Positions 1 through 34,885 of a stretch of DNA of 34,885 bases are shown here, piece by piece. Within the stretch, counting starts at the first letter, position 1, and every line of letters starts with the position of its first letter. Under the pieces are notes generated by a model. That model saw nothing but the letters and a program-made list of their open reading frames with translations. It did no database searches and was not told where the DNA came from. Source of the stretch: Nitrospirota bacterium (GTDB lineage: Bacteria > Nitrospirota > Thermodesulfovibrionia > Thermodesulfovibrionales > UBA1546); NCBI GenBank assembly GCA_004298625.1, contig SCSY01000159.1, positions 1 through 34,885 of the forward strand, given 5' to 3'. The position numbers were made by a program, and so were the translations under genes.

Positions 1-19
1 AGGTATCGGCGGGATAGCA

Positions 20-3000
20 ATGGCAGGCTGGGCAATAAATTGGATTATCATCGCAAGGATCAAATCTGATTACGTCCCGATGGCGCCAAGCACGGCTCTA
101 TGTTTTATCTTATTGAGCGGTTCATTATTTCTGCAGCTGCTACGTCGCGGGCGTCCTCTAAGCCGCATGCTTTCGAGCGCAGGCGCATTGCTGGTTTTGC
201 TTATATGCTCTGTAATACTTATCGGATTTTTTAAAGGGATAAGGTTTGAGCTTGAACATTCCCTGTTTAAACAGAGTGAAGAACTCGGCAATATTCCCGT
301 AGGCCACATGTCTCCGATTACAGCTTTGGGCTTTTTGCCGGCAGGGTTAGCGGTTTTGTCATTGGCTGTTTCTACTGTGGAGCAGCGATTCAAAAATATG
401 GCGGTATGCCTTGCCGCCCCTGCCGTTGCAACAGGGCTTGTAACAGCATTGGGTTATCTTCACGGTTCGCCGGTATTATATGGCGGGAACATAATCCCTG
501 TAGCTCTGCCGACAGCTATTGCCTTTTTGTTTCTGGGACTGGGACTCATCGCCGCTTCAGGGACGGATGTTTTTCCTCTTCGGTTATTTATAGGGTCTTC
601 CGTGCGGGCCAGGTTGATGCGGGCCTTTCTTCCTGCCGCTATCGGCATCATCCTGATCGTCGGCTGGCTGGATGCCTTTATTCTTTCCCCTTTAGTGAAA
701 AGCCCTGCATGGTCGTCCGCTCTGGCCACAGGAGTATCCGTAATTATCTTCGGCATTATCATCTCAAAAATATCACAGGTTATCGGAAACAGCATTGACA
801 GCGCCATCGCCGAGCGCAAAAAGGCAGAGGCCGCGCTGTGTGCAAGTGAATCGAGTCTTTCCGAAGCGCAGAGGATCGGCCATATGGGGAACTGGGATTG
901 GGATATTCAGACAAATGAACTGCGTTGGTCTGATGAGATATATCGTATTTTCGGTTTGACCCCTCAGAGCTTCGGCGCAACTTATGATGCGTTTTTAAAT
1001 TCCGTGCACCCGGGCGACAGGGAATATGTTAAGGGAAAAGTTAAAGAGGCTTTATATAAGATGAAGCCTTACGGCATAGACCATCGCATTGTCTTGCCGG
1101 ACGGTCTGGAGCGAATTGTTCACGAACAGGGAGAGGTCCTGTTTAACGAAGCCGGAAAACCCATACGCATGATCGGAACGGTTCAGGATATCACCGGGAG
1201 CAAAAAGGCTGAGGAAGAATTACTCAGACTTAACAGGACGCTCAAAACGATCTCCGAATGCAATCAGGCCCTTGTGCGGGCCACAAGTGAAAAGAAGCTG
1301 CTCGGCGATATATGCAGGATCATCAAAGAATACGGAGGTTATCGCATGGCGCTGGTAGGTTATACGGAACAGAATGAGGAGAAAACAGTATGCGCCGTTG
1401 CGCAGGCAGGATACGAAGAAGGTTTTCTTGAAACAGTAAAGCTGACTTGGGCTGATACGGAATCAGGCAACGGGCCTATCGGCACGGCAATCAGGACCCG
1501 CAATATGGCTGTTTTTAAAAATGTTAATTCCGGGCAATATCCTGCTTTATGGCGCTCGGCGGCTGTTAAGCGGGGATATAGCTCTGCCGTGGGGCTGCCG
1601 TTGATATCAAATGCGGAGATATTAGGCGCTATTGCCATTTATTCATCGGAATCCGAGGCCTTTGACGATGAGGAACTTAAACTGCTTGTGGAGCTTTCGG
1701 AAGACTTGGCATTCGGCATCGCTGTATTGCGTATGCGCGCAGAGCGCATACATGCCGGAGAAAAGCTGCGTGAGAGCGAGGAGCGTTACAGGCAGCTTCT
1801 CGGCTCCTTAACAAGCTATATTTACACTGTCCGGGTGGAAAACGGCCGTTCGGCTGAAACCATACACAGTCCGGCCTGCGCAGCGGTAACAGGTTATGAT
1901 GCGGAAGAATACAAGAAAGACCCTGAGCTCTGGTACAACATGATCCATGAAGACGACAGGGGTCTTGTTATGGAGCATGTGTCCAATATCCTGCAGAGGA
2001 GGATCGCCTCTTCCGTAGAACACCGGATATCCCATAAGGACGGCTCTATTCGCTGGGTGCGGGATACCATGGTTCCGAAATTCGATGATCACGGACAACT
2101 TATTGCTTATGACGGCCTTGTTGCGGATATCACCGAACGCAAAACCGCAGAGGAGGCCATAAAAGGATATAACCTTGAACTCGAAGAAAAGGTCAGGGAA
2201 AGGACCGGCGATCTTAAGAAGGCCAACAGGGGACTTAAGGCGCTGAATAAAGAGGCCGAAGAGGCAAAAATTCAGGCGCTTGAGGCAAACAAGGCAAAGT
2301 CTGATTTTCTGGCCAACATGAGCCATGAACTAAGGACCCCGCTTAACTCGATAATCGGATTTTCAGAAGTTCTTCAGGATGAATTGTTTGGAAAACTGAA
2401 TGCAAAACAAAAAGATCATATCTCAAATATCTACGGCAGCGGGAAACATTTGTTATCTCTTATTAACGACATACTCGACCTGTCAAAGATTGAATCCGGC
2501 AAGATGGAACTCGAAGTAAGCAGATTTTTACTGAAGGATATGCTTAATGGTTCTGTGCTTATTTTTAAAGAAAAGGCTATGAAACAGGATATTGAGCTTA
2601 GCCTCAGGATTGAACCTGATGCGGACATCGAGATAGAGGCGGATGCGAGGAAATCAAAGCAGATAATGTTTAACCTGCTGAGCAATGCGCTTAAATTTAC
2701 GCCGAAAGGGGGAAGCGTGAGCGTGAGCGCACGCCTGATTTCGGATTTCGGATTTCGGAATGCGGAATTGAAAGACGAAAAATCAGCAATCCGCAATCAG
2801 CAATCCGCAATGGCCGGAGATTTCATCGAAATCAGCGTCGCTGACACCGGCGTAGGAATAAAGGCCGGGGATATGCCGAAACTATTTAAGGAATTTACAC
2901 AGCTTGAATCTGCGTATACCAAAAGCTATGAAGGCACGGGCCTTGGCCTTGCGCTCTCAAAAAAGCTTGTTGAACTTCACGGCGGAAAGATCCGGGCCGA

Positions 3001-3091
3001 GAGCGAACCTGGCAAGGGGAGCAGGTTTGTGTTTGTCATCCCGGTAAGGCATTCCAAAGATACATCGGGTCCCGGAGCCCGGAAGGAATAA
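20..3091 (+). CDS. Multi-domain sensor histidine kinase (polytopic membrane N-terminus, PAS, GAF, PAS, HisKA, HATPase_c)
   Basis: 1023-aa ORF. Several hydrophobic helices in the first ~250 aa. PAS-like GNWDWD..LRWSDEIYRIFG. H-box MSHELRTPLNSI, N box NLLSNALKFTP, G1 DTGVGI, G2 GTGLGLALS. Its stop lies 1 nt before the next ATG. Confidence 0.9.
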   Translation: MAGWAINWIIIARIKSDYVPMAPSTALCFILLSGSLFLQLLRRGRPLSRMLSSAGALLVLLICSVILIGFFKGIRFELEHSLFKQSEELGNIPVGHMSPITALGFLPAGLAVLSLAVSTVEQRFKNMAVCLAAPAVATGLVTALGYLHGSPVLYGGNIIPVALPTAIAFLFLGLGLIAASGTDVFPLRLFIGSSVRARLMRAFLPAAIGIILIVGWLDAFILSPLVKSPAWSSALATGVSVIIFGIIISKISQVIGNSIDSAIAERKKAEAALCASESSLSEAQRIGHMGNWDWDIQTNELRWSDEIYRIFGLTPQSFGATYDAFLNSVHPGDREYVKGKVKEALYKMKPYGIDHRIVLPDGLERIVHEQGEVLFNEAGKPIRMIGTVQDITGSKKAEEELLRLNRTLKTISECNQALVRATSEKKLLGDICRIIKEYGGYRMALVGYTEQNEEKTVCAVAQAGYEEGFLETVKLTWADTESGNGPIGTAIRTRNMAVFKNVNSGQYPALWRSAAVKRGYSSAVGLPLISNAEILGAIAIYSSESEAFDDEELKLLVELSEDLAFGIAVLRMRAERIHAGEKLRESEERYRQLLGSLTSYIYTVRVENGRSAETIHSPACAAVTGYDAEEYKKDPELWYNMIHEDDRGLVMEHVSNILQRRIASSVEHRISHKDGSIRWVRDTMVPKFDDHGQLIAYDGLVADITERKTAEEAIKGYNLELEEKVRERTGDLKKANRGLKALNKEAEEAKIQALEANKAKSDFLANMSHELRTPLNSIIGFSEVLQDELFGKLNAKQKDHISNIYGSGKHLLSLINDILDLSKIESGKMELEVSRFLLKDMLNGSVLIFKEKAMKQDIELSLRIEPDADIEIEADARKSKQIMFNLLSNALKFTPKGGSVSVSARLISDFGFRNAELKDEKSAIRNQQSAMAGDFIEISVADTGVGIKAGDMPKLFKEFTQLESAYTKSYEGTGLGLALSKKLVELHGGKIRAESEPGKGSRFVFVIPVRHSKDTSGPGARKE
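2737..2811 (+). repeat. In-frame heptamer-array inverted repeat: GATTTCG-type x5, spacer, AATCMGC-type x4
   Basis: Direct reading: GATTTCG x3, GAATGCG, GAATTGA, then aagacgaaa, then AATCAGC AATCCGC AATCAGC AATCCGC AAT. The arms are approximately complementary. 75 nt, translated as part of kinase 1. Confidence 0.8.
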
Positions 3092-3092
3092 A

Positions 3093-3467
3093 ATGTCCGA
3101 AAAGATACTTATTGCCGAGGATAACGAGAACAACAGGAAATTGATAAGTGATATCCTGGTCTATTACGGCTATGAAGTCGTAGAGGCCAAAGACGGGGCC
3201 GAGGCCGTTGAAATGGTTGCCGGAGAAAAGCCTGACTTGATACTTATGGATATACAGATGCCTGTCATGGACGGTTTAACAGCGCTCAAAATAATAAGAA
3301 ATGATTTAAAGATGAAGGGGGTAAAGATTATTGCCCTTACGTCCTTTGCAATGAAGGGCGACAGAGAAAGATTTTTGAAAGTCGGGTTTGATGATTATAT
3401 CACAAAGCCCATAGACACCAGGATATTGCCCGGAATAGTTAAAAATATTCTGGCGGGGAAACGCTGA
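3093..3467 (+). CDS. Single-domain response regulator (CheY-like receiver)
   Basis: 124 aa. [10 protein letters not shown], phospho-acceptor context [19 protein letters not shown] and KP motifs. Stop 1 nt before the next ATG. Confidence 0.9.
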
Positions 3468-3468
3468 A

Positions 3469-4800
3469 ATGGATAAATTTTTCGAGAGGATAAGCATCGA
3501 GGGCAAAAGCCTGCGCAACAACCTCACCGTTATAGCGACGCTTATGTATGTGCTGCCTTCTGCCGTAATGCTTTATATTTTGCACAAGGAAAATATCCTG
3601 CCGGATGTCATAACGCCCTACATTTTCATGTATAGCCTTACCATCCTGCTTGCGCTTGCAGGCCTGTTCATTCTGAGGAGAATTTTTCTGGATTTTCTAA
3701 GAATAATCAATTCCGTGAAAATGGTTGAATCAGGCAGCATAAATACAATAGAGATTTCCAAAAGCGCCGAAGAACTCAGGGATATAGCGGTTATATTCAA
3801 TAAATTCATAAAAAGGCTTGAGGAGACAACGCTTCTCCTGGATAAAGAAACGGAAAAACTTAAGCAGGAGACGTTAAGGCGTGAAAAGGCGGAATGGGAA
3901 TTGCGCAAGCTGAATGAGGAACTCGAATTGAAGATTAAAGAAAGGACCAGGGAGCTTGAAACAGCCAGGGACGCTGCAGAGGCTGCCAGTTGCGCCAAGA
4001 CGGAGTTTATAGCAAACATGAGCCATGAGATAAGGACGCCGCTCAACTCCATAATAGGATTTTCCGAGGTTCTGCATGACGGCCTGTTTGGACCGTTGAA
4101 TGAAAAGCAGAAGGAATATGTGAGCGATATACTGCTTGGCGGAAGAAACCTGCTTGAACTTATTCTGAATATTCTCGATTTTTCAGGGCTGGAATCAGGC
4201 GCCCTTAGAATTCAAAAAACAAGGTTTTTATTGAAGGATATTTTAAATTCATCCGTAACAGAGATGTCTGAAGTTCTAAAGACCCGCCATATAAATGTAA
4301 CACTTGAAATAGAACCCGATGCAGGCAAGGAGATCGAGGCGGATCGGGAAAAACTAAAACGGATAATATCGAATCTTATGAAAAATGCCGTGAAGTTCAC
4401 GCCGGATGGGGGCTTCGTGAGCGTGAGCGCACGGAAAGGGATTAGGGATTTGGGATTAGGGATTGGCGAAAAAGAACTAACCCCGGGACCCCAATCCCCA
4501 ACCCCTGATGCCGATTTCATAGAAATCAGCGTCGCCGACACCGGCATCGGAATAAAATCAGAGGACTTTCCAATGCTTTTCAAAGAATTTACACAGCTTG
4601 AAACGCCGTATACGAAAAAATACAAGGGCGCGGGTCTGGGGCTTGCGCTGACAAAGAAACTTGTAGCGCTTCTCGGCGGAAAGATATGGGTCGAAAGTGA
4701 ATTCGGCAAGGGAAGCAAGTTCACTTTTGCGGTGCCCATAAAGCAGGAAGCGCCCCGGGTTTCCGAATTCTTTCATGGAGGAACTAATGAATCCGACTAA
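3469..4800 (+). CDS. Membrane sensor histidine kinase (2 TM, coiled coil, HisKA, HATPase_c); paralogue of the 20..3091 kinase core
   Basis: H-box [13 protein letters not shown] box [12 protein letters not shown]1 DTGIGI, G2 GAGLGLALT. The DHp/CA region aligns residue by residue with kinase 1, for example GFSEVL, RFLLKD, IEPDA..EIEAD, VSVSAR and [11 protein letters not shown]. Confidence 0.9.
4438..4505 (+). repeat. In-frame heptamer-array inverted repeat: GGGATTN x4, spacer, C-rich arm
   Basis: GGGATTA GGGATTT GGGATTA GGGATTG, then gcgaaaaagaact, then AACCCC GGG ACCCC AATCCCC AACCCC. GGGATTG (4459-4465) pairs exactly with CAATCCC (4492-4498). Translated as [23 protein letters not shown]. Confidence 0.8.
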
Positions 4801-6340
4801 ACCCAAAATACTTTGTGTTGACGATGAGCCTGCAAATCTTAAACTCCTCGAAGCAATGCTTGAGCCGAGAGGTTATGAGGTGGTCAAGGCTGAGGACGGC
4901 ATAGAGGCGCTGGAGAAGATTAAAGAGCACAATATCGCCCTTGCGCTTCTGGATGTTATGTTGCCGAAGGTCAATGGTTTCGAGGTCTGCAGGATGATTA
5001 AAGGCGATGAAATGTACAGGCATATCCCCGTAGTTTTTGTTACCGGCCTGACGGCGCAGGAAGACAGGATAAAGGGCATTGCGGCAGGCGCGGAGGACTT
5101 TGTATCCAAACCCTTTGACCAGGGAGAGATACTTGCGAGGATAGATATGCTTCTCAAGGTCAGGGATCTGAACAACAGGCTCAATTCCGCATATAACACG
5201 ATAACAAATCTGATAACCTTCGGGAAAAACATAGCAATGACTTTTGACCCGCTTGATTTCGACTTCCTGTCGAGGATTGACAGCAGCATTGCCCGGTTTA
5301 TAAAAAACTCGCCCGACATGATTGACAAGCCTCAGATTGTCGTTGTCGGCATAGCCTCGGCTTCTTCACCCCTACTCGTTAGGGGAGGCGCGGCAGGAGG
5401 ATGGCAGTGGTATAGGTATGAGTCGGACTCAGGCGAGTTGAGAAGGACGCCGATTGATTCCGGCATCTATAAGTATCTGGAATTGCCTCCTGACGGCAGT
5501 TCAAAAACAGCCTTTTATAACGAGGCTGATTTAAGGGGATCGGGGTTGGGATTGTTTACTGACAAGCTTGAGACGATGTCGGTCAAGGCGTCGAATATGG
5601 TCTGTTTTGTAAGCGGAGCTTTCTGCGTCTTTGCCGTTAATTATGCCAGGGCTGTTTCCATGTTCGATGCAGAGGTGTTAAACAGCATAGTGATGCAGGA
5701 CCTTTATTTAAAATCCCTTGCGTCTCAGGTAAAGGAGACGGAGGATGCCTTCGATTACCTTGTATTTGCCCTTGCAAGGGCGGCGGAAGCCAATGACGAG
5801 GATACAGGGAATCATATCATGAGGGTCGGCGAGTATTGCGCGCTTATAGCACGGCAGCTCGGGATGCCGGAGAAGTTTTCGGATATTTTCCGCATCCAGG
5901 CCACCCTCCACGACGTTGGAAAAATCCATGTGTCTCCGCTGGTGCTCAAAAAACCGGGGAAGCTTACGCCGGAGGAATTCGAGCAAATGAAAAGGCATCC
6001 CGTATATGGAGCCATGATACTCGGAGATCATGTTAGGCTTAAACTTGCAAAATCCATAGCCCTTACGCATCACGAAAGATGGGATGGAAGCGGTTATCCT
6101 TACGGGCTGAAGGGCGAGCAGATACCTATAGAAGGAAGAATATTAAACATAGCAGACCAGTATGATGCCCTGAGGAACCCGCGTCCCTATAAACCTGCCC
6201 TGGATCACCCGACAACATATAAAATAATCGCAGAGGGCGACGGCAGGACCTTGCCGGGCCATTTCGATCCTGCAGTGCTGAAGGCATTTAAAGAAACCGT
6301 CTCACAATTTGAAGATATTTATGAAAGGCTGAAGGGATAG
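4775..6340 (+). CDS. Response regulator with C-terminal HD-GYP phosphodiesterase domain (RpfG-like); central ~200 aa of unknown function
   Basis: REC motifs [26 protein letters not shown] motifs [29 protein letters not shown]. Overlaps the kinase 2 stop. An alternative ATG at 4787 follows GGAGGA. Confidence 0.9.
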
Positions 6341-6382
6341 AGCTTAAAGCATTTTCCGTCCGTTTTTTTCTGAGCATCCCCC

Positions 6383-6410
6383 TTGACATTTGGTTTGTAT
6401 TTGATAGGAT
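6383..6410 (+). promoter_or_regulatory. Candidate sigma70-type promoter upstream of the SOD gene
   Basis: TTGACA (6383-6388), 16-nt spacer, TAGGAT (6405-6410), in the only sizeable gap after the two-component operon. Confidence 0.35.
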
Positions 6411-6514
6411 GTGTTTAAGAGGCTGCTTCAAAGGCAGGGCCTATGATTTAAATCATAAAAATACTATTCGTAAAGTGGTAGATTTTTTTCAGGGAAAGGA
6501 TAGAAGCAATATTT

Positions 6515-7198
6515 TTGGAAAGAAGAGAATTCTTAAAAATTACATTAATCGGCGGAGGCGTGCTTTTATCAGGACTTGTGAAACCGGTTTCCGCTGAAAT
6601 AAAAAAGGAGGGAAAGATTATGCCTTATGCAGCAAAGGATTACTCAAAGTTGATAGGAATGGAGGGGTTCAGCGAGACGCTTCTGAAGAACCATTTCACG
6701 CTTTATCAGGGATATGTTACTAATACCAATAAGGCGATGGACATACTCGACCAGATGCTCAAGGACGGAAAAATAGCCACGCCTGAATTTGCGGAGCTCA
6801 AGAGAAGGCTCGGCTGGGAGTTTAACGGCATGAGGCTTCATGAATATTATTTTGAAAATCTTGGAGGAAAGGGGGGATTGGACAAGAGCGGAAAACTTGC
6901 CAAAAAACTTGGCGAAAGTTTCGGCAGTTATGAGGCATGGGAAAAAGATTTCAGGGCAGTCGGCGCGCTGAGAGGCATCGGCTGGGTCGCCCTATATCAG
7001 GACCTGCAGGGCGGAAGGCTGATCAACTTCTGGATAAACGAGCATGATGTATCCCATCCGGCAGGCTGCAACCTGATACTCATCATGGATGTTTTCGAGC
7101 ATGCCTTCATGCTCGATTACGGGCTTAAGAGGGCGGACTATATCGAGGCATTTTTTAAGAATGTTGACTGGAAGGCAGCAGAGGCAAGGGTTAAATAA
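6515..7198 (+). CDS. Fe/Mn-family superoxide dismutase with twin-arginine (Tat) signal peptide
   Basis: TTG start. Tat motif RREFLK followed by a hydrophobic stretch and VSA-E. SOD-like NHFTLYQGYV, RLHEYYF, DVFEHAFMLDYG. An internal AAGGAGG plus ATG at 6620 is a possible alternative start. Confidence 0.75.
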   Translation: MERREFLKITLIGGGVLLSGLVKPVSAEIKKEGKIMPYAAKDYSKLIGMEGFSETLLKNHFTLYQGYVTNTNKAMDILDQMLKDGKIATPEFAELKRRLGWEFNGMRLHEYYFENLGGKGGLDKSGKLAKKLGESFGSYEAWEKDFRAVGALRGIGWVALYQDLQGGRLINFWINEHDVSHPAGCNLILIMDVFEHAFMLDYGLKRADYIEAFFKNVDWKAAEARVK

Positions 7199-7219
7199 TT
7201 TAAGAATAGGGAGGTTTTT

Positions 7220-7684
7220 ATGGCAGAAAAAGCGCCGGGGCGGGCAGGGAAAATGAAGAAGCCCGCAGAATTGTCAAAACAGTTTCTGGATATTATTAAA
7301 GAATGGCAGAGGCTTGAAGACGACACGATAAGATATTCGGAAGAACTGATGAAAAAAACCAACAACAAGCTCGTGAAGATGACAATGGAGATGATAAAGC
7401 ATGACTCACAGAAACACAAGGCCATGCAGCAGATGCTCATAGACAGTATTACAAAAGAGCCGTTTATACTCACTCCCGAGGATCTCAATTCTCTCGGCAA
7501 TGGATTGAACAAACACATGACTGCAGAGGCAAAATCGCTTGAACTGGCCGATGAAGCCTTTCAGAACAGCGAACTTTTTGTAACCAAATATGTGCTCTCT
7601 TATCTGATAGCCGATGAGCAGAAACATCACAGCCTGCTCAGCAAGCTCGATGAGTTGAAGAGGGCGACTGTTTTTGTCACATAA
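7220..7684 (+). CDS. Hypothetical helical protein, possibly ferritin-like four-helix bundle
   Basis: GGGAGG RBS. 154 aa, all-helical composition with two repeats ending DSQKH and DEQKH (the latter ExxH-like). Function not established. Confidence 0.5.
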   Translation: MAEKAPGRAGKMKKPAELSKQFLDIIKEWQRLEDDTIRYSEELMKKTNNKLVKMTMEMIKHDSQKHKAMQQMLIDSITKEPFILTPEDLNSLGNGLNKHMTAEAKSLELADEAFQNSELFVTKYVLSYLIADEQKHHSLLSKLDELKRATVFVT

Positions 7685-7718
7685 AACAATTTAACCGAAT
7701 TTTAAAAGGAGGTTCAAA

Positions 7719-8168
7719 ATGTCCTGTATAAGAGCAAAAGATATAATGCACCCGAGGGTTAGCCTGCCGTCTAAATTGAAGGGGGAAGAGCTTGTTGAAA
7801 AGCTTATGTGCAGTTACCCTGCGCTCCCTGTCGTGAATGACAAGCTTGAGGTTATGGGGGTTGTGTCGGAGTATGACGTTATCAGCGCCGTGAAGGAGGG
7901 AAGAACGATTCATGAGTTCAGCGCGGAAAGCATCATGTCCTGCGGCCATGCGGAACATGAAGGCGTCTGCTCAAAGCCGGTCACTGTTGCCTCTGATACG
8001 CCTATAGAGGAGATAGTCAATCTGTTTTATGAGAATTCTTCTACCCTGACCATTCTGCCGGTCGTAGAGAAGAAAAAGCTTGTGGGAATAATCAGCAGGA
8101 AAAATATAGTTAATGCCCTGGCGGAAAAAGGTTTCTGGAAGGAACACGAATTCAGGAAAAGAGTCTAA
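7719..8168 (+). CDS. CBS-domain pair protein
   Basis: AGGAGG RBS. Two CBS-like units: ALPVVNDKLEVMGVVSEYDVISAV and ILPVVEKKKLVGIISRKNIVNAL. Confidence 0.85.
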   Translation: MSCIRAKDIMHPRVSLPSKLKGEELVEKLMCSYPALPVVNDKLEVMGVVSEYDVISAVKEGRTIHEFSAESIMSCGHAEHEGVCSKPVTVASDTPIEEIVNLFYENSSTLTILPVVEKKKLVGIISRKNIVNALAEKGFWKEHEFRKRV

Positions 8169-8204
8169 ATAGAACGATTGTGTAAGAAAAAGAAGGAGAC
8201 GACG

Positions 8205-8681
8205 ATGAAAATAAAGAGGGTCGAAACATGGTTAACGGTTATGTTTGTTGTTTCCCTGTGTTTCATTTCGTTTGCTCTGGCAGAAGAGCAAAAACACATA
8301 ATGGTTACCCCTGCTGACCTAAAGTGGGCTGATGCACCGACAGTTGCCCCAGGCGCTAAGATCGCCATTATCGAAGGCGTTCTGAAAGAGCCGATGCCTT
8401 TCACGTTGCGCCTTAAGCTTCCTGCCGGCACAAAGCTTCCGCCCCATACCCATCCTGCAGTTGAGCGGGTGACTGTCATCTCAGGCGCTCTTTATCTTGG
8501 GATAGGGGAGAAGTTCGAGCCGAAAAATGCGAAGGCATTCAACGCAGGCAGCGTGGCTATAATGCCCGTCGGGATGAAGATGTTCGCATTTACAAAAAAG
8601 GAGACCATTATTCAGCTTCACGGCACAGGGCCATGGGGGATCAGCTACATAGATCCTGCTGATGCTCCGAAAACTAAATAA
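8205..8681 (+). CDS. Secreted cupin-domain protein
   Basis: AAGGAG sits 6 nt before the ATG at 8205; the track ORF begins at an upstream TTG at 8178. Signal-like MKIKRVETWLTVMFVVSLCFISFALA. Cupin motif PPHTHPAVERVTVISG. Confidence 0.7.
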   Translation: MKIKRVETWLTVMFVVSLCFISFALAEEQKHIMVTPADLKWADAPTVAPGAKIAIIEGVLKEPMPFTLRLKLPAGTKLPPHTHPAVERVTVISGALYLGIGEKFEPKNAKAFNAGSVAIMPVGMKMFAFTKKETIIQLHGTGPWGISYIDPADAPKTK

Positions 8682-8742
8682 ATGAAGTTGAAGGCAGGGA
8701 GGATAATGGCGCGGGCGCTTAAGCTGTCCGGCGGTTAATGTT

Positions 8743-9009
8743 ATGGATACAGAGGTGAGGGAGATAAAGGAGCTTGCGAAAAAATTCACTCCCCGGCAGA
8801 TAGAGGGATGTATTACCCAGCAATTGGAGACAGGCGAAAATATATGCCTGAGAAATGAGGCGGCAGAGAAGGTTATAAGCGAGCTTGCAAAAGCCGAATT
8901 TGTAAGGGAATTGATGGCCGAAAAAGGGATAAGTCTTGCAGATGCATTGAGGGAACTGGCAAGAAGGATGAGGATGCTGAAGGAAGGATTTAAGGGCGAG
9001 GGCAAATGA
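8743..9009 (+). CDS. Hypothetical small protein (88 aa)
   Basis: ORF whose stop overlaps the next start (ATGA at 9006-9009). Helical and charged composition. No family recognised. Confidence 0.45.
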   Translation: MDTEVREIKELAKKFTPRQIEGCITQQLETGENICLRNEAAEKVISELAKAEFVRELMAEKGISLADALRELARRMRMLKEGFKGEGK

Positions 9010-9425
9010 ATACAAGAGATTATTATGAGCTTTTCCGTTTTCTTATGGAGCAGCATTGTCTGCTGCAGGAAGATATTCTTTTTGTTGAAAATATTGCTGA
9101 ATGGTGCAAAGAGCATGGAATCCCGGAGCCTGATAATGAAAAACCTCTGAAACTGATATTAAAAACTCCGATGGGCTGCAAGATGCTGGTAAGGGAAAAT
9201 ATTCCTGAAAAGGTTATAGATGAGAGGATTAATGCGCTCAGGATTCGGGGGCAGGTGCAGAATGCGGCAGTTGACAGGGCTGAACTGCTTGATTCAGCTC
9301 AGAAAAAGCTTGCGTATCTGTTTTTAAGCGAATATGCCTCCAGTCTTCCTGATATCAGCGATGAACTCGACGCCGACAACTGGGCTTTTGAACAATTGGA
9401 AGGTTTTGAATTTTTAAAAAAATGA
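9006..9425 (+). CDS. Hypothetical protein (139 aa)
   Basis: Start and stop are both coupled to neighbouring ORFs by 4-nt overlaps. No family recognised. Confidence 0.45.
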   Translation: MNTRDYYELFRFLMEQHCLLQEDILFVENIAEWCKEHGIPEPDNEKPLKLILKTPMGCKMLVRENIPEKVIDERINALRIRGQVQNAAVDRAELLDSAQKKLAYLFLSEYASSLPDISDELDADNWAFEQLEGFEFLKK

Positions 9426-9439
9426 TGGGGAGGTATAGC

Positions 9440-9949
9440 ATGGGAAAAGTATTGTTATTTATTTCTGCATTGATTTTTGTTTTAGGATTTTCAGTGATTG
9501 CAAATGCCATTCATGAAACAATCCCATCAGAGACGCAGATTCCCTTGCCCGGGCCGAATGCAGAAAAATTGTATGAATATATAGTCAGATATAAGCCTTA
9601 TACAGAATGGGAATTATGGCCTAAGAAAGGTAAATTTTACGAAGGAGCAGAGCCTCACGGCGCGCCCCTTACGACGTTTGTTAACGATGCAGCCTTTCAT
9701 TCGATATTTGAGAAAAAAGGCATGGCTGACGGCTCTATCATCGTCAAGGAAAATATCGCCGATAAAAAATCTGTTACCCTTACCGTGATGTATAAGATAA
9801 AGGGTTATAATCCTGATGCAGGGGACTGGTTCTGGGCAAAATATAACCCAGACGGAAAGGTAGAGGCATCAGGAAAGGTGAAGGGCTGCATAGACTGCCA
9901 CAGTAAGATGAAAGACAATGATTATATATTTACCGGAAAGGTGAAATAG
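9440..9949 (+). CDS. Secreted mono-haem protein, cytochrome P460-family-like
   Basis: GGAGG 7 nt before the ATG at 9440. Signal peptide MGKVLLFISALIFVLGFSVIANA. Single CIDCH haem motif near the C-terminus. Layout Y..W.., DGSIIVKE, WFWAKY..C..CH resembles P460 / cytochrome c-prime-beta proteins. Confidence 0.55.
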   Translation: MGKVLLFISALIFVLGFSVIANAIHETIPSETQIPLPGPNAEKLYEYIVRYKPYTEWELWPKKGKFYEGAEPHGAPLTTFVNDAAFHSIFEKKGMADGSIIVKENIADKKSVTLTVMYKIKGYNPDAGDWFWAKYNPDGKVEASGKVKGCIDCHSKMKDNDYIFTGKVK

Positions 9950-9971
9950 AAGGCGGGAAAGGGGCTGCGAT

Positions 9972-10418
9972 ATGCCGCATGCAGGATTAATGGATACAGA
10001 CGCCCTCGGGCCCGAAGCAGGGCCGTTGATGCGCGCGAAACTCCACATACGGGGGGGGAAACGCAGGCTCAGGCAGGGAAAGATATCTGCCGGCATTTTA
10101 ACGCTTTATGACGCCCTCGGCGCGGCAATGGAATGGCACATTGCATCTCCGGAGCGGAGGAGCAGGCTTCAAGTCCTGAAGGGAGAGAACCTGAACGATG
10201 AAAAAATTATTTTTAAGGTTCTGGTGCGTTCCGGAGTTCTCGATAATTCCTTTGACTATCAGGAGTTCGATAGGCTGGTGGAGAGGGCTGCGGATGAGGA
10301 CATGACGGGTTATGATTACAGGGAGCTGCTGAAAGGAATCGAGTCTGTAATGACCCGGCTTGGCGTCATGCCGTTTGACGAAGGGGAACTCCCGCCTGAA
10401 GATCCATCTACATTTTAA
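9972..10418 (+). CDS. Hypothetical protein (148 aa)
   Basis: ORF in operon orientation. Contains a G8 homopolymer at 10041-10048. No family recognised. Confidence 0.4.
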   Translation: MPHAGLMDTDALGPEAGPLMRAKLHIRGGKRRLRQGKISAGILTLYDALGAAMEWHIASPERRSRLQVLKGENLNDEKIIFKVLVRSGVLDNSFDYQEFDRLVERAADEDMTGYDYRELLKGIESVMTRLGVMPFDEGELPPEDPSTF

Positions 10419-10439
10419 CTGATTTATGGAGGTATAAAG

Positions 10440-10784
10440 ATGCGGACAATCGAATACAAAGGAATTGAGATTAAACTGGACGATGACGGTTATCTTTTAA
10501 ATTCCGACGACTGGAATGAGGGTGTTGCTTGCGCGCTTGCTGAAACAGAAAATGTTGAAGAGCTCACAAAAGACAGAATGGACATAATAAAGTTTATGAG
10601 AGAATATTACAAAGTGCATAATGCCTTTCCGATCCTGAGGGCTGTCTGCAAAAACGTTCGCCAGTCGAAAGATTGTTTCAGCGAAAAATTCATTGACCCA
10701 CTGAAGGCATGGAAGATAGCAGGACTGCCCAAGCCCGACGTGCACGTGATAGCCGACATAAGAGGAGAGGGGGGGGTTGTATAA
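10440..10784 (+). CDS. DsrC/TusE/RspA-superfamily protein lacking the C-terminal arm cysteines in the annotated frame
   Basis: GGAGG RBS. IEYKGIEIKLDDDGYLLNSDDWNE, LTKDRMDIIKFMREYY and KIAGLPKP are hallmark DsrC-family segments. The frame-0 tail is DVHVIADIRGEGGVV. Confidence 0.8.
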   Translation: MRTIEYKGIEIKLDDDGYLLNSDDWNEGVACALAETENVEELTKDRMDIIKFMREYYKVHNAFPILRAVCKNVRQSKDCFSEKFIDPLKAWKIAGLPKPDVHVIADIRGEGGVV

Positions 10785-10815
10785 AATCTCCGGCAATATC
10801 CGCGGCTGAAAAAGG

Positions 10816-12777
10816 ATGAATAGGCTCTCTGCAGAAAGGTCTGCGTATCTGAAGCATTCCGCTTATCAAAATGTAGCCTGGTATCCGTGGTCCGAGGAAG
10901 CCTTTGAAAAGGCAAGGGAAGAAGACAAGCCGGTCTTTCTCAGCACAGGCGCAGTATGGTGCCACTGGTGCCACGTCATGGCAAGGGAATGCTTTGAAAA
11001 TGAAGAGATTATAAAAATTCTCAATGAGAATTTCATCAATATAAAATTAGATAGGGACGAGAGACCTGATATTGACAGGAGATACCAGTTGGCGGTTGCA
11101 GCCATGGGTTATGGCGGAGGATGGCCTTTAAGCGTGTTCCTCACCCCTGACAAGAAACCTTTTTTCGGAGGCACATATTTCCCCCCTGAAGATAGTCACG
11201 GCAGGCCGGGATTTAAAAAAGTGTTGATTAGCGTGTCTGATTTTTATAAAGCAAAACGAAGTTCTGTTTATGAATTCAGCGAAAAACTCGATGGTCTCCT
11301 TAAACCAGGGCCTTTATCATCAGGAGAGCTTAACGAGTCCATGCTGAATCAAGCAGTAGGGGATATTCTTTCTGAATTCGATCCTCAGAACGGCGGTTTC
11401 GGCACAGTTCCGAAATTTCCGATGCCGGGCGCAATGGAGTTTTTGATAAACAGATATTATTTTGACCGAAAAGAATCTATAGAGGCCGCTGTCAAGAAGA
11501 CCCTTGAGGCCATGGCAAAGGGCGGATTCCGCGACCATGTCGGAGGCGGGTTCCACAGGTATTCAACCGATGAGGCATGGATTATTCCTCATTTTGAAAA
11601 AATGGCTGATGATAACGCATGGCTTTTAAGGAATTATAGCGACGCATACGCTGTTTTCGGAGATGAATATTATAAGAAAATCGCGGAGGAGATAATAGGA
11701 TTTATAAGAGCTGTTCTGTCGGATCCAAACGGCGGCTTTTATGCCAGTCAGGACGCCGATGTAATACCTGAGGATGAAGGCGGGTATTTTACATGGACCG
11801 AAGAGGAGTTCAGAAGAATACTGGATGAGGATGAATACCGGGTCCTGTCCCTTTGCCTGTTTCATGAGAGAGGGTCCATGCCTCACGACGAACTGAAAAA
11901 GGTATTGTTTATTGGTGCGGAGGCGGAAGAAGCTGCCGTGAAAACTGGAATGGACTTGAAAAGCGTTAACGATATAATTAAACGGGGAAAAGAAAAATTA
12001 CTTAAAGAAAGAAATAAGAGGGAAACGCCGTTTATTGACAGGTCCTTGTATATGTCTCTGAACGGCATGCTCATAACCTCATATCTTAATGCCTACAGGA
12101 TATTGAAGGATGAATACCTGAAAGATTTTTCCTTAAAGACCCTTGAAAGATTGCTGAAAAGCCGTTTTATCAACTCCGAACTTTTTCATTCAGAGGGCGT
12201 AAAGGCGGTATTGGAGGACTATATATATTTGATAGAGGCGTTAATTGCAGCATACGAGGTTAGCGGAAGCGCGTCTTATATCAATCAGGCAAATGAGCTC
12301 ATGGCATTATGCATAAAAAAATTCTGGGACGAGACAGAGGCCGGGTTTTTTGATACTGCCGAAGAAGTTTTGGGCGTAAGGCTTAAGGCGATAGAAGATA
12401 TCCCGCATCCCTCGGCAAATGCGCTCGGCATTATACAGCTTTTAAGGCTTTATCATTTAAGCGACAATCAGGAATATCTTAAAAAGGCAGGGAGGGCCTT
12501 AAGGGCTTTTTCAGGAAGGGCTGCGGAGTTGGGCCTTCATTCAGGCTATTATTTCTATGCAGCTGATTATTATTTCAATATGCTCAGGCTTACCTTGCAT
12601 ATTAAGCCCCAGAGTCGCTTAAGCAAGGAGGCGCTTTCCAGCTACAGTCCTTATACAAGCATAAATTACTCGGATGATAAGGGATATATACTTCCCTGCG
12701 GCAAATCCGGATGTTATGAGCCTGTTTATAATATTGACGAACTTAAGGATTTCTTAAGGAGCAGGCGGAAAAAATGA
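10816..12777 (+). CDS. Thioredoxin-domain (DUF255) protein with C-terminal alpha/alpha-toroid domain (YyaL / SPATA20-like)
   Basis: 653 aa. N-terminal AWYPWSEEAFEKAREEDKPVFLSTGAVWCHWCHVM is typical of the family. Long helical-repeat C-terminal part. Confidence 0.9.
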   Translation: MNRLSAERSAYLKHSAYQNVAWYPWSEEAFEKAREEDKPVFLSTGAVWCHWCHVMARECFENEEIIKILNENFINIKLDRDERPDIDRRYQLAVAAMGYGGGWPLSVFLTPDKKPFFGGTYFPPEDSHGRPGFKKVLISVSDFYKAKRSSVYEFSEKLDGLLKPGPLSSGELNESMLNQAVGDILSEFDPQNGGFGTVPKFPMPGAMEFLINRYYFDRKESIEAAVKKTLEAMAKGGFRDHVGGGFHRYSTDEAWIIPHFEKMADDNAWLLRNYSDAYAVFGDEYYKKIAEEIIGFIRAVLSDPNGGFYASQDADVIPEDEGGYFTWTEEEFRRILDEDEYRVLSLCLFHERGSMPHDELKKVLFIGAEAEEAAVKTGMDLKSVNDIIKRGKEKLLKERNKRETPFIDRSLYMSLNGMLITSYLNAYRILKDEYLKDFSLKTLERLLKSRFINSELFHSEGVKAVLEDYIYLIEALIAAYEVSGSASYINQANELMALCIKKFWDETEAGFFDTAEEVLGVRLKAIEDIPHPSANALGIIQLLRLYHLSDNQEYLKKAGRALRAFSGRAAELGLHSGYYFYAADYYFNMLRLTLHIKPQSRLSKEALSSYSPYTSINYSDDKGYILPCGKSGCYEPVYNIDELKDFLRSRRKK

Positions 12778-12826
12778 CAAGGAGCGGAGTTTGTTGAATT
12801 TCGAGACAAAAGGCATTTCGGGGGAA

Positions 12827-12854
12827 TTGACATTATCAAAAAATGTGATAAGCT
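12827..12854 (+). promoter_or_regulatory. Candidate sigma70-type promoter upstream of the nitroreductase gene
   Basis: TTGACA (12827-12832), 16-nt spacer containing TGT, then TAAGCT (12849-12854). Confidence 0.3.
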
Positions 12855-12893
12855 TTAAACAGATGGAATATATAAAATAATACGGAGGCAGCC

Positions 12894-13523
12894 ATGGATA
12901 TAATTCAGGCGATAAAGGAAAGGCGTTCGATAAATTTTTTTGAGACAGGCCAAACCATTGCCGATGATAAGCTGAAAGAACTGCTTGAGACGGCGAATCT
13001 TTCTCCGTCATCTTTTAATCTCCAGCCGTGGAAGGTTGTTGTCGTGAAGAGTCCTGAGAGGAAAAAAATCCTGAGAAAGTGCGCATTCGACCAGCCGAAA
13101 GCAGAAGAGGCTTCGGTTGTATTGATCATGGTGGCTGACCCGAAGGCTATGGAGGAGAACATTGACAGGATGCTCGAAAGCTGGGTGCAACTGGGTTATA
13201 TGAAACCTGAGATGAAGGAGACATACAGGGGTATGGCGAATAACCTCTACGGAACGCCGGAGAGCGAGAGGAGGAAATTCTTCGCAGTAAAGAACACGGC
13301 ATTATTTGCGATGAACCTGATGCTTGCCGCAAAAGGGCTTGGGCTTGAAACGCACCCGATGGACGGATTTGACGAGGACTGCGTTAAAAAGGAGTTTAAT
13401 ATACCGGCAGACAAGGTAATCCCGATGCTCGTGGCAGTGGGTCATTTGAAGAAAGGCATAACCCTTCTTCCCCGGGCGTTCAGGAGGGATATAAAAGAAT
13501 TCGTAAAATTCGAATCATATTAA
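12894..13523 (+). CDS. Nitroreductase-family flavoprotein
   Basis: GGAGG RBS. IKERRSINFF, PSSFNLQPW and the family-typical C-terminal HPMDGF. Confidence 0.85.
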   Translation: MDIIQAIKERRSINFFETGQTIADDKLKELLETANLSPSSFNLQPWKVVVVKSPERKKILRKCAFDQPKAEEASVVLIMVADPKAMEENIDRMLESWVQLGYMKPEMKETYRGMANNLYGTPESERRKFFAVKNTALFAMNLMLAAKGLGLETHPMDGFDEDCVKKEFNIPADKVIPMLVAVGHLKKGITLLPRAFRRDIKEFVKFESY

Positions 13524-13537
13524 AAAGGGAGATATTA

Positions 13538-14032
13538 ATGCTAACAGGGAAAGAGAATCTTATTCAGGCGCTTATCGAGGCGTATATAATGGAGAAGGGG
13601 ACAATGGATTTTTATGCCGATGCAGCTTCAAAGGCCAGGGATCCTGAGGCGAAGAAGATATTTAAGGAGCTTTCTGCCTGGGAGCACAGGCACATGGACT
13701 TTATCGGATACCTTTATCAGGCGATACAGGAAGACAAGGACGTAATGGGTTTTGAAAAATTCACGGCAAAGACCGCTGCGCCTGTCACCGAGGCCGGGAT
13801 CCCCGTTAAAGACCTTGAGAGAGAACTTGAAAAACATGAGTTTATTGATGATATGGGAGCGCTCATCCTTGCCCTTGAAATAGAAGGGAAGGCCTACGCC
13901 CTTTACAGTAAACTCTCAAAGATCGCAGAGGACACCAATGCAGGGGTGGTATTTAAGGAGATGATGGAACAGGAGACAAAGCACGTTGCTTATCTTAAAA
14001 ACTTGAGGATGAAACTTTCCGAGACGTCATAG
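13538..14032 (+). CDS. Rubrerythrin-type di-iron four-helix-bundle protein (no rubredoxin domain)
   Basis: E / ExxH pattern occurs twice: MEKGTMDFY..WEHRH and LEIEGKAY..QETKH. Confidence 0.75.
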   Translation: MLTGKENLIQALIEAYIMEKGTMDFYADAASKARDPEAKKIFKELSAWEHRHMDFIGYLYQAIQEDKDVMGFEKFTAKTAAPVTEAGIPVKDLERELEKHEFIDDMGALILALEIEGKAYALYSKLSKIAEDTNAGVVFKEMMEQETKHVAYLKNLRMKLSETS

Positions 14033-14062
14033 AATATATTATAGAAACCGGGGGATTGACAA

Positions 14063-14563
14063 ATGAATGCAATCGAGATAGCAATCAGGATGGAGACGGA
14101 CGCAATAACTTTCTATACAGACGCAGCCAAAAAGACGAAAAATCCTGTCGGCAAAAAGATGTTTCTCACGATAACAGAGGATGAAAAAAGGCATCTCAAA
14201 ATGCTTTCTCAGATATTTAAAGGGCTTGACATAAAGTTGAAGGACGTCAGCCCGATGAAGAATATCAAGACAGTCTTTGAAGGGCTGAAAGGCAAGATGA
14301 TGGAGCGGGTTAGCGCAACTTCTAATGAGCTTGAGGCATTTAAGATCGCAATGCAGATGGAAAAAGAGGGGATAAAATTTTACAAGAAAACCGCTAAAGA
14401 GGCAAAGAAAGAAAAAGAAAAGAAACTTTTTGAAAGGCTTGTTCATGAAGAAGAACAGCACTATAACATTTTTGCGAATACGTATTTTTTCATGTCTGAC
14501 ACCGGGAGTTGGTTTATGTGGGAAGAGCACAGCATCGTAGACGGCGGGACGCCATGGGCATAA
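14063..14563 (+). CDS. Rubrerythrin-type di-iron four-helix-bundle protein (second copy)
   Basis: RMETDAITFY..EDEKRH and MQMEKEGIKFY..EEEQH. Confidence 0.75.
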   Translation: MNAIEIAIRMETDAITFYTDAAKKTKNPVGKKMFLTITEDEKRHLKMLSQIFKGLDIKLKDVSPMKNIKTVFEGLKGKMMERVSATSNELEAFKIAMQMEKEGIKFYKKTAKEAKKEKEKKLFERLVHEEEQHYNIFANTYFFMSDTGSWFMWEEHSIVDGGTPWA

Positions 14564-14566
14564 AAG

Positions 14567-14628
14567 CAGTTATCAGTTATTAGTTGTCAGTTTTTGGACT
14601 AACAACTAAAAACTAAGAACTAAAAACT
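14567..14628 (+). repeat. Intergenic heptamer-array hairpin, CAGTTAT-type x4 then AACTAAN-type x4; terminator-like
   Basis: CAGTTAT CAGTTAT TAGTTGT CAGTTTT tgg act AACAACT AAAAACT AAGAACT AAAAACT, followed by TTTTT. TTAGTTGT (14580-14587) pairs perfectly with ACAACTAA (14603-14610). Confidence 0.8.
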
Positions 14629-14644
14629 TTTTCCGGAGGAAAAT

Positions 14645-14899
14645 ATGGGTTATTCGACTGTTGCTTTGAAGGATAAAATAGTTGGGATGTATCCTGAGGT
14701 TACAAAACATGGCATAGCGGTGTCTCTCGACTTTGACAGGGCAAAGAATGCCTATCTCGTCAAATTCACAAAAGACAGCCATGAACTTGAAACCCACATC
14801 GAGAAGAAGGATGCCGATGAGTGCATGGACGGCATTAAGTGCGTTTATCTCGGGATTCAGGTTGCGCAGTTTATAAAGAATTTTGAGGAGAGAAAATAA
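14645..14899 (+). CDS. Hypothetical small protein (84 aa)
   Basis: GGAGGA RBS 5 nt upstream. No family recognised. Confidence 0.5.
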   Translation: MGYSTVALKDKIVGMYPEVTKHGIAVSLDFDRAKNAYLVKFTKDSHELETHIEKKDADECMDGIKCVYLGIQVAQFIKNFEERK

Positions 14900-14959
14900 A
14901 TCAGTTCTCAACGGTCGCGGCTGCTGTTAAAAAACGTGTTTTTCGGTTAATATATTTTC

Positions 14960-16000
14960 ATGAGTGCTAAGACCATTAATTTCAGGAAAGCGCCTGGAAA
15001 AATCCTCATAATCAAACCGAGTTCTCTCGGCGACATTGTCCACAGCCTGCCGTTTCTTAATGTCTTAAGGGAGAGCTTCCCAAAATCCGAGATTCATTGG
15101 GTTGTTGCAAGAGGGCTCGAGGGCCTGCTTGAAGGCCATCCGATGATAAACAAGCTCTGGGTCATAAACAAGGATGAATGGAAAAAGATAAAGAATGTTA
15201 AGGGCACGGTAAGGGAACTGGCAAAATTATTTGGGGCCTTGAAGAACGAGAGATTTGACCTTGTGGTTGACCTTCAGGGACTCCTGCGAAGCGGAATTCT
15301 GGCGGCGGCAACACGCTCTCCCTTGCGGATAGGGTTCAGCGAGGCAAGGGAAGGCGGCAGTCTATTTTATACGCACAGGGTTAAAGGAGGAAAGGAGATA
15401 CACGCCGTGGACAGGTATCTTAAGATTGCGCAATCACTCGGCTGCAATATTTCTGATATCAGATTTCCTTTTCCATTATCTTTCAACTCTTCACTTTCAA
15501 CTCCTAACTTTCAACTTCCAAAGGAATACGCCGTGATTGTTCCCGGCGCAAGATGGCAGACCAAGAGATGGCCTGCCGGGAGATTTGGAGAGTTGGCGTC
15601 AATGTTGTCAATAACGTCTCTTATTGTCGGCGGAAAAGCTGATATCGAGATATCAAATAGAGTTGCAGCAGGCTCCAAAGGCAATGCCATATCTCTTGCA
15701 GGCAAAACGAGCATTAAAGACCTGATAGATATAATGAGAAACGCTCAGTTTGTTGTAAGCAATGATTCAGGCCCCATGCATATTGCGGCAGCCCTCGGCG
15801 TGCCTGTCTTTGCGATATTCGGCCCTACGAATCCGTCAAGGACAGGGCCTTACGGCAAAGGGCATGTAATTATAAGAAAAGGGCTTGAATGCTCTCCGTG
15901 CTATAAAAAAAGCTGCAAAGATATCAGGTGCATGGCTGCCGTAAGCGTTAAAGAAGCCGCTGAAATTATCGGGCGGAGAGCGCATAAAAAAGGTTATTGA
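14960..16000 (+). CDS. Glycosyltransferase family 9 (LPS heptosyltransferase-like)
   Basis: ILIIKPSSLGDIVHSLP near the N-terminus and NDSGPMHIAAALGVPVFAIFGPTNP near the C-terminus. Confidence 0.85.
   Translation: MSAKTINFRKAPGKILIIKPSSLGDIVHSLPFLNVLRESFPKSEIHWVVARGLEGLLEGHPMINKLWVINKDEWKKIKNVKGTVRELAKLFGALKNERFDLVVDLQGLLRSGILAAATRSPLRIGFSEAREGGSLFYTHRVKGGKEIHAVDRYLKIAQSLGCNISDIRFPFPLSFNSSLSTPNFQLPKEYAVIVPGARWQTKRWPAGRFGELASMLSITSLIVGGKADIEISNRVAAGSKGNAISLAGKTSIKDLIDIMRNAQFVVSNDSGPMHIAAALGVPVFAIFGPTNPSRTGPYGKGHVIIRKGLECSPCYKKSCKDIRCMAAVSVKEAAEIIGRRAHKKGY
15480..15521 (+). repeat. In-frame 14-nt x3 tandem repeat (CTTTCAACTYYYMA), heptamer-periodic
   Basis: CTTTCAACTCTTCA CTTTCAACTCCTAA CTTTCAACTTCCAA. 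42 nt, translated SFNSSLSTPNFQLP in the inter-domain linker of the GT9 enzyme. Confidence 0.85.
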
Positions 16001-16065
16001 CTTTTTTCATAATTTCATTAAAAATACAACGCAACAAGTCTGAAATTTTAACGAGGAGGGAAGTT

Positions 16066-16368
16066 ATGAAGCTTGGTATTTTTGTAAACACAAATCGGCA
16101 TCTCGCTGATGTGACCGGCCTGGTAAAAGCGGCGCTTGCCAGGGGACATGAAGTCATAATGTTCAATATGGATGATGGAACGAAGCTGTTGGGCACTCCT
16201 GAGTTTAAGGAGTTGTGCAAAACAAAGGGTGTTACAATGAGTTTCTGCGACCACAGCGCCAAGGGGCTGGGGGTTAGCACGGAAGGCATTCCGGCAGAGA
16301 TTGTATGCGGCAGCCAGTTTAACAACGCAAATATGGTGCATGACGCCGACAAGATAATAGTTTTATAA
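16066..16368 (+). CDS. DsrE/DsrF/TusD-family sulfur-relay protein
   Basis: GAGGAGGG RBS before the ATG at 16066; the track ORF starts upstream at 15997 and overlaps the GT9 gene. MKLGIFVNT..GHEVIMFNMDDG..MSFCDHSAKGLG..ADKIIVL matches the DsrE fold pattern. Confidence 0.65.
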   Translation: MKLGIFVNTNRHLADVTGLVKAALARGHEVIMFNMDDGTKLLGTPEFKELCKTKGVTMSFCDHSAKGLGVSTEGIPAEIVCGSQFNNANMVHDADKIIVL

Positions 16369-16401
16369 GCAGGAAGCAGAAACTAAAGAAGGAGGATTAA
16401 G

Positions 16402-16572
16402 ATGAAGATACTATATATACTTAATGACGGAGCTACAAAACTATCGGATCAGATAATAAGTGTTCAGTCCAAGGGCAATGAGGTTAAGGTTGTAGACCTT
16501 TCAAAAAAGACGGCATCGTATGAAAGCATTATAGATGATATTTTTTCGCATGACAGAGTTGTATCCTGGTAA
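16402..16572 (+). CDS. Small ORF (56 aa) absent from the ORF track; weak DsrH/TusB-like termini
   Basis: AAGGAGGA sits 6 nt before the ATG. My translation is MKILYILNDGATKLSDQIISVQSKGNEVKVVDLSKKTASYESIIDDIFSHDRVVSW. The start (ILY.LN) and the end (D.VVSW) resemble DsrH/TusB, but the middle is missing. Confidence 0.35.
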   Translation: MKILYILNDGATKLSDQIISVQSKGNEVKVVDLSKKTASYESIIDDIFSHDRVVSW

Positions 16573-16588
16573 AAAGGGGGTGAAGAAG

Positions 16589-16623
16589 ATTTAATATTCA
16601 AGATTCAAGATTTAAAATTTAAA
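16589..16623 (+). repeat. Heptamer array ATTYAAR x5 abutting the Shine-Dalgarno of the rhodanese gene
   Basis: ATTTAAT ATTCAAG ATTCAAG ATTTAAA ATTTAAA, then AAGGAGG. Confidence 0.7.
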
Positions 16624-16634
16624 AAGGAGGATTT

Positions 16635-17126
16635 ATGAAAAGATTCCATGTGATTTTTTTTGCATTGGTTCTCTCTGTGATATTGGCAGCGCCTGCCGTT
16701 TATGCGGCAGACGATATGGCGGCAAAGCTTAATGCAGCGCTTATGAAGGCTCCTTCCGAAGGGCACTGGCAGATTAAGACAGCCGACGTAGCGAAGATGG
16801 TAACTGAAAAGAAGACCGATTTTTTAGTAGTTGACGTCAGGCCTACTCCTCCGGGGCAGATGGGCGGCAAGATTCCCGGTTCTATTTATATTCCTTACAA
16901 TGAAATCCTGAAGCCTGAAAACCTGAAGAAACTCCCGAAGGACAAGAAAGTCATACTGGTATGCGTAACGGGACAGACTCAGAATCTGCCGATACTTGCG
17001 CTCAGGGCGCTTGGGTATAAGGCATATACCATGACCTTCGGCATGTCTTCATGGATAAAAGGTTACATGGGCGCCAAGTTTATGCAGGACGCCATAAGCG
17101 GAGCTAATTATCCGGTTGAGAAGTAA
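16635..17126 (+). CDS. Secreted single-domain rhodanese (sulfurtransferase)
   Basis: Sec signal MKRFHVIFFALVLSVILAAPAVYA-AD. Active-site loop CVTGQTQ. FLVVDVRP. Confidence 0.8.
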   Translation: MKRFHVIFFALVLSVILAAPAVYAADDMAAKLNAALMKAPSEGHWQIKTADVAKMVTEKKTDFLVVDVRPTPPGQMGGKIPGSIYIPYNEILKPENLKKLPKDKKVILVCVTGQTQNLPILALRALGYKAYTMTFGMSSWIKGYMGAKFMQDAISGANYPVEK

Positions 17127-17158
17127 TACATTATAAACGGGGTAATGTTAAGTTCTTC

Positions 17159-17187
17159 AAGGGGCGTCAATGACGCCCCTTAATTTT
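17159..17187 (+). terminator. Rho-independent terminator after the rhodanese gene
   Basis: AAGGGGCGTC aat GACGCCCCTT followed by AATTTTA. Confidence 0.7.
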
Positions 17188-17192
17188 ATATA

Positions 17193-18905
17193 ATGATGAA
17201 TGACGCCGATCGCGGCTTGATTAAGAAATATTACGTCTTTATTTTTTCGATCCTCACACTCCTGACATTTGTCGCTCTTTTTTTGTTAAGGTCTCTGGAC
17301 GACAACAGACTTACAAGCTGGCAGTGGGTATTTGCAGGCGCAGACGCCTCAAAGGTTTTTTTAATCCTCATCCCCGGCATCCTATCCGCCTATATATTTT
17401 CAAAGGTCTCATTCTTGGAACGTTATCTCGTAGAGTCGAGTCTGCGACCCGCAGTATTTCTCTTTTTGTTTTCCTATCTTATTACAATTTTTTTCTGGAG
17501 AGAGCCTGAGGTAATTGTGGACGCCTCGAGGTATTTTACCCAGGCCAAGCATCTTGAAGTTTACGGCGTCGGGTATTTCTTCAGGGAATGGGGCAGGGAT
17601 ATCATGGCGTGGACCGATATGCCGCTTATCCCCTTTCTTTACGGCCTGATATTTAAATTTTTTGGAGAATCGAGATTATACATACAGATGTTTACAACGT
17701 TCCTTTTCTCTGTGACGGTTGTCCTTACCTACATGATCGGGAAAGCTCTCTGGAACGAAGATATCGGCTTATACGGAGGAATGCTCCTTCTCGGAATTCC
17801 ATACCTATTTACTCAGGTTCCGCTTATGCTCGTTGATGTTCCTGCAATGTTTTTTCTCATGCTCGCAGTTTTTTCGACTATAAGAGCTCTGGACAGGGGA
17901 GGATGGTTTATCGGACTCGCATCTGTCGCTATATTCCTTGCCTTTTTTTCCAAATATTCGGCATGGCTGATGCTCTCGGTTCTGGCTGCGATCTTTTTTG
18001 TGTATATTAAAAATAACCGCGCAACTTTTAATAGGGCTGCGTTAGTTGTTTTGATTTCCGGCCCGTTGATAGGCATAGTGTTTTTATTTAAATACGAAGT
18101 CTTTTCAGAGCAGATAAGGCTTCTGATGAGCTATCAGAAACCAGGGCTGAAAAGATGGGGTGAAAGTTTTATCTCAACCTTTTTTTTCCAGATACATCCA
18201 TTTATTACTGCGGCCGCATTATACTCGGCATACGCTGCTTTAAGAAAAAAGGATTTAAAATATTTAATCATAATCTGGCTTGTTTTGCTCACAGTTGCGC
18301 TTCGGATAAAGCGCATACGTTACATAATCATGGTTTTTCCTATGCTGAGCCTGATGGCTGCTTATGGGCTTGCGCAGATCGGGAAGAAAGAAGCTGTGAG
18401 ATTTATTTCACTCTGCATTGTAGTCTTCTCGGTTGTCGTGGGTCTTTTGGGTTATCTGCCGCTTATGCAGAAAATGAGCGCCGTGAATCTCAGAGCTGCG
18501 GGTCGTTTCCTGGATTCGGTGAAAGGGCCGGATGTCAGAGTCTTTGCGCTTTTGCCTGAGGAACCTGAAGTCAACACTGCTGTTGCCGTGCCTGTTCTGG
18601 ACCTTTTTACGAAAAAAAATATCATCTATGACTATAAAGATATTTATCATCAGCCGTCTGAAAAAATTAAAAAGTCTTCTTTGAGGTTTACATGGGAATA
18701 CAAAAACCCTGAATATTATGCCGGCGATAAACATTCCAAAGAGACTGCGGCAGTAGTGATAATATCAGATGATGCGAAGGACGTTGTTCCCGAAAATATT
18801 AAGAGGCAGTTATCAGGGCATCGGCTCTCGGAGGTATTTAATATATCCGAAGGGATATTTCGTTATAGAACCGGGGTAAGAATATATCAACCCGACGGAG
18901 ATTGA
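17193..18905 (+). CDS. Polytopic membrane glycosyltransferase, GT39 / ArnT (PMT_2)-like
   Basis: 570 aa with more than 10 hydrophobic helices and a soluble C-terminal ~130 aa. The N-terminal loop and helix layout resembles 4-amino-L-arabinose / mannosyl transferases. Family call by architecture only. Confidence 0.5.
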   Translation: MMNDADRGLIKKYYVFIFSILTLLTFVALFLLRSLDDNRLTSWQWVFAGADASKVFLILIPGILSAYIFSKVSFLERYLVESSLRPAVFLFLFSYLITIFFWREPEVIVDASRYFTQAKHLEVYGVGYFFREWGRDIMAWTDMPLIPFLYGLIFKFFGESRLYIQMFTTFLFSVTVVLTYMIGKALWNEDIGLYGGMLLLGIPYLFTQVPLMLVDVPAMFFLMLAVFSTIRALDRGGWFIGLASVAIFLAFFSKYSAWLMLSVLAAIFFVYIKNNRATFNRAALVVLISGPLIGIVFLFKYEVFSEQIRLLMSYQKPGLKRWGESFISTFFFQIHPFITAAALYSAYAALRKKDLKYLIIIWLVLLTVALRIKRIRYIIMVFPMLSLMAAYGLAQIGKKEAVRFISLCIVVFSVVVGLLGYLPLMQKMSAVNLRAAGRFLDSVKGPDVRVFALLPEEPEVNTAVAVPVLDLFTKKNIIYDYKDIYHQPSEKIKKSSLRFTWEYKNPEYYAGDKHSKETAAVVIISDDAKDVVPENIKRQLSGHRLSEVFNISEGIFRYRTGVRIYQPDGD

Positions 18906-19196
18906 GCATAAAGTTCGGCAGTTTGAGGGGCAATTTAAAGGTTTTTATAAGCCGATAAAAAGCTTAAATCTAAAATTATAGTTTTAGCTTGATTTTTGAT
19001 TACATTTTTGTGTATATATACATGCACAAATATAGGTTTGGAAACGGCATATTGCTTGAAAAGTTCAGATGCAAAATTAAGATACGGCATTTAACTGAAT
19101 AAATTTTGTCCGGAAAGGGGGAGGTAATTATAGCCAAGTAAAATCTTCGGATAACATTTTGCCTTTTATAAATATAAAAAAGGAGGTAAAAAAGCT

Positions 19197-20654
19197 GTGG
19201 AAACAACGGTAGATACGTCGGAAAAAAAGAATCAGATATGGGCCTTTATAATTACGGGCGCCATGCTCCTCATCAGTCTCATGTACTACAAGGCCAGTCC
19301 ATATTATATGTATATTGTGGTATATGTCTGGTTTGGATTTGCTTATGGTATGATGCTTCAGTATGGAAGGTTTTGTTTTGCCTCTGCTTCGAGGGACCTT
19401 TTTGCTGCGGGTGTTCCCCGAATGGCGGTAGGCGTTCTTGTTGCCCTGATGTTTTTCAGCCTTATTCAAGCAACTCTCTCCTCGACCAACATGAGCACGT
19501 TCCATCCTGCGCCGTTCGGGATACATACGCTCATAGCAGGCCTGATCTTCGGCGTTGGAATGGTCCTTTCAGGAGGCTGCGCATCAGGCTCTCTCTACAA
19601 GATAGGCGAGGGTAATATGACTTCCTTCCTGGCTGCATTCTTTGGTCTCTGCATCGGTCAGGCAATATTCGTGGACGTCAAATGGTTTGATTTCCTTATC
19701 CCTCAGAAATGGGTTGATTCGGCAATGGCAAAGGGACTTCCTGCCGAGGTAATGACTTCGTCTTTCGACAAATATCTTGCAGGCTATATCTGGGATCAGC
19801 CGTCTATTCAGTTATCTCACACAAAGGCTGTATCCGAGGCATTGCCCGGAATATCCAGGTATTTTATAGCCGATTCACTGCTTAATACCCTGATACCTGC
19901 AATGGTAGTTCTTATCGTGATCTACTACTTCTACAGCAGGAAAGGGTTTATGAAGAAAAGGGCCAAGGTAAAAAGCGGCCCAACCGGCTTCGGCGATGAG
20001 GCTGCAGGTTTATGGAATATGATAACCGCATCAAAGAGAACGACTATTATGGGCGTAATAATCGGCATGGTGGCAGGACTGCACATATTTGTAATAAAAG
20101 GGATGCAGATTAAATACGGCGTTACAAATTTTGGACAGGTGCTGACAAGGATGAATAATGCCGGTGACATAACGCTCAAGGCAGGTGAGGTAGGGATCAA
20201 GGGCACAATCTTTGATCCGGGATACTGGTATATTACCAGCCAAGAGGGACAGCTCGGAGCCTGGATCCTTGAAAAATTCGGCTGGAATATGAGAGATAAT
20301 ATATTCTTTGGAGTAAATAACGGTCTTCCGGAACCATGGCGCAATCCAGCCCTCTGGATGTCTCTCGGCATTATTTTTGGGGCAATGGTAATGGCAAGGC
20401 TGAATAACGAATACAAGTTCAAGCTGCCTAAAGGAGAGCTTATTGTTTGGGGTCTTCTCGGCGGAATATTAATGGGCTGGGGTTCGAGGCCTGCGCTCGG
20501 CTGCAATATCGGAGCATTCTTTATAAGAGTCGCCGGCGGGGACCCGAGCGGCTGGTTATATGGCACAGGCATGGTCGGCGGAGCCTTTGTCGGAGTAAAG
20601 TTTTTCAACTGGTGGTCCGAGAGAAAGATGGCAAAGGAAATGGAATCGTTTTAA
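19197..20654 (+). CDS. YeeE/YedE-family sulfur (thiosulfate) transporter, long two-half form
   Basis: GTG start after AGGAGG. Conserved half-site motifs GGCASGSLY and LGCNIGAF. Polytopic. 485 aa because of extra loops between the halves. Confidence 0.8.
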   Translation: METTVDTSEKKNQIWAFIITGAMLLISLMYYKASPYYMYIVVYVWFGFAYGMMLQYGRFCFASASRDLFAAGVPRMAVGVLVALMFFSLIQATLSSTNMSTFHPAPFGIHTLIAGLIFGVGMVLSGGCASGSLYKIGEGNMTSFLAAFFGLCIGQAIFVDVKWFDFLIPQKWVDSAMAKGLPAEVMTSSFDKYLAGYIWDQPSIQLSHTKAVSEALPGISRYFIADSLLNTLIPAMVVLIVIYYFYSRKGFMKKRAKVKSGPTGFGDEAAGLWNMITASKRTTIMGVIIGMVAGLHIFVIKGMQIKYGVTNFGQVLTRMNNAGDITLKAGEVGIKGTIFDPGYWYITSQEGQLGAWILEKFGWNMRDNIFFGVNNGLPEPWRNPALWMSLGIIFGAMVMARLNNEYKFKLPKGELIVWGLLGGILMGWGSRPALGCNIGAFFIRVAGGDPSGWLYGTGMVGGAFVGVKFFNWWSERKMAKEMESF

Positions 20655-20696
20655 AAATTAAAAATTTAAAATTAAACACTAAGGAGGAATTTAATC

Positions 20697-20948
20697 ATGG
20701 CTATGAAGTTTGAAAAAACAGGTGAAGGAAAGTATATGCTGGATGTGTGCGGGTATGTATGCCCCCATCCTCAGATATATACCAAAAAGTCCCTTGAAAA
20801 GATGAGCGAAGGCGACGTTGTTTTAATAGTGCTCGATAACCCGTCGTCGGTCGAAACAATAGTTCAGATGTGCGATCAGGTAGGGCATGAGGTATTGGAG
20901 AGGAAAACCGAGGGCGGCAAAATACACATGACAATCAAAAAGGGATAA
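20697..20948 (+). CDS. tusA: TusA/SirA-family sulfur carrier
   Basis: AAGGAGG RBS. LDVCGYVCPHPQ is the CP.P active-site motif. 83 aa. Confidence 0.8.
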   Translation: MAMKFEKTGEGKYMLDVCGYVCPHPQIYTKKSLEKMSEGDVVLIVLDNPSSVETIVQMCDQVGHEVLERKTEGGKIHMTIKKG

Positions 20949-20980
20949 ATTTTTCCCTTTATTAAATTGAGGAGGGCTAA

Positions 20981-21262
20981 ATGAAAACACCTCTGGTGAT
21001 TATAATCGTAGTTGTTGTTGCTATGCTTGGTTTTTTGACCATCTACAGCCAGCAGCATGACATGACTGCGCAGGAACAGGGACACGGAGGAGCAGCAGGA
21101 GGTTATGGGACTTCTGCGCCGGCATCCGGCGGGTATGGAACTACTGCACCCGCAGCAGGCGGATATGGGGCTTCTGCCCCTGCAGCAGGAGGTTATGGGG
21201 CTTCCGCGCCGGCATCCGGTGGGTATGGAGCAGCGCCCGCGGCAGGCGGATATGGCAAATAA
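20981..21262 (+). CDS. Small signal/anchor protein with Gly-Tyr-Ala-Pro decapeptide repeats
   Basis: GAGGAGGG RBS. Hydrophobic N-terminus MKTPLVIIIVVVVAMLGFLTIY, then six copies of A[AS]GGYG[AT][ST]AP. Confidence 0.6.
   Translation: MKTPLVIIIVVVVAMLGFLTIYSQQHDMTAQEQGHGGAAGGYGTSAPASGGYGTTAPAAGGYGASAPAAGGYGASAPASGGYGAAPAAGGYGK
21092..21259 (+). repeat. 30-nt coding tandem repeat organised as a 90-nt super-repeat x2
   Basis: Units R1-R6. R1 resembles R4 (GCAGCAGGAGGTTATGGG), R2 resembles R5 (GCATCCGGYGGGTATGGA), and R3 resembles R6 (GCRGCAGGCGGATATGG). Confidence 0.85.
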
Positions 21263-21301
21263 AAATTCATACAGCGACTAAAAAAAATAGCAGGTGAGAA
21301 A

Positions 21302-21766
21302 ATGAAAAAGATATTGATTGCAGTAGATGATACAAAAGGCACTAAAAATGCTTTTAATGTTTGCACCGATATGTGTTCATGTGTTCGACCCGAAGCTGTT
21401 TTGCTGGTTTATGTTGAAAAACTTGAGGGCAGATCCCTGATGGACGATGCGCTGCTGAGTGTTTCAGAAATGAATACCTTGAAGGAAGTGCTGGAAGGCA
21501 CGGAATACCAGGCGGGATTGGATAAAAAAGCGCAGGCAGTTCTGGGGTATTACAAAAAAGCGCTGGAAGATAAAGGCGTAGCCGGAGTTAAGACCCTGGT
21601 CAGAAAAGGGCATCCTGCCGAAGAAATACTTGCAGCTGCAAAGGAAGAGAAGGCCGATATGATTATCATCGGTTCGAGGGGCAAGAGGGTTTCCCATCTT
21701 TTTATGGGAAGCGTCAGCAGGGAGGTCGCAAATAGCGCAGAGATTCCTGTATTGCTTGTCAAGTAA
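21302..21766 (+). CDS. Universal stress protein (UspA family)
   Basis: KKILIAVDDT and IIIGSRGKRVSHLFMGSVSREVANSAEIPVLLVK. Confidence 0.85.
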   Translation: MKKILIAVDDTKGTKNAFNVCTDMCSCVRPEAVLLVYVEKLEGRSLMDDALLSVSEMNTLKEVLEGTEYQAGLDKKAQAVLGYYKKALEDKGVAGVKTLVRKGHPAEEILAAAKEEKADMIIIGSRGKRVSHLFMGSVSREVANSAEIPVLLVK

Positions 21767-21797
21767 CTTTAAAATGTAGCGGGATTTATATTACAAT

Positions 21798-21835
21798 ATA
21801 TACCCTGCGGTTATGCCGCAGGGTATATTGTTTAT
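21798..21835 (+). terminator. Rho-independent terminator after usp
   Basis: ATATACCCTGCGG ttatg CCGCAGGGTATAT followed by TGTTTAT. Confidence 0.7.
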
Positions 21836-21894
21836 GACTATAAAAAATGCGTATTTTTTGCTTATCTTCGGGCTTGCCCTCATAGATAAAGCTG

Positions 21895-23295
21895 GTGAAA
21901 AACTTGACCGATTCTGAAAATCAAATCCTTATACTCGGCGGGGGACTCACAGGGCTTTCAGCCGGATATGTCCTTACAGGCTCGGGGTTCCGCGTCAAAG
22001 TGTTCGAGAGGGACGATGCAGTCGGCGGACTTTCAAAGACTATTATCCATAACGGCTTTCGTTTTGATTTAGGCGGGCACAGATTTTTTACAAAAGATAA
22101 TAAAGTAAATGATTTCGTGAAAAGCCTGATGGATGAAGAACTGATTGAGGTTGCGCGCAAAAGTAAGATTTATATGCGCAACAGGTATTTCGATTATCCG
22201 CTTAAACCCGTAAATGCCATATTCGGTATGGGCCTCCCGACTACACTTAAGATTATATCCGACTATGGCCTTGAGAAGATTAAAAAACTCATAAAAGAGC
22301 CGGATAATATTTCTCTCGAAGACTGGGTAGTCGGTAATTTCGGCCGCAAGATGTTTGACATCTATTTCAAGGAATACAGCGAAAAGGTGTGGGGCATCAA
22401 CTGCGACAGGATTAGCTCTGAATGGGTGGAGCAGCGCATAAGAGGGCTTTCCCTTGCAAAGGCCGTTAAGAACGCCTTTTTCAAGGTGAATGGGAAAGAT
22501 GTGCCGACACTTGCCGACAGGTTTCTATATCCGCAACTGGGCATAGGGCGCATTTCCGACAGGTTGAGGGAGGAGATAGACAGGCACAATGATGTGTTTA
22601 CCGGCACAGGCGTGAAATGTATTAACCACTCTGATTACAGGATAGAGGGCATTGAGGTTGGAAACCCGTTGCATTCCGGTGTAATACATGGAAGGGAAAT
22701 TATATCAAGCATACCAATGAATAAGCTGGTCCTGATGCTTAATCCGTCTCCGCCTGAGGATATTCTCGATGCAGCTTTAAAACTGAAGTTCAGGGATATT
22801 GTCATAGTGACGGTAATGATTGACAGAGAAAGAGTTACGGATCAGACATGGATATATGTCCCTGAAAAGAAGATACCTTTCGGCAGGATCCACGAGCCTA
22901 CGAACTGGAGCAGGAAGATGGCCCCCGAAGGCAAGACGCTTATCGTGACGGAGTTTTTCAGCTTTAAAGGCGACGGGATATGGAATGAGAACGATGAACG
23001 GCTCGTTGCTGTTACTGTTGAGAATCTGGAAAAACTTGGATTTATTAAGAAGCATGAGGTGATAGACAGCGCCGTGGTAAGGGTGCCCGGGGCCTATCCT
23101 TTGTTTGAGGTGGGATATAAAGAATTGTGCGATAAATTATATGATTATTTAAGCAGGTTCGGGAATCTCCATATCGCGGGCAGGGGTGGGATGTTCAGAT
23201 ACTATAATATGGACCATGCGATTGAGTCCGGGATAAAGGCGGCGGAGAAAATTTTAATCAAGGCTGACAGCTATCAGCTATCAGCTATCAGCTAA
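21895..23295 (+). CDS. FAD/NAD(P)-dependent oxidoreductase (amine-oxidase / UDP-galactopyranose-mutase-like fold)
   Basis: GTG start. Dinucleotide fold ILILGGGLTGLSAGYVL..VKVFERDDAVGGL. FDLGGHRFF. Confidence 0.7.
   Translation: MKNLTDSENQILILGGGLTGLSAGYVLTGSGFRVKVFERDDAVGGLSKTIIHNGFRFDLGGHRFFTKDNKVNDFVKSLMDEELIEVARKSKIYMRNRYFDYPLKPVNAIFGMGLPTTLKIISDYGLEKIKKLIKEPDNISLEDWVVGNFGRKMFDIYFKEYSEKVWGINCDRISSEWVEQRIRGLSLAKAVKNAFFKVNGKDVPTLADRFLYPQLGIGRISDRLREEIDRHNDVFTGTGVKCINHSDYRIEGIEVGNPLHSGVIHGREIISSIPMNKLVLMLNPSPPEDILDAALKLKFRDIVIVTVMIDRERVTDQTWIYVPEKKIPFGRIHEPTNWSRKMAPEGKTLIVTEFFSFKGDGIWNENDERLVAVTVENLEKLGFIKKHEVIDSAVVRVPGAYPLFEVGYKELCDKLYDYLSRFGNLHIAGRGGMFRYYNMDHAIESGIKAAEKILIKADSYQLSAIS
23266..23293 (+). 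repeat. Heptamer array (G/A)(A/T)CAGCT x4 forming the last codons and the stop of the oxidoreductase
   Basis: GACAGCT ATCAGCT ATCAGCT ATCAGCT, with TAA at 23293-23295. Encodes the tail SYQLSAIS. The next ATG is at 23298. Confidence 0.8.
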
Positions 23296-23297
23296 AA

Positions 23298-24791
23298 ATG
23301 AGATGCGCGTTAGTAATCCCCTCATGGGTTCCTGAAGATATATTCTCTTCAAAGACGGCAAGCTCGCAGATTAATTACTGGCAGCCGTTGGGCACGCTAT
23401 ACGTTGCCGCTGTGCTTCAGAGGGCCGGGCACGAGGTTAAATTCCTAAACGGCGCATTTATTACCCACGATGAAATACTCAGAGAAATAAAAAAATTCAA
23501 ACCGGAATTTATCGGTATTTATTCAACAACCTTCGGCTGGCAAAAGGCAAAGCAGACCGCAGAAGATATAAGGAAATTAACCCCACCGGTACTCCCCTTA
23601 TCTAAGGGGAGGAGCAAGGAGGGGTTGCCATTTATATGCGCAGGAGGCCCTTATCCTATTGCAGTGCAGGAGCGTTGTCTTGAGGACGCCGGAGAATGTT
23701 TTGATGCCATAGTTACAGGAGAAGGCGAGTTCACATCTCTTGAAATAATAGAGCGGCTTCAAGCCGGTAAAAACCTTGATGGAGTCCCGGGCGTTGTTTA
23801 TAGGGAAAATGGAAAGATCATTAAAAATCCGCAAAGACCATTAATCGCTGATCTCGACTCACTGCCGTTTCCAGCAAGAGAGCTTCTGGGCGACGCTGAT
23901 TTATACATACCGCCGCCTGCGACATATAAGAGAAAACCCGTAGCGGTCTTGATGACATCCAGAGGCTGCAACAGGAGATGCATATATTGCTTCCAGATAG
24001 ACAAAGAGAGAAAAAGCGGCGTCAGATACCGCAGCGTCGAAAACGTGTTGAAAGAAATAGAGCTTTGCATTGCGCAGGGCTACAGGGAGATAAAATTCAT
24101 AGATGACACGCTGGCTGCCGATTATGACCGGGCGATGAGCATAGCTCAGGAGATAAAAAAGAGAAGACTTGATTTCACATGGTTTGCATCTGCGTGTGTG
24201 AATCAGGTTGACAGGCCGCTTCTTCAGGCATTCAAAGACGCCGGGTGCTGGGCCATACTTTTTGGAGCAGAAAGCGGGGTGCAAAAAAACCTTAATGCGA
24301 TAAAAAAAGGCACAACCCTTGAACAGATTCAAAAGGCTGTAAAGGCAGCCAAGGATGTCGGACTCAAGGTCAGCGCTCCTTTTATGTTCGGCATTCCCGG
24401 AGAGACATTTGAGGAAGGGCTTCAGACTATCGAATTTGCCGTAGACCTTAACCCTGATATGGCAAACTTTCATGCCATAACCCCATTCCCCGGCACATAC
24501 CTATACGACAATCTCGATAAATACGGAACCATATCAAATGAGCTCACGGACTATACATATCAGGGCGCTGCATTTATTCCGCATACCATGACAAGGGATG
24601 AAATCCTTAAACTCAGGCAGATAGCATTTAAGAGATTCTATTCCCGACCGTCGTTCATCCTTAAAAAACTTCTTGAACTAAGGAGCCTGAATGATCTCCT
24701 TGTTGCAGCCAAAAGCGCGAAGAGCCTGTTCTGGCTGTGGACAAAGACGGGTCTGTTCAGGAAGAAAAAAATTCCAACCCGCACAGGCTAA
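23298..24791 (+). CDS. B12-binding-domain radical SAM enzyme
   Basis: N-terminal cobalamin-domain layout (IGIYSTTF.., ICAGGPYP). Radical SAM CNRRCIYC. 497 aa. Confidence 0.85.
   Translation: MRCALVIPSWVPEDIFSSKTASSQINYWQPLGTLYVAAVLQRAGHEVKFLNGAFITHDEILREIKKFKPEFIGIYSTTFGWQKAKQTAEDIRKLTPPVLPLSKGRSKEGLPFICAGGPYPIAVQERCLEDAGECFDAIVTGEGEFTSLEIIERLQAGKNLDGVPGVVYRENGKIIKNPQRPLIADLDSLPFPARELLGDADLYIPPPATYKRKPVAVLMTSRGCNRRCIYCFQIDKERKSGVRYRSVENVLKEIELCIAQGYREIKFIDDTLAADYDRAMSIAQEIKKRRLDFTWFASACVNQVDRPLLQAFKDAGCWAILFGAESGVQKNLNAIKKGTTLEQIQKAVKAAKDVGLKVSAPFMFGIPGETFEEGLQTIEFAVDLNPDMANFHAITPFPGTYLYDNLDKYGTISNELTDYTYQGAAFIPHTMTRDEILKLRQIAFKRFYSRPSFILKKLLELRSLNDLLVAAKSAKSLFWLWTKTGLFRKKKIPTRTG
23579..23626 (+). 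repeat. In-frame GC-rich nested palindrome (48 nt)
   Basis: AACCCC accggta CTCCCCTTA tc TAAGGGGAG gagcaagga GGGGTT. Translated TPPVLPLSKGRSKEGL. Confidence 0.85.
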
Positions 24792-24847
24792 CCTAATTTT
24801 ATTGCCTCCGTCATATTAAGACAATATAACTTTCATATTTATCAGCC

Positions 24848-24876
24848 TTGACAAGCGGGCATGGGATTGATAGCAT
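24848..24876 (+). promoter_or_regulatory. Candidate sigma70-type promoter upstream of the HPF-CSD gene
   Basis: TTGACA (24848-24853), 17-nt spacer, TAGCAT (24871-24876), about 45 nt before the RBS. Confidence 0.4.
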
Positions 24877-24922
24877 GAGACTATGGATATGAAGACAATC
24901 TATTTTTTAAGGAGACGATGAT

Positions 24923-25459
24923 ATGAAACTTCCATTGCAGATAACCGCCCGTAACCTCGACCTGCCCGATGCCTTCAGGGAAAATATTCGCGACAAGGCA
25001 GAGAAACTTGACGAGTTTTATGACCGGATTATGAGGTGCAGGGTTGTTGTGGAATCACCGCACAGGCATAGTCATGAAGGGATAAAATATAACGTGCATA
25101 TTGAGATGACAGTGCCTGGAGCCGAGCTGGTAATAAAACGAGAGCCCAACGAAGATCTTAATGTGGCGATAAGGGATGCATTTGATGCAGCGCGCCGCAG
25201 GTTGGAAGATTTTGCCAGAAAGCAGAGGGGCGATGTCAAGCAGCGCGAGGAGACAGGGCATGCGAGCGTAACCAGGATATTCCCGGATAAGGGCTACGGG
25301 TTTTTGACTACGCAGGACGGCAGGGAAATATATTTTCACAAAAACAGCGTTCTGCACGACAAATTCAAGCATCTGAAACCAGGCATGGAGGTGCGTTTTG
25401 CGGAAGAGGAAGGTGAAAAAGGACCGCAGGCCAGCACAGTTACTGTAATAAAAGGCTGA
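24923..25459 (+). CDS. Ribosome hibernation factor (HPF/RaiA, S30AE) domain fused to a cold-shock domain
   Basis: N-terminal MKLPLQITARNLDLPDAFRENIRDKAEKL..YNVHIEMTVPG. C-terminal CSD with ITRIFPDKGYGFLTTQDGREIYFH. Confidence 0.75.
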   Translation: MKLPLQITARNLDLPDAFRENIRDKAEKLDEFYDRIMRCRVVVESPHRHSHEGIKYNVHIEMTVPGAELVIKREPNEDLNVAIRDAFDAARRRLEDFARKQRGDVKQREETGHASVTRIFPDKGYGFLTTQDGREIYFHKNSVLHDKFKHLKPGMEVRFAEEEGEKGPQASTVTVIKG

Positions 25460-25490
25460 TCCCCCAGTTGGTAAATTTTTGCTCCTGTTT

Positions 25491-25534
25491 AAAAAAAAAA
25501 GAAAGCCCCCTTGCTCGGCAAGGGGGCTTTTGCG
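25491..25534. terminator. Bidirectional rho-independent terminator shared by the convergent HPF-CSD and cspA genes
   Basis: A10, then AAAGCCCCCTTGC tcg GCAAGGGGGCTTT, then TTTT-containing tail. Confidence 0.85.
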
Positions 25535-25539
25535 TTCGA

Positions 25540-25740
25540 TTAGAGCTTTACTACATTGACTGCTTTGGGACCTTTTGGCCCTTTTTCAACGTCAAAGCTG
25601 ACTGAATCGCCCTCGGCAAGGACCTTGAATCCATTGCCCTGGATAGACGAATAGTGGACAAAAACATCGCTGCCGTCTTCGCTTGTGATGAAGCCAAAAC
25701 CTTTGGATTCGTTGAACCACTTTACTTTTCCATTAGCCAT
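25540..25740 (-). CDS. cspA: Cold-shock protein (CspA family)
   Basis: [38 protein letters not shown]. Confidence 0.95.
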
Positions 25741-25791
25741 ACTTTTTACCTCCTTACTATGATCTAAAGTTTCAGAAAAATTCTGACTGAA

Positions 25792-25830
25792 TAAAAAAAG
25801 GCCACAAAGCTAAAAGTCTTTGTGGCCTTT
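25792..25830 (-). terminator. Terminator-like hairpin plus U-run, about 50 nt upstream of the cspA start on its own strand
   Basis: Minus strand reads AAAGGCCACAAAG acttttag CTTTGTGGCCTTT TTTTATT. It could terminate the upstream radical-SAM gene, or act as a leader attenuator of cspA, or both. Confidence 0.6.
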
Positions 25831-25879
25831 CCATTTCCATGTATTTGCTAACAACAAAAACTTCTGAATCTTCCCGCAT

Positions 25880-25908
25880 ATAATGGCATCTCCGACAGCA
25901 AAAGTCAA
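25880..25908 (-). promoter_or_regulatory. Candidate sigma70-type promoter for cspA, located upstream of the terminator-like hairpin
   Basis: Minus strand: TTGACT (25908-25903), 17-nt spacer, CATTAT (25885-25880). Confidence 0.3.
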
Positions 25909-25979
25909 TAGCCGGCGCAAATTTTTTTGGAAGAGGCGGTTGGGCGTGCGCTGTCTAAATATTTGCGTATATAAATTTT

Positions 25980-27095
25980 TCATCGGATTTGAATATATTC
26001 TTTTGCAAGCTTATGATACAGCTTCGGATTGAACAGGATGTTTGTCATAAAATAACACTCGTGTGTGCAAAAGCATTGTCTTTTCCGTATTGAATCAATT
26101 ATCCGCCGGGCTTTTTCCGACTGGATAATTCTCTCCATGTCGTAATCATAATTCTTTACATTTCCAAAACTGTCCGTAAGGATCTCGCATGGGAAGACAT
26201 CGCCATTTTCCGTCAGCACAAGGTTCAGCCTGCCGGCATAGCACGGGATAAGGCGTTTTTGTTCGAGCAGGGTCTGATGTATCAGGCGGCGCTGCAGAAT
26301 ATCCTGCGCGGCCTTAATGCGCGCCCCTTTGAATCTGTAGGTCGGCGCTTTTTTATCTCTAAGGTTTTTTTCAAGCTTTTCAATGGCAAGAAAATATTTT
26401 CCAATATCAACATCCTTGTAGCTTTCGTCCGGGATATTTCCCCGTATCAGAGAGATTGTATGTGTCTTTATTTTTTTAAGCGAGCCGGCAAAGTCAATTA
26501 TCTCATCCATCCTGTCCTGATTCTTCGAGCAAAAAACCGTATTGATCCCCAGTTCGAAATTAGGGTATTTGTCAATGAGGTTTTCAAGCAGGTGGTATGT
26601 CTCCAGCGTTTTCCCGAAACTTCCCTGAGTATTCCTGATTTCATCATGCAGCCCGTAAAGGCCGTCAATGGAGAGTTTTACGACAATTATGCTTTTCGGA
26701 GAATTTTTAAGTATCTGCTCTGTCCTTTCTTTAATCAGTTCGGGAAGCAGGCCGTTTGTAGGGAAGAGCATTATGGACGGTTTATTATTTTTATAAAAAA
26801 TTCTGCTTATCTCGACAAGGTCGTCTCTGAGAAATATTTCGCCTCCTGAAAAGGCGAGCCAGAGAAGGCTGCCGAGCGATTTTGATATTTTCTGTATTTC
26901 ATCGAGCGTGAGCTCATCCGATACCCCCCCTCCGCCCCCCCTTGTTAAGGGGGGGATTGGGGGGGTGCTTTTCAAATAAAAACAGAACGGGCATTTTGAA
27001 TTACACCTTTTGGTTACAAAAAATGTAAGATGAATCGGTCTTCTTTTATAGAAGATAGAAGGAGTATGGCGTAATAACCGGTGCATTAGACTCAC
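25980..27095 (-). CDS. Radical SAM enzyme with C-terminal SPASM/twitch-type Cys cluster
   Basis: CNSKCPFC near the N-terminus. C-terminal IPCYAG..VFPCE..CFCTHEC. Confidence 0.8.
   Translation of the reverse strand: MSLMHRLLRHTPSIFYKRRPIHLTFFVTKRCNSKCPFCFYLKSTPPIPPLTRGGGGGVSDELTLDEIQKISKSLGSLLWLAFSGGEIFLRDDLVEISRIFYKNNKPSIMLFPTNGLLPELIKERTEQILKNSPKSIIVVKLSIDGLYGLHDEIRNTQGSFGKTLETYHLLENLIDKYPNFELGINTVFCSKNQDRMDEIIDFAGSLKKIKTHTISLIRGNIPDESYKDVDIGKYFLAIEKLEKNLRDKKAPTYRFKGARIKAAQDILQRRLIHQTLLEQKRLIPCYAGRLNLVLTENGDVFPCEILTDSFGNVKNYDYDMERIIQSEKARRIIDSIRKRQCFCTHECYFMTNILFNPKLYHKLAKEYIQIR
26924..26965. repeat. In-frame C7/G7 nested palindrome (42 nt)
   Basis: CCCCCCC tccg CCCCCCC ttgttaa GGGGGGG att GGGGGGG. 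Translated on the minus strand as PPIPPLTRGGGGGV, directly after the CX3CX2C motif. Confidence 0.85.
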
Positions 27096-27175
27096 TTTTA
27101 TTTATGATTCTTCAGGTTGTCCTGTAGTTAAATTGCCTTCCCAAACTTCTGCAATTCATTGTATATTATCATAAA

Positions 27176-28984
27176 ATGAAAATGTTAAAACGCACGAGAG
27201 CCTTATTATTAGCCGGTTTGTTTTTGTTATTCCTGCCGTCTTACTTATGCGGCTATGATAAGAAAGAAATAGACATTATTTTCCAAAAGGGATACGAATA
27301 TCAAAATAAGGCTTTCCAGTCCGGTGCAGATGGGAAAAAACGTTACCTCAGAAAGGCAATCGAGGAATATGAAAAGATTATTTATTTAGCCCCGGATGAA
27401 GAGAAGGGTTATCTTTATGCAGGGTTATGTTACGAGCATCTGTCGGAATTCAGCAAGGCAATCGAAATATATTCCAAAGGGGTGGAGAGGTTAAAATCCC
27501 TAAAACAGAAAATGCTGTTTCTCGACGGCCTTGCTCGATGCAATACAAACTCCGGCAATTTCAAGGCCGTGGAGAAAGTGATCGAACAGATGGAAAAACT
27601 GCAGCCCAACTCGATCGAGGCTGCCTGGGCTTGTTCCGGCATAGCGACCTCCGGCACTGATGTCAGGATGAAAGAGGTTTACTATAAGAGAGGCTTAAAG
27701 ATATGTGATTATATTTTGAAAAACAACGCCGATAAAGAGGCCAGACAAAGCGCATCAAGGATCAGGGACGGTATGTTGAGCCAGTATGGCTATAAGACGC
27801 CTGAACCGGATCCGGCTGTAAACATTCAGTATGACGTATGGGAGAAGAATATTTTAGCTCTTGCCGGAAATAAAGACTACGAAAAAGTTGTCCGGGTCCA
27901 TCAGGAGATTCTTAAGAGGAGTTTAAATATGGACCCTCTGAGCAAGGGCTATTTCAATCCGGTTCCCATGTATATGTCATATCTGGAAGCCCTTCTCGAA
28001 TCTTATGCAAAGACCAATCGCTGGGAAGATTTCTTTGAAATCACCGCGAGAGTATTTAACCGCGGGATGGAAATTAAAGATGATCCTTATGAGGGAAGGC
28101 CGGTTTATACAATCCTGCCGAACCTGACAAGGTTTCTCAAAATATATATATCCGCTCAGAATAAGAAATTCTATTTTAAAAAACCAAATAAGGCGTTGCT
28201 TATACCGGAATTGTGGCTTTACGAGGTTAAAGGCGATGCCTTGTTCTCAGCGTCTTTTAACGATAGCCCTGATCCCGCATCCGATGATGAGATATTGGCT
28301 CTCGGTTATTGGGATAAGAAAGGCAAGCCGTACAGGATTTTGCTGAGGTTTTCTGTGCCCCCGGCTCTCCGGCAATTTAGGATTGAAAGAGCGGAAATAA
28401 GCTTGTTCAGAGAGCATAAACATACATCGAGGGGAGATTGTATGCCGGTTTTATACAGCGTCAATTTCCCTCCGGACCAGGAATCTCCATCTGCCCGGCA
28501 AGGTCTATGGAAAAAATTACCTGCCGGTTTTTCTCAAAGGGACATGCTTTTGCCGGATGCAGATAGTCTTGTAAGAAGGGATATCGGAAAGTTCGAGGGC
28601 GGATATGTAATGGCCCAGTTGTATCTGTTTGATATAACAAAATTTGTGAAGGCATGGCATAAAAAAGATAATTCAAACGAAGGGTTTCTGATAACATTAA
28701 ACGATGAAAAAACACCTGCCTTTCGCGGCTTCTGGTCCGGAGCAGGACTCCACCCTCCGAAGGTCAATATCATTATAAGGAGCAATAAAAAACCGGAGTT
28801 GGACGATATAATCAAATATCAGGAGGACTGGATTTCTTATTATGTCAGAGGGTTGCGTTACCTAAATAAGGGAGGGATAAGAGAAACTGAAGTTCTGTGG
28901 GAAAAGGCAAGGGAGGTGACAGGCGATAAAGTCATCAAAGATCATATAGAGGCTCATATAGCCTTGCTGAGGGATTTAAAATGA
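27176..28984 (+). CDS. Secreted TPR-repeat protein with uncharacterised C-terminal beta-rich domain (possibly DNRLRE / carbohydrate-binding-like)
   Basis: Signal-like MKMLKRTRALLLAGLFLLFLPSYLCG. TPR-like repeats at about aa 30-170. C-terminal LLRFSVPP..ERAEISLF and FDITKFVKAWHKKDNSNEGFLITL. Confidence 0.6.
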   Translation: MKMLKRTRALLLAGLFLLFLPSYLCGYDKKEIDIIFQKGYEYQNKAFQSGADGKKRYLRKAIEEYEKIIYLAPDEEKGYLYAGLCYEHLSEFSKAIEIYSKGVERLKSLKQKMLFLDGLARCNTNSGNFKAVEKVIEQMEKLQPNSIEAAWACSGIATSGTDVRMKEVYYKRGLKICDYILKNNADKEARQSASRIRDGMLSQYGYKTPEPDPAVNIQYDVWEKNILALAGNKDYEKVVRVHQEILKRSLNMDPLSKGYFNPVPMYMSYLEALLESYAKTNRWEDFFEITARVFNRGMEIKDDPYEGRPVYTILPNLTRFLKIYISAQNKKFYFKKPNKALLIPELWLYEVKGDALFSASFNDSPDPASDDEILALGYWDKKGKPYRILLRFSVPPALRQFRIERAEISLFREHKHTSRGDCMPVLYSVNFPPDQESPSARQGLWKKLPAGFSQRDMLLPDADSLVRRDIGKFEGGYVMAQLYLFDITKFVKAWHKKDNSNEGFLITLNDEKTPAFRGFWSGAGLHPPKVNIIIRSNKKPELDDIIKYQEDWISYYVRGLRYLNKGGIRETEVLWEKAREVTGDKVIKDHIEAHIALLRDLK

Positions 28985-29958
28985 AGAGCAGATATTTTTG
29001 TTGTGCTGTGTTATCCCTGGTATTTTTCATTCCGGGATTTGTCTATGCCCAAGGGGAAAAAGCAACTTTTAAAGTAGGCGTTCTTTATTTTGAAAATATT
29101 ATCAGGCCTGAGAAAGTAACTCCAGGCCAGGCCGGTCTTCACACTGTTGACCCTCAATATGATTATTTAGAGCGGGCTTTAACGGATATGCTGACAACTG
29201 ATCTGGCTGCATTTCCTCAGGCGCAATTACTGGAAAGAGCCAGGATCGAAAAACTTCTTGAGGAAATAAAGTTCGGCGAGTCAGGCCTGGTTGATGAAAA
29301 AACCATCCAAAAACGAGGTTTGGCTGTTGAAGGAGATTTTTTGATATATGGCCGGCTCGATAAAAAGAAGGGAAGGCTTATTGTAAAAACAAAGATCGTG
29401 GATATTGCGAAGGGGAAAATACATGCGCTCAAAGAAGTCTCTGGAACAGAAGAAAATGTTCTTATGATAGTAGAGAGCTTGAAGTCTGCGGTCGCCGATT
29501 TTCTTGGTCTGGAGCAGGGGACTGGGATTAATGCTTTCAAAATGGAGCGGGAAGGCAGTCTTGCTATTTTGCCTTTTTACAATAATTCAAAGACCAATAA
29601 ACTCGGGCACCTGAGGCAAGGGCTTCCGGTAATATTTATGGACAAATTTATAAAACTTGGTCGCTTTACGATAGTTGAAAGGGCTATGATTGACAGCGTT
29701 ATGCAAGAACTTGGCTTGCAGCAATCAGGGCTTATTGATGAAAAGACCGCAGTAAAAATAGGGAAACTCCTCGGCGCAAAATATCTCCTTTTAGGGATGT
29801 TCATAGAAAATCATGGGATAATCAGGATTGATATGAGAGTTATCGAGACCGAGACGGGCAGGGCTGCAATCCCGGCAAGTATAACAAGTGAAAATGAGGA
29901 AAAGCTTTTTTCTGTAATTGAAATTTTTACAACCCGAGATTTTTTACCCCTTCAATAG
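28981..29958 (+). CDS. Secreted protein with two tandem CsgG/HfaB-like domains
   Basis: ATGA overlap with the TPR gene. Signal peptide ends VYA-QGE. Two repeats match the pattern V.(V/I)L.F.N...L.....L....F.(L/I)(L/V)ERA.I..(L/V).E......GL(V/I)DEKT....G......(F/Y)L(I/L).G. Confidence 0.5.
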   Translation: MKSRYFCCAVLSLVFFIPGFVYAQGEKATFKVGVLYFENIIRPEKVTPGQAGLHTVDPQYDYLERALTDMLTTDLAAFPQAQLLERARIEKLLEEIKFGESGLVDEKTIQKRGLAVEGDFLIYGRLDKKKGRLIVKTKIVDIAKGKIHALKEVSGTEENVLMIVESLKSAVADFLGLEQGTGINAFKMEREGSLAILPFYNNSKTNKLGHLRQGLPVIFMDKFIKLGRFTIVERAMIDSVMQELGLQQSGLIDEKTAVKIGKLLGAKYLLLGMFIENHGIIRIDMRVIETETGRAAIPASITSENEEKLFSVIEIFTTRDFLPLQ

Positions 29959-30871
29959 TTTTATCGAGGCTCTCCCTGTCTTCAACATTAAATATTATTG
30001 CCTCCGGCGATATTCTTTTGACAAGACCCGAAAGAACTTTGCCGGGCCCTGCTTCTATAAATACATTGATTCCCGATTTAACGATTTCTGTGATGGAATC
30101 TTCCCATAGGACAGGGCTGTTCAGTTGTTTTACCAAAGCTGCTTTTATTCCATCAACAGTTGTGAGGAATATCGCATCTGCATTGCTGACGATTGGAATT
30201 TCCGGTTTTTGCATTTCGATATTTTCGAGGAATAGAAATTCAGAGAGTTTATTTGAGGCCTCGGCCATCAGCTTACAGTGGGAAGGGGCGCTTACAGTCA
30301 GAGGTATAGCCCTTTTTGCGCCTCCCTCCTTTGCAAGAGTCATTGCCTCTTCAACAGCCTCTTTTTCGCCTGCTATAACAATCTGACCCGGGCAGTTGTA
30401 GTTTGCCGGAGCGACATATCCTGATTTGACGGAGAGGCATATATCATTCAGTTTATCTTTATCCAGTCCGAGGATTGCAGCCATGAGTCCCTTGCCTTCG
30501 GGGACCGCCTCCTGCATTAACCTTCCGCGTTTCTCCGTGAGCTTTACCGCATCTTTGAATTGGAAAACAGAGGATGCAACAAGCGCTGAATATTCGCCGA
30601 GGCTGTGTCCTGCAACAACAGAGGGCTTTATATCATGCATCTTTAAAGCCGTATAGGCGGCCATGCTCGCTGCCAATAAACACGGCTGAGTCCTGTATGT
30701 CTTGTTCAGTTCATCGGCAGGGCCGTTAAAACTGAGATTTGCAACATCATAACCGAGCGCATCGGATGCATCTTTGTAAAGGGCCTTTACTTCGTCGAAA
30801 TTCTCATATAAATTTTTTCCCATCCCGACATATTGCGAACCTTGCCCTGGAAAAACAAAGGCGATCTTCAT
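29927..30871 (-). CDS. fabD: Malonyl-CoA:ACP transacylase
   Basis: FPGQGSQYVGMG, GHSLGEYSALV, and a full-length family match by eye. The start overlaps the etfA stop (ATGA). Confidence 0.95.
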   Translation of the reverse strand: MKIAFVFPGQGSQYVGMGKNLYENFDEVKALYKDASDALGYDVANLSFNGPADELNKTYRTQPCLLAASMAAYTALKMHDIKPSVVAGHSLGEYSALVASSVFQFKDAVKLTEKRGRLMQEAVPEGKGLMAAILGLDKDKLNDICLSVKSGYVAPANYNCPGQIVIAGEKEAVEEAMTLAKEGGAKRAIPLTVSAPSHCKLMAEASNKLSEFLFLENIEMQKPEIPIVSNADAIFLTTVDGIKAALVKQLNSPVLWEDSITEIVKSGINVFIEAGPGKVLSGLVKRISPEAIIFNVEDRESLDKTIEGVKNLGL

Positions 30872-32052
30872 GCCCTTGCCTCTTTAATCTTTTTGATGAG
30901 CAAGGGGATTACTTCAAAGAGGTCCCCGACAATGCCGAATGTTGCAACATTGAATATCGGAGCATCGGGATTTTTGTTTATAGCGATGATTATGTCGGAG
31001 GACTGCATCCCCACAAGATGCTGGACTGCTCCGGAAATGCCGCATGCTATATAAATTTTTGGACATACGGTCTTTCCCGTCTGGCCTACCTGATGGATGT
31101 AGGGAATCCAGCCTTCGTCTACCGCCGCCCTTGACGCTGCGACCGTAGCGTCAAGCGTTTCTGCAAGTTCAAAAAGCATATTAAAACCTTTTGCATCTCC
31201 AAGACCCCTTCCTCCTGCTACAATGATATCAGCTTCCTGAAGGTTGACCTTGCATTCCGAGGCGTCTTTTACCGTTTCTATCACCCTTGTCCTGCATGCA
31301 AGCTTATCGGTTTTGACGGGAATAATCTTGCCTTTTCCGTCAGGGTTGTATTCGCCCTTTTTCATGACCCGCGGCCTCACAGTGGCTATCTGGGGCCGGT
31401 TGTTCGGGCAGAGTATTGAGGCCATTATATTGCCTCCGAACGCAGGACGAATCTGACTGAGTTTTTTTGTGTCCCTGTCAATTTCCAGCGCTGTGCAATC
31501 AGCTGTAAGACCTGTCCTTAGCCTTGCTGCAACCCTCGGAATAAACGAGCGGCCTATGGGAGTTGCTCCGGCAAGAACGATTTCCGGTTTATGCTCTCTT
31601 ATTAAATTAATAAGCAGTTTTGAATAGGGTTCATCATTAAATTTTTCGAATATTCTGTCGGGTGAATGATATACTTTATCCGCTCCCCATTTTATTAGTT
31701 CCTCTGCTTCATTTTCTGTTGCTCCGAATAAGACGGCGGATAGCTCTGTCTTAAGTTCATCGGCAAGCCTTCTGCCTGCGCCGAGCAATTCCAGCGCAAC
31801 AGCCGCAACCTTTCCTTCTCGCTGCTCTGCGAATATCCATACCCCTTTGCCCTCCTGAACCTTTTGGGGCTCTGCTTCTTCCTGAACTTCTTTTATCGCT
31901 CCTTCAGGACATGCGGTTATGCAGGCCATGCACATCTGGCAGTATTCATTTATAAATGCCTTGCCTTCTTTCAGCTCTATCGCAGTGAAAGGGCAGGAGC
32001 TTACGCAGGTCTCGCATCCTGTACATTTATCTCCGGCAACTATTACAGGCAT
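30868..32052 (-). CDS. etfA: Electron-transfer flavoprotein alpha subunit with N-terminal 2x[4Fe-4S] ferredoxin domain
   Basis: CTGCETCVSSCP and CQMCMACITACP, followed by an EtfA body with IIVAGGRGLG and YIACGISGAVQHLVGM. Confidence 0.9.
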   Translation of the reverse strand: MPVIVAGDKCTGCETCVSSCPFTAIELKEGKAFINEYCQMCMACITACPEGAIKEVQEEAEPQKVQEGKGVWIFAEQREGKVAAVALELLGAGRRLADELKTELSAVLFGATENEAEELIKWGADKVYHSPDRIFEKFNDEPYSKLLINLIREHKPEIVLAGATPIGRSFIPRVAARLRTGLTADCTALEIDRDTKKLSQIRPAFGGNIMASILCPNNRPQIATVRPRVMKKGEYNPDGKGKIIPVKTDKLACRTRVIETVKDASECKVNLQEADIIVAGGRGLGDAKGFNMLFELAETLDATVAASRAAVDEGWIPYIHQVGQTGKTVCPKIYIACGISGAVQHLVGMQSSDIIIAINKNPDAPIFNVATFGIVGDLFEVIPLLIKKIKEARA

Positions 32053-32825
32053 CTGAGCCTCTTTAGTTCTTCAACAAGCCGGCTTACCTGCTCTTCCATA
32101 TTCCCGTGAAGCATCTTCCTGTCGCCTCTTGCCTCAGGCGCAAATATGTTTTTCACCTGAGTCGGCGAACCTTTAAGTCCGGTGTCTTTTTCGTCTATCC
32201 CGATATCTTTGGCGCCGAATTTTTTAATCTCCGCCTTCTTAGCGGCTATCTTGCCTCTTAAAGACGGAAGCCTCGGCGTATTTAATTCCCTTACCACTGT
32301 CAAAAGCGCCGGGAGCGGAGCTTCAACTATATCATAGCCTTCATCCATAAGGCGCTGAACCCTGATAGAATCAGGTTTCACTTCCTCTATCTTTCTTATG
32401 TATGCAATATGAGGTATGTCCAGGAACTCTGCAATCTCAGGCCCGACCTGCGCGGTGTCGCCGTCTATGGCCTGCTTGCCGCAGATGATTATATCAGCCT
32501 TAATCTTTTCTATTGCCTTTGAAAGCGTATATGCGGTTGCCCATGTGTCGGAGCCTGCAAAGGCCCTATCGCTTAAAAGCACTGCGTCATCGGCCCCCAT
32601 TGATATTACTTCTCTCAAGGCTGTTTCTGCTTGCGGAGGCCCCATTGTAAGGGCTGTGACCTTGCCCCCGGTCATATCCTTTATCTGGAGCCCTGCCTCA
32701 ATCGCGTGCATGTCATAAGGGTTGATAATCGTGGGAACGCCGTCCCTGATGAGGGTATTGGTCTCAGGGTTGATTCTAACCTCAGCGCTGTCAGGAACCT
32801 GTTTTATGCAGACAACAATATTCAT
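32043..32825 (-). CDS. etfB: Electron-transfer flavoprotein beta subunit
   Basis: MNIVVCIKQVPD, LTMGPPQAE, DIIICGKQAIDGDTAQVGP. 10-nt overlap with etfA. Confidence 0.9.
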   Translation of the reverse strand: MNIVVCIKQVPDSAEVRINPETNTLIRDGVPTIINPYDMHAIEAGLQIKDMTGGKVTALTMGPPQAETALREVISMGADDAVLLSDRAFAGSDTWATAYTLSKAIEKIKADIIICGKQAIDGDTAQVGPEIAEFLDIPHIAYIRKIEEVKPDSIRVQRLMDEGYDIVEAPLPALLTVVRELNTPRLPSLRGKIAAKKAEIKKFGAKDIGIDEKDTGLKGSPTQVKNIFAPEARGDRKMLHGNMEEQVSRLVEELKRLRCL

Positions 32826-32921
32826 TTTTTTGTTTTAAGCCCCGTGATTTAAGATAATGAGCGATACAACTAATAATTATACGATTTTAATATTAAAACT
32901 GTAAAGCAGCGTGCATTATTT

Positions 32922-34885
32922 TCAGCTTATGCAGACGCTTCTGACTTCTTTGTGGTCTGTCTGCCCTTTGAATATCTTTGCGATGCCGTCCTGATAGACA
33001 GTCCTCATGCCCTCTTTCATCGCCTGTTCTTTGATTTCCTCGGCCAGCGCCTTTTTCGCAATGAGCGGTTTTATTATCTTTGAGCCTATCAGGAGTTCGT
33101 GTATCCCTGTCCTGCCTTTATACCCTGTCTGATTGCACGCATCGCAGCCTTTTGCCCTGTAAAGCATAAGCTTGTCTGTGTATCCTATGCCGAGCTCTGG
33201 GAAATAACCTGCGCCGTATGCCTTTACAATGCTGTCGAATTCCTCTTTTGCCGGATGATACGGTTCTTTACAGTTTTTGCATAAGGTGCGCACCAGACGT
33301 TGAGCCAATATGCCGAGCAGCGCATCGGCAAAATTGAACGGATCAATTCCCATATCAATAAGGCGCACGACAGTCTCGGCAGCGCTGTTGGTATGCAGCG
33401 TGCTGAGGACCAGATGACCTGTCAGAGACGCCTCGATGCCTATTGCGGCAGTTTCATTGTCTCTCATCTCGCCGACCATTATTACATCGGGGTCCGCCCT
33501 CAGGAACGCCCGCATCGCCCTTGCAAAATCCAGTTCTATTTTCGGTTTTACCTCAAGCTGGCGCAGCCCGTCCTGGGTTATCTCGACAGGGTCCTCCGCC
33601 GTCCATATTTTTACATCAGGTGTGTTTATGTATGAGAGCGCTGAATGAAGCGTGGTTGTTTTGCCGGAACCGGTGGGGCCGACAACGAGGATTATCCCGT
33701 AAGGTTTTTCGATAATATCTTTGAAGTTGGTGTAGTTCGATGCGGAGAGATTAAGCGCTTCGAGAGGCATTTTTTCAGTTGAACCGAGGATTCTCAGCAC
33801 TGCGTCTTCCCCGCCTACCGTAGGCAGCGTCGCTACGCGGAGTTCAACAGGTTTGTCTTTATAAAAGAATTTAATCTTGCCGTCCTGGGGCAGCCTTTTT
33901 TCGGCTATGTCGAGGTTTGCCATTATCTTTATTCTTGAGATCATAGCCTTGCTGTGTGTTATCGGCACTTCGAGGTGCTTGAAGCATACGCCGTCAACCC
34001 TGAAACGTATGGTCGTTGCCTTCTTGCCTTTACTCGGCTCGACATGAATATCCGATGCGCCCTTTTCGTATCCATCTATAATTATCTGATTGACAAGCCG
34101 CACAATTGTGCTTTCATTTTCATCAATTGTCTCTCCAGCCTCTACTTCGGTTTCACTCGCATCTTTCACATTCATCTCGGCAAGGATGTCCGAGAGCGAT
34201 CCCGGAGCTATGTCTCTGGAATCCATTTCGAGGGTTTGGAGAAATTTAAGGATGTCGTCTTTTAAGGCTACCTGGTATTCGATTTCCTTTGCCCTGATGA
34301 GGCTCTTAACTTCTATGACCTTCGGGTCCTTGGGATTGTCAATTAGTATTACCGCCTTATTTGCAGTAACCGACAGCGGAACCCATAATGCCTTTTTCAG
34401 GTATGACAAATTTGTACCCTTAAGCAATTCTCTCGGAATAAATAAGTTGGTGCTGTATTCAACGAACTTGCATCCGTAAAATTGGCTTAATGAGGCGCCG
34501 ATATCCTTTTTCTTTACCTTGTAGTTTTCCATAAGGATTGTCTCGACATCTTTTTTCTGCTCCCGCGCAGCTGCCATGGCCGCCTTCAATTCATTGTCCG
34601 TAATTATGTTATGACTTATCAGATAGTCGAAACGGGTTGTGTGAATCATCTTGAACTGGTTTCTGAAGGCAATGCCCAATACCCGCGCAATTTCAACAAT
34701 GACCTTCTCGTCTACTTTGCCGAACGCAGCCGCATTTTTCTTATTGATAAGTTGTATAACTCCGAGGAGCTTGTTTTCAAAGGGTATGGGCGCAGCCAGC
34801 ACCTGTTTTGTCCTGAACCCTGATTTTTCATCCCAGCTTTTATCGAAATTCAGCCGGGCGTCTATTTTCGCCAGTTCTGCATCGT
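32922..34885 (-). CDS. GspE/PilB-family secretion ATPase with N-terminal GAF domain; 5' end outside the window
   Basis: Walker A GPTGSGKTT, Asp and His boxes, and a C-terminal CKNC..CDAC zinc motif. The frame stays open upstream of the track start at 34802 (GTG), reading DAELAKIDARLNFDKSWDEKSGFRTKQ with no stop to the window end. Confidence 0.9.
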   Translation of the reverse strand, partial: DAELAKIDARLNFDKSWDEKSGFRTKQVLAAPIPFENKLLGVIQLINKKNAAAFGKVDEKVIVEIARVLGIAFRNQFKMIHTTRFDYLISHNIITDNELKAAMAAAREQKKDVETILMENYKVKKKDIGASLSQFYGCKFVEYSTNLFIPRELLKGTNLSYLKKALWVPLSVTANKAVILIDNPKDPKVIEVKSLIRAKEIEYQVALKDDILKFLQTLEMDSRDIAPGSLSDILAEMNVKDASETEVEAGETIDENESTIVRLVNQIIIDGYEKGASDIHVEPSKGKKATTIRFRVDGVCFKHLEVPITHSKAMISRIKIMANLDIAEKRLPQDGKIKFFYKDKPVELRVATLPTVGGEDAVLRILGSTEKMPLEALNLSASNYTNFKDIIEKPYGIILVVGPTGSGKTTTLHSALSYINTPDVKIWTAEDPVEITQDGLRQLEVKPKIELDFARAMRAFLRADPDVIMVGEMRDNETAAIGIEASLTGHLVLSTLHTNSAAETVVRLIDMGIDPFNFADALLGILAQRLVRTLCKNCKEPYHPAKEEFDSIVKAYGAGYFPELGIGYTDKLMLYRAKGCDACNQTGYKGRTGIHELLIGSKIIKPLIAKKALAEEIKEQAMKEGMRTVYQDGIAKIFKGQTDHKEVRSVCIS

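Follow-up and report, generated by a model that had tools for sequence, protein, structure and literature searches.

We found that the ATP-binding domain of a sensor kinase encoded on a 34,885-nucleotide contig of a Nitrospirota bacterium (the window, by which we mean that whole stretch of DNA) carries a translated insert made of two facing arrays of heptamers, and that the insertion site is a hot spot across the kinase family, with about half of the close homologues carrying some hairpin-forming insert there. Our best reading, which we hold with moderate confidence, is that the element is an in-frame tandem heptanucleotide repeat of the inverted-pair type at a previously undescribed family-wide hot spot, that it is subject to slippage within its arms, and that it is tolerated as a surface loop. 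The features of this kinase (kinase 1) are as follows.

20..3091, forward strand: sensor kinase 1 (PAS-GAF-PAS-HisKA-HATPase_c), from the open reading frame and Pfam domains
2735..2818, forward strand: whole kinase 1 insert, in frame, 84 nt encoding 28 aa (LISDFGFRNAELKDEKSAIRNQQSAMAG), between ...SAR and DFIEISV
2737..2771, forward strand: left heptamer array, GATTTCG three times (2737-2757), GAATGCG (2758-2764) and GAATTGA (2765-2771)
2772..2780, forward strand: A-rich spacer AAGACGAAA, which forms the hairpin loop
2781..2811, forward strand: right heptamer array, AATCAGC AATCCGC AATCAGC AATCCGC (2781-2808) followed by AAT, an imperfect complement of the left array
2819..2833, forward strand: coding palindrome GATTTC-ATC-GAAATC (D-F-I-E-I), directly 3' of the insert

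A preliminary description of this DNA had reported a heptamer-array inverted repeat at 2737-2811, and our measurements bear this out. Across these positions lag-7 identity was 0.68 (z = 8.0), with 7 the best of all lags, and the ungapped inverted-repeat score was 14.5 (z = 6.7); neither signal was reproduced by 200 dinucleotide shuffles of the insert. TRF reported arrays of period 7/14 at 2737-2766 and 2781-2811, and a repeat search delimited arms of 32 nt each (2738-2769 and 2780-2811) that are 78% complementary and separated by a spacer of 10 nt. There are five heptamer units in the left array, where lag-7 identity within the arm is 0.88, and four in the right, and the mismatches between the arms fall repeatedly at fixed phases of the 7-nt unit. 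The predicted RNA folding energy of kinase 1 was no better than that of shuffles (z = -0.08 for 2725-2825; z = -1.2 for the insert alone). When forced, the long hairpin has an energy of -20.7 kcal/mol as RNA and -13.4 as DNA, and the minimum-free-energy fold of 2735-2838 (-29.3) involves the flank. Thus, the periodicity and complementarity of this insert are far above chance, but its thermodynamic stability is unexceptional.

Database and genome comparisons place kinase 1 as follows. The protein is identical to P0121, whose public record ('MAG: PAS domain S-box protein, partial [Nitrospirae bacterium]') is marked as partial, at a contig edge. An Rfam 15 covariance-model search of both strands of 2400-4900 gave no match at E <= 1, no terminator-like or promoter-like site lies over the insert, and the kinase 1 unit was found nowhere in the window, the 35 kb of this genome that are available, besides 2737-2764. 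We rejected an assembly artefact, since the same architecture is present in many independent assemblies from several sources.

A second, neighbouring sensor kinase bears an insert of the same design at the same codon position, and a hairpin of like build lies between genes further along the window. A response regulator (3093-3467) is adjacent to kinase 1.

3469..4800, forward strand: sensor kinase 2 (HisKA-HATPase_c), which shares 55% identity with its paralogue kinase 1 across the catalytic core
4435..4512, forward strand: kinase 2 insert, in frame, 78 nt encoding 26 aa, unrelated in sequence to the kinase 1 insert, whose codon position it shares
4437..4464, forward strand: left array of kinase 2, four units of (A/T)GGGATT, which also fit a G3-N4 x4 quadruplex motif
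4481..4505, forward strand: C-rich right arm of kinase 2, CCCCGGGACCCCAATCCCCAACCCC, which pairs with the G-rich array
4513..4527, forward strand: kinase 2 coding palindrome, GATTTC-ATA-GAAATC
14565..14628, forward strand: intergenic hairpin, a CAGTTAT-type array facing an ACTAAAA-type array, 2 nt past the rubrerythrin stop codon

In the kinase 2 insert, which has four units facing about four, the lag-7 signal (z = 6.0), the inverted repeat (z = 4.9) and the folding energy of the insert (MFE z = -2.5) were all better than those of shuffles, as was the fold of the 101 nt from 4425 to 4525 (z = -2.45) and that of the intergenic hairpin (z = -2.06). Further heptamer arrays occupy 15480-15521, within a GT9 glycosyltransferase gene, and 23268-23294, where an amine oxidase gene ends, and period-7 arrays are also located at stop-codon and ribosome-binding-site junctions. 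TRF gave each array in the window its own unit sequence. Period-7 arrays are the commonest class of tandem repeat, at 26 per 100 kb in the window and 28 in related contigs, compared to 7.7 in distant genomes, and the hairpin form is concentrated at the one kinase site. Of 72 period-7 arrays counted in the window and in related contigs, 36 belong to the kinase loop, although these contigs had been selected for such inserts. The kinase 2 element, the conserved coding palindrome and the window-wide excess of period 7 are all additions to the preliminary description.

The distribution of inserts among homologues shows how far this site is shared. Spacing between the N box and the G1 box is bimodal, with 22-26 aa in 52 of 114 close homologues and 36-64 aa in 53, and in these 53 the extra 14-42 aa lie at exactly the kinase 1 insert site, so that the earlier remark that a repeat is unusual in a catalytic domain understates the case. 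The hosts are Nitrospirota, Desulfobacterota and Geobacter (P0035 is from Geobacter sp. SVR). Insert peptides are all different yet two-armed, and most inserts, which span 54-120 nt, are 7-periodic; about 25 further inserts, like those of kinase 1 and kinase 2, are both periodic and complementary far beyond chance, and A-rich loops are seen again in several of them. No sequence is common to kinase 1, kinase 2 and their relatives. The site also holds other types of insert, unrelated hairpins encoding VIARS...ARND, GAIR...SPLQ or PPLAKGGEGG, and arm complementarity has been lost in two inserts (L088, L089). The segment is lineage-specific: the closest full-length relatives of kinase 1 have either other inserts (P0122, P0123, P0124) or none (P0125, P0126), and relatives lack the segment or carry a heptamer-periodic segment of their own. 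Long loops of unrelated kinases (Streptomyces L042, L049 and L052; also L011 and L005) had neither periodicity nor complementarity. A search of genome contigs with the family alignment returned, among the matches listed, only kinases of 36-50% identity that lack inserts, and these served as negative controls. Contigs from the metagenome scan were chosen for inserts of 55-85 nt with D-F-[IV]-E-I, and the statistics leave phylogenetic non-independence out of account. Our searches of the full-text literature turned up no description of a family-wide array hot spot beside a conserved coding palindrome at one codon position.

At the protein level, the repeat is translated in frame within the kinase 1 reading frame (84 of the 84 nt of 2735-2818) and lies between the N box and the G1 box, both as previously proposed; its length is defined against the 22-aa baseline of relatives (...AR-RDG-DFIEISV). 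Pfam scores for kinase 1 are above the gathering score (HATPase_c, 94.6 bits; HisKA, 85.2 bits), the N box and G1 box are present, and 136 residues (875-1010) align to 109 positions of the HATPase_c model (2-110 of 111), leaving about 27 residues extra. Solved kinases have a gap at the insert point when aligned. In an AlphaFold2 model of kinase 1 (mean pLDDT 84), whose best matches are the catalytic cores of GacS (7z8n), HK853 and RetS, blocks of pLDDT 55 and 49 cover model residues 161-180, the core of the insert, between confident strands at 150-158 and 186-193. The model thus places the insert in a low-confidence loop between the two beta-strands that connect the N box with the G1 box of the ATP-binding domain, and the insert peptide itself probably has no catalytic role.

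We considered that the loop might instead be an adaptive, hypervariable piece of protein, in which heptamer slippage generates diversity and each paralogue acquires a distinct surface for pathway insulation or partner binding. Indeed, catalytic cores that are otherwise almost identical vary most in this loop, its peptide is about as conserved as the core within a class (for instance the RDLGLGI...PxPQxPxPD class), and plant hybrid kinases too have a long insertion at this site (7p8e alignment). Nevertheless, selection at the protein level does not explain inverted complementarity or a 7-nt DNA period, the prediction for the loop is disorder, at low confidence, close relatives work without any insert, and there is no known partner or interface. 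We regard this explanation as very unlikely.

Directly 3' of the hot spot is a coding palindrome that is specific to this kinase family. The family motif is GATTTC-NNN-GAAATC (D-F-x-E-I), extended to GAC-xxx-GAT-TTC / NNN / GAA-ATC-Ser-GTC; in kinase 1, all 6 inner pairs and 3 of the 6 outer pairs are Watson-Crick. The mean number of Watson-Crick pairs, out of 12, was 9.67 in insert-bearing kinases (n=30), 8.0 in insert-free members (n=6) and 3.72 in other kinases (n=88). Codons of the palindrome are biased towards pairing (GAT, 85% compared to 48% in the background; GAA, 86% to 52%; ATA, 0% to 28%; p about 1e-4 each), and the codon preceding Asp covaries with the Ser codon (AGA/TCT, GGA/TCC, CGA/TCG, GCT/AGC; permutation p = 0.003).

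These results bear on the idea that hairpin (or, in kinase 2, G-quadruplex) and small palindrome together form a selected cis-acting RNA or DNA element, conserved in structure and not in sequence, which could act in pausing, in mRNA processing or stability, or in recombination. Consistent with this idea, the synonymous sites of the palindrome are biased and its extension covaries, the arms stay complementary across wholly different sequences, the position is fixed with a prevalence of about 50%, and both the kinase 2 region and the intergenic hairpin fold better than shuffles. However, kinase 1 does not, nor does its insert match Rfam or carry a terminator-like or promoter-like site; the insert is absent from half of the family; one arm is gone in L104, and complementarity is gone in the two inserts noted above. 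Moreover, A/C mismatches outnumber G/T mismatches in the arms (27 to 7), the opposite of the outcome of selection for a hairpin in the sense mRNA, although avoidance of stop codons could bias this count. We rejected selection for a sense-strand mRNA hairpin as the main force because of this mismatch count and the non-significant folding energy of kinase 1, and we judge the more general explanation by selected structure to be quite improbable.

We also asked whether the palindrome had given rise to the arrays. The preliminary description had noted that both unit types occur in the downstream flank, which is literally true (GATTTCA at 2819-2825; AATCAGC at 2829-2835), and had taken this as a hint of local slippage or template switching. 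In kinase 1, CTGATTTCG (2735-2743) is exactly complementary to CGAAATCAG (2827-2835), and insert and flank share AAATCAGC. Against dinucleotide shuffles, p was 0.05 for the longest inverted match (9 nt), 0.19 for the longest direct match (8 nt), 0.11 for either of the two and 0.14 for 7-mer sharing; flank similarity reached p < 0.05 in only 1 of 28 family inserts and was absent in kinase 2. We therefore rejected the birth of the arrays from the arms of the adjacent palindrome.

Returning to our preferred reading, an in-frame heptanucleotide repeat with slippage within its arms, we propose that each arm grows and is homogenised through replication slippage in 7-nt steps, that gain, loss or replacement of inserts outpaces divergence of the catalytic core, and that only stop-free, frame-preserving inserts survive, because the 14-42 aa that they encode would form a disordered surface loop and leave the Bergerat fold intact. 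Lag-7 identity within arms (0.8-0.9) is at least equal to the complementarity between arms, and arm mismatches repeat at the same phase of the unit, as expected if each arm was amplified from its own seed. Two paralogues on contig L114 have the same right arm, but their left arms have about 10 and about 5 GGACGAG units, and in L104 it is the left arm of a kinase-2-type insert that has been lost. Unit numbers do not vary among near-identical copies from different samples (L088/L094/L098/L099; L082/L101/L106), and kinase 1 itself has no close relative for a comparison of length; slippage at this locus is thus argued from paralogues. With regard to turnover, three genes with nearly identical flanking DNA and core protein identity of 86-88% differ in state (one lacks an insert, one has a hairpin that is not built of heptamers and one has a heptamer hairpin), and cores with inserts of the same class are no closer than average (0.63-0.68 compared to 0.649). 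We rejected a single ancient insertion followed by vertical descent on the strength of these last two observations. The appearance of fast turnover could nonetheless be mimicked by homogenisation of the cores through gene conversion around old, stable inserts.

The same observations also speak to an alternative in which the inserts are copies of a small non-autonomous palindromic element (REP-, MITE- or RPE-like) that prefers the coding palindrome, with only the in-frame copies surviving. Such an element might account for near-identical flanks that differ in insert state, for the several unrelated hairpin types at one site, and for same-class inserts in kinases whose sensor domains differ and whose core identity is average. 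In addition, some unit families are shared between unrelated cores and turn up in other settings: three kinase loops on L114 contain the GGACGAG unit, as do an N-terminal extension and an intergenic array of 20 units, and a GTTCAC unit found in loops also forms an array at the L082 kinase stop codon. This recurrence fits a mobile or copied element better than a purely local birth. On the other hand, alignment of an empty site (P0011) with filled sites (P0019, P0009) revealed no target-site duplication and no conserved termini, units mostly differ between sites within a contig, the kinase 1 and kinase 2 inserts have no sequence in common and the window of 35 kb contains no further copy of either unit, and no transposase was present in the part of the window's open reading frames that was scanned. 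Weighing both sides, we consider a mobile hairpin unlikely.

As a unit of 7 nt is not divisible by 3, the addition or removal of one might also act as a reversible, phase-variable switch of the kinase. Simulated gain or loss of one heptamer truncates kinase 1 at residue 914-943, before the G1 box, and a related contig (L102) is frameshifted within its insert, beside an A7 run, although that frameshift may be an assembly error or mark a pseudogene. With only three perfect units in kinase 1, and with unit numbers shared among near-identical copies from different samples, we find a switch of this kind extremely improbable.

That inserts are so prevalent and bimodal in length, and that the palindrome is constrained at synonymous sites, gives a hint of a function beyond that of a passive passenger. 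We mention a more speculative model, rather unlikely in our judgment, in which the loop between the N box and the G1 box is a dedicated site of diversification or control, and the palindrome nucleates or recruits hairpin repeats such that each paralogue obtains its own mRNA or DNA structure and its own surface loop. If so, the loop could serve as an identity tag for paralogues, as a barrier to recombination between near-identical cores, or in structure-dependent control of kinase expression, and this would be the first case in which a recognisable feature of the sequence defines where heptanucleotide arrays are born.

In many bacterial genomes, no long simple repeats are more over-represented than heptanucleotide repeats, and their origin and role are unexplained. 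With dozens of independent arrays at one codon position, a palindrome beside them, and empty and filled sites in a large paralogous family, these kinases offer a natural comparative system for the origin and turnover of such arrays and for their action as RNA, DNA or peptide. For two-component signaling, the tolerance of half of a widespread kinase family for 14-42 additional residues, mostly of low complexity, within the ATP-binding domain bears on annotation, on domain models and on the engineering of a site that permits insertions. Should the insert be no more than a passenger, then odd peptides of these kinases such as SDFGFR, AIRNQQSA and RDLGLGIG are translated repeat DNA.

Comparison with known systems reveals partial likeness to several of them. 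Like simple-sequence contingency loci, the kinase inserts are intragenic repeats with a unit not divisible by three, in which a change of one unit truncates the product; unlike them, the tracts are short and imperfect, near-identical copies are not polymorphic, and the product is a cytoplasmic signaling kinase and not a surface antigen. Elements of the MITE or REP type differ in that filled and empty sites here show no target-site duplication or defined terminal repeats. Classical cases of quasipalindrome template switching are point changes or short templated changes, which make a pre-existing palindrome perfect, and we know of no description of the birth of an 80-nt two-armed heptamer array. 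The kinases share with such switching, and with slipped-strand mispairing, a palindrome that adjoins the variable site, homogenised arms and a unit number that varies between paralogues, but derivation of the arrays from the local palindrome has no statistical support here. Rickettsia palindromic elements (RPE), families of 100-150 bp with a conserved consensus, are spread over many unrelated Rickettsia genes. The parallel that the preliminary description drew with them is apt insofar as both are palindromic DNA in frame in a coding gene, translated and tolerated on the protein surface with the fold preserved; it fails in that the kinase inserts have no common consensus and no multi-copy sequence, are built of 7-nt tandem units, prefer one kinase site and reside in a Nitrospirae MAG.

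Tandem heptanucleotide repeats, a class that includes the cyanobacterial STRR, offer more points of comparison. Tandem heptanucleotide repeats that include inverted pairs have been described for GGGAATC in Xanthomonas, with 70-75 convergent array pairs per genome, and for GGGGA(C/T)T in Nostoc (Rehm et al. 2015, PMC4692102), a report that also notes the lack of detailed literature on these repeats. Geobacter metallireducens has four GGGACCG repeats, with copies listed as 'within genes', one of them in the linker between fused proteins (Aklujkar et al. 2009, PMC2700814), Beggiatoaceae have a TAACTGA repeat (MacGregor 2015, PMC4679880), and a preference for four units has been reported (PMC4692102, PMC2700814). 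The arrays described here are alike in their 7-nt unit, in having about four units per array, in convergent pairs that form a stem-loop, and in their location at stop- and start-codon junctions and occasionally inside genes; the G3-N4 x4 left arm of kinase 2 resembles quadruplex-forming heptanucleotide repeats. Known families, however, have one dominant unit per genome and have been described as occurring less often than expected within coding sequence, whereas here the unit changes at almost every site (a single unit dispersed in many copies was seen on contig L114 only), the arrays of kinase 1 and kinase 2 are translated, and the arrays cluster at one codon position of one protein family, beside a conserved coding palindrome.

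We found that all 84 nt at 2735-2818 lie within the open reading frame of kinase 1, a sensor kinase (20..3091, forward strand), and are translated in frame as LISDFGFRNAELKDEKSAIRNQQSAMAG, directly after ...VSVSAR, inside the ATP-binding domain (HATPase_c), as a preliminary description had claimed for 75 of them. P0121, annotated as 'PAS domain S-box protein, partial [Nitrospirae bacterium]', has exactly the sequence of this protein, and the window is an entire contig (34,885 bp) of a Nitrospirae MAG. The heptamers at 2737-2811 are exactly those first described, and read from the sequence as follows:

From 2737, forward strand: left array, GATTTCG x3, GAATGCG, GAATTGA
Between the two arrays, forward strand: A-rich spacer of 9 nt
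To 2811, forward strand: right array, AATCAGC AATCCGC AATCAGC AATCCGC AAT

TRF placed period-7/14 arrays on either side of the spacer, and a repeat search returned two arms of 32 nt, 78% complementary and separated by 10 nt. Against dinucleotide-preserving shuffles of the insert, both the lag-7 identity (0.68, z = 8.0) and the ungapped inverted-repeat score (14.5, z = 6.7) were far from chance, which had been named as a possible source of the pattern. Thus, the repeat is real. Predicted fold stability did not stand out from shuffles (RNA z = -0.08 over 2725-2825; -1.2 with the insert taken by itself); forcing the long hairpin gave -20.7 kcal/mol for RNA and -13.4 for DNA, with one mismatch per unit recurring throughout the stem. 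We do not favor the idea that selection on a sense mRNA hairpin shapes the inserts, since kinase 1 folds no better than shuffles and A/C mismatches between arms (27) outnumber G/T mismatches (7), a ratio that avoidance of stop codons could bias. No matching Rfam family was found, and the kinase 1 insert overlaps neither a promoter-like nor a terminator-like site.

In the protein, Pfam alignment assigned ~27 extra residues to this HATPase_c domain, opposite a gap in solved kinases. An AlphaFold2 model (mean pLDDT 84), which superposes on the catalytic cores of GacS, HK853 and RetS, puts the insert core (blocks of pLDDT 55 and 49) between two strands predicted with confidence (model residues 150-158 and 186-193); the insert is thus modeled, with low confidence, as a loop. 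Simulated gain or loss of one unit truncated the protein at residue 914-943, upstream of the G1 box. A solved hybrid kinase (PDB 7p8e) has ~85 unaligned residues at the same position between the N box and G1 box, and therefore the fold may generally tolerate insertions in this loop.

Across the family, this position is a hot spot for inserts that form hairpins and mostly have heptamer periodicity. The 120 homologues that best match the catalytic core of kinase 1 are 56-69% identical to it, and their N-box to G1-box spacer was bimodal in length, with 52 proteins at 22-26 aa (e.g., ...SAR-RDG-DFIEISV) and 53 at 36-64 aa, and the extra residues were all placed at one identical point. The inserted peptides are mutually unrelated in sequence, yet evidently two-armed (RDLGLGIG...PKPQTPTPD, SSEFKVQ...ELRTMNSEL, TRDEGRRTRDE..., AHGSQFMAHS...ELSAMNYEL, MQDTGY...SCLVNP). 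A metagenome scan with a degenerate DNA pattern yielded 28 loci, which together with loci fetched by exact-protein look-up gave ~30 distinct inserts readable as DNA; the best autocorrelation lag was 7 in nearly all of them (z = 3-9), and inverted-repeat z exceeded 3 in ~70%. Loops as long in unrelated kinases (from Streptomyces, a cyanobacterium and Gemmatimonadales) had neither signal. A minority of the family inserts are other kinds of hairpin (the VIARS...ARND, GAIR...SPLQ and PPLAKGGEGG types). The nearest full-length relatives of kinase 1 carry other inserts (P0122, P0123, P0124) or none (P0125, P0126), and thus the kinase 1 segment is lineage-specific.

Kinase 2, a paralogous sensor kinase two genes downstream (3469..4800, forward strand), has another, dissimilar element at the corresponding codon:

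4435-4512, forward strand: kinase 2 insert, (A/T)GGGATT x4, A-rich loop, then CCCCGGGACCCCAATCCCCAACCCC
4437-4464, sense (mRNA) strand: its left arm, GGGATTAGGGATTTGGGATTAGGG, which fits the canonical G3-N4-G3-N4-G3-N4-G3 quadruplex motif

This insert is translated into 26 aa (lag-7 z = 6.0, inverted-repeat z = 4.9, fold z = -2.45). The arm opposite GGGATTAGGGATTTGGGATTAGGG is C-rich.

Next to the hot spot is a coding palindrome specific to the family. The D-F-x-E-I codons, GATTTC-NNN-GAAATC, lie directly 3' of every insert, and in many members pairing extends to 12 perfect pairs, GAC-AGA-GAT-TTC / GAA-ATC-TCT-GTC (D-R-D-F / E-I-S-V). Mean Watson-Crick pairs out of 12 were 9.67 in insert-bearing members (n = 30), compared to 8.0 in insert-free members (n = 6; one-sided P = 0.015) and 3.72, the random value, in 88 other kinases at the same geometry. 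Synonymous codons favor the pairing set: Asp is GAT in 85% (48% in background), Glu is GAA in 86% (52%) and Ile is ATA in 0% (28%) (each P about 1e-4), and the codon preceding Asp covaries with that for Ser, which is six-fold degenerate (AGA/TCT, GGA/TCC, CGA/TCG, GCT/AGC; permutation P = 0.003). These tests are indicative rather than conclusive, because they draw on 25-36 sites and ignore shared ancestry. Kinase 1 itself retains only the inner six pairs and 3/6 outer pairs; CTGATTTCG, at the left edge of its insert, is perfectly complementary to CGAAATCAG in the palindrome, a pairing that is used in the minimum-energy fold of 2735-2838. A third exact GATTTC-NNN-GAAATC occurs at 28028-42 (E-D-F-F-E-I-T) in a 602-aa protein without a Pfam match. 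No insert adjoins this copy, and thus the palindrome alone is insufficient for an insert. It is possible, though not likely, that the palindrome and hairpin together form a selected device for control or diversification.

We considered how the inserts arise. Derivation of the arrays from the adjacent flank, which the preliminary description had proposed from matching units there, was not supported by a shuffle test (P about 0.1; flank similarity in 1/28 inserts). Lag-7 identity within arms (0.8-0.9) equals or exceeds complementarity between arms, and arm mismatches fall repeatedly at the same phase of the 7-nt unit, which argues that each arm was amplified or homogenized separately, as by slippage. 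In one metagenome contig (L114), two paralogous kinases have the same right arm, with ~10 and ~5 GGACGAG units in their left arms, and the GGACGAG / CTCGTCC family occupies five places: a 20-unit array directly after a stop codon, the N-terminal extension of a receiver domain and three kinase loops, of which one, in another kinase subfamily, is only partly GGACGAG, mixed with AGTTCGG x4. In L104, the left arm of a kinase-2-type insert is lost.

L114 16628-16771, 10748-10960, 14546-14640, 17489-17513, 18881-18990: GGACGAG / CTCGTCC sites
L102 364-488: related kinase with a frameshift within the insert, which retains only its left array (GTTCSAG x3-4) and an A7 run

The L102 frame change precedes DGDFVEISV, next to the A7 run; an assembly error, a phase-off allele or a pseudogene could each account for it. 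Of three genes whose flanking DNA is almost the same (core protein identity 86-88%), one is empty, one carries a hairpin without heptamers and one a heptamer hairpin, and no target-site duplication is visible in the comparison. These kinases (P0011, empty; P0019 and P0009, filled) have nearly identical catalytic-core DNA and differ in their sensor domains (PAS_9; PAS_4 + PAS_9; RsbU_N), which suggests that the HisKA-HATPase_c cassette has recently been duplicated as a module, shuffled or subjected to gene conversion. Cores bearing same-class inserts are no closer (identity 0.63-0.68) than the family average (0.649); either insert turnover outpaces core divergence, or old inserts sit within homogenized cores. 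Unit number did not differ among near-identical copies from different samples. We propose that arrays would grow and homogenize by slippage in 7-nt steps, that inserts would be rapidly gained, lost or replaced, and that only stop-free, in-frame versions would survive because the loop is presumably permissive.

Heptamer arrays are not confined to these loops. Period-7 repeats outnumber every other tandem class in the window, at 26 per 100 kb, and in the related contigs, at 28 per 100 kb (a density inflated because these were selected for inserts); distant control genomes, where periods 9 and 12 prevail, have 7.7 per 100 kb.

14565-14628: intergenic hairpin of opposed CAGTTAT-type and ACTAAAA-type arrays, starting 2 nt past the rubrerythrin stop codon
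15480-15521: period-7/14 array, CTTTCAACTCCTAA x2.6, translated in a family-9 glycosyltransferase (ORF 14960..16000)
16586-16624 and 20651-20676: AT-rich arrays (AAGATTY, TTAAAAA) directly upstream of ribosome-binding sites
23268-23294: CAGCTAT x4, over the last codons and stop codon of an amine-oxidase-like gene (21895..23295)
L082 6153-6172 and L088 2078-2125: arrays over kinase-gene stop codons, spanning the gap to the next ribosome-binding site

The hairpin at 14565-14628 (fold z = -2.06) shares the build of the kinase inserts and is a candidate terminator or stabilizer. The glycosyltransferase array, upstream of a conserved '...VIVPGARWQTKRWP' segment, has no inverted partner. The AT-rich arrays precede a rhodanese-like gene and a small gene, and the gene after CAGCTAT x4 starts 3 nt further on. 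The L082 unit, GTGAACC, is the reverse complement of a GTTCAC unit in kinase-loop inserts of other organisms. Unrelated to these arrays, a 30-nt tandem repeat (21092-21228, 4.6 copies) encodes (A)AGGYG(T/A)SAP decapeptides in a 93-aa protein whose N-terminus is hydrophobic (ORF 20981..21262).

A full-text literature search found no description of the kinase hot spot. The parallel initially drawn with Rickettsia palindromic elements holds for an in-frame palindrome on the protein surface and fails for their defining shared consensus, and is thus only an analogy. In its anatomy, the kinase 1 element belongs among the tandem heptanucleotide repeats in inverted pairs, and it works as they do. Known GGGAATC and GGGGAYT repeats prefer four units, form 70-75 inverted pairs per Xanthomonas genome, and cluster <50 bp from stop and start codons, with coding sequence depleted of them (PMC4692102); Geobacter metallireducens has four GGGACCG repeats both within and between genes (PMC2700814), and TAACTGA repeats have been described (PMC4679880). 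The placement of the non-kinase arrays in the window agrees with these reports (PMC4692102, PMC2700814, PMC4679880), and those upstream of ribosome-binding sites match the position of the Beggiatoaceae TAACTGA repeats. Unlike the known repeats, the kinase element is translated, apparently lacks a genome-wide common unit (judged from the window), and is concentrated at one codon position in one protein family.

Follow-up and report, generated by a model that had tools for sequence, protein, structure and literature searches.

The window analysed here is a whole 34,885-bp Nitrospirota contig, and bases 20–6340 of its plus strand carry a signalling cluster of two kinases, referred to below as kinase 1 and kinase 2, and two receiver proteins (Table 1). 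Within kinase 2, the 68-base segment at 4438–4505 is an in-frame palindrome of 7-base repeats. The kinase 2 protein is identical to P0001 (NCBI name, Nitrospirae MAG protein), and an exact-sequence look-up of kinase 2 returned no match in the contig collection. Pfam recognizes its HATPase_c domain with E = 4.5e-26, and the domain is intact on either side of the insert, which occupies the turn of the β-hairpin between the N box and the G1 box of the ATP-binding domain. Solved kinases have just a few residues at this turn. In the AlphaFold model of kinase 2, strands at residues 316–323 and 350–357 are connected by coil, with pLDDT below 50 at 332–343; alignment of YycG (PDB 3SL2) to kinase 2 introduces 21 gap positions, only and exactly at the insert. 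As a peptide, the insert reads as a hydrophilic surface loop that is probably disordered.

Table 1. Genes, repeat arms and flanking elements of the window (TRF, Tandem Repeats Finder)
Feature	Positions	Strand	Description	Basis
Kinase 1	20–3091	+	1023 aa; PAS, GAF, PAS, HisKA, HATPase_c	ORF list, translation, Pfam
Kinase 1 left arm	2737–2769	+	(GATTTCG)x3, then GAATGCG and GAATT	TRF (period-7 array 2737–2759), repeat finder
Kinase 1 right arm	2780–2811	+	(AATCAGC AATCCGC)x2	TRF (period-7 array 2781–2811); inverted repeat, 32-nt arms, 78% complementary
Kinase 1 3' flank palindrome	2819–2833	+	GATTTC ATC GAAATC (D-F-I-E-I)	
Receiver protein	3093–3467	+	Between kinase 1 and kinase 2	
Kinase 2	3469–4800	+	443 aa; HisKA residues 176–244, HATPase_c residues 292–425 (Pfam)	ORF list, translation
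Kinase 2 5' flank	4414–4434	+	Codons F-V-S-V-S-A-R (β-strand after N box); holds 18 nt identical to kinase 1	
Kinase 2 left arm	4438–4465	+	GGGATTA 4438–4444, GGGATTT 4445–4451, GGGATTA 4452–4458, GGGATTG 4459–4465	TRF, repeat finder
Kinase 2 loop	4466–4478	+	A-rich, GCGAAAAAGAACT, 13 nt	
Kinase 2 right arm	4479–4505	+	AACCCC, GGGACCCC, AATCCCC, AACCCC; C-rich units of 6–8 nt	
Kinase 2 3' flank quasi-palindrome	4507–4533	+	GATGCCGATTTC ATA GAAATCAGCGTC, codes D-A-D-F-I-E-I-S-V; 12-nt arms, 83% complementary	
G1 box	4537–4554	+	D-T-G-I-G-I, end of site	Translation, alignment
Receiver-HD protein	4775–6340	+		
Intergenic member of the heptamer class	14567–14628	+	About 4 CAGTTAT units, loop, about 4 ACTAAMA units, CTTTTT; after rubrerythrin gene	
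In-frame hairpin without heptamers	26924–26965	-	C7TCCGC7 / G7ATTG7; codes TPPIPPLTRGGGGGV in radical-SAM protein	

Architecture of the two kinase inserts

The left arm of the kinase 2 insert keeps strictly to period 7 (TRF array 4437–4464, 4.0 copies, 90% matches), the right arm is made of units of 6–8 nt, and unit variants on the right are not mirror images of those on the left. A strict period-7 scan of the window yielded 3 arrays, compared with 0.0 in 20 shuffles. The first-pass annotation had placed this segment at 4438–4505, with a C-rich arm roughly complementary to the heptamer arm and an exact pairing of GGGATTG with CAATCCC. On re-reading of the sequence its coordinates and letters are exact; the reverse complement of the unit is present in the right arm, and 4438–4461 and 4489–4512 form an inverted repeat of 24 nt that is 79% complementary. 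The left arm is translated as G-I-R-D-L-G-L-G-I and the right arm as T-P-G-P-Q-S-P-T-P, and the GAAAAA-type loop between them recurs in related inserts. Both arms read as G-quadruplex (G4) motifs by regular expression, which reports the motif only: G3N4 x4 at 4438–4461 and a second on the minus strand at 4481–4505. The window holds four such motifs, so that two of the four are arms of this insert, one per strand, where 0.25 per strand would be expected.

Folding of the plus-strand RNA of the insert gives -26.9 kcal/mol (z = -1.8 versus dinucleotide shuffles), and folding of the minus strand gives -37.5 kcal/mol (z = -4.7), which none of 200 shuffles equaled. The hairpin is strong on the antisense strand only, because the A-C mismatches that recur on the sense strand, one or two per unit, turn into G-U pairs there. 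A selected sense-strand mRNA hairpin was considered and is not favored, given that the recurrent A-C mismatches of the sense strand are G-U on the antisense strand. Searched at the gathering threshold, Rfam recognizes no RNA family anywhere in the window.

An insert built in the same way occupies the equivalent codon position of kinase 1, and its hairpin is weak on either strand (z about -1). The flanks had been described in the first-pass annotation as nearly identical in the two genes, and they are: CGTGAGCGTGAGCGCACG is identical in kinase 1 and kinase 2, and the 3' flank is near-identical. The accompanying statement that the repeat units are unrelated does not hold. Put in register, the kinase 1 unit is GATTTCG and the kinase 2 unit is GATTTGG or GATTAGG; 6 of the 7 positions agree between GATTTCG and GATTTGG, and likewise between AATCCGC and AATCCCC, and a match of at least 6/7 has a probability of 0.009 for random heptamers. 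An alignment of the two inserts contains 45 identical columns, compared with 28.1 +/- 5.1 (maximum 37) for shuffles. GATTTCG was also tried as the source of all unit types and rejected, since three types lie one step from it and AGTTCAA, ACGAGGG and GTGAACA do not.

Occupancy and turnover of the site

We surveyed the site in the 120 best homologues of the DHp-CA region (49–79% identity; named sources Nitrospirota, Thermodesulfovibrionales, Geobacter and Deltaproteobacteria), retrieved with a query that contained the insert. The N and G1 boxes were located in 117 of the 120, and with this insert-bearing query at least 30 residues separate them in 82 of the 117; occupied sites span 30–66 residues and empty sites 18–22. 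At least nine insert sequence types occur. Their peptides correspond to heptamers read in three frames and then to the reverse complements (SSEFGVR...SELRTPNSEL and IADCGLR...SAIRNPQ; further examples of the heptamer type are TRDEGRG...SSLVPRP, VNSEQ...LTTNDY and VRDLGLGIG...PQTPTPD), and a few inserts are well-formed hairpins without heptamers, for example VGAAPCGCP...SPLH and PPLLKGGEGG. Half-elements were also seen (IPSPQSPTPD alone, NLKLD, VRNPQ), together with partial remnants in P0011, P0049 and P0120. At the DNA level, eight loci show about four units in the left arm, then an A-rich GAAAAA loop and a complementary right arm, and across these loci the build is confirmed for the unit types GGGATTN, AGTTCAA, ACGAGGG and GTGAAYA; the minus-strand fold has z = -4.7 to -8.3 across several types. 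A test for reverse-complement pairing at the peptide level identified 21 of the 82 inserts at p <= 0.05 and missed hairpins that were verified on DNA; its power is low because real stems contain mismatches. The control for empty sites was a kinase-profile scan of contigs, which among the matches listed contained distant kinases only (33–48% identity), mostly with short loops; 10 of 80 such kinases, again among the matches listed, have 30–40 residues at the site without a palindrome.

The syntenic orthologue locus L081 (response regulator, kinase, response regulator-HD) contains a kinase that is 88–92% identical to kinase 2 over the flanking 420 and 240 nt. Its site is empty (ARGGENFMEIS), leaving a clean 69-nt (23-codon) indel relative to kinase 2, and the kinase 2/L081 junction has no target-site duplication. 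The orthologues of L083 and L084 are 86.6% identical overall; in their insert block, 17 of 31 aligned bases are identical, with 29 gap columns and a 36-nt indel. When insert type was mapped onto a neighbor-joining tree of 87 kinases (insert masked, about 230 residues, poorly resolved), it required 40 Fitch changes, compared with 48 for shuffled labels (minimum 43), and insert type is nearly uncorrelated with kinase phylogeny. The two L087 kinases are 91% identical within the site and 60% around it, and the two L088 kinases 85% within and 59–69% around. The insert of the L084 orthologue is the double-left-arm version of two L083 paralogues, and one L088 kinase has a chimeric insert in which arms of three types are joined. 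Of the 19 informative sites near the insert, kinase 2 shares the state of kinase 1 rather than that of its own orthologue at 8, versus 27 of 217 elsewhere (Fisher p = 0.0024); part of this excess could come from convergent selection on conserved motifs. These comparisons show that the insert at this site appears, disappears, and changes in length and type at a much higher rate than the gene evolves, and that inserts are common to paralogues of one genome.

The first-pass annotation had proposed that the site is either a hotspot hit independently or the seat of an ancestral insert that turns over faster than the surrounding gene, and had set against this the possibility that orthologues with an empty site do not exist and that the segment is ordinary diverged protein. 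An orthologue with an empty site does exist, at L081, and the segment is period-7 and palindromic on the DNA level. Occupancy of about two-thirds of the best homologues, by at least nine types that hardly follow the tree, bears out a hotspot or fast-turnover reading. The proposed choice was nevertheless too narrow: both properties hold for the site, and a third route, movement of inserts between paralogues by gene conversion, would fit the data best.

The coding sequence that flanks the insert is palindromic as well. Perfect palindromes with arms of 7–14 nt span the codons for (P)D-R-D-F-I-E-I-S-V-T in 11 occupied relatives, compared with a median palindrome arm of 3 nt in the 3' flank of 70 empty sites (distant kinases, among the matches listed). 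Compensating codon changes keep the arms paired (GAC AGA GAT / ATC TCT GTC; CAC GGA GAT / ATC TCC GTG; ACT GAC CGA AAT / ATT TCG GTC AGT), and arm pairs with differing codons and residues include GACAGAGATTTC / GAAATCTCTGTC, CCACGGAGATTT / AAATCTCCGTGG and ACTGACCGAAATTT / AAATTTCGGTCAGT. As pairing is kept although codons and residues differ, the E-I-S-V strand appears to have served as template for the residues that precede the conserved F. In the window itself, the perfect core of the 3' flank is only GATTTC / GAAATC (6 nt), and 10 of 12 positions pair in kinase 2. The codons of the 5' strand are palindromic in some relatives, for example TCCGTGCATG TT CATGCACGGA.

Heptamer arrays outside the kinases and origin of the insert

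The heptamer-repeat class also occurs between genes and in other proteins, and the architecture is not special to kinases. TRF reports ten period-7 rows in the window, which correspond to 8 loci with a different unit in each of the 8 arrays. In the window and in seven related loci (L082–L088), tandem repeats are predominantly of period 7, and the arrays are often inverted pairs between genes. The 20-mer TTAGGGATTTGGGATTAGGG has at least 124 matches in metagenomes, and 122 of the 124 listed lie outside kinase sites; among the matches listed, the arrays mostly have 4–5 units, and a complementary C-rich arm lies downstream in 41 of 116 unique contexts and upstream in 0. Domain linkers of CarA, PriA, DprA, a CoxM-CoxS fusion and an ATP-grasp ligase carry in-frame arrays or hairpins of the GGGATT unit, and the GGGATT hairpin also appears between genes (metagenome matches listed). 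A Pfam search of the 30 window ORFs found no transposase, RAYT or reverse transcriptase, and the ends of the kinase 2 insert have no GTAG or CGTC tag (the REP/REPIN mark). Judged by its sequence, the kinase 2 segment appears to be one copy of a population of period-7 arrays and hairpins spread through the genome of this Nitrospirota lineage.

We propose that the kinase 2 segment is probably a heptamer palindrome shaped by slippage, template switching and gene conversion and tolerated in a loop. Slippage would expand and homogenize the units inside one arm; intramolecular template switching at the palindromic flanks (S-V-x-V-x-A-R and D-x-D-F-I-E-I-S-V) would make the arms complementary and keep them so; and ectopic gene conversion via the near-identical flanks would copy inserts among the many kinase paralogues. 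We infer these three causes from the patterns in the sequences. Since neither arm of kinase 2 is a simple copy of the other, arms that are old or were made independently fit better than a recent template switch. Tolerance by the protein would follow from the translation product, a hydrophilic and probably disordered loop at the surface, and the insert may be a DNA-level passenger rather than an adaptive kinase module.

Elements composed of the kinase 2 heptamer also turn up in many unrelated loci and samples, and several have an A-rich loop and a complementary arm as well, so true mobility is possible. The insert would then be a non-autonomous mobile element resembling a MITE, a REP or a Rickettsia palindromic element, placed by a hairpin-recognizing enzyme for which the palindromic flank is the preferred target. 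The in-frame arrays and hairpins of the GGGATTN unit in unrelated proteins fit this idea, as do the non-heptamer hairpins of the radical-SAM gene and of the kinase site (VGAAPCGCP...SPLH, PPLLKGGEGG) and the chimeric insert with arms of three types. We nonetheless consider a mobile element unlikely: there is no constant consensus, the terminal inverted repeats are the repeats themselves, unit number and sequence vary freely (8 units in the 8 window arrays), the junction with the orthologue lacks a target-site duplication, and the window ORFs lack a transposase, RAYT or reverse transcriptase by Pfam. Moreover, inserts shared by paralogues arrive with shared flanks, as conversion predicts. A more speculative idea, which we regard as very improbable, is that the heptamer hairpins are scars of end-healing, in which an enzyme adds G-rich 7-nt repeats to both 3' ends of a double-strand break before rejoining. 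This would account for the polarity of 5'-G-rich arm...C-rich arm-3' on both strands (41 downstream and 0 upstream, among the matches listed), for arms of about four units that are not copies of each other, and for the recurrence of a few unit families across phyla. If true, the palindromic DNA that codes for the kinase β-hairpin would be a fragile site that has been broken repeatedly.

A selected nucleic-acid structure has also to be weighed, whether an mRNA hairpin or G-quadruplex by which translation is slowed as it passes from one half of the ATP-binding domain to the other, an antisense RNA hairpin, or a 7-nt phase-variation switch. The architecture is kept across sequence types, two of the four G4 motifs of the window are insert arms, G4-forming GGGNATC repeats also prefer four units (PMC4692102), and the minus-strand fold beats its shuffles in several types; for phase variation, 7 nt is not divisible by three. 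These features hint faintly at a selected RNA or G4 role, which we think quite unlikely, in that the nearest orthologue does without the insert, most other types (AGTTCAA, GATTTCG, GTGAAYA) cannot form a G4, the sense-strand hairpin is weak (z = -1.8), and Rfam is empty for the window. Against a phase-variation switch, the observed length changes of 69 nt and 36 nt are both in frame, in a protein-based search of a kind that would miss frameshifted copies. Ordinary loop divergence, with periodicity and palindromy due to chance or amino-acid composition, could draw on the variable length of the N box–G1 box loop in histidine kinases generally and on the 10 of 80 distant kinases (among the matches listed) with 30–40 residues and no palindrome. 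This explanation is almost certainly wrong, because it is contradicted by the exact DNA periodicity, for which shuffling predicts 0 arrays, by the complementarity of the arms, by insert DNA that is better conserved between paralogues than the gene, and by the presence of the same DNA element in non-coding contexts.

These observations place the heptamer hairpin, a non-coding repeat type, as a routine resident of the catalytic domain of a major bacterial signaling family, where its exchange between paralogues outpaces the divergence of the genes. For Nitrospirota and Desulfobacterota, kinase alignments and trees include a segment whose history is unlike that of the gene. In uncultured bacteria, slippage, template switching and ectopic conversion can be studied at this site on dozens of natural replicates, and for the origin of heptamer repeats the site supplies a dated and tractable record of how inserts were gained, lost and replaced. 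For protein engineering, the turn that joins the N and G1 boxes takes 20–50 additional residues.

Comparison with known repeat systems

A literature search found no report of repeats in the histidine kinase ATP-binding loop. Among elements that enter proteins, Rickettsia palindromic elements are said to lie inside ORFs, where they are translated and tolerated at the surface of conserved proteins, as Ogata et al. reportedly described in 2000; they are reportedly 100–150 bp long, with a family consensus and many different insertion sites. The kinase 2 palindrome resembles such an element or a MITE in lying in frame in a conserved protein, at 69 nt (23 codons) relative to the orthologue. The kinase element differs in being 45–120 bp long and built of heptamers, with no fixed consensus and with recurrence at one site. 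With respect to the marks of a MITE, the kinase 2 insert has no junction duplication, and the units differ among the arrays of the window.

Dispersed heptamers are known as the cyanobacterial STRR, the GGGNATC repeats of Xanthomonas and Nostoc and the TAACTGA repeats of Beggiatoaceae; they form arrays with a preference for about four units and G4-capable G-tracts, mostly intergenic and near gene ends (PMC4692102, PMC4679880). The four-unit GGGACCG elements of Geobacter metallireducens also occur within genes, are often paired, and were found once in the linker of a fused protein (PMC2700814). The kinase 2 array resembles STRR and GGGNATC in its head-to-tail 7-nt units, about four in number, in its G-tracts, which carry the G3N4 x4 sequence motif on both strands, and in its dispersal in many copies, seen here on the 35-kb contig and seven related loci. 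The window also contains the TAACTGA unit of Beggiatoaceae, as CAGTTAT at 14567–14592. The published arrays, however, are direct; inverted arms in pairs that recur at a set codon position within a single protein family are absent from those reports, which also describe neither recurrent occupancy of a kinase ATP-binding domain nor sharing of inserts among paralogues.

Template switching is reported to create and maintain hairpins (PMC8794818). In quasipalindrome template switching, one arm is copied from the other, which perfects or extends the imperfect inverted repeat and produces apparent compensatory changes (PMC8794818, PMC8604942). The covarying 3' flank palindromes of occupied kinases match this pattern. 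Template switching differs from the systems above in being a mutational mechanism rather than an element class, and for the kinase site we infer its action.

Of the known systems, the P6b stem of the Nostoc tRNA-Leu intron, likewise built of heptamers, comes closest to the kinase 2 insert. In the group I intron of tRNA-Leu(UAA) of Nostoc and Calothrix, P6b is a stem with 7-nt repeats on both sides; two repeat classes, TDNGATT (class I) and NNTGAGT (class II), occupy one fixed site, their distribution does not follow phylogeny, with repeated replacement of one class by the other, and length changes are gains or losses of 7-nt units (PMC4476775). The two systems differ in that the P6b stem belongs to a catalytic RNA in which pairing plays a clear structural part, whereas the kinase repeat is translated in an ORF, matches no Rfam family, and so is not placed as a group I intron P6b; the sense-strand RNA hairpin of the kinase insert is weak. 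They differ also in the number of types (at least nine in the kinases versus two in P6b) and in host, Cyanobacteria as opposed to Nitrospirota and Desulfobacterota. In both, the stem is built of heptamers on both sides (with right-arm units of 6–8 nt in kinase 2), alternative repeat classes occupy one site without following phylogeny (in the kinases, 40 versus 48 Fitch changes, n = 87), and the units compare closely: TGGGATT of kinase 2 fits TDNGATT exactly, and AGGGATT and the TCGGATT of kinase 1 are one position off.

Polarity and placement of GGGATT hairpins

Among the matches listed from the metagenome loci L089-L208, which carry the GGGATT array, the complementary C-rich arm lies downstream of the array in 41 of 116 contexts and upstream in none (0/116), a strict polarity, so that the G-rich arm is read first on both strands. 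By-eye reading of several of these hairpins reveals pairing of GGGATTN with NAACCCC, with the resulting G-U pairs confined to one strand; an A-run occupies the loop of several of them, also by eye. In one metagenome locus (L136), a GGGATT hairpin is the linker joining the C-terminal domain of a CO-dehydrogenase flavoprotein to the 2Fe-2S subunit, and the repeat may have fused two adjacent genes, as noted for gene fusion by repeat in Geobacter metallireducens Gmet_0415.

Repeats within coding sequence

Repeat arrays and hairpins also occur in other genes and between genes of the window and in L088, a related locus with several kinase paralogues.

Repeat features of the window and of locus L088, with one fusion ORF of the window
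Location	Feature	Context
Window 14567-14628	hairpin, ~4 CAGTTAT + ~4 ACTAAMA units, then CTTTTT	intergenic
Window 15480-15521	~6 CTTTCAA units	in frame, family-9 glycosyltransferase; translated as LSFNSSLSTPNFQLP
Window 16586-16624	A/T-rich heptamer array, AAGATTC/ATTTAAA	
Window 20651-20676	A/T-rich heptamer array, TTAAAAA	
Window 21092-21228	30-nt period repeat, 4.6 copies	codes for small Gly/Tyr/Ala-rich protein
Window 23268-23294	four exact CAGCTAT units	within amine-oxidase ORF 21895-23295
Window 24923-25459	Ribosomal_S30AE (ribosome hibernation factor) domain fused to cold-shock domain	single ORF
Window 26924-26965	C7TCCGC7/G7ATTG7 hairpin	in frame, radical-SAM gene; minus-strand ORF 25980-27095
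L088 14520-14680	chimeric insert	third kinase of locus
L088 16628-16771	~20 AGGACGA units, 144 nt	intergenic

The radical-SAM hairpin encodes the peptide TPPIPPLTRGGGGGV, immediately C-terminal of the CxxxCxxC motif; its PPL.KGG.GG peptide type also occupies the kinase site, between the N and G1 boxes, of three kinase homologues (P0025, P0041 and P0045). The CAGCTAT array supplies the final nine codons and the stop of the amine-oxidase ORF. No complementary arm was seen for the glycosyltransferase array. The chimeric kinase insert of L088 combines an AGTTCGG left arm with the right arms ATTCCGCAATCCGC and CGTCCCTCGTCCC, and the AGGACGA unit of the intergenic array belongs to a unit family also used in that genome's kinase inserts. 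The Gly/Tyr/Ala-rich protein has a hydrophobic N-terminus followed by (AAGGYGTSAP)-like units. As for the cold-shock domain fusion, heptamer-repeat binding has been proposed for cold-shock proteins (PMC4679880).

Intergenic and gene-start arrays

The CAGTTAT/ACTAAMA hairpin sits in the gap that separates the rubrerythrin gene from the start codon that follows. Its CAGTTAT unit is, on the opposite strand, the TAACTGA repeat that Beggiatoaceae and cyanobacteria carry. Both A/T-rich arrays lie directly 5' of ribosome-binding sites and start codons, the same placement as that of the TAACTGA repeats of Beggiatoa.

What the first reader, a model, noticed from the sequence alone, without database searches (positions are those of the whole stretch)
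23579..23626. 48-nt GC-rich nested palindrome inserted in frame in the B12-binding domain of a radical SAM enzyme
Seen: outer stem AACCCC/GGGGTT and inner stem CTCCCCTTA/TAAGGGGAG. The element is exactly 16 codons (TPPVLPLSKGRSKEGL). It separates IRKL from PFICAGGPYP, which otherwise looks like a contiguous Rossmann-like segment. The core CCCCTT-N-AAGGGG and its peptide (P-L-S-K-G) match the element at 26924 and, more weakly, the one at 5369.

Inference: this looks like a miniature palindromic element family that survives in coding DNA only when its length is a multiple of three.
Basis: partly seen in the sequence, partly recalled or inferred. Interest (0 to 1): 0.7.

Follow-up and report, generated by a model that had tools for sequence, protein, structure and literature searches.

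The report
Small palindromic repeat inserted inside genes
The 48-base palindrome is a worn copy of a ~44-base GC-rich hairpin repeat scattered through this bacterium's relatives and several other phyla, mostly inside genes, where it is translated as a floppy proline/glycine surface loop.

Summary
Window 23579-23626 is a nested palindrome inside a B12-binding radical SAM gene. It lies in the loop between helix 3 and strand 4 of the B12 domain. 111 of 120 orthologues have no insert at this site.

It is a diverged member of a repeat family defined here: AATCCCCCC-n3-CCCCCCTTT-n3-AAAGGGGGG-n2-GGGGGGATT, about 44 nt. A covariance model built without this copy finds it at E=5e-5. The same model finds a canonical copy at 26921-26969 at E=1.6e-17. 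The suggested third copy at 5369 is not detected, although that site is a lineage-specific insert.

In about 170 kb of related Nitrospirota DNA, 12-14 of 16 copies lie inside genes. Hits came from Nitrospirota, Nitrospinota, Methylomirabilota, Desulfobacterota-type, Proteobacteria, Dehalococcoidia and anammox MAGs, with 30-69% GC.

Copies decay, lose internal segments, flip in place, nest, and swap with empty alleles on short recombination patches. I found no target duplication, no strand bias and no linked transposase.

Best reading: selfish, non-autonomous palindromic DNA tolerated in permissive protein loops. It behaves like Rickettsia palindromic elements but is three times smaller and spans phyla. 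How it moves is unknown.

The parts
23579..23626 (+). Diverged copy of the C6/G6 nested-palindrome repeat (the finding). It has long internal spacers of 7 and 9 nt, and each inner arm carries a compensated C:G to T:A change (CTCCCC/GGGGAG).
   Evidence: Sequence. Hairpin scan. Model R1 gives 21.5 bits, E=5e-5 on the - strand and 15.5 bits on the + strand. DNA fold -15.4 kcal/mol, z=-3.9. Orthologous filled alleles include a canonical-type copy in L007.
23579..23584 (+). Outer left arm, AACCCC.
   Evidence: Pairs with 23621-23626 in the MFE fold.
23592..23600 (+). Inner left arm, CTCCCCTTA.
   Evidence: Perfect 9-bp stem with a 2-nt loop.
23603..23611 (+). Inner right arm, TAAGGGGAG.
23621..23626 (+). 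Outer right arm, GGGGTT.
23298..24791 (+). Host gene: B12-binding radical SAM enzyme, 497 aa, intact. The insert corresponds to residues 95-111, in the loop between helix 81-94 and strand 112-116.
   Evidence: ORF. Pfam. 120 orthologues in conserved synteny next to an amine oxidase gene. AlphaFold2 model: coil at 95-111 and pLDDT<50 for residues 97-108.
26921..26969 (+). Canonical copy of the same family: ACCCCCCC-tccg-CCCCCCCTT-gtt-AAGGGGGGG-att-GGGGGGGT. It lies in frame in the radical SAM/SPASM gene 25980-27095 (-) and encodes TPPIPPLTRGGGGGV just after the CxxxCxxC motif.
   Evidence: Sequence. Model R1 gives 59.9 bits, E=1.6e-17. Fold -19.6 kcal/mol, z=-3.65. The insert is absent from L009 and from most of 120 orthologues; decayed or shortened versions occur in the neighbouring clade.
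5369..5385 (+). Possible decayed relic: CCCCTA-ctcgt-TAGGGG, peptide [13 protein letters not shown], in the response-regulator/HD-GYP gene 4775-6340. Membership is not demonstrable.
   Evidence: 96 of 120 orthologues lack these ~10 residues, and the closest relative shares SSPLLVKGG. There is no model hit at E<=10, and the fold z is -0.8.

Best explanation
The 48-nt palindrome is an old, partly decayed copy of a dispersed, non-autonomous repeat of about 44 nt. The repeat is a single long hairpin with two stems: AATCCCCCC / GGGGGGATT outside and CCCCCCTTT / AAAGGGGGG inside. Short unpaired spacers separate the stems, and the loop is 3 nt.

Shown by the data:
- The family exists.
- It lies mostly inside genes.
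- This copy belongs to it.
- This copy sits in a surface loop, between helix 3 and strand 4 of the B12 domain.
- It is absent from most orthologues.
- It is read through by the ribosome as a Pro/Gly-rich, low-confidence loop.
- Orthologous copies decay by point changes and in-frame internal deletions, can invert in place, and can receive further insertions in the loop.
- Filled and empty alleles are exchanged between close lineages on short patches of roughly 50-130 nt.

Inferred:
- The family is selfish DNA that is copied to new sites as a hairpin-forming strand by a factor acting in trans. That factor could be an unidentified strand-specific nuclease/transposase, or template switching during replication or repair.
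- Insertion is untidy. Only derivatives whose net length change keeps the frame, and which fall in permissive loops, survive in genes.
- The C and G runs make this easy, because CCC and GGG codons give Pro and Gly and most frames lack stop codons.
- After insertion, homologous recombination spreads or removes copies among related lineages.

The copy in this window has no demonstrated function for the enzyme.
For: Family and membership:
- 16 non-redundant copies with the same four-run architecture occur in about 172 kb of window plus related loci.
- Model R1, built without this copy or its orthologues, hits 23578-23627 (E=5e-5) and 26921-26969 (E=1.6e-17).
- The model finds 20 sites in about 142 kb of Nitrospirota DNA at E<0.01.

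Insertion status:
- 111 of 120 orthologues lack any insert at this site, and 7 carry related inserts.
- DNA of the filled alleles shows one homologous but rearranged element.
- L001 (filled) and L005 (empty) are about 96% identical outside an indel with sharp edges.
- L008 (filled) and L250 (empty) are about 99% identical outside a ~110-nt patch.
- The PgeF site has 100% identical flanks, with the 44-nt element against 17 unrelated nt.

Intragenic habit:
- 12-14 of 16 copies lie in called genes.
- Of 125 canonical copies from a genome scan, 60% lie in ORFs of at least 600 nt, against 77% for random positions.

DNA identity matters, not peptide:
- Three codon phases are used (48/19/9), giving three different peptide types.
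- Both orientations are equally frequent relative to the coding strand (31:30).

Hairpin maintained:
- 171 alignment cells carry changes on both sides of a pair, against 58 +/- 5.5 in shuffles and 10-52 in slid controls.

Dynamics:
- A decayed left arm in L007 at the amine oxidase site.
- A 36-nt deletion removing one outer arm, L235 against L163.
- A 27-nt net difference at the PgeF site.
- In-place inversion in L251 against L006.
- A 10-aa insert inside the loop of the element.
- Nested double elements, in L240 and P0145.

Permissive site:
- The AlphaFold2 model gives coil at 95-111 and pLDDT<50 for 97-108, between well-predicted helix 81-94 and strand 112-116.

Breadth:
- Hits were 55 Nitrospirota, 37 delta/Desulfobacterota-type, 10 Proteobacteria, 9 Nitrospinota, 4 Methylomirabilota, 2 Dehalococcoidia, 2 Brocadiales and 1 archaeal MAG.
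- Locus GC spans 0.30-0.69.
Against: - No mobilising gene was found. No protein family is enriched beside 120 element-bearing loci.
- The only RAYT-like ORF in 2 Mb (L223) is flanked by a different, GTAG-tagged repeat.
- No target-site duplication is visible. Conservation stops at (W)AAT...ATT(W).
- No clean insertion junction was recovered. Every filled/empty pair is a replacement of 9-17 nt by the element. All observed polymorphism could therefore be allele exchange by recombination rather than recent transposition.
- The near-identical 9-mers across genomes of 30-69% GC are not what lineage-specific selfish repeats such as REPs usually show. This leaves room for a conserved function.
- All host genomes are MAGs, so some taxon labels may be wrong.
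- The covariation count used an alignment fitted to the model and containing both strands of a palindrome, which inflates it.
Confidence: 0.72

Rival explanations
1. Functional nucleic-acid signal. The hairpin would be kept by selection as an RNA or DNA structure, for example a translation pause, an mRNA stabiliser, or a binding site for a nucleoid or topology protein. It would be recruited into genes because it is useful there.
For: The stems covary beyond controls. The same 9-mers are kept in genomes of 30-69% GC and in several phyla. The window copy at 26921-26969 is still a near-perfect palindrome, although its gene has diverged to 80% identity from the nearest relative that shares it.
Against: Copies are absent from most orthologues at every site examined. 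Orthologous copies decay or are deleted without loss of the host ORF. They sit in unrelated genes at unrelated positions and in both orientations (31:30). Rfam has no matching family in the window. The finding's own copy has mismatched, lengthened spacers.
Confidence: 0.1
2. Recombination-driven drive rather than transposition. The motif would behave like a DNA-uptake or recombination-favoured signal. It would spread because fragments carrying it are preferentially taken up or recombined, replacing the homologous stretch of the recipient.
For: Every filled/empty pair is a replacement with sharp or short-patch boundaries centred on the element. Filled alleles are scattered in three clades of the gene tree, interleaved with empty ones, and neighbouring substitutions are linked to them. 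There is no transposase, no target duplication and no strand bias.
Against: Known uptake signals are 9-12 nt and arise by point mutation, not as 44-nt units. New sites in unrelated genes still need a copying step. The same unit in distant phyla would need a shared uptake specificity. Identical copies occur at two intergenic sites 1415 nt apart in L247, which points to copying. Nothing is known about competence in these organisms.
Confidence: 0.08
3. Adaptive protein loop. The Pro/Gly-rich peptide would itself be the selected feature of the radical SAM enzyme, for example a flexible linker or interaction motif.
For: The insert is in frame and the gene is intact. Related inserts persist in several lineages.
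Against: It is absent from 111 of 120 orthologues. The family is translated in three phases, giving different peptides. The insert has pLDDT<50 and lies on the helix-to-strand loop; from general knowledge of flavodoxin-like B12 domains, this is the side away from the cofactor. Sequences at the same site vary by deletion and duplication.
Confidence: 0.03
4. Local accident. The palindrome would have arisen in place, for example by template switching on a quasi-palindrome, and would only resemble the other sites by chance or through GC-rich bias.
For: The copy is atypical, with spacers of 7 and 9 nt and 4-6 base runs instead of 6. Short GC hairpins such as the terminator at 25502-25530 share the same core.
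Against: An independent model finds it at E=5e-5. Orthologous alleles in L007 and L001 have the canonical architecture at the same site. The family has hundreds of copies elsewhere.
Confidence: 0.02

Closest known systems
Rickettsia palindromic elements (RPEs; Ogata et al. 2000, as summarised in PMC10969869)
   Same: Both are palindromic repeats inserted in frame in many unrelated housekeeping genes, translated as extra peptide segments at positions compatible with the fold, and regarded as selfish DNA. Both decay in place.
   Different: RPEs are about 100-150 bp, restricted to Rickettsia, and each family has a conserved peptide frame. The present unit is about 44 nt, is built from C6/G6 runs, is used in three frames, and occurs in several phyla. 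No sequence similarity was tested or is expected.
REP / REPIN elements mobilised by RAYT (Y1 HUH) transposases
   Same: Both are short GC-rich imperfect palindromes of similar size (REPs are 20-40 nt) with many dispersed copies. In both, the hairpin is maintained by compensatory changes, and there is no coding capacity.
   Different: REPs are by definition extragenic (quoting PMC12306157). They carry a GTAG or CGTC tag (PMC3733652, abstract) and flank their RAYT gene. Here most copies are intragenic, the ends are AAT/ATT, and the only RAYT-like gene seen is flanked by a different GTAG repeat.
Small dispersed repeats of heterocyst-forming cyanobacteria (Elhai et al. 2008, Genome Research; recalled from memory, not retrieved here)
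   Same: Both are very small palindromic repeats found in coding and non-coding DNA, with nested insertions, no known transposase, and co-occurrence with tandem heptamer repeats. Tandem heptamer repeats are also present in this window.
   Different: As I recall, those units are about 21-27 nt and cyanobacterial. The sequence relationship was not tested.
Mobile GC clusters and double-hairpin elements of fungal mitochondria, and coding palindromes of Nematomorpha mitochondria (PMC6649704, abstract)
   Same: These are GC-rich palindromes that occur optionally inside protein-coding genes in frame. From memory, for the yeast var1 gene they are transferred between alleles by gene conversion.
   Different: They are organellar and unrelated in sequence. 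The Nematomorpha repeats are much longer (up to 284 bp).
Intrinsic (Rho-independent) terminators
   Same: Both are GC-rich hairpins. The window's terminator at 25502-25530 even shares the CCCCTT...AAGGGG core.
   Different: The finding lies inside a continuous ORF, has no T run after the stem, and is not picked up by the terminator scan.

Membership tests
C6/G6 nested-palindrome repeat family (defined here) | Four-run architecture: an outer stem plus an inner stem, separated by short unpaired spacers, with a short loop. | tested here: met
   23579-84/23621-26 and 23592-600/23603-11. The spacers are 7 and 9 nt, against the usual 3 and 2.
C6/G6 nested-palindrome repeat family (defined here) | Significant score with a covariance model built from other copies. 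| tested here: met
   21.5 bits, E=5e-5. The canonical window copy scores 59.9 bits.
C6/G6 nested-palindrome repeat family (defined here) | (W)AAT...ATT(W) termini and C6/G6 runs. | tested here: inconclusive
   The ends are AAC...GTT and the runs are 4 bases. Orthologous copies in L001 and L007 have AAT/AAC ends with C5-6 runs, consistent with decay.
REP / REPIN-RAYT | Extragenic location. | tested here: not met
   This copy and 12-14 of 16 related copies lie in genes. 60% of 125 canonical copies lie in ORFs of at least 600 nt.
REP / REPIN-RAYT | Conserved GTAG or CGTC tag at one end. | tested here: not met
   Flank profile: AAT/ATT only.
REP / REPIN-RAYT | Association with a RAYT gene flanked by the repeats. 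| tested here: not met
   One RAYT-like ORF was found in 2 Mb, and it is flanked by a different GTAG repeat. The search used sequences recalled from memory, so sensitivity is limited, and whole genomes were not available.
Rickettsia palindromic elements | In-frame insertion of a palindromic repeat in protein-coding genes. | tested here: met
Rickettsia palindromic elements | Length about 100-150 bp, a Rickettsia host, and family-specific consensus sequences. | tested here: not met
   The unit is about 44 nt and the host is a Nitrospirota MAG.
MITE | Terminal inverted repeats. | tested here: met
   The whole unit is an inverted repeat.
MITE | Target-site duplication. | tested here: not met
   No direct repeat lies beyond the palindromic AAT/ATT. 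Filled/empty pairs show replacement, not duplication.
MITE | A parent insertion sequence with matching ends. | not testable with these tools
   This needs complete genomes. Nothing of the kind was found in 2 Mb of fetched loci.
Intrinsic terminator | GC-rich hairpin followed by a T run, located downstream of a gene. | tested here: not met
   The finding is inside an ORF, has no T run, and is not listed by the scan, whereas 25502-25530 is.
Rfam RNA families | A match at gathering threshold. | tested here: not met
   0 matches in the window.

The most novel reading that the evidence does not exclude
The C6/G6 nested palindrome is a previously undescribed, cross-phylum superfamily of about 44-nt elements. 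On this reading they are among the smallest mobile DNAs known, live mainly inside protein-coding genes, and propagate without any linked transposase by a templated, replacement-type mechanism (hairpin-guided template switching or short-patch recombination). They would also flip in place and nest within one another. They would then be a general source of Pro/Gly-rich loop insertions and of indel polymorphism in the proteomes of groundwater and sediment bacteria.
Probability: 0.35. Interest if true: 0.8.

Novelty: new variant of a known kind. Interest (0 to 1): 0.6.

Why it matters
- It explains a large share of the short indels between orthologous proteins in these lineages.
- It flags a recurrent source of odd Pro/Gly peptides and spurious small ORFs in MAG annotation.
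- It offers a second system, much smaller and far more widespread than the Rickettsia elements, for asking how selfish DNA colonises coding sequence and which protein sites tolerate it.
- The replacement-type alleles, the in-place inversion and the lack of any linked transposase make the copying mechanism an open and testable question.
- For this particular enzyme the insert is probably harmless decoration.

Tried and rejected
- **Rfam** at gathering threshold on the window gave no match.
- **Gene families enriched near 120 element-bearing loci:** only ordinary housekeeping genes turned up.
- **Y1/RAYT transposases in 2 Mb** (queries recalled from memory): one hit, and it is tied to a different GTAG repeat.
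- **Target-site duplication or flank motif:** none beyond (W)AAT/ATT(W).
- **Unit-length test.** I compared element length mod 3 in coding and non-coding copies. The distributions are similar and 44 nt dominates both, so the unit length itself is not the filter.
- **AT-duplication idea.** I considered that AT at both ends is a 2-nt duplication, which would make a 42-nt in-frame insertion. No empty site supports it, because net differences are 27-66 nt.
- **Orientation bias** relative to the coding strand: none.
- **Clean empty sites.** I searched all fetched loci and 90% protein clusters. Only replacement-type pairs were found.
- **Composite transposon idea** for two identical copies in L247: they flank nrdG and a glutaredoxin-like gene, not a transposase.
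- **PDB sequence search** to place the loop in a solved homologue: matches cover only the radical SAM core.
- **Literature.** Seven completed full-text searches found no description of this family. The library lacks most subscription journals, so prior description cannot be excluded.
- **Assembly artefact** is rejected, because the same filled alleles occur in independent assemblies (L001/L002 and L003/L004).
Full report
**1. What is at the coordinates**

Window 23579-23626 reads AACCCC-ACCGGTA-CTCCCCTTA-TC-TAAGGGGAG-GAGCAAGGA-GGGGTT. A hairpin scan confirms a perfect 9-bp inner stem with a 2-nt loop. As single-stranded DNA the 52-nt stretch folds into the nested hairpin at -15.4 kcal/mol, z = -3.9 against dinucleotide shuffles.

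It lies inside ORF 23298-24791 (+), 497 aa. Pfam finds B12-binding at residues 27-146 and Radical_SAM at 220-381. The core pattern CCCCTT-N0-10-AAGGGG occurs three times in the window against 0.05 expected.

One of those three matches, 25507-25525, is an ordinary bidirectional terminator between convergent genes.

The window is a whole 34,885-bp contig of a Nitrospirota MAG.

**2. It is an insertion**

Of 120 orthologues (76-100% identity, conserved synteny next to an amine oxidase gene), 111 read ...DxRKxxG-xxV-FICAGGPYP with no extra residues. Seven carry related inserts at exactly this site, for example IIPLHPPLNKGGIEGGYNGRSKEGLPRP, ITPPILPLNKRRSKEGLPRP and MTPPLLPLKEGLPRP. Two carry unrelated inserts.

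At the DNA level the filled alleles are versions of one element:
- L007 has a canonical-looking copy: AACCCCCC-ttcat-CCTCCCTTA-aa-TAAGGGGGG-aataga-GGGGTT.
- L008 is closest to the window.
- L003 has lost the centre.
- L006 has lost the left inner arm.
- L001 carries an extra half-copy.

The net gain in the window relative to empty relatives is 36 nt. The empty alleles hold a 5-codon linker that the filled ones lack.

An AlphaFold2 model (mean pLDDT 68.9, pTM 0.74) gives helix 81-94, coil 95-111 and strand 112-116, with pLDDT<50 for residues 97-108. The insert therefore sits in the loop between helix 3 and strand 4. From general knowledge of flavodoxin-like B12 domains, this is the side away from the cofactor.

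**3. The family**

Scanning the window and nine related loci for C-rich hairpins revealed a recurrent unit: AATCCCCCC - 3 to 5 nt - CCCCCCTT(T) - 1 to 5 nt - (A)AAGGGGGG - 2 to 6 nt - GGGGGGATT.

Sixteen non-redundant copies occur in about 172 kb. Fourteen fall in called genes: amine oxidase, this radical SAM gene, GT2, PMT_2, peptidase C14, DUF4384, YjeF, PgeF, three GT9 genes, a second radical SAM gene, and the window's radical SAM/SPASM gene. Two of these lie at extreme N-termini, where the gene call may be over-extended. So 12-14 of 16 copies are intragenic.

I built a covariance model from 67 copies, excluding the finding and its orthologues. In the window it finds the following:

| Window region | Score | E-value | Reading |
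|---|---|---|---|
| 26921-26969 | 59.9 bits | 1.6e-17 | canonical copy |
| 23578-23627 | 21.5 bits | 5e-5 | the finding, diverged copy |
| 25500-25532 | about 19 bits | about 4e-4 to 7e-4 | terminator, matched through its outer stem only |
| 5369 | no hit | none at E <= 10 | not detected |

The finding is therefore a diverged member, and 26924 is a canonical one. The 5369 site is a lineage-specific insert: 96 of 120 orthologues lack about 10 residues, and the nearest relative shares SSPLLVKGG. Its DNA no longer resembles the family.

**4. Breadth**

Many of those copies are one-armed.

Counting the record titles gives:

| Group | Loci |
|---|---|
| Nitrospirota | 55 |
| Delta/Desulfobacterota-type | 37 |
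| Other Proteobacteria | 10 |
| Nitrospinota | 9 |
| Methylomirabilota | 4 |
| Dehalococcoidia | 2 |
| Brocadiales | 2 |
| Archaeal MAG | 1 |

The GC content of these loci spans 0.30-0.69, so mis-binning of one lineage cannot explain the spread. All are MAGs and the sample is truncated.

Of 125 canonical copies, 60% lie in stop-free ORFs of at least 600 nt, against 77% for random positions in the same loci. The family is only mildly depleted from coding DNA.

**5. Anatomy**

- **Boundaries.** Conservation ends at (W)AAT...ATT(W). Position -1 is A in 96/96 copies and +1 is T in 95/96; further out the flanks are random. No direct repeat is visible.
- **Polarity.** The commonest spacers are TCG, TCA or TTG opposite AT, so the unit has a polarity.
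- **Length.** AAT-to-ATT length is 44 nt in 46 of 76 coding copies and in 14 of 34 non-coding copies. The unit is therefore not a multiple of three.
- **Codon phase.** Three phases are used (48/19/9). They give NPPxPPFxKGGxGGF, xIPPxPPLxKGGWGD and KSPLxPLxQRGxxG type peptides.
- **Orientation.** Both orientations are equally common relative to the coding strand (31:30), and most frames of the unit lack stop codons.
- **Stems.** The stems covary: 171 cells are changed on both sides, against 58 +/- 5.5 in shuffles and 10-52 in slid controls. The alignment was fitted to the model and includes both strands, which inflates the count. The window copy itself carries a compensated pair (CTCCCC/GGGGAG).

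**6. Dynamics**

- **Decay.** At the amine oxidase site L007 keeps the right arms, but its left arms have drifted from C to T. The SPASM site shows a graded series from TPPIPPLTRGGGGGV to PPSTGEINN.
- **Deletion.** L235 lacks 36 nt, including one outer arm, relative to L163. This is the likely origin of one-armed copies.
- **Inversion in place.** L251 carries the GT9 copy in the opposite orientation to L006 and other members of the same 90% protein cluster. The spacers and loop are reverse-complemented and the flanks are unchanged.
- **Nesting.** There is a 10-aa insert inside the loop of the element in three members of one cluster. Double elements occur in L240 and P0145.
- **Hot spots.** The same protein loops receive different small repeats in different lineages (GT9, PMT_2 and SPASM sites).

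**7. Filled against empty alleles**

| Pair or site | Flank identity | Empty allele | Filled allele | Net difference |
|---|---|---|---|---|
| L001 vs L005, radical SAM site | about 96% | 16 nt | 82 nt | 66 nt |
| L008 vs L250 | about 99% outside a ~110-nt patch | - | - | - |
| PgeF site, L003 vs L252 | 100% | 17 unrelated nt | 44-nt element | 27 nt |
| L240 vs L155 | about 84-85% | 9 nt | 75 nt | 66 nt |

The L008/L250 patch is centred on the element and extends about 20 nt to each side.

In the gene tree, filled alleles occur in three clades interleaved with empty ones, and neighbouring substitutions are linked to the filled state.

Net differences are 36, 66, 39, 27 and 66 nt. All are multiples of three but they are not constant. 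Either insertion is untidy and only frame-preserving outcomes survive, or what we see is mainly exchange of old alleles by short-patch recombination. The data do not separate the two.

**8. Mobilising machinery**

- No protein family is enriched next to the elements.
- The single RAYT-like ORF in 2 Mb (L223 3073-3567) is bracketed by a classical GTAG repeat, not by this element.
- Two identical copies 1415 nt apart in L247 flank nrdG and a glutaredoxin-like gene. This shows recent copying or homogenisation, but not a composite transposon.

**9. Interpretation**

The best-supported reading is selfish, non-autonomous palindromic DNA that is tolerated in permissive protein loops. The finding is an old and decaying copy of it.

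It works like the Rickettsia palindromic elements but is not one of them. It resembles REPs in size and hairpin maintenance but fails their defining features: extragenic location, GTAG/CGTC tag and RAYT linkage.

Seven completed full-text searches found no description of this family. The library is incomplete, so I rate it a new variant of a known kind rather than categorically new.

The rivals each explain part of the data. They are a functional hairpin, a recombination or uptake drive, an adaptive peptide, and a local accident. The patchy distribution, the decay, the use of three frames and both orientations, and the model match count against them.

Noticed in passing
window 4438-4512: Four tandem GGGATT(A/T) heptamers are followed about 30 nt later by inverted AATCCCC-type units. 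They lie inside the ATPase domain of the histidine kinase ORF 3469-4800 (peptide [10 protein letters not shown]...PQSPTP). This is a second kind of small palindromic repeat in coding DNA: 4 matches against 0.4 expected. The DNA fold is not better than shuffles (z -0.6).
   Followed up: partly
window 14568-14628 and 23269-23293: AGTTATC heptamers x3 are followed by their inverted complement x3 in an intergenic spacer (fold z -2.6). AGCTATC x3 forms the last codons (SYQLSAIS*) of the amine oxidase ORF 21895-23295. A related QLSAVS insert occurs in the PMT_2 orthologue of L009.
   Followed up: partly
window 15494-15524; L006 3393-3441; L009 2007-2054; L003 3704-3790: The same linker of the GT9 heptosyltransferase holds a CTTTCAACT-type repeat in the window, the C6/G6 element in L006 and L009, and a different GC-rich palindrome (GCAGGTCGCCTCGGGCGAC...) in L003. 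It is an insertion hot spot for several repeat families.
   Followed up: partly
L223 3040-3600: A RAYT-like ORF (164 aa, HQHIII motif) is bracketed by GTAG-tagged palindromes GTAGCC(A/G)CAGGCTTTAGCCTGCG. This looks like a classical REP/RAYT pair in a Nitrospirota MAG. The neighbouring birA-like and nagA-like genes each carry two C6/G6 elements.
   Followed up: partly
window 25502-25530; L009 12144-12170: A bidirectional intrinsic terminator lies between convergent genes. It is conserved in the syntenic relative with a compensated stem change (GCCCCC/GGGGGC against GTCCCC/GGGGAC).
   Followed up: yes
P0006 and P0166 (orthologues of the two window radical SAM genes): A third insert type (SPLSLPTGQAGSPSRGEDG...PPLRGGDEGEGD) occurs at the same loops where the window carries C6/G6 copies. 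This suggests yet another GC-rich repeat family.
   Followed up: no
L247 22-66 and 1437-1481: Two 100% identical 45-nt copies lie 1415 nt apart in a Syntrophaceae MAG. They are intergenic and flank nrdG and a glutaredoxin-like gene upstream of nrdD.
   Followed up: yes
IMG/VR loci L010-L129: Many viral-labelled contigs carry one-armed versions (inner hairpin plus a single GGGGGGATT box). Some carry long left spacers such as gctacgctg. I did not check whether these contigs are real phages or misclassified cellular DNA.
   Followed up: no
L148 (cobyric acid synthase-like ORF, - strand from 1251): One gene carries two separate element-derived segments: KNPPPPPFDKGGNTHLTPLDRGEESPPLKKGDIGGL and ENPPIPPLEKGGKGGF.
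   Followed up: no

What the first reader, a model, noticed from the sequence alone, without database searches (positions are those of the whole stretch)
26924..26965. 42-nt C7/G7 nested palindrome in frame just after the CX3CX2C motif of the SPASM radical SAM enzyme
Seen: C7-tccg-C7-ttgttaa-G7-att-G7, which is 14 codons read on the minus strand as PPIPPLTRGGGGGV. It lies between CPFCFYLKST and SDELTLDEI. Four 7-nt homopolymers in a row are highly prone to polymerase slippage, yet the frame is intact. The element shares its core (CCCC..TT..AAGGGG) and encoded peptide style with the element at 23579. Two different radical-SAM genes within 3.5 kb therefore both carry a copy.
Basis: partly seen in the sequence, partly recalled or inferred. 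Interest (0 to 1): 0.68.

Follow-up and report, generated by a model that had tools for sequence, protein, structure and literature searches.

The report
In-frame mobile C7/G7 hairpin element
The 42-nt palindrome is one copy of a roughly 45-nt nested C-run/G-run hairpin repeat that sits in frame inside hundreds of unrelated genes of uncultivated bacteria, a bacterial parallel to the selfish palindromes found in Rickettsia and yeast mitochondrial genes.

Summary
In detail: window 26924-26965 is C7-TCCG-C7-TTGTTAA-G7-ATT-G7. It lies in frame in a radical SAM/SPASM gene on the minus strand, three codons after CX3CX2C.

It is not peculiar to radical SAM enzymes. It is a canonical copy of a dispersed repeat, about 45 nt long: A-C7-(N)AT-C7-TT-NNC-AA-G7-C(N1-3)-G7-T.

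- The ancestral linker at this site is 12 aa. Orthologues with and without the element are interleaved across the gene tree, and recombination breakpoints lie next to the element.
Of 97 evaluable copies, 95 lie inside long ORFs, in both orientations and all frames. Hosts include PurL, CarB, UvrA, ValRS, PriA, HypF and Mur ligases.
- The homopolymer arms encode Pro-Pro…Gly-Gly in any frame.
- The arms are conserved at synonymous sites far beyond neutrality, in two independent sets of orthologues.
- The element at 23579 is a real second copy, of a degenerate subfamily. It is a lineage-specific insertion of 36 nt net.

Best reading: a REP/RPE-like selfish palindrome adapted to coding sequence. 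How it moves, and why the arms stay intact, are unknown. No description was found in Rfam or in the searched literature.

The parts
26921..26967 (-). Complete element as matched by the family covariance model. Sense strand: (GC)A-C7-AAT-C7-TTAACAA-G7-CGGA-G7-T(AT). Encodes T-P-P-I-P-P-L-T-R-G-G-G-G-G-V.
   Evidence: 65.1 bits, E = 3e-14; fold of -36.5 kcal/mol.
26924..26930 (.). Outer arm, C7 on the + strand (the outer G7 of the mRNA). Pairs with 26959-26965.
26931..26934 (.). Internal-loop spacer, TCCG on + (CGGA in the mRNA). This position varies between copies (CGAT, CGAA, CAATT, CAA...).
26935..26941 (.). Inner arm, C7. Pairs with 26949-26955.
26942..26948 (.). TT-GTT-AA: two closing T-A pairs and a 3-nt apical loop. 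In the family orientation, TT-NNC-AA, the first two loop bases vary between copies.
26949..26955 (.). Inner arm, G7.
26956..26958 (.). Short spacer, ATT on + (AAT in the mRNA). The family consensus is (N)AT.
26959..26965 (.). Outer arm, G7.
25980..27095 (-). Host gene, a radical SAM/SPASM enzyme. The database version, P0001, is 368 aa and starts at the ATG at 27086. The element follows the CX3CX2C cluster loop and precedes helix alpha-1.
23579..23625 (+). Second family member, of a degenerate short-arm subfamily (AACCCC...GGGGTT). Encodes (L)TPPVLPLSKGRSKEGL. It is a lineage-specific insertion in a loop of the B12-binding domain.
   Evidence: 13 orthologues have 5-6 aa where the window has 18; 38.1 bits.
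23298..24791 (+). Host gene of the second copy, a B12-binding radical SAM enzyme.

Best explanation
The palindrome is a copy of a non-autonomous, selfish palindromic DNA repeat. It resembles REP, RPE and yeast mitochondrial GC-cluster elements and is about 45 nt long, with two nested stems made of C7/G7 homopolymers.

**Shown:**
- It was acquired in a variable surface-loop linker of the radical SAM/SPASM gene.
- It is translated as part of the ORF.
- It belongs to a family with hundreds of near-identical copies in unrelated genes of many uncultivated bacteria.
- The filled and empty states of the site are shuffled between lineages by homologous recombination next to the element.
- Further elements insert into or beside existing ones.

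**Inferred:**
- The element survives inside genes because its design is neutral with respect to coding. C runs and G runs give Pro-Pro and Gly-Gly in every frame, the reverse complement is nearly the same sequence, and only the few loop and spacer bases can create a stop. Any in-frame insertion therefore adds a flexible Pro/Gly loop.
- The mechanism of copying is not established. The best guess is mobilisation of the folded single strand in trans by a hairpin-recognising enzyme of the HUH/Y1 type (RAYT or IS200/IS605-like), or gene-conversion or template-switch copying between copies.
- The unusual preservation of the arms is attributed to one of three causes: copying competence with concerted evolution among the many genomic copies, arm-to-arm templated correction, or direct selection on the hairpin.
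For: **The element is an insertion.**
- 27 of 34 species-representative genomes carry a 10-12-aa linker (LKSTDxxxDKSE) at this site. Element-bearing orthologues have 19-23 aa.
- The 23579 copy is absent from all 13 orthologues compared.

**It is a family.**
- The same architecture lies in frame in a GT2 gene (L007, L045) and a PMT_2 gene (L045), and in intergenic DNA (L045, L010) of related Nitrospirota.
- A metagenome scan for the 24-nt core gave more than 120 loci, against roughly 0.1 expected by chance (my estimate). Nearly all of the hits also carry the outer arms, which the pattern did not require.
- Extra copies near these anchor hits occur at about 1 per 10 kb (about 90 over 917 kb), and up to 9 in 12 kb.

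**Its habitat is coding sequence.**
- 95 of 97 copies lie in open stretches of at least 150 aa, against 0.89 of random windows on the same contigs (p = 0.001). All six strand/phase combinations are used.
- Host genes are housekeeping genes with Pfam domains on both sides of the insert.

**No target-site duplication.** The palindrome extends to W-Y-A...T-R-W and the flanks beyond that are random.

**Nesting and arrays** occur in L051, L006, L276 and P0129.

**Recombination.** P0002 (filled) and P0004 (empty) are 93-97% identical over the 3' 930 nt but only 72% identical in the first 120 nt. There, the filled alleles pair with filled and the empty with empty.

**Decay and deletion remnants** exist: L004, L050, P0005, P0032.

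**Subfamilies track the G+C content of the host contig** (p = 2e-6).
Against: - No transposase or other mobilising gene was found or tested for.
- No target-site duplication is present.
- At the resolved filled/empty pairs the element replaces 13-17 nt of target rather than being a clean insertion, with a net gain of +30 nt (P0010/P0059 and GH63 site 1). At the sulfatase site (net +33, protein level) it replaces three residues, and the B12 site gains a net +36. That does not look like classical transposition.
- The arms are far better conserved than a decaying selfish insert should be. Identity at four-fold third positions is 0.76 in the arms and 0.39 in the rest of the gene. The element is 98-100% identical between GH63 orthologues whose upstream flanks are 73-83% identical.
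- That conservation is not explained by recent co-transfer of the flanks. Some function or homogenising process therefore acts on the element.
- The exact-match scan selects copies with intact inner arms, which biases the coding-fraction estimate. Model-detected neighbouring copies are 86% in ORFs, no different from random positions.
Confidence: 0.72

Rival explanations
1. The hairpin is a functional nucleic-acid signal kept by selection inside genes. It could act as an mRNA structure that paces translation at domain linkers or stabilises the message, as a G-quadruplex/hairpin switch (G7-N4-G7 fits G3N1G3N4G3N1G3), or as a DNA cruciform bound by a host protein. Its spread would then be secondary.
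For: - The arms are conserved at synonymous sites well beyond the rest of the gene (0.76 versus 0.39). CCC makes up 74% of Pro codons inside the element and 23% outside; GGG makes up 66% of Gly codons inside and 18% outside.
- The element is 98-100% identical across GH63 orthologues with 73-83% identical upstream flanks.
- There is no hitch-hiking of the flanks.
- The fold is very stable.
- Copies lie in linkers and loops between domains.
- There is a mild orientation bias, 61 to 34.
Against: - Most orthologues of every host gene examined lack the element and keep a short linker.
- Copies decay without compensatory change in some lineages (L004, L050, the L045 GT2 copy).
- Host genes are functionally unrelated.
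- Homopolymer arms allow no covariation test.
- No Rfam family matches.
Confidence: 0.2
2. The insert is selected at the protein level, as a Pro/Gly-rich hinge or a short linear motif (PPxPPL-x-[KR]GG) that benefits the host enzymes. The DNA palindrome would then be a by-product.
For: - The peptide is retained in many orthologues.
- It sits in a predicted coil between beta-1 and alpha-1.
Against: - The same DNA is read in all six frames and gives different peptides: SPPHPPLTKGGQRGG, TPPIPPLTRGGEGGV, TPPSPPYQGGARGG, PPQPPLGKGGIEGG, PPLVRGGWGG and PPAPPCEGGDGG.
- Protein-level selection would not fix CCC and GGG codons in a genome of about 44% G+C.
- Some copies are intergenic.
Confidence: 0.04
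3. The four homopolymer tracts form a phase-variation (contingency) switch that turns the radical SAM gene on and off by slippage.
For: - Seven-nt and longer C/G runs are classical slippage substrates.
- Run lengths differ between copies and orthologues.
Against: - Every orthologue and about 98% of the family copies are in frame.
- Hosts include essential single-copy genes (ValRS, CarB, PurL, UvrA, PriA, Mur ligases).
- The architecture is a conserved nested palindrome, not a single variable tract.
Confidence: 0.02
4. Sequencing or assembly artefact.
For: G/C homopolymers and hairpins are error-prone for some sequencing platforms.
Against: - The same element occurs at the same codon position in independent ENA, JGI, NCBI and Logan assemblies.
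- ORFs and Pfam domains continue on both sides of it.
- Orthologous sites are shared across species.
Confidence: 0.01

Closest known systems
Rickettsia palindromic elements (RPE; Ogata et al. 2000, as summarised in PMC3184786 and PMC3733652)
   Same: - Palindromic repeats inserted in frame inside functional protein-coding genes and translated as extra loops.
- Patchy presence among orthologues.
- Interpreted as selfish DNA.
   Different: - RPEs are about 105-146 bp, are restricted to Rickettsia, and some subfamilies carry a CGTC tag.
- This element is about 45 nt, is built of C7/G7 homopolymers, is found in contigs of 36-69% G+C, and is readable in all six frames.
REP / REPIN elements and intragenic GTAG/CGTC REPs (Di Nocera et al. 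2013, PMC3733652; Bertels and Rainey 2011, PMC3116915)
   Same: - Short (20-40 nt) G+C-rich imperfect palindromes in high copy number.
- Occur as dimers and clusters.
- A minority of REPs lie inside genes, including uvrA, as seen here for UvrA.
   Different: - REPs are mainly extragenic and carry a GTAG or CGTC tag, and GTAG REPs flank RAYT genes.
- Here 98% of the window-type copies are intragenic and the ends are A...T / TYA...TRA with no tag.
- No RAYT association has been shown.
Yeast mitochondrial GC clusters and the 'byp' elements of Magnusiomyces (review PMC8811140)
   Same: - Short G+C-rich palindromes in a genome that is poorer in G+C.
- In-frame insertion polymorphism in a coding gene (var1).
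- Substitutions concentrate in the loops.
- They merge and nest, and they are recombination and gene-conversion hotspots. The mosaic next to the element here is comparable.
   Different: - GC clusters are organellar and mostly intergenic, with AG/TAG terminal repeats read as target-site duplications.
- Byps are skipped by the ribosome. Here there is no target-site duplication and the copies are open in frame, so no bypass is needed.
Cyanobacterial small dispersed repeats (SDR; Elhai et al. 2008, cited in PMC3116915; the paper itself is not held, so the details are from my own knowledge)
   Same: Very small (tens of nt) hairpin-forming mobile repeats that nest inside each other and can lie within conserved and coding regions.
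   Different: - Different sequences and hosts.
- To my knowledge, SDRs are not described as homopolymer-armed or as predominantly in frame and intragenic.
MITEs (review PMC3184786)
   Same: Non-autonomous, with terminal inverted repeats, a stable hairpin as RNA, and occasional ORF fusions.
   Different: - MITEs are usually 70-400 bp with target-site duplications and a parent IS element.
- Neither was found here.

Membership tests
REP / REPIN | Short (about 20-40 nt) imperfect G+C-rich palindrome | tested here: met
   43-47 nt, two nested stems of 8 and 9 bp. Slightly longer than typical.
REP / REPIN | Many copies per genome | tested here: inconclusive
   Over 917 kb of element-bearing contigs, about 90 model-detected copies are left after removing roughly one anchor per locus, or about 1 per 10 kb. 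One locus has 9 in 12 kb. The window has 2 in 35 kb. No complete genome was available.
REP / REPIN | Extragenic location | tested here: not met
   95 of 97 window-type copies lie inside open stretches of at least 150 aa, against 0.89 for random positions.
REP / REPIN | GTAG (or CGTC) tetranucleotide tag at one end | tested here: not met
   Position -1 is A in 67 of 73 copies and +1 is T in 68 of 73. The ends are W-Y-A / T-R-W and there is no conserved GTAG or CGTC.
REP / REPIN | Association with a RAYT (Y1 HUH) transposase gene flanked by the repeats | not tested
   No systematic scan of neighbouring ORFs was made. The gene lists of L043-L051 and L292-L295 show no transposase.
Rickettsia palindromic elements | Palindromic repeat inserted in frame in functional genes and absent from orthologues | tested here: met
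Rickettsia palindromic elements | Length about 105-146 bp and membership of the RPE-1..-8 sequence families of Rickettsia | tested here: not met
   About 45 nt, and the hosts are Nitrospirota and other environmental bacteria.
MITE | Target-site duplication flanking terminal inverted repeats | tested here: not met
   No direct repeat in the flanks of 73 copies. In filled/empty pairs 13-17 nt of target are replaced.
MITE | A parent IS element with the same terminal repeats | not tested
   No IS element was seen in the fetched loci. No search was made.
Yeast mitochondrial GC clusters / byps | Element skipped by the ribosome (byps), shown by stops or frameshifts inside the element | tested here: not met
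   Copies are open and in frame with the host ORF.
Yeast mitochondrial GC clusters / byps | Filled/empty polymorphism spread by gene conversion, with recombination hotspots | tested here: inconclusive
   There is a mosaic with breakpoints next to the element and a patchy tree. No directionality could be shown, and there is no general hitch-hiking of the flanks.
Phase-variable contingency locus | Tract-length changes that shift the frame between strains | tested here: not met
   All ten filled orthologues and about 98% of copies are in frame. No read-level data were available.
Intrinsic terminator | G+C hairpin followed by a T run at a gene end | tested here: not met
   The terminator scan does not report it, and it lies about 40 codons into an ORF. 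The 25506-25526 hairpin is a terminator and scores only 9.9 bits with the family model.
Any Rfam family | Match to a curated covariance model | tested here: not met
   Only a chance-level Pab91 hit (21 bits against a gathering score of 71, E = 1.5).

The most novel reading that the evidence does not exclude
This is an undescribed, widely distributed class of mobile hairpin adapted to coding sequence. Its C7/G7 arms make it translatable in all six frames, so protein-coding genes are its main habitat. The arms are actively kept intact, by hairpin-templated self-correction, by concerted gene conversion, or by a host function of the hairpin or G-quadruplex. It enters genes by a replacement-type event that swaps about 13-17 nt of a loop for the element, not by cut-and-paste transposition.
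Probability: 0.3. Interest if true: 0.85.

Novelty: new variant of a known kind. Interest (0 to 1): 0.7.

Why it matters
If this holds, intragenic selfish palindromes are not an oddity of Rickettsia and fungal mitochondria. They would be common in free-living, uncultivated bacteria, at hundreds of copies per genome by extrapolation, and they sit inside essential enzymes.

- **Annotation and structure prediction.** Pro/Gly-rich 'inserts' in thousands of metagenomic proteins would be repeat DNA and not lineage-specific functional loops. They could be masked.
- **Protein evolution.** The family offers a natural experiment on which loops tolerate 10-15 extra residues.
- **Mechanism.** Two observations have no current explanation: homopolymer arms that resist decay over divergences at which synonymous sites are saturated, and insertions that replace target bases. 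Either could point to a new copying or repair mechanism.
- **Practical use.** The filled and empty states are sharp strain markers and recombination tracers in Nitrospirota populations.

Tried and rejected
- **Rfam.** A scan of 22.5-27.5 kb at a permissive E-value found no family for either element.
- **Terminator reading.** Rejected.
- **Many independent insertions at one site.** I first took the patchy tree to mean this. I rejected it as the main explanation because the filled alleles share the same junctions and the same 22-aa length, and because close pairs are mosaics. Other subtypes at the same loop (L019, L051, L006, L001, P0027) are still separate events.
- **Recent patch transfer as the cause of arm conservation.** I tested whether filled alleles share more similar flanks. 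They do not: the excess of flank identity over the rest of the gene is 0.094 for filled-filled pairs, 0.083 for filled-empty pairs and 0.090 for empty-empty pairs.
- **Target-site duplication or target motif.** None was found in 73 copies beyond the palindrome itself.
- **Microhomology at the junctions.** ACACC at the rSAM site, TCA at GT2 and ATCA at GH63 are suggestive, but there are too few cases to count.
- **Viruses as carriers.** The window-type core occurs only twice in IMG/VR, although looser relatives are common there.
- **Literature.** Seven searches found analogues but no description of this family. Elhai et al. 2008 could not be read.
- **Structure model.** The AlphaFold model has low confidence at the insert (pLDDT below 50 for residues 27-59). 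It supports 'loop' only weakly, so no fold search was run.
- **Taxonomy of high-G+C hosts.** The sulfatase search gave only distant named relatives (Armatimonadota, Latescibacteria and Planctomycetota at 62% identity or less). The breadth of hosts rests on contig G+C (0.36-0.69) and not on names.
Full report
**1. The observation**

Window 26924-26965 is exactly C7-TCCG-C7-TTGTTAA-G7-ATT-G7. No match, even with three mismatches, occurs in 100 dinucleotide-preserving shuffles of the window. The repeat finder reports nested inverted arms. A26923 and T26966 add one more pair.

The element lies in minus-strand ORF 25980..27095, which carries Pfam Radical_SAM and SPASM domains. The database version of the protein, P0001, has 368 aa and starts at the ATG at 27086. 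The sense strand reads ACC CCC CCA ATC CCC CCC TTA ACA AGG GGG GGC GGA GGG GGG GTA, which is TPPIPPLTRGGGGGV. It sits directly after CNSKCPFCFYLKS and before SDELTLDEI.

As RNA the sense strand folds into an 8-bp outer stem, an internal loop, a 9-bp inner stem and a 3-nt apical loop, at -36.5 kcal/mol.

**2. It is an insertion into a variable linker**

The gene has more than 2,000 homologues. The best 120 are 60-80% identical and come from Thermodesulfovibrionales and other Nitrospirota metagenome-assembled genomes.

In 34 species-representative genomes the stretch between CPFCFY and ELSLDEI is 10-12 aa in 27 cases, typically LKSTDxxxDKSE. A subset of orthologues carries 19-23 aa of the type LKNT-PPIPPL[TSPA]RGG[GED]GGV-DKSx. 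Others carry larger composite inserts at the same place.

An AlphaFold model places the insert in a low-confidence coil (pLDDT below 50 for residues 27-59) between strand beta-1 (residues 22-26) and helix alpha-1 (64-72). This fits a tolerated loop but is weak evidence.

**3. Orthologues keep the DNA palindrome, not just the peptide**

I fetched the DNA of ten element-bearing orthologues. Eight of them keep four near-perfect C/G runs. Examples:

- L043: ACCCCCCCTATCCCCCCCTTATCAAGGGGGGGCGATGGGGGGGTA
- L048: ...AATCCCCCCCTTGACAAGGGGGGGCGAAGGGGGGGTA

L050 and L004 are decaying. Variation is concentrated in the first two apical-loop bases and the spacers.

Outside the element these genes are 67-87% identical at the nucleotide level, and four-fold third positions are near saturation at 0.388 identity. 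The third positions of the Pro and Gly codons in the arms are 0.761 identical. CCC makes up 74% of Pro codons inside the element and 23% outside. GGG makes up 66% of Gly codons inside and 18% outside.

A second, independent case behaves the same way. Four GH63-family orthologues whose upstream 150 nt are 73-83% identical carry elements that are 98-100% identical.

**4. The element is a member of a large dispersed family**

*In related Nitrospirota contigs.* The same architecture occurs at these places:

| Location | Context |
|---|---|
| L007 8295-8341 | In frame in a GT2 glycosyltransferase (SPPHPPLGKGGQGGV). The neighbouring radical SAM gene in L007 is empty. |
| L045 9294-9340 | The same GT2 site, more decayed. 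Eleven other orthologues compared are empty; L050 carries a different insert at the same loop. |
| L045 521-567 | In frame in a PMT_2 gene |
| L007 15596-15640 | In frame in another ORF |
| L045 4411-4457 and L010 5148-5223 | Intergenic |

By my own estimate about 0.1 matches would be expected by chance, given 22 specified bases.

- Nearly all of the 123 copies also carry the outer arms, which the pattern did not require. After removing duplicates and copies near contig ends, 73 fully parsed copies were used for the flank analysis; position -1 is A in 67 of them and +1 is T in 68. The palindrome extends to W-Y-A...T-R-W. Beyond that the flanks are random, with no target-site duplication.
- The contigs range from 36% to 69% G+C.
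- Loop and spacer variants differ between high- and low-G+C contigs. The first loop base is C or T in 10 of 19 high-G+C copies against 1 of 51 low-G+C copies (p = 2e-6). Subfamilies therefore track their hosts, which does not fit a single sequence being freshly exchanged.

*In viral contigs.* A looser pattern is also common in IMG/VR contigs, with more than 120 hits and many of the AAT-C6...G6-ATT subtype. The window subtype is nearly absent there, with 2 hits.

*With a covariance model.* A model built from 32 copies finds exactly two members in the window: 26921-26967 at 65.1 bits and 23579-23625 at 38.1 bits. Both were in the seed alignment. It also finds many additional copies around the metagenome anchors, up to 9 in 12 kb (L238). 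After removing roughly one anchor per locus, about 90 copies remain over 917 kb, roughly 1 per 10 kb.

**5. Its habitat is coding sequence, in every frame**

Of 97 evaluable window-type copies, 95 lie in open stretches of at least 150 aa. The figure for random 46-nt windows on the same contigs is 0.89 (binomial p = 0.001).

All six strand and phase combinations are used. Counts are 27, 18 and 16 in one orientation and 4, 12 and 18 in the other. Depending on frame, the same DNA gives:

- SPPHPPLTKGGQRGG
- TPPIPPLTRGGEGGV
- TPPSPPYQGGARGG
- PPQPPLGKGGIEGG
- PPLVRGGWGG
- PPAPPCEGGDGG

Host ORFs are ordinary, often essential genes whose Pfam domains continue on both sides of the insert: PurL, CarB, UvrA, ValRS, a P-type ATPase, HypF, PriA, Mur ligases, dihydroorotase, a class III aminotransferase, GH3, GH63 and PilM/N.

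This is direct evidence for the design argument. C runs and G runs code for Pro-Pro and Gly-Gly whatever the frame. The reverse complement is almost the same sequence. Only the loop and spacer bases, and the terminal TRA in one phase, can create a stop.

There is a caveat. The exact-match scan selects intact copies. Neighbouring copies found by profile are 86% in ORFs, the same as random positions. Some short-arm subfamilies (CAACCCCC...GGGGGTTG) are mostly intergenic. The family as a whole is therefore not excluded from genes, and the C7 subtype is essentially intragenic.

**6. The second window copy**

23579-23625 (AACCCC...CTCCCCTTATCTAAGGGGAG...AGGGGTT) encodes (L)TPPVLPLSKGRSKEGL in a loop of the B12-binding domain of gene 23298..24791.

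All 13 orthologues examined have 5-6 residues there, including two at 85% protein identity. The insertion is therefore specific to the window's lineage, with a net gain of 36 nt.

Its arms resemble the short-arm subfamily seen intergenically in L045.

**7. How the filled and empty states are distributed**

On a neighbour-joining tree of the 120 orthologues, built with the insert region removed, filled and empty alleles alternate in at least eight clades. Partial-deletion remnants also occur: P0005 (LKNTPPLPRGGGVDKKSE), P0032, P0021 and P0023.

Close pairs are mosaics:

| Pair | First 120 nt | Remaining 930 nt |
|---|---|---|
| P0002 (filled) vs P0004 (empty) | 72% | 93-97% |
| P0002 (filled) vs P0003 (filled) | 91% | 75-88% |
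| P0004 (empty) vs P0007 (empty) | 98% | 76-93% |

Homologous recombination with breakpoints next to the element therefore shuffles the two states. This recalls the gene-conversion behaviour of yeast mitochondrial GC clusters.

Across the more diverged lineages there is no excess flank similarity among filled alleles. Recent co-transfer of flanks therefore cannot explain why the arms stay intact.

The same loop has also received other subtypes: L019 (AAT type), L051 (one element nested in the loop of another), L006, L001 and P0027. Sites that tolerate, or attract, the element are hit repeatedly. The same holds for a sulfatase (P0121 and P0123 filled, P0129 an array, and a second site in P0131 and P0140) and for GH63, where two sites are filled in different combinations.

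**8. Junctions**

Where both flanks are well conserved, the element replaces target bases:

- 43 nt replace 13 nt in P0010 versus P0059.
- 47 nt replace 17 nt at GH63 site 1.
- 14 aa replace 3 aa in the sulfatase.

Net gains are +30, +30, +33 and, for the B12 site, +36 nt. These are all smaller than the element.

Short identities at the left junction (ACACC, TCA, ATCA) hint at microhomology but are too few to test. This pattern, together with the absence of a target-site duplication, does not look like classical cut-and-paste transposition. I record it as unexplained.

**9. What it most likely is**

*Shown:* a dispersed, recently and repeatedly copied palindromic repeat that inserts in frame in loops of unrelated genes, is shuffled by recombination, nests and decays.

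*Inferred:* it is selfish DNA whose homopolymer design makes it tolerable in any frame.

*Unknown:* what copies it (a hairpin-recognising HUH/Y1 enzyme, or gene conversion or template switching between copies) and why the arms resist decay (concerted evolution, arm-to-arm templated correction, or selection on an RNA or DNA structure). G7-N4-G7 also fits a G-quadruplex motif, which I did not test.

The functional-motif rival is not excluded and may coexist with selfish spread. Protein-level selection, phase variation, a terminator role and artefact are each contradicted by specific tests.

**10. Comparison with known systems, and novelty**

It works like Rickettsia palindromic elements and like intragenic REPs, and like yeast mitochondrial GC clusters. 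It fails the defining features of each:

- It is not extragenic, has no GTAG or CGTC tag and no demonstrated RAYT association, so it is not a REP.
- It is not 105-146 bp and not from Rickettsia, so it is not an RPE.
- It has no target-site duplication and no parent IS element, so it is not a MITE.
- It is not bypassed in translation, so it is not a byp.

No Rfam family matches, and seven full-text searches found no description of it. I therefore file it as a new variant of a known kind. A prior description outside the held library cannot be excluded.

Noticed in passing
window 25502-25530: CCCCCTTGCTCGGCAAGGGGG, flanked by A and T runs, lies between the convergent genes 24923..25459 (+) and 25540..25740 (-). 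It is scored as a terminator on both strands, so it is a bidirectional terminator and not a family member (9.9 bits with the family model). Near-identical hairpins follow the csp gene in L046 (5650) and occur in L003 (7771).
   Followed up: partly
window 25500-25862 (-): Rfam cspA thermoregulator (RF01766) matches at 66.3 bits (E = 1e-15), below its gathering score of 78. The match covers the cold-shock gene 25540..25740 and its leader.
   Followed up: no
window 24923-25459 (+): A 178-aa protein. Its orthologue in L043 carries Ribosomal_S30AE (hibernation factor) and cold-shock (CSD) domains in one chain, which is an unusual fusion. It is conserved next to the radical SAM gene in L043 and L044.
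   Followed up: no
window 21895-27095; L051 8997-13977; L045, L047, L049, L050: There is a conserved neighbourhood in Nitrospirota: a GT2 glycosyltransferase, the radical SAM/SPASM gene, a B12-binding radical SAM gene (best NCBIfam hit HpnJ-like, far below its cut-off) and an FAD/amino-oxidase/GLF-like oxidoreductase. This suggests an uncharacterised envelope or lipid modification pathway. In the window the csp and hpf-CSD genes are inserted between the two radical SAM genes.
   Followed up: partly
L276 6943-7003: The inner hairpin ATCCCCCCCTTATCAAGGGGGGGC recurs with an identical 12-nt spacer (AAAAATCTCTAT). It forms an in-frame tandem array (PPYQGGAKISIS repeated) inside a 639-aa ORF.
   Followed up: no
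L051 10148-10216: One AAT-type element is inserted into the apical loop of another, at the same radical SAM linker (P0025, a 37-aa linker). This is a clean example of self-nesting.
   Followed up: partly
L043 vs L292, L046, L293 (first 120 nt of the radical SAM gene): The 5' end of the gene exists as two deeply diverged haplotypes, about 70% identical, that recombine onto backgrounds 93-97% identical elsewhere. The window itself has the 'empty-type' 5' haplotype yet carries the element.
   Followed up: partly
window 5369-5385: CCCCTACTCGTTAGGGG lies in frame in a 532-aa ORF and encodes SSPLLVRGG. It may be a strongly decayed single-stem relative, but the family model did not report it.
   Followed up: no
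L285 (UvrA), L206 (PriA): Copies lie inside DNA repair and replication genes. This echoes the published remark that intragenic REPs often sit in uvrA, uvrB and similar genes (PMC3733652).
   Followed up: no
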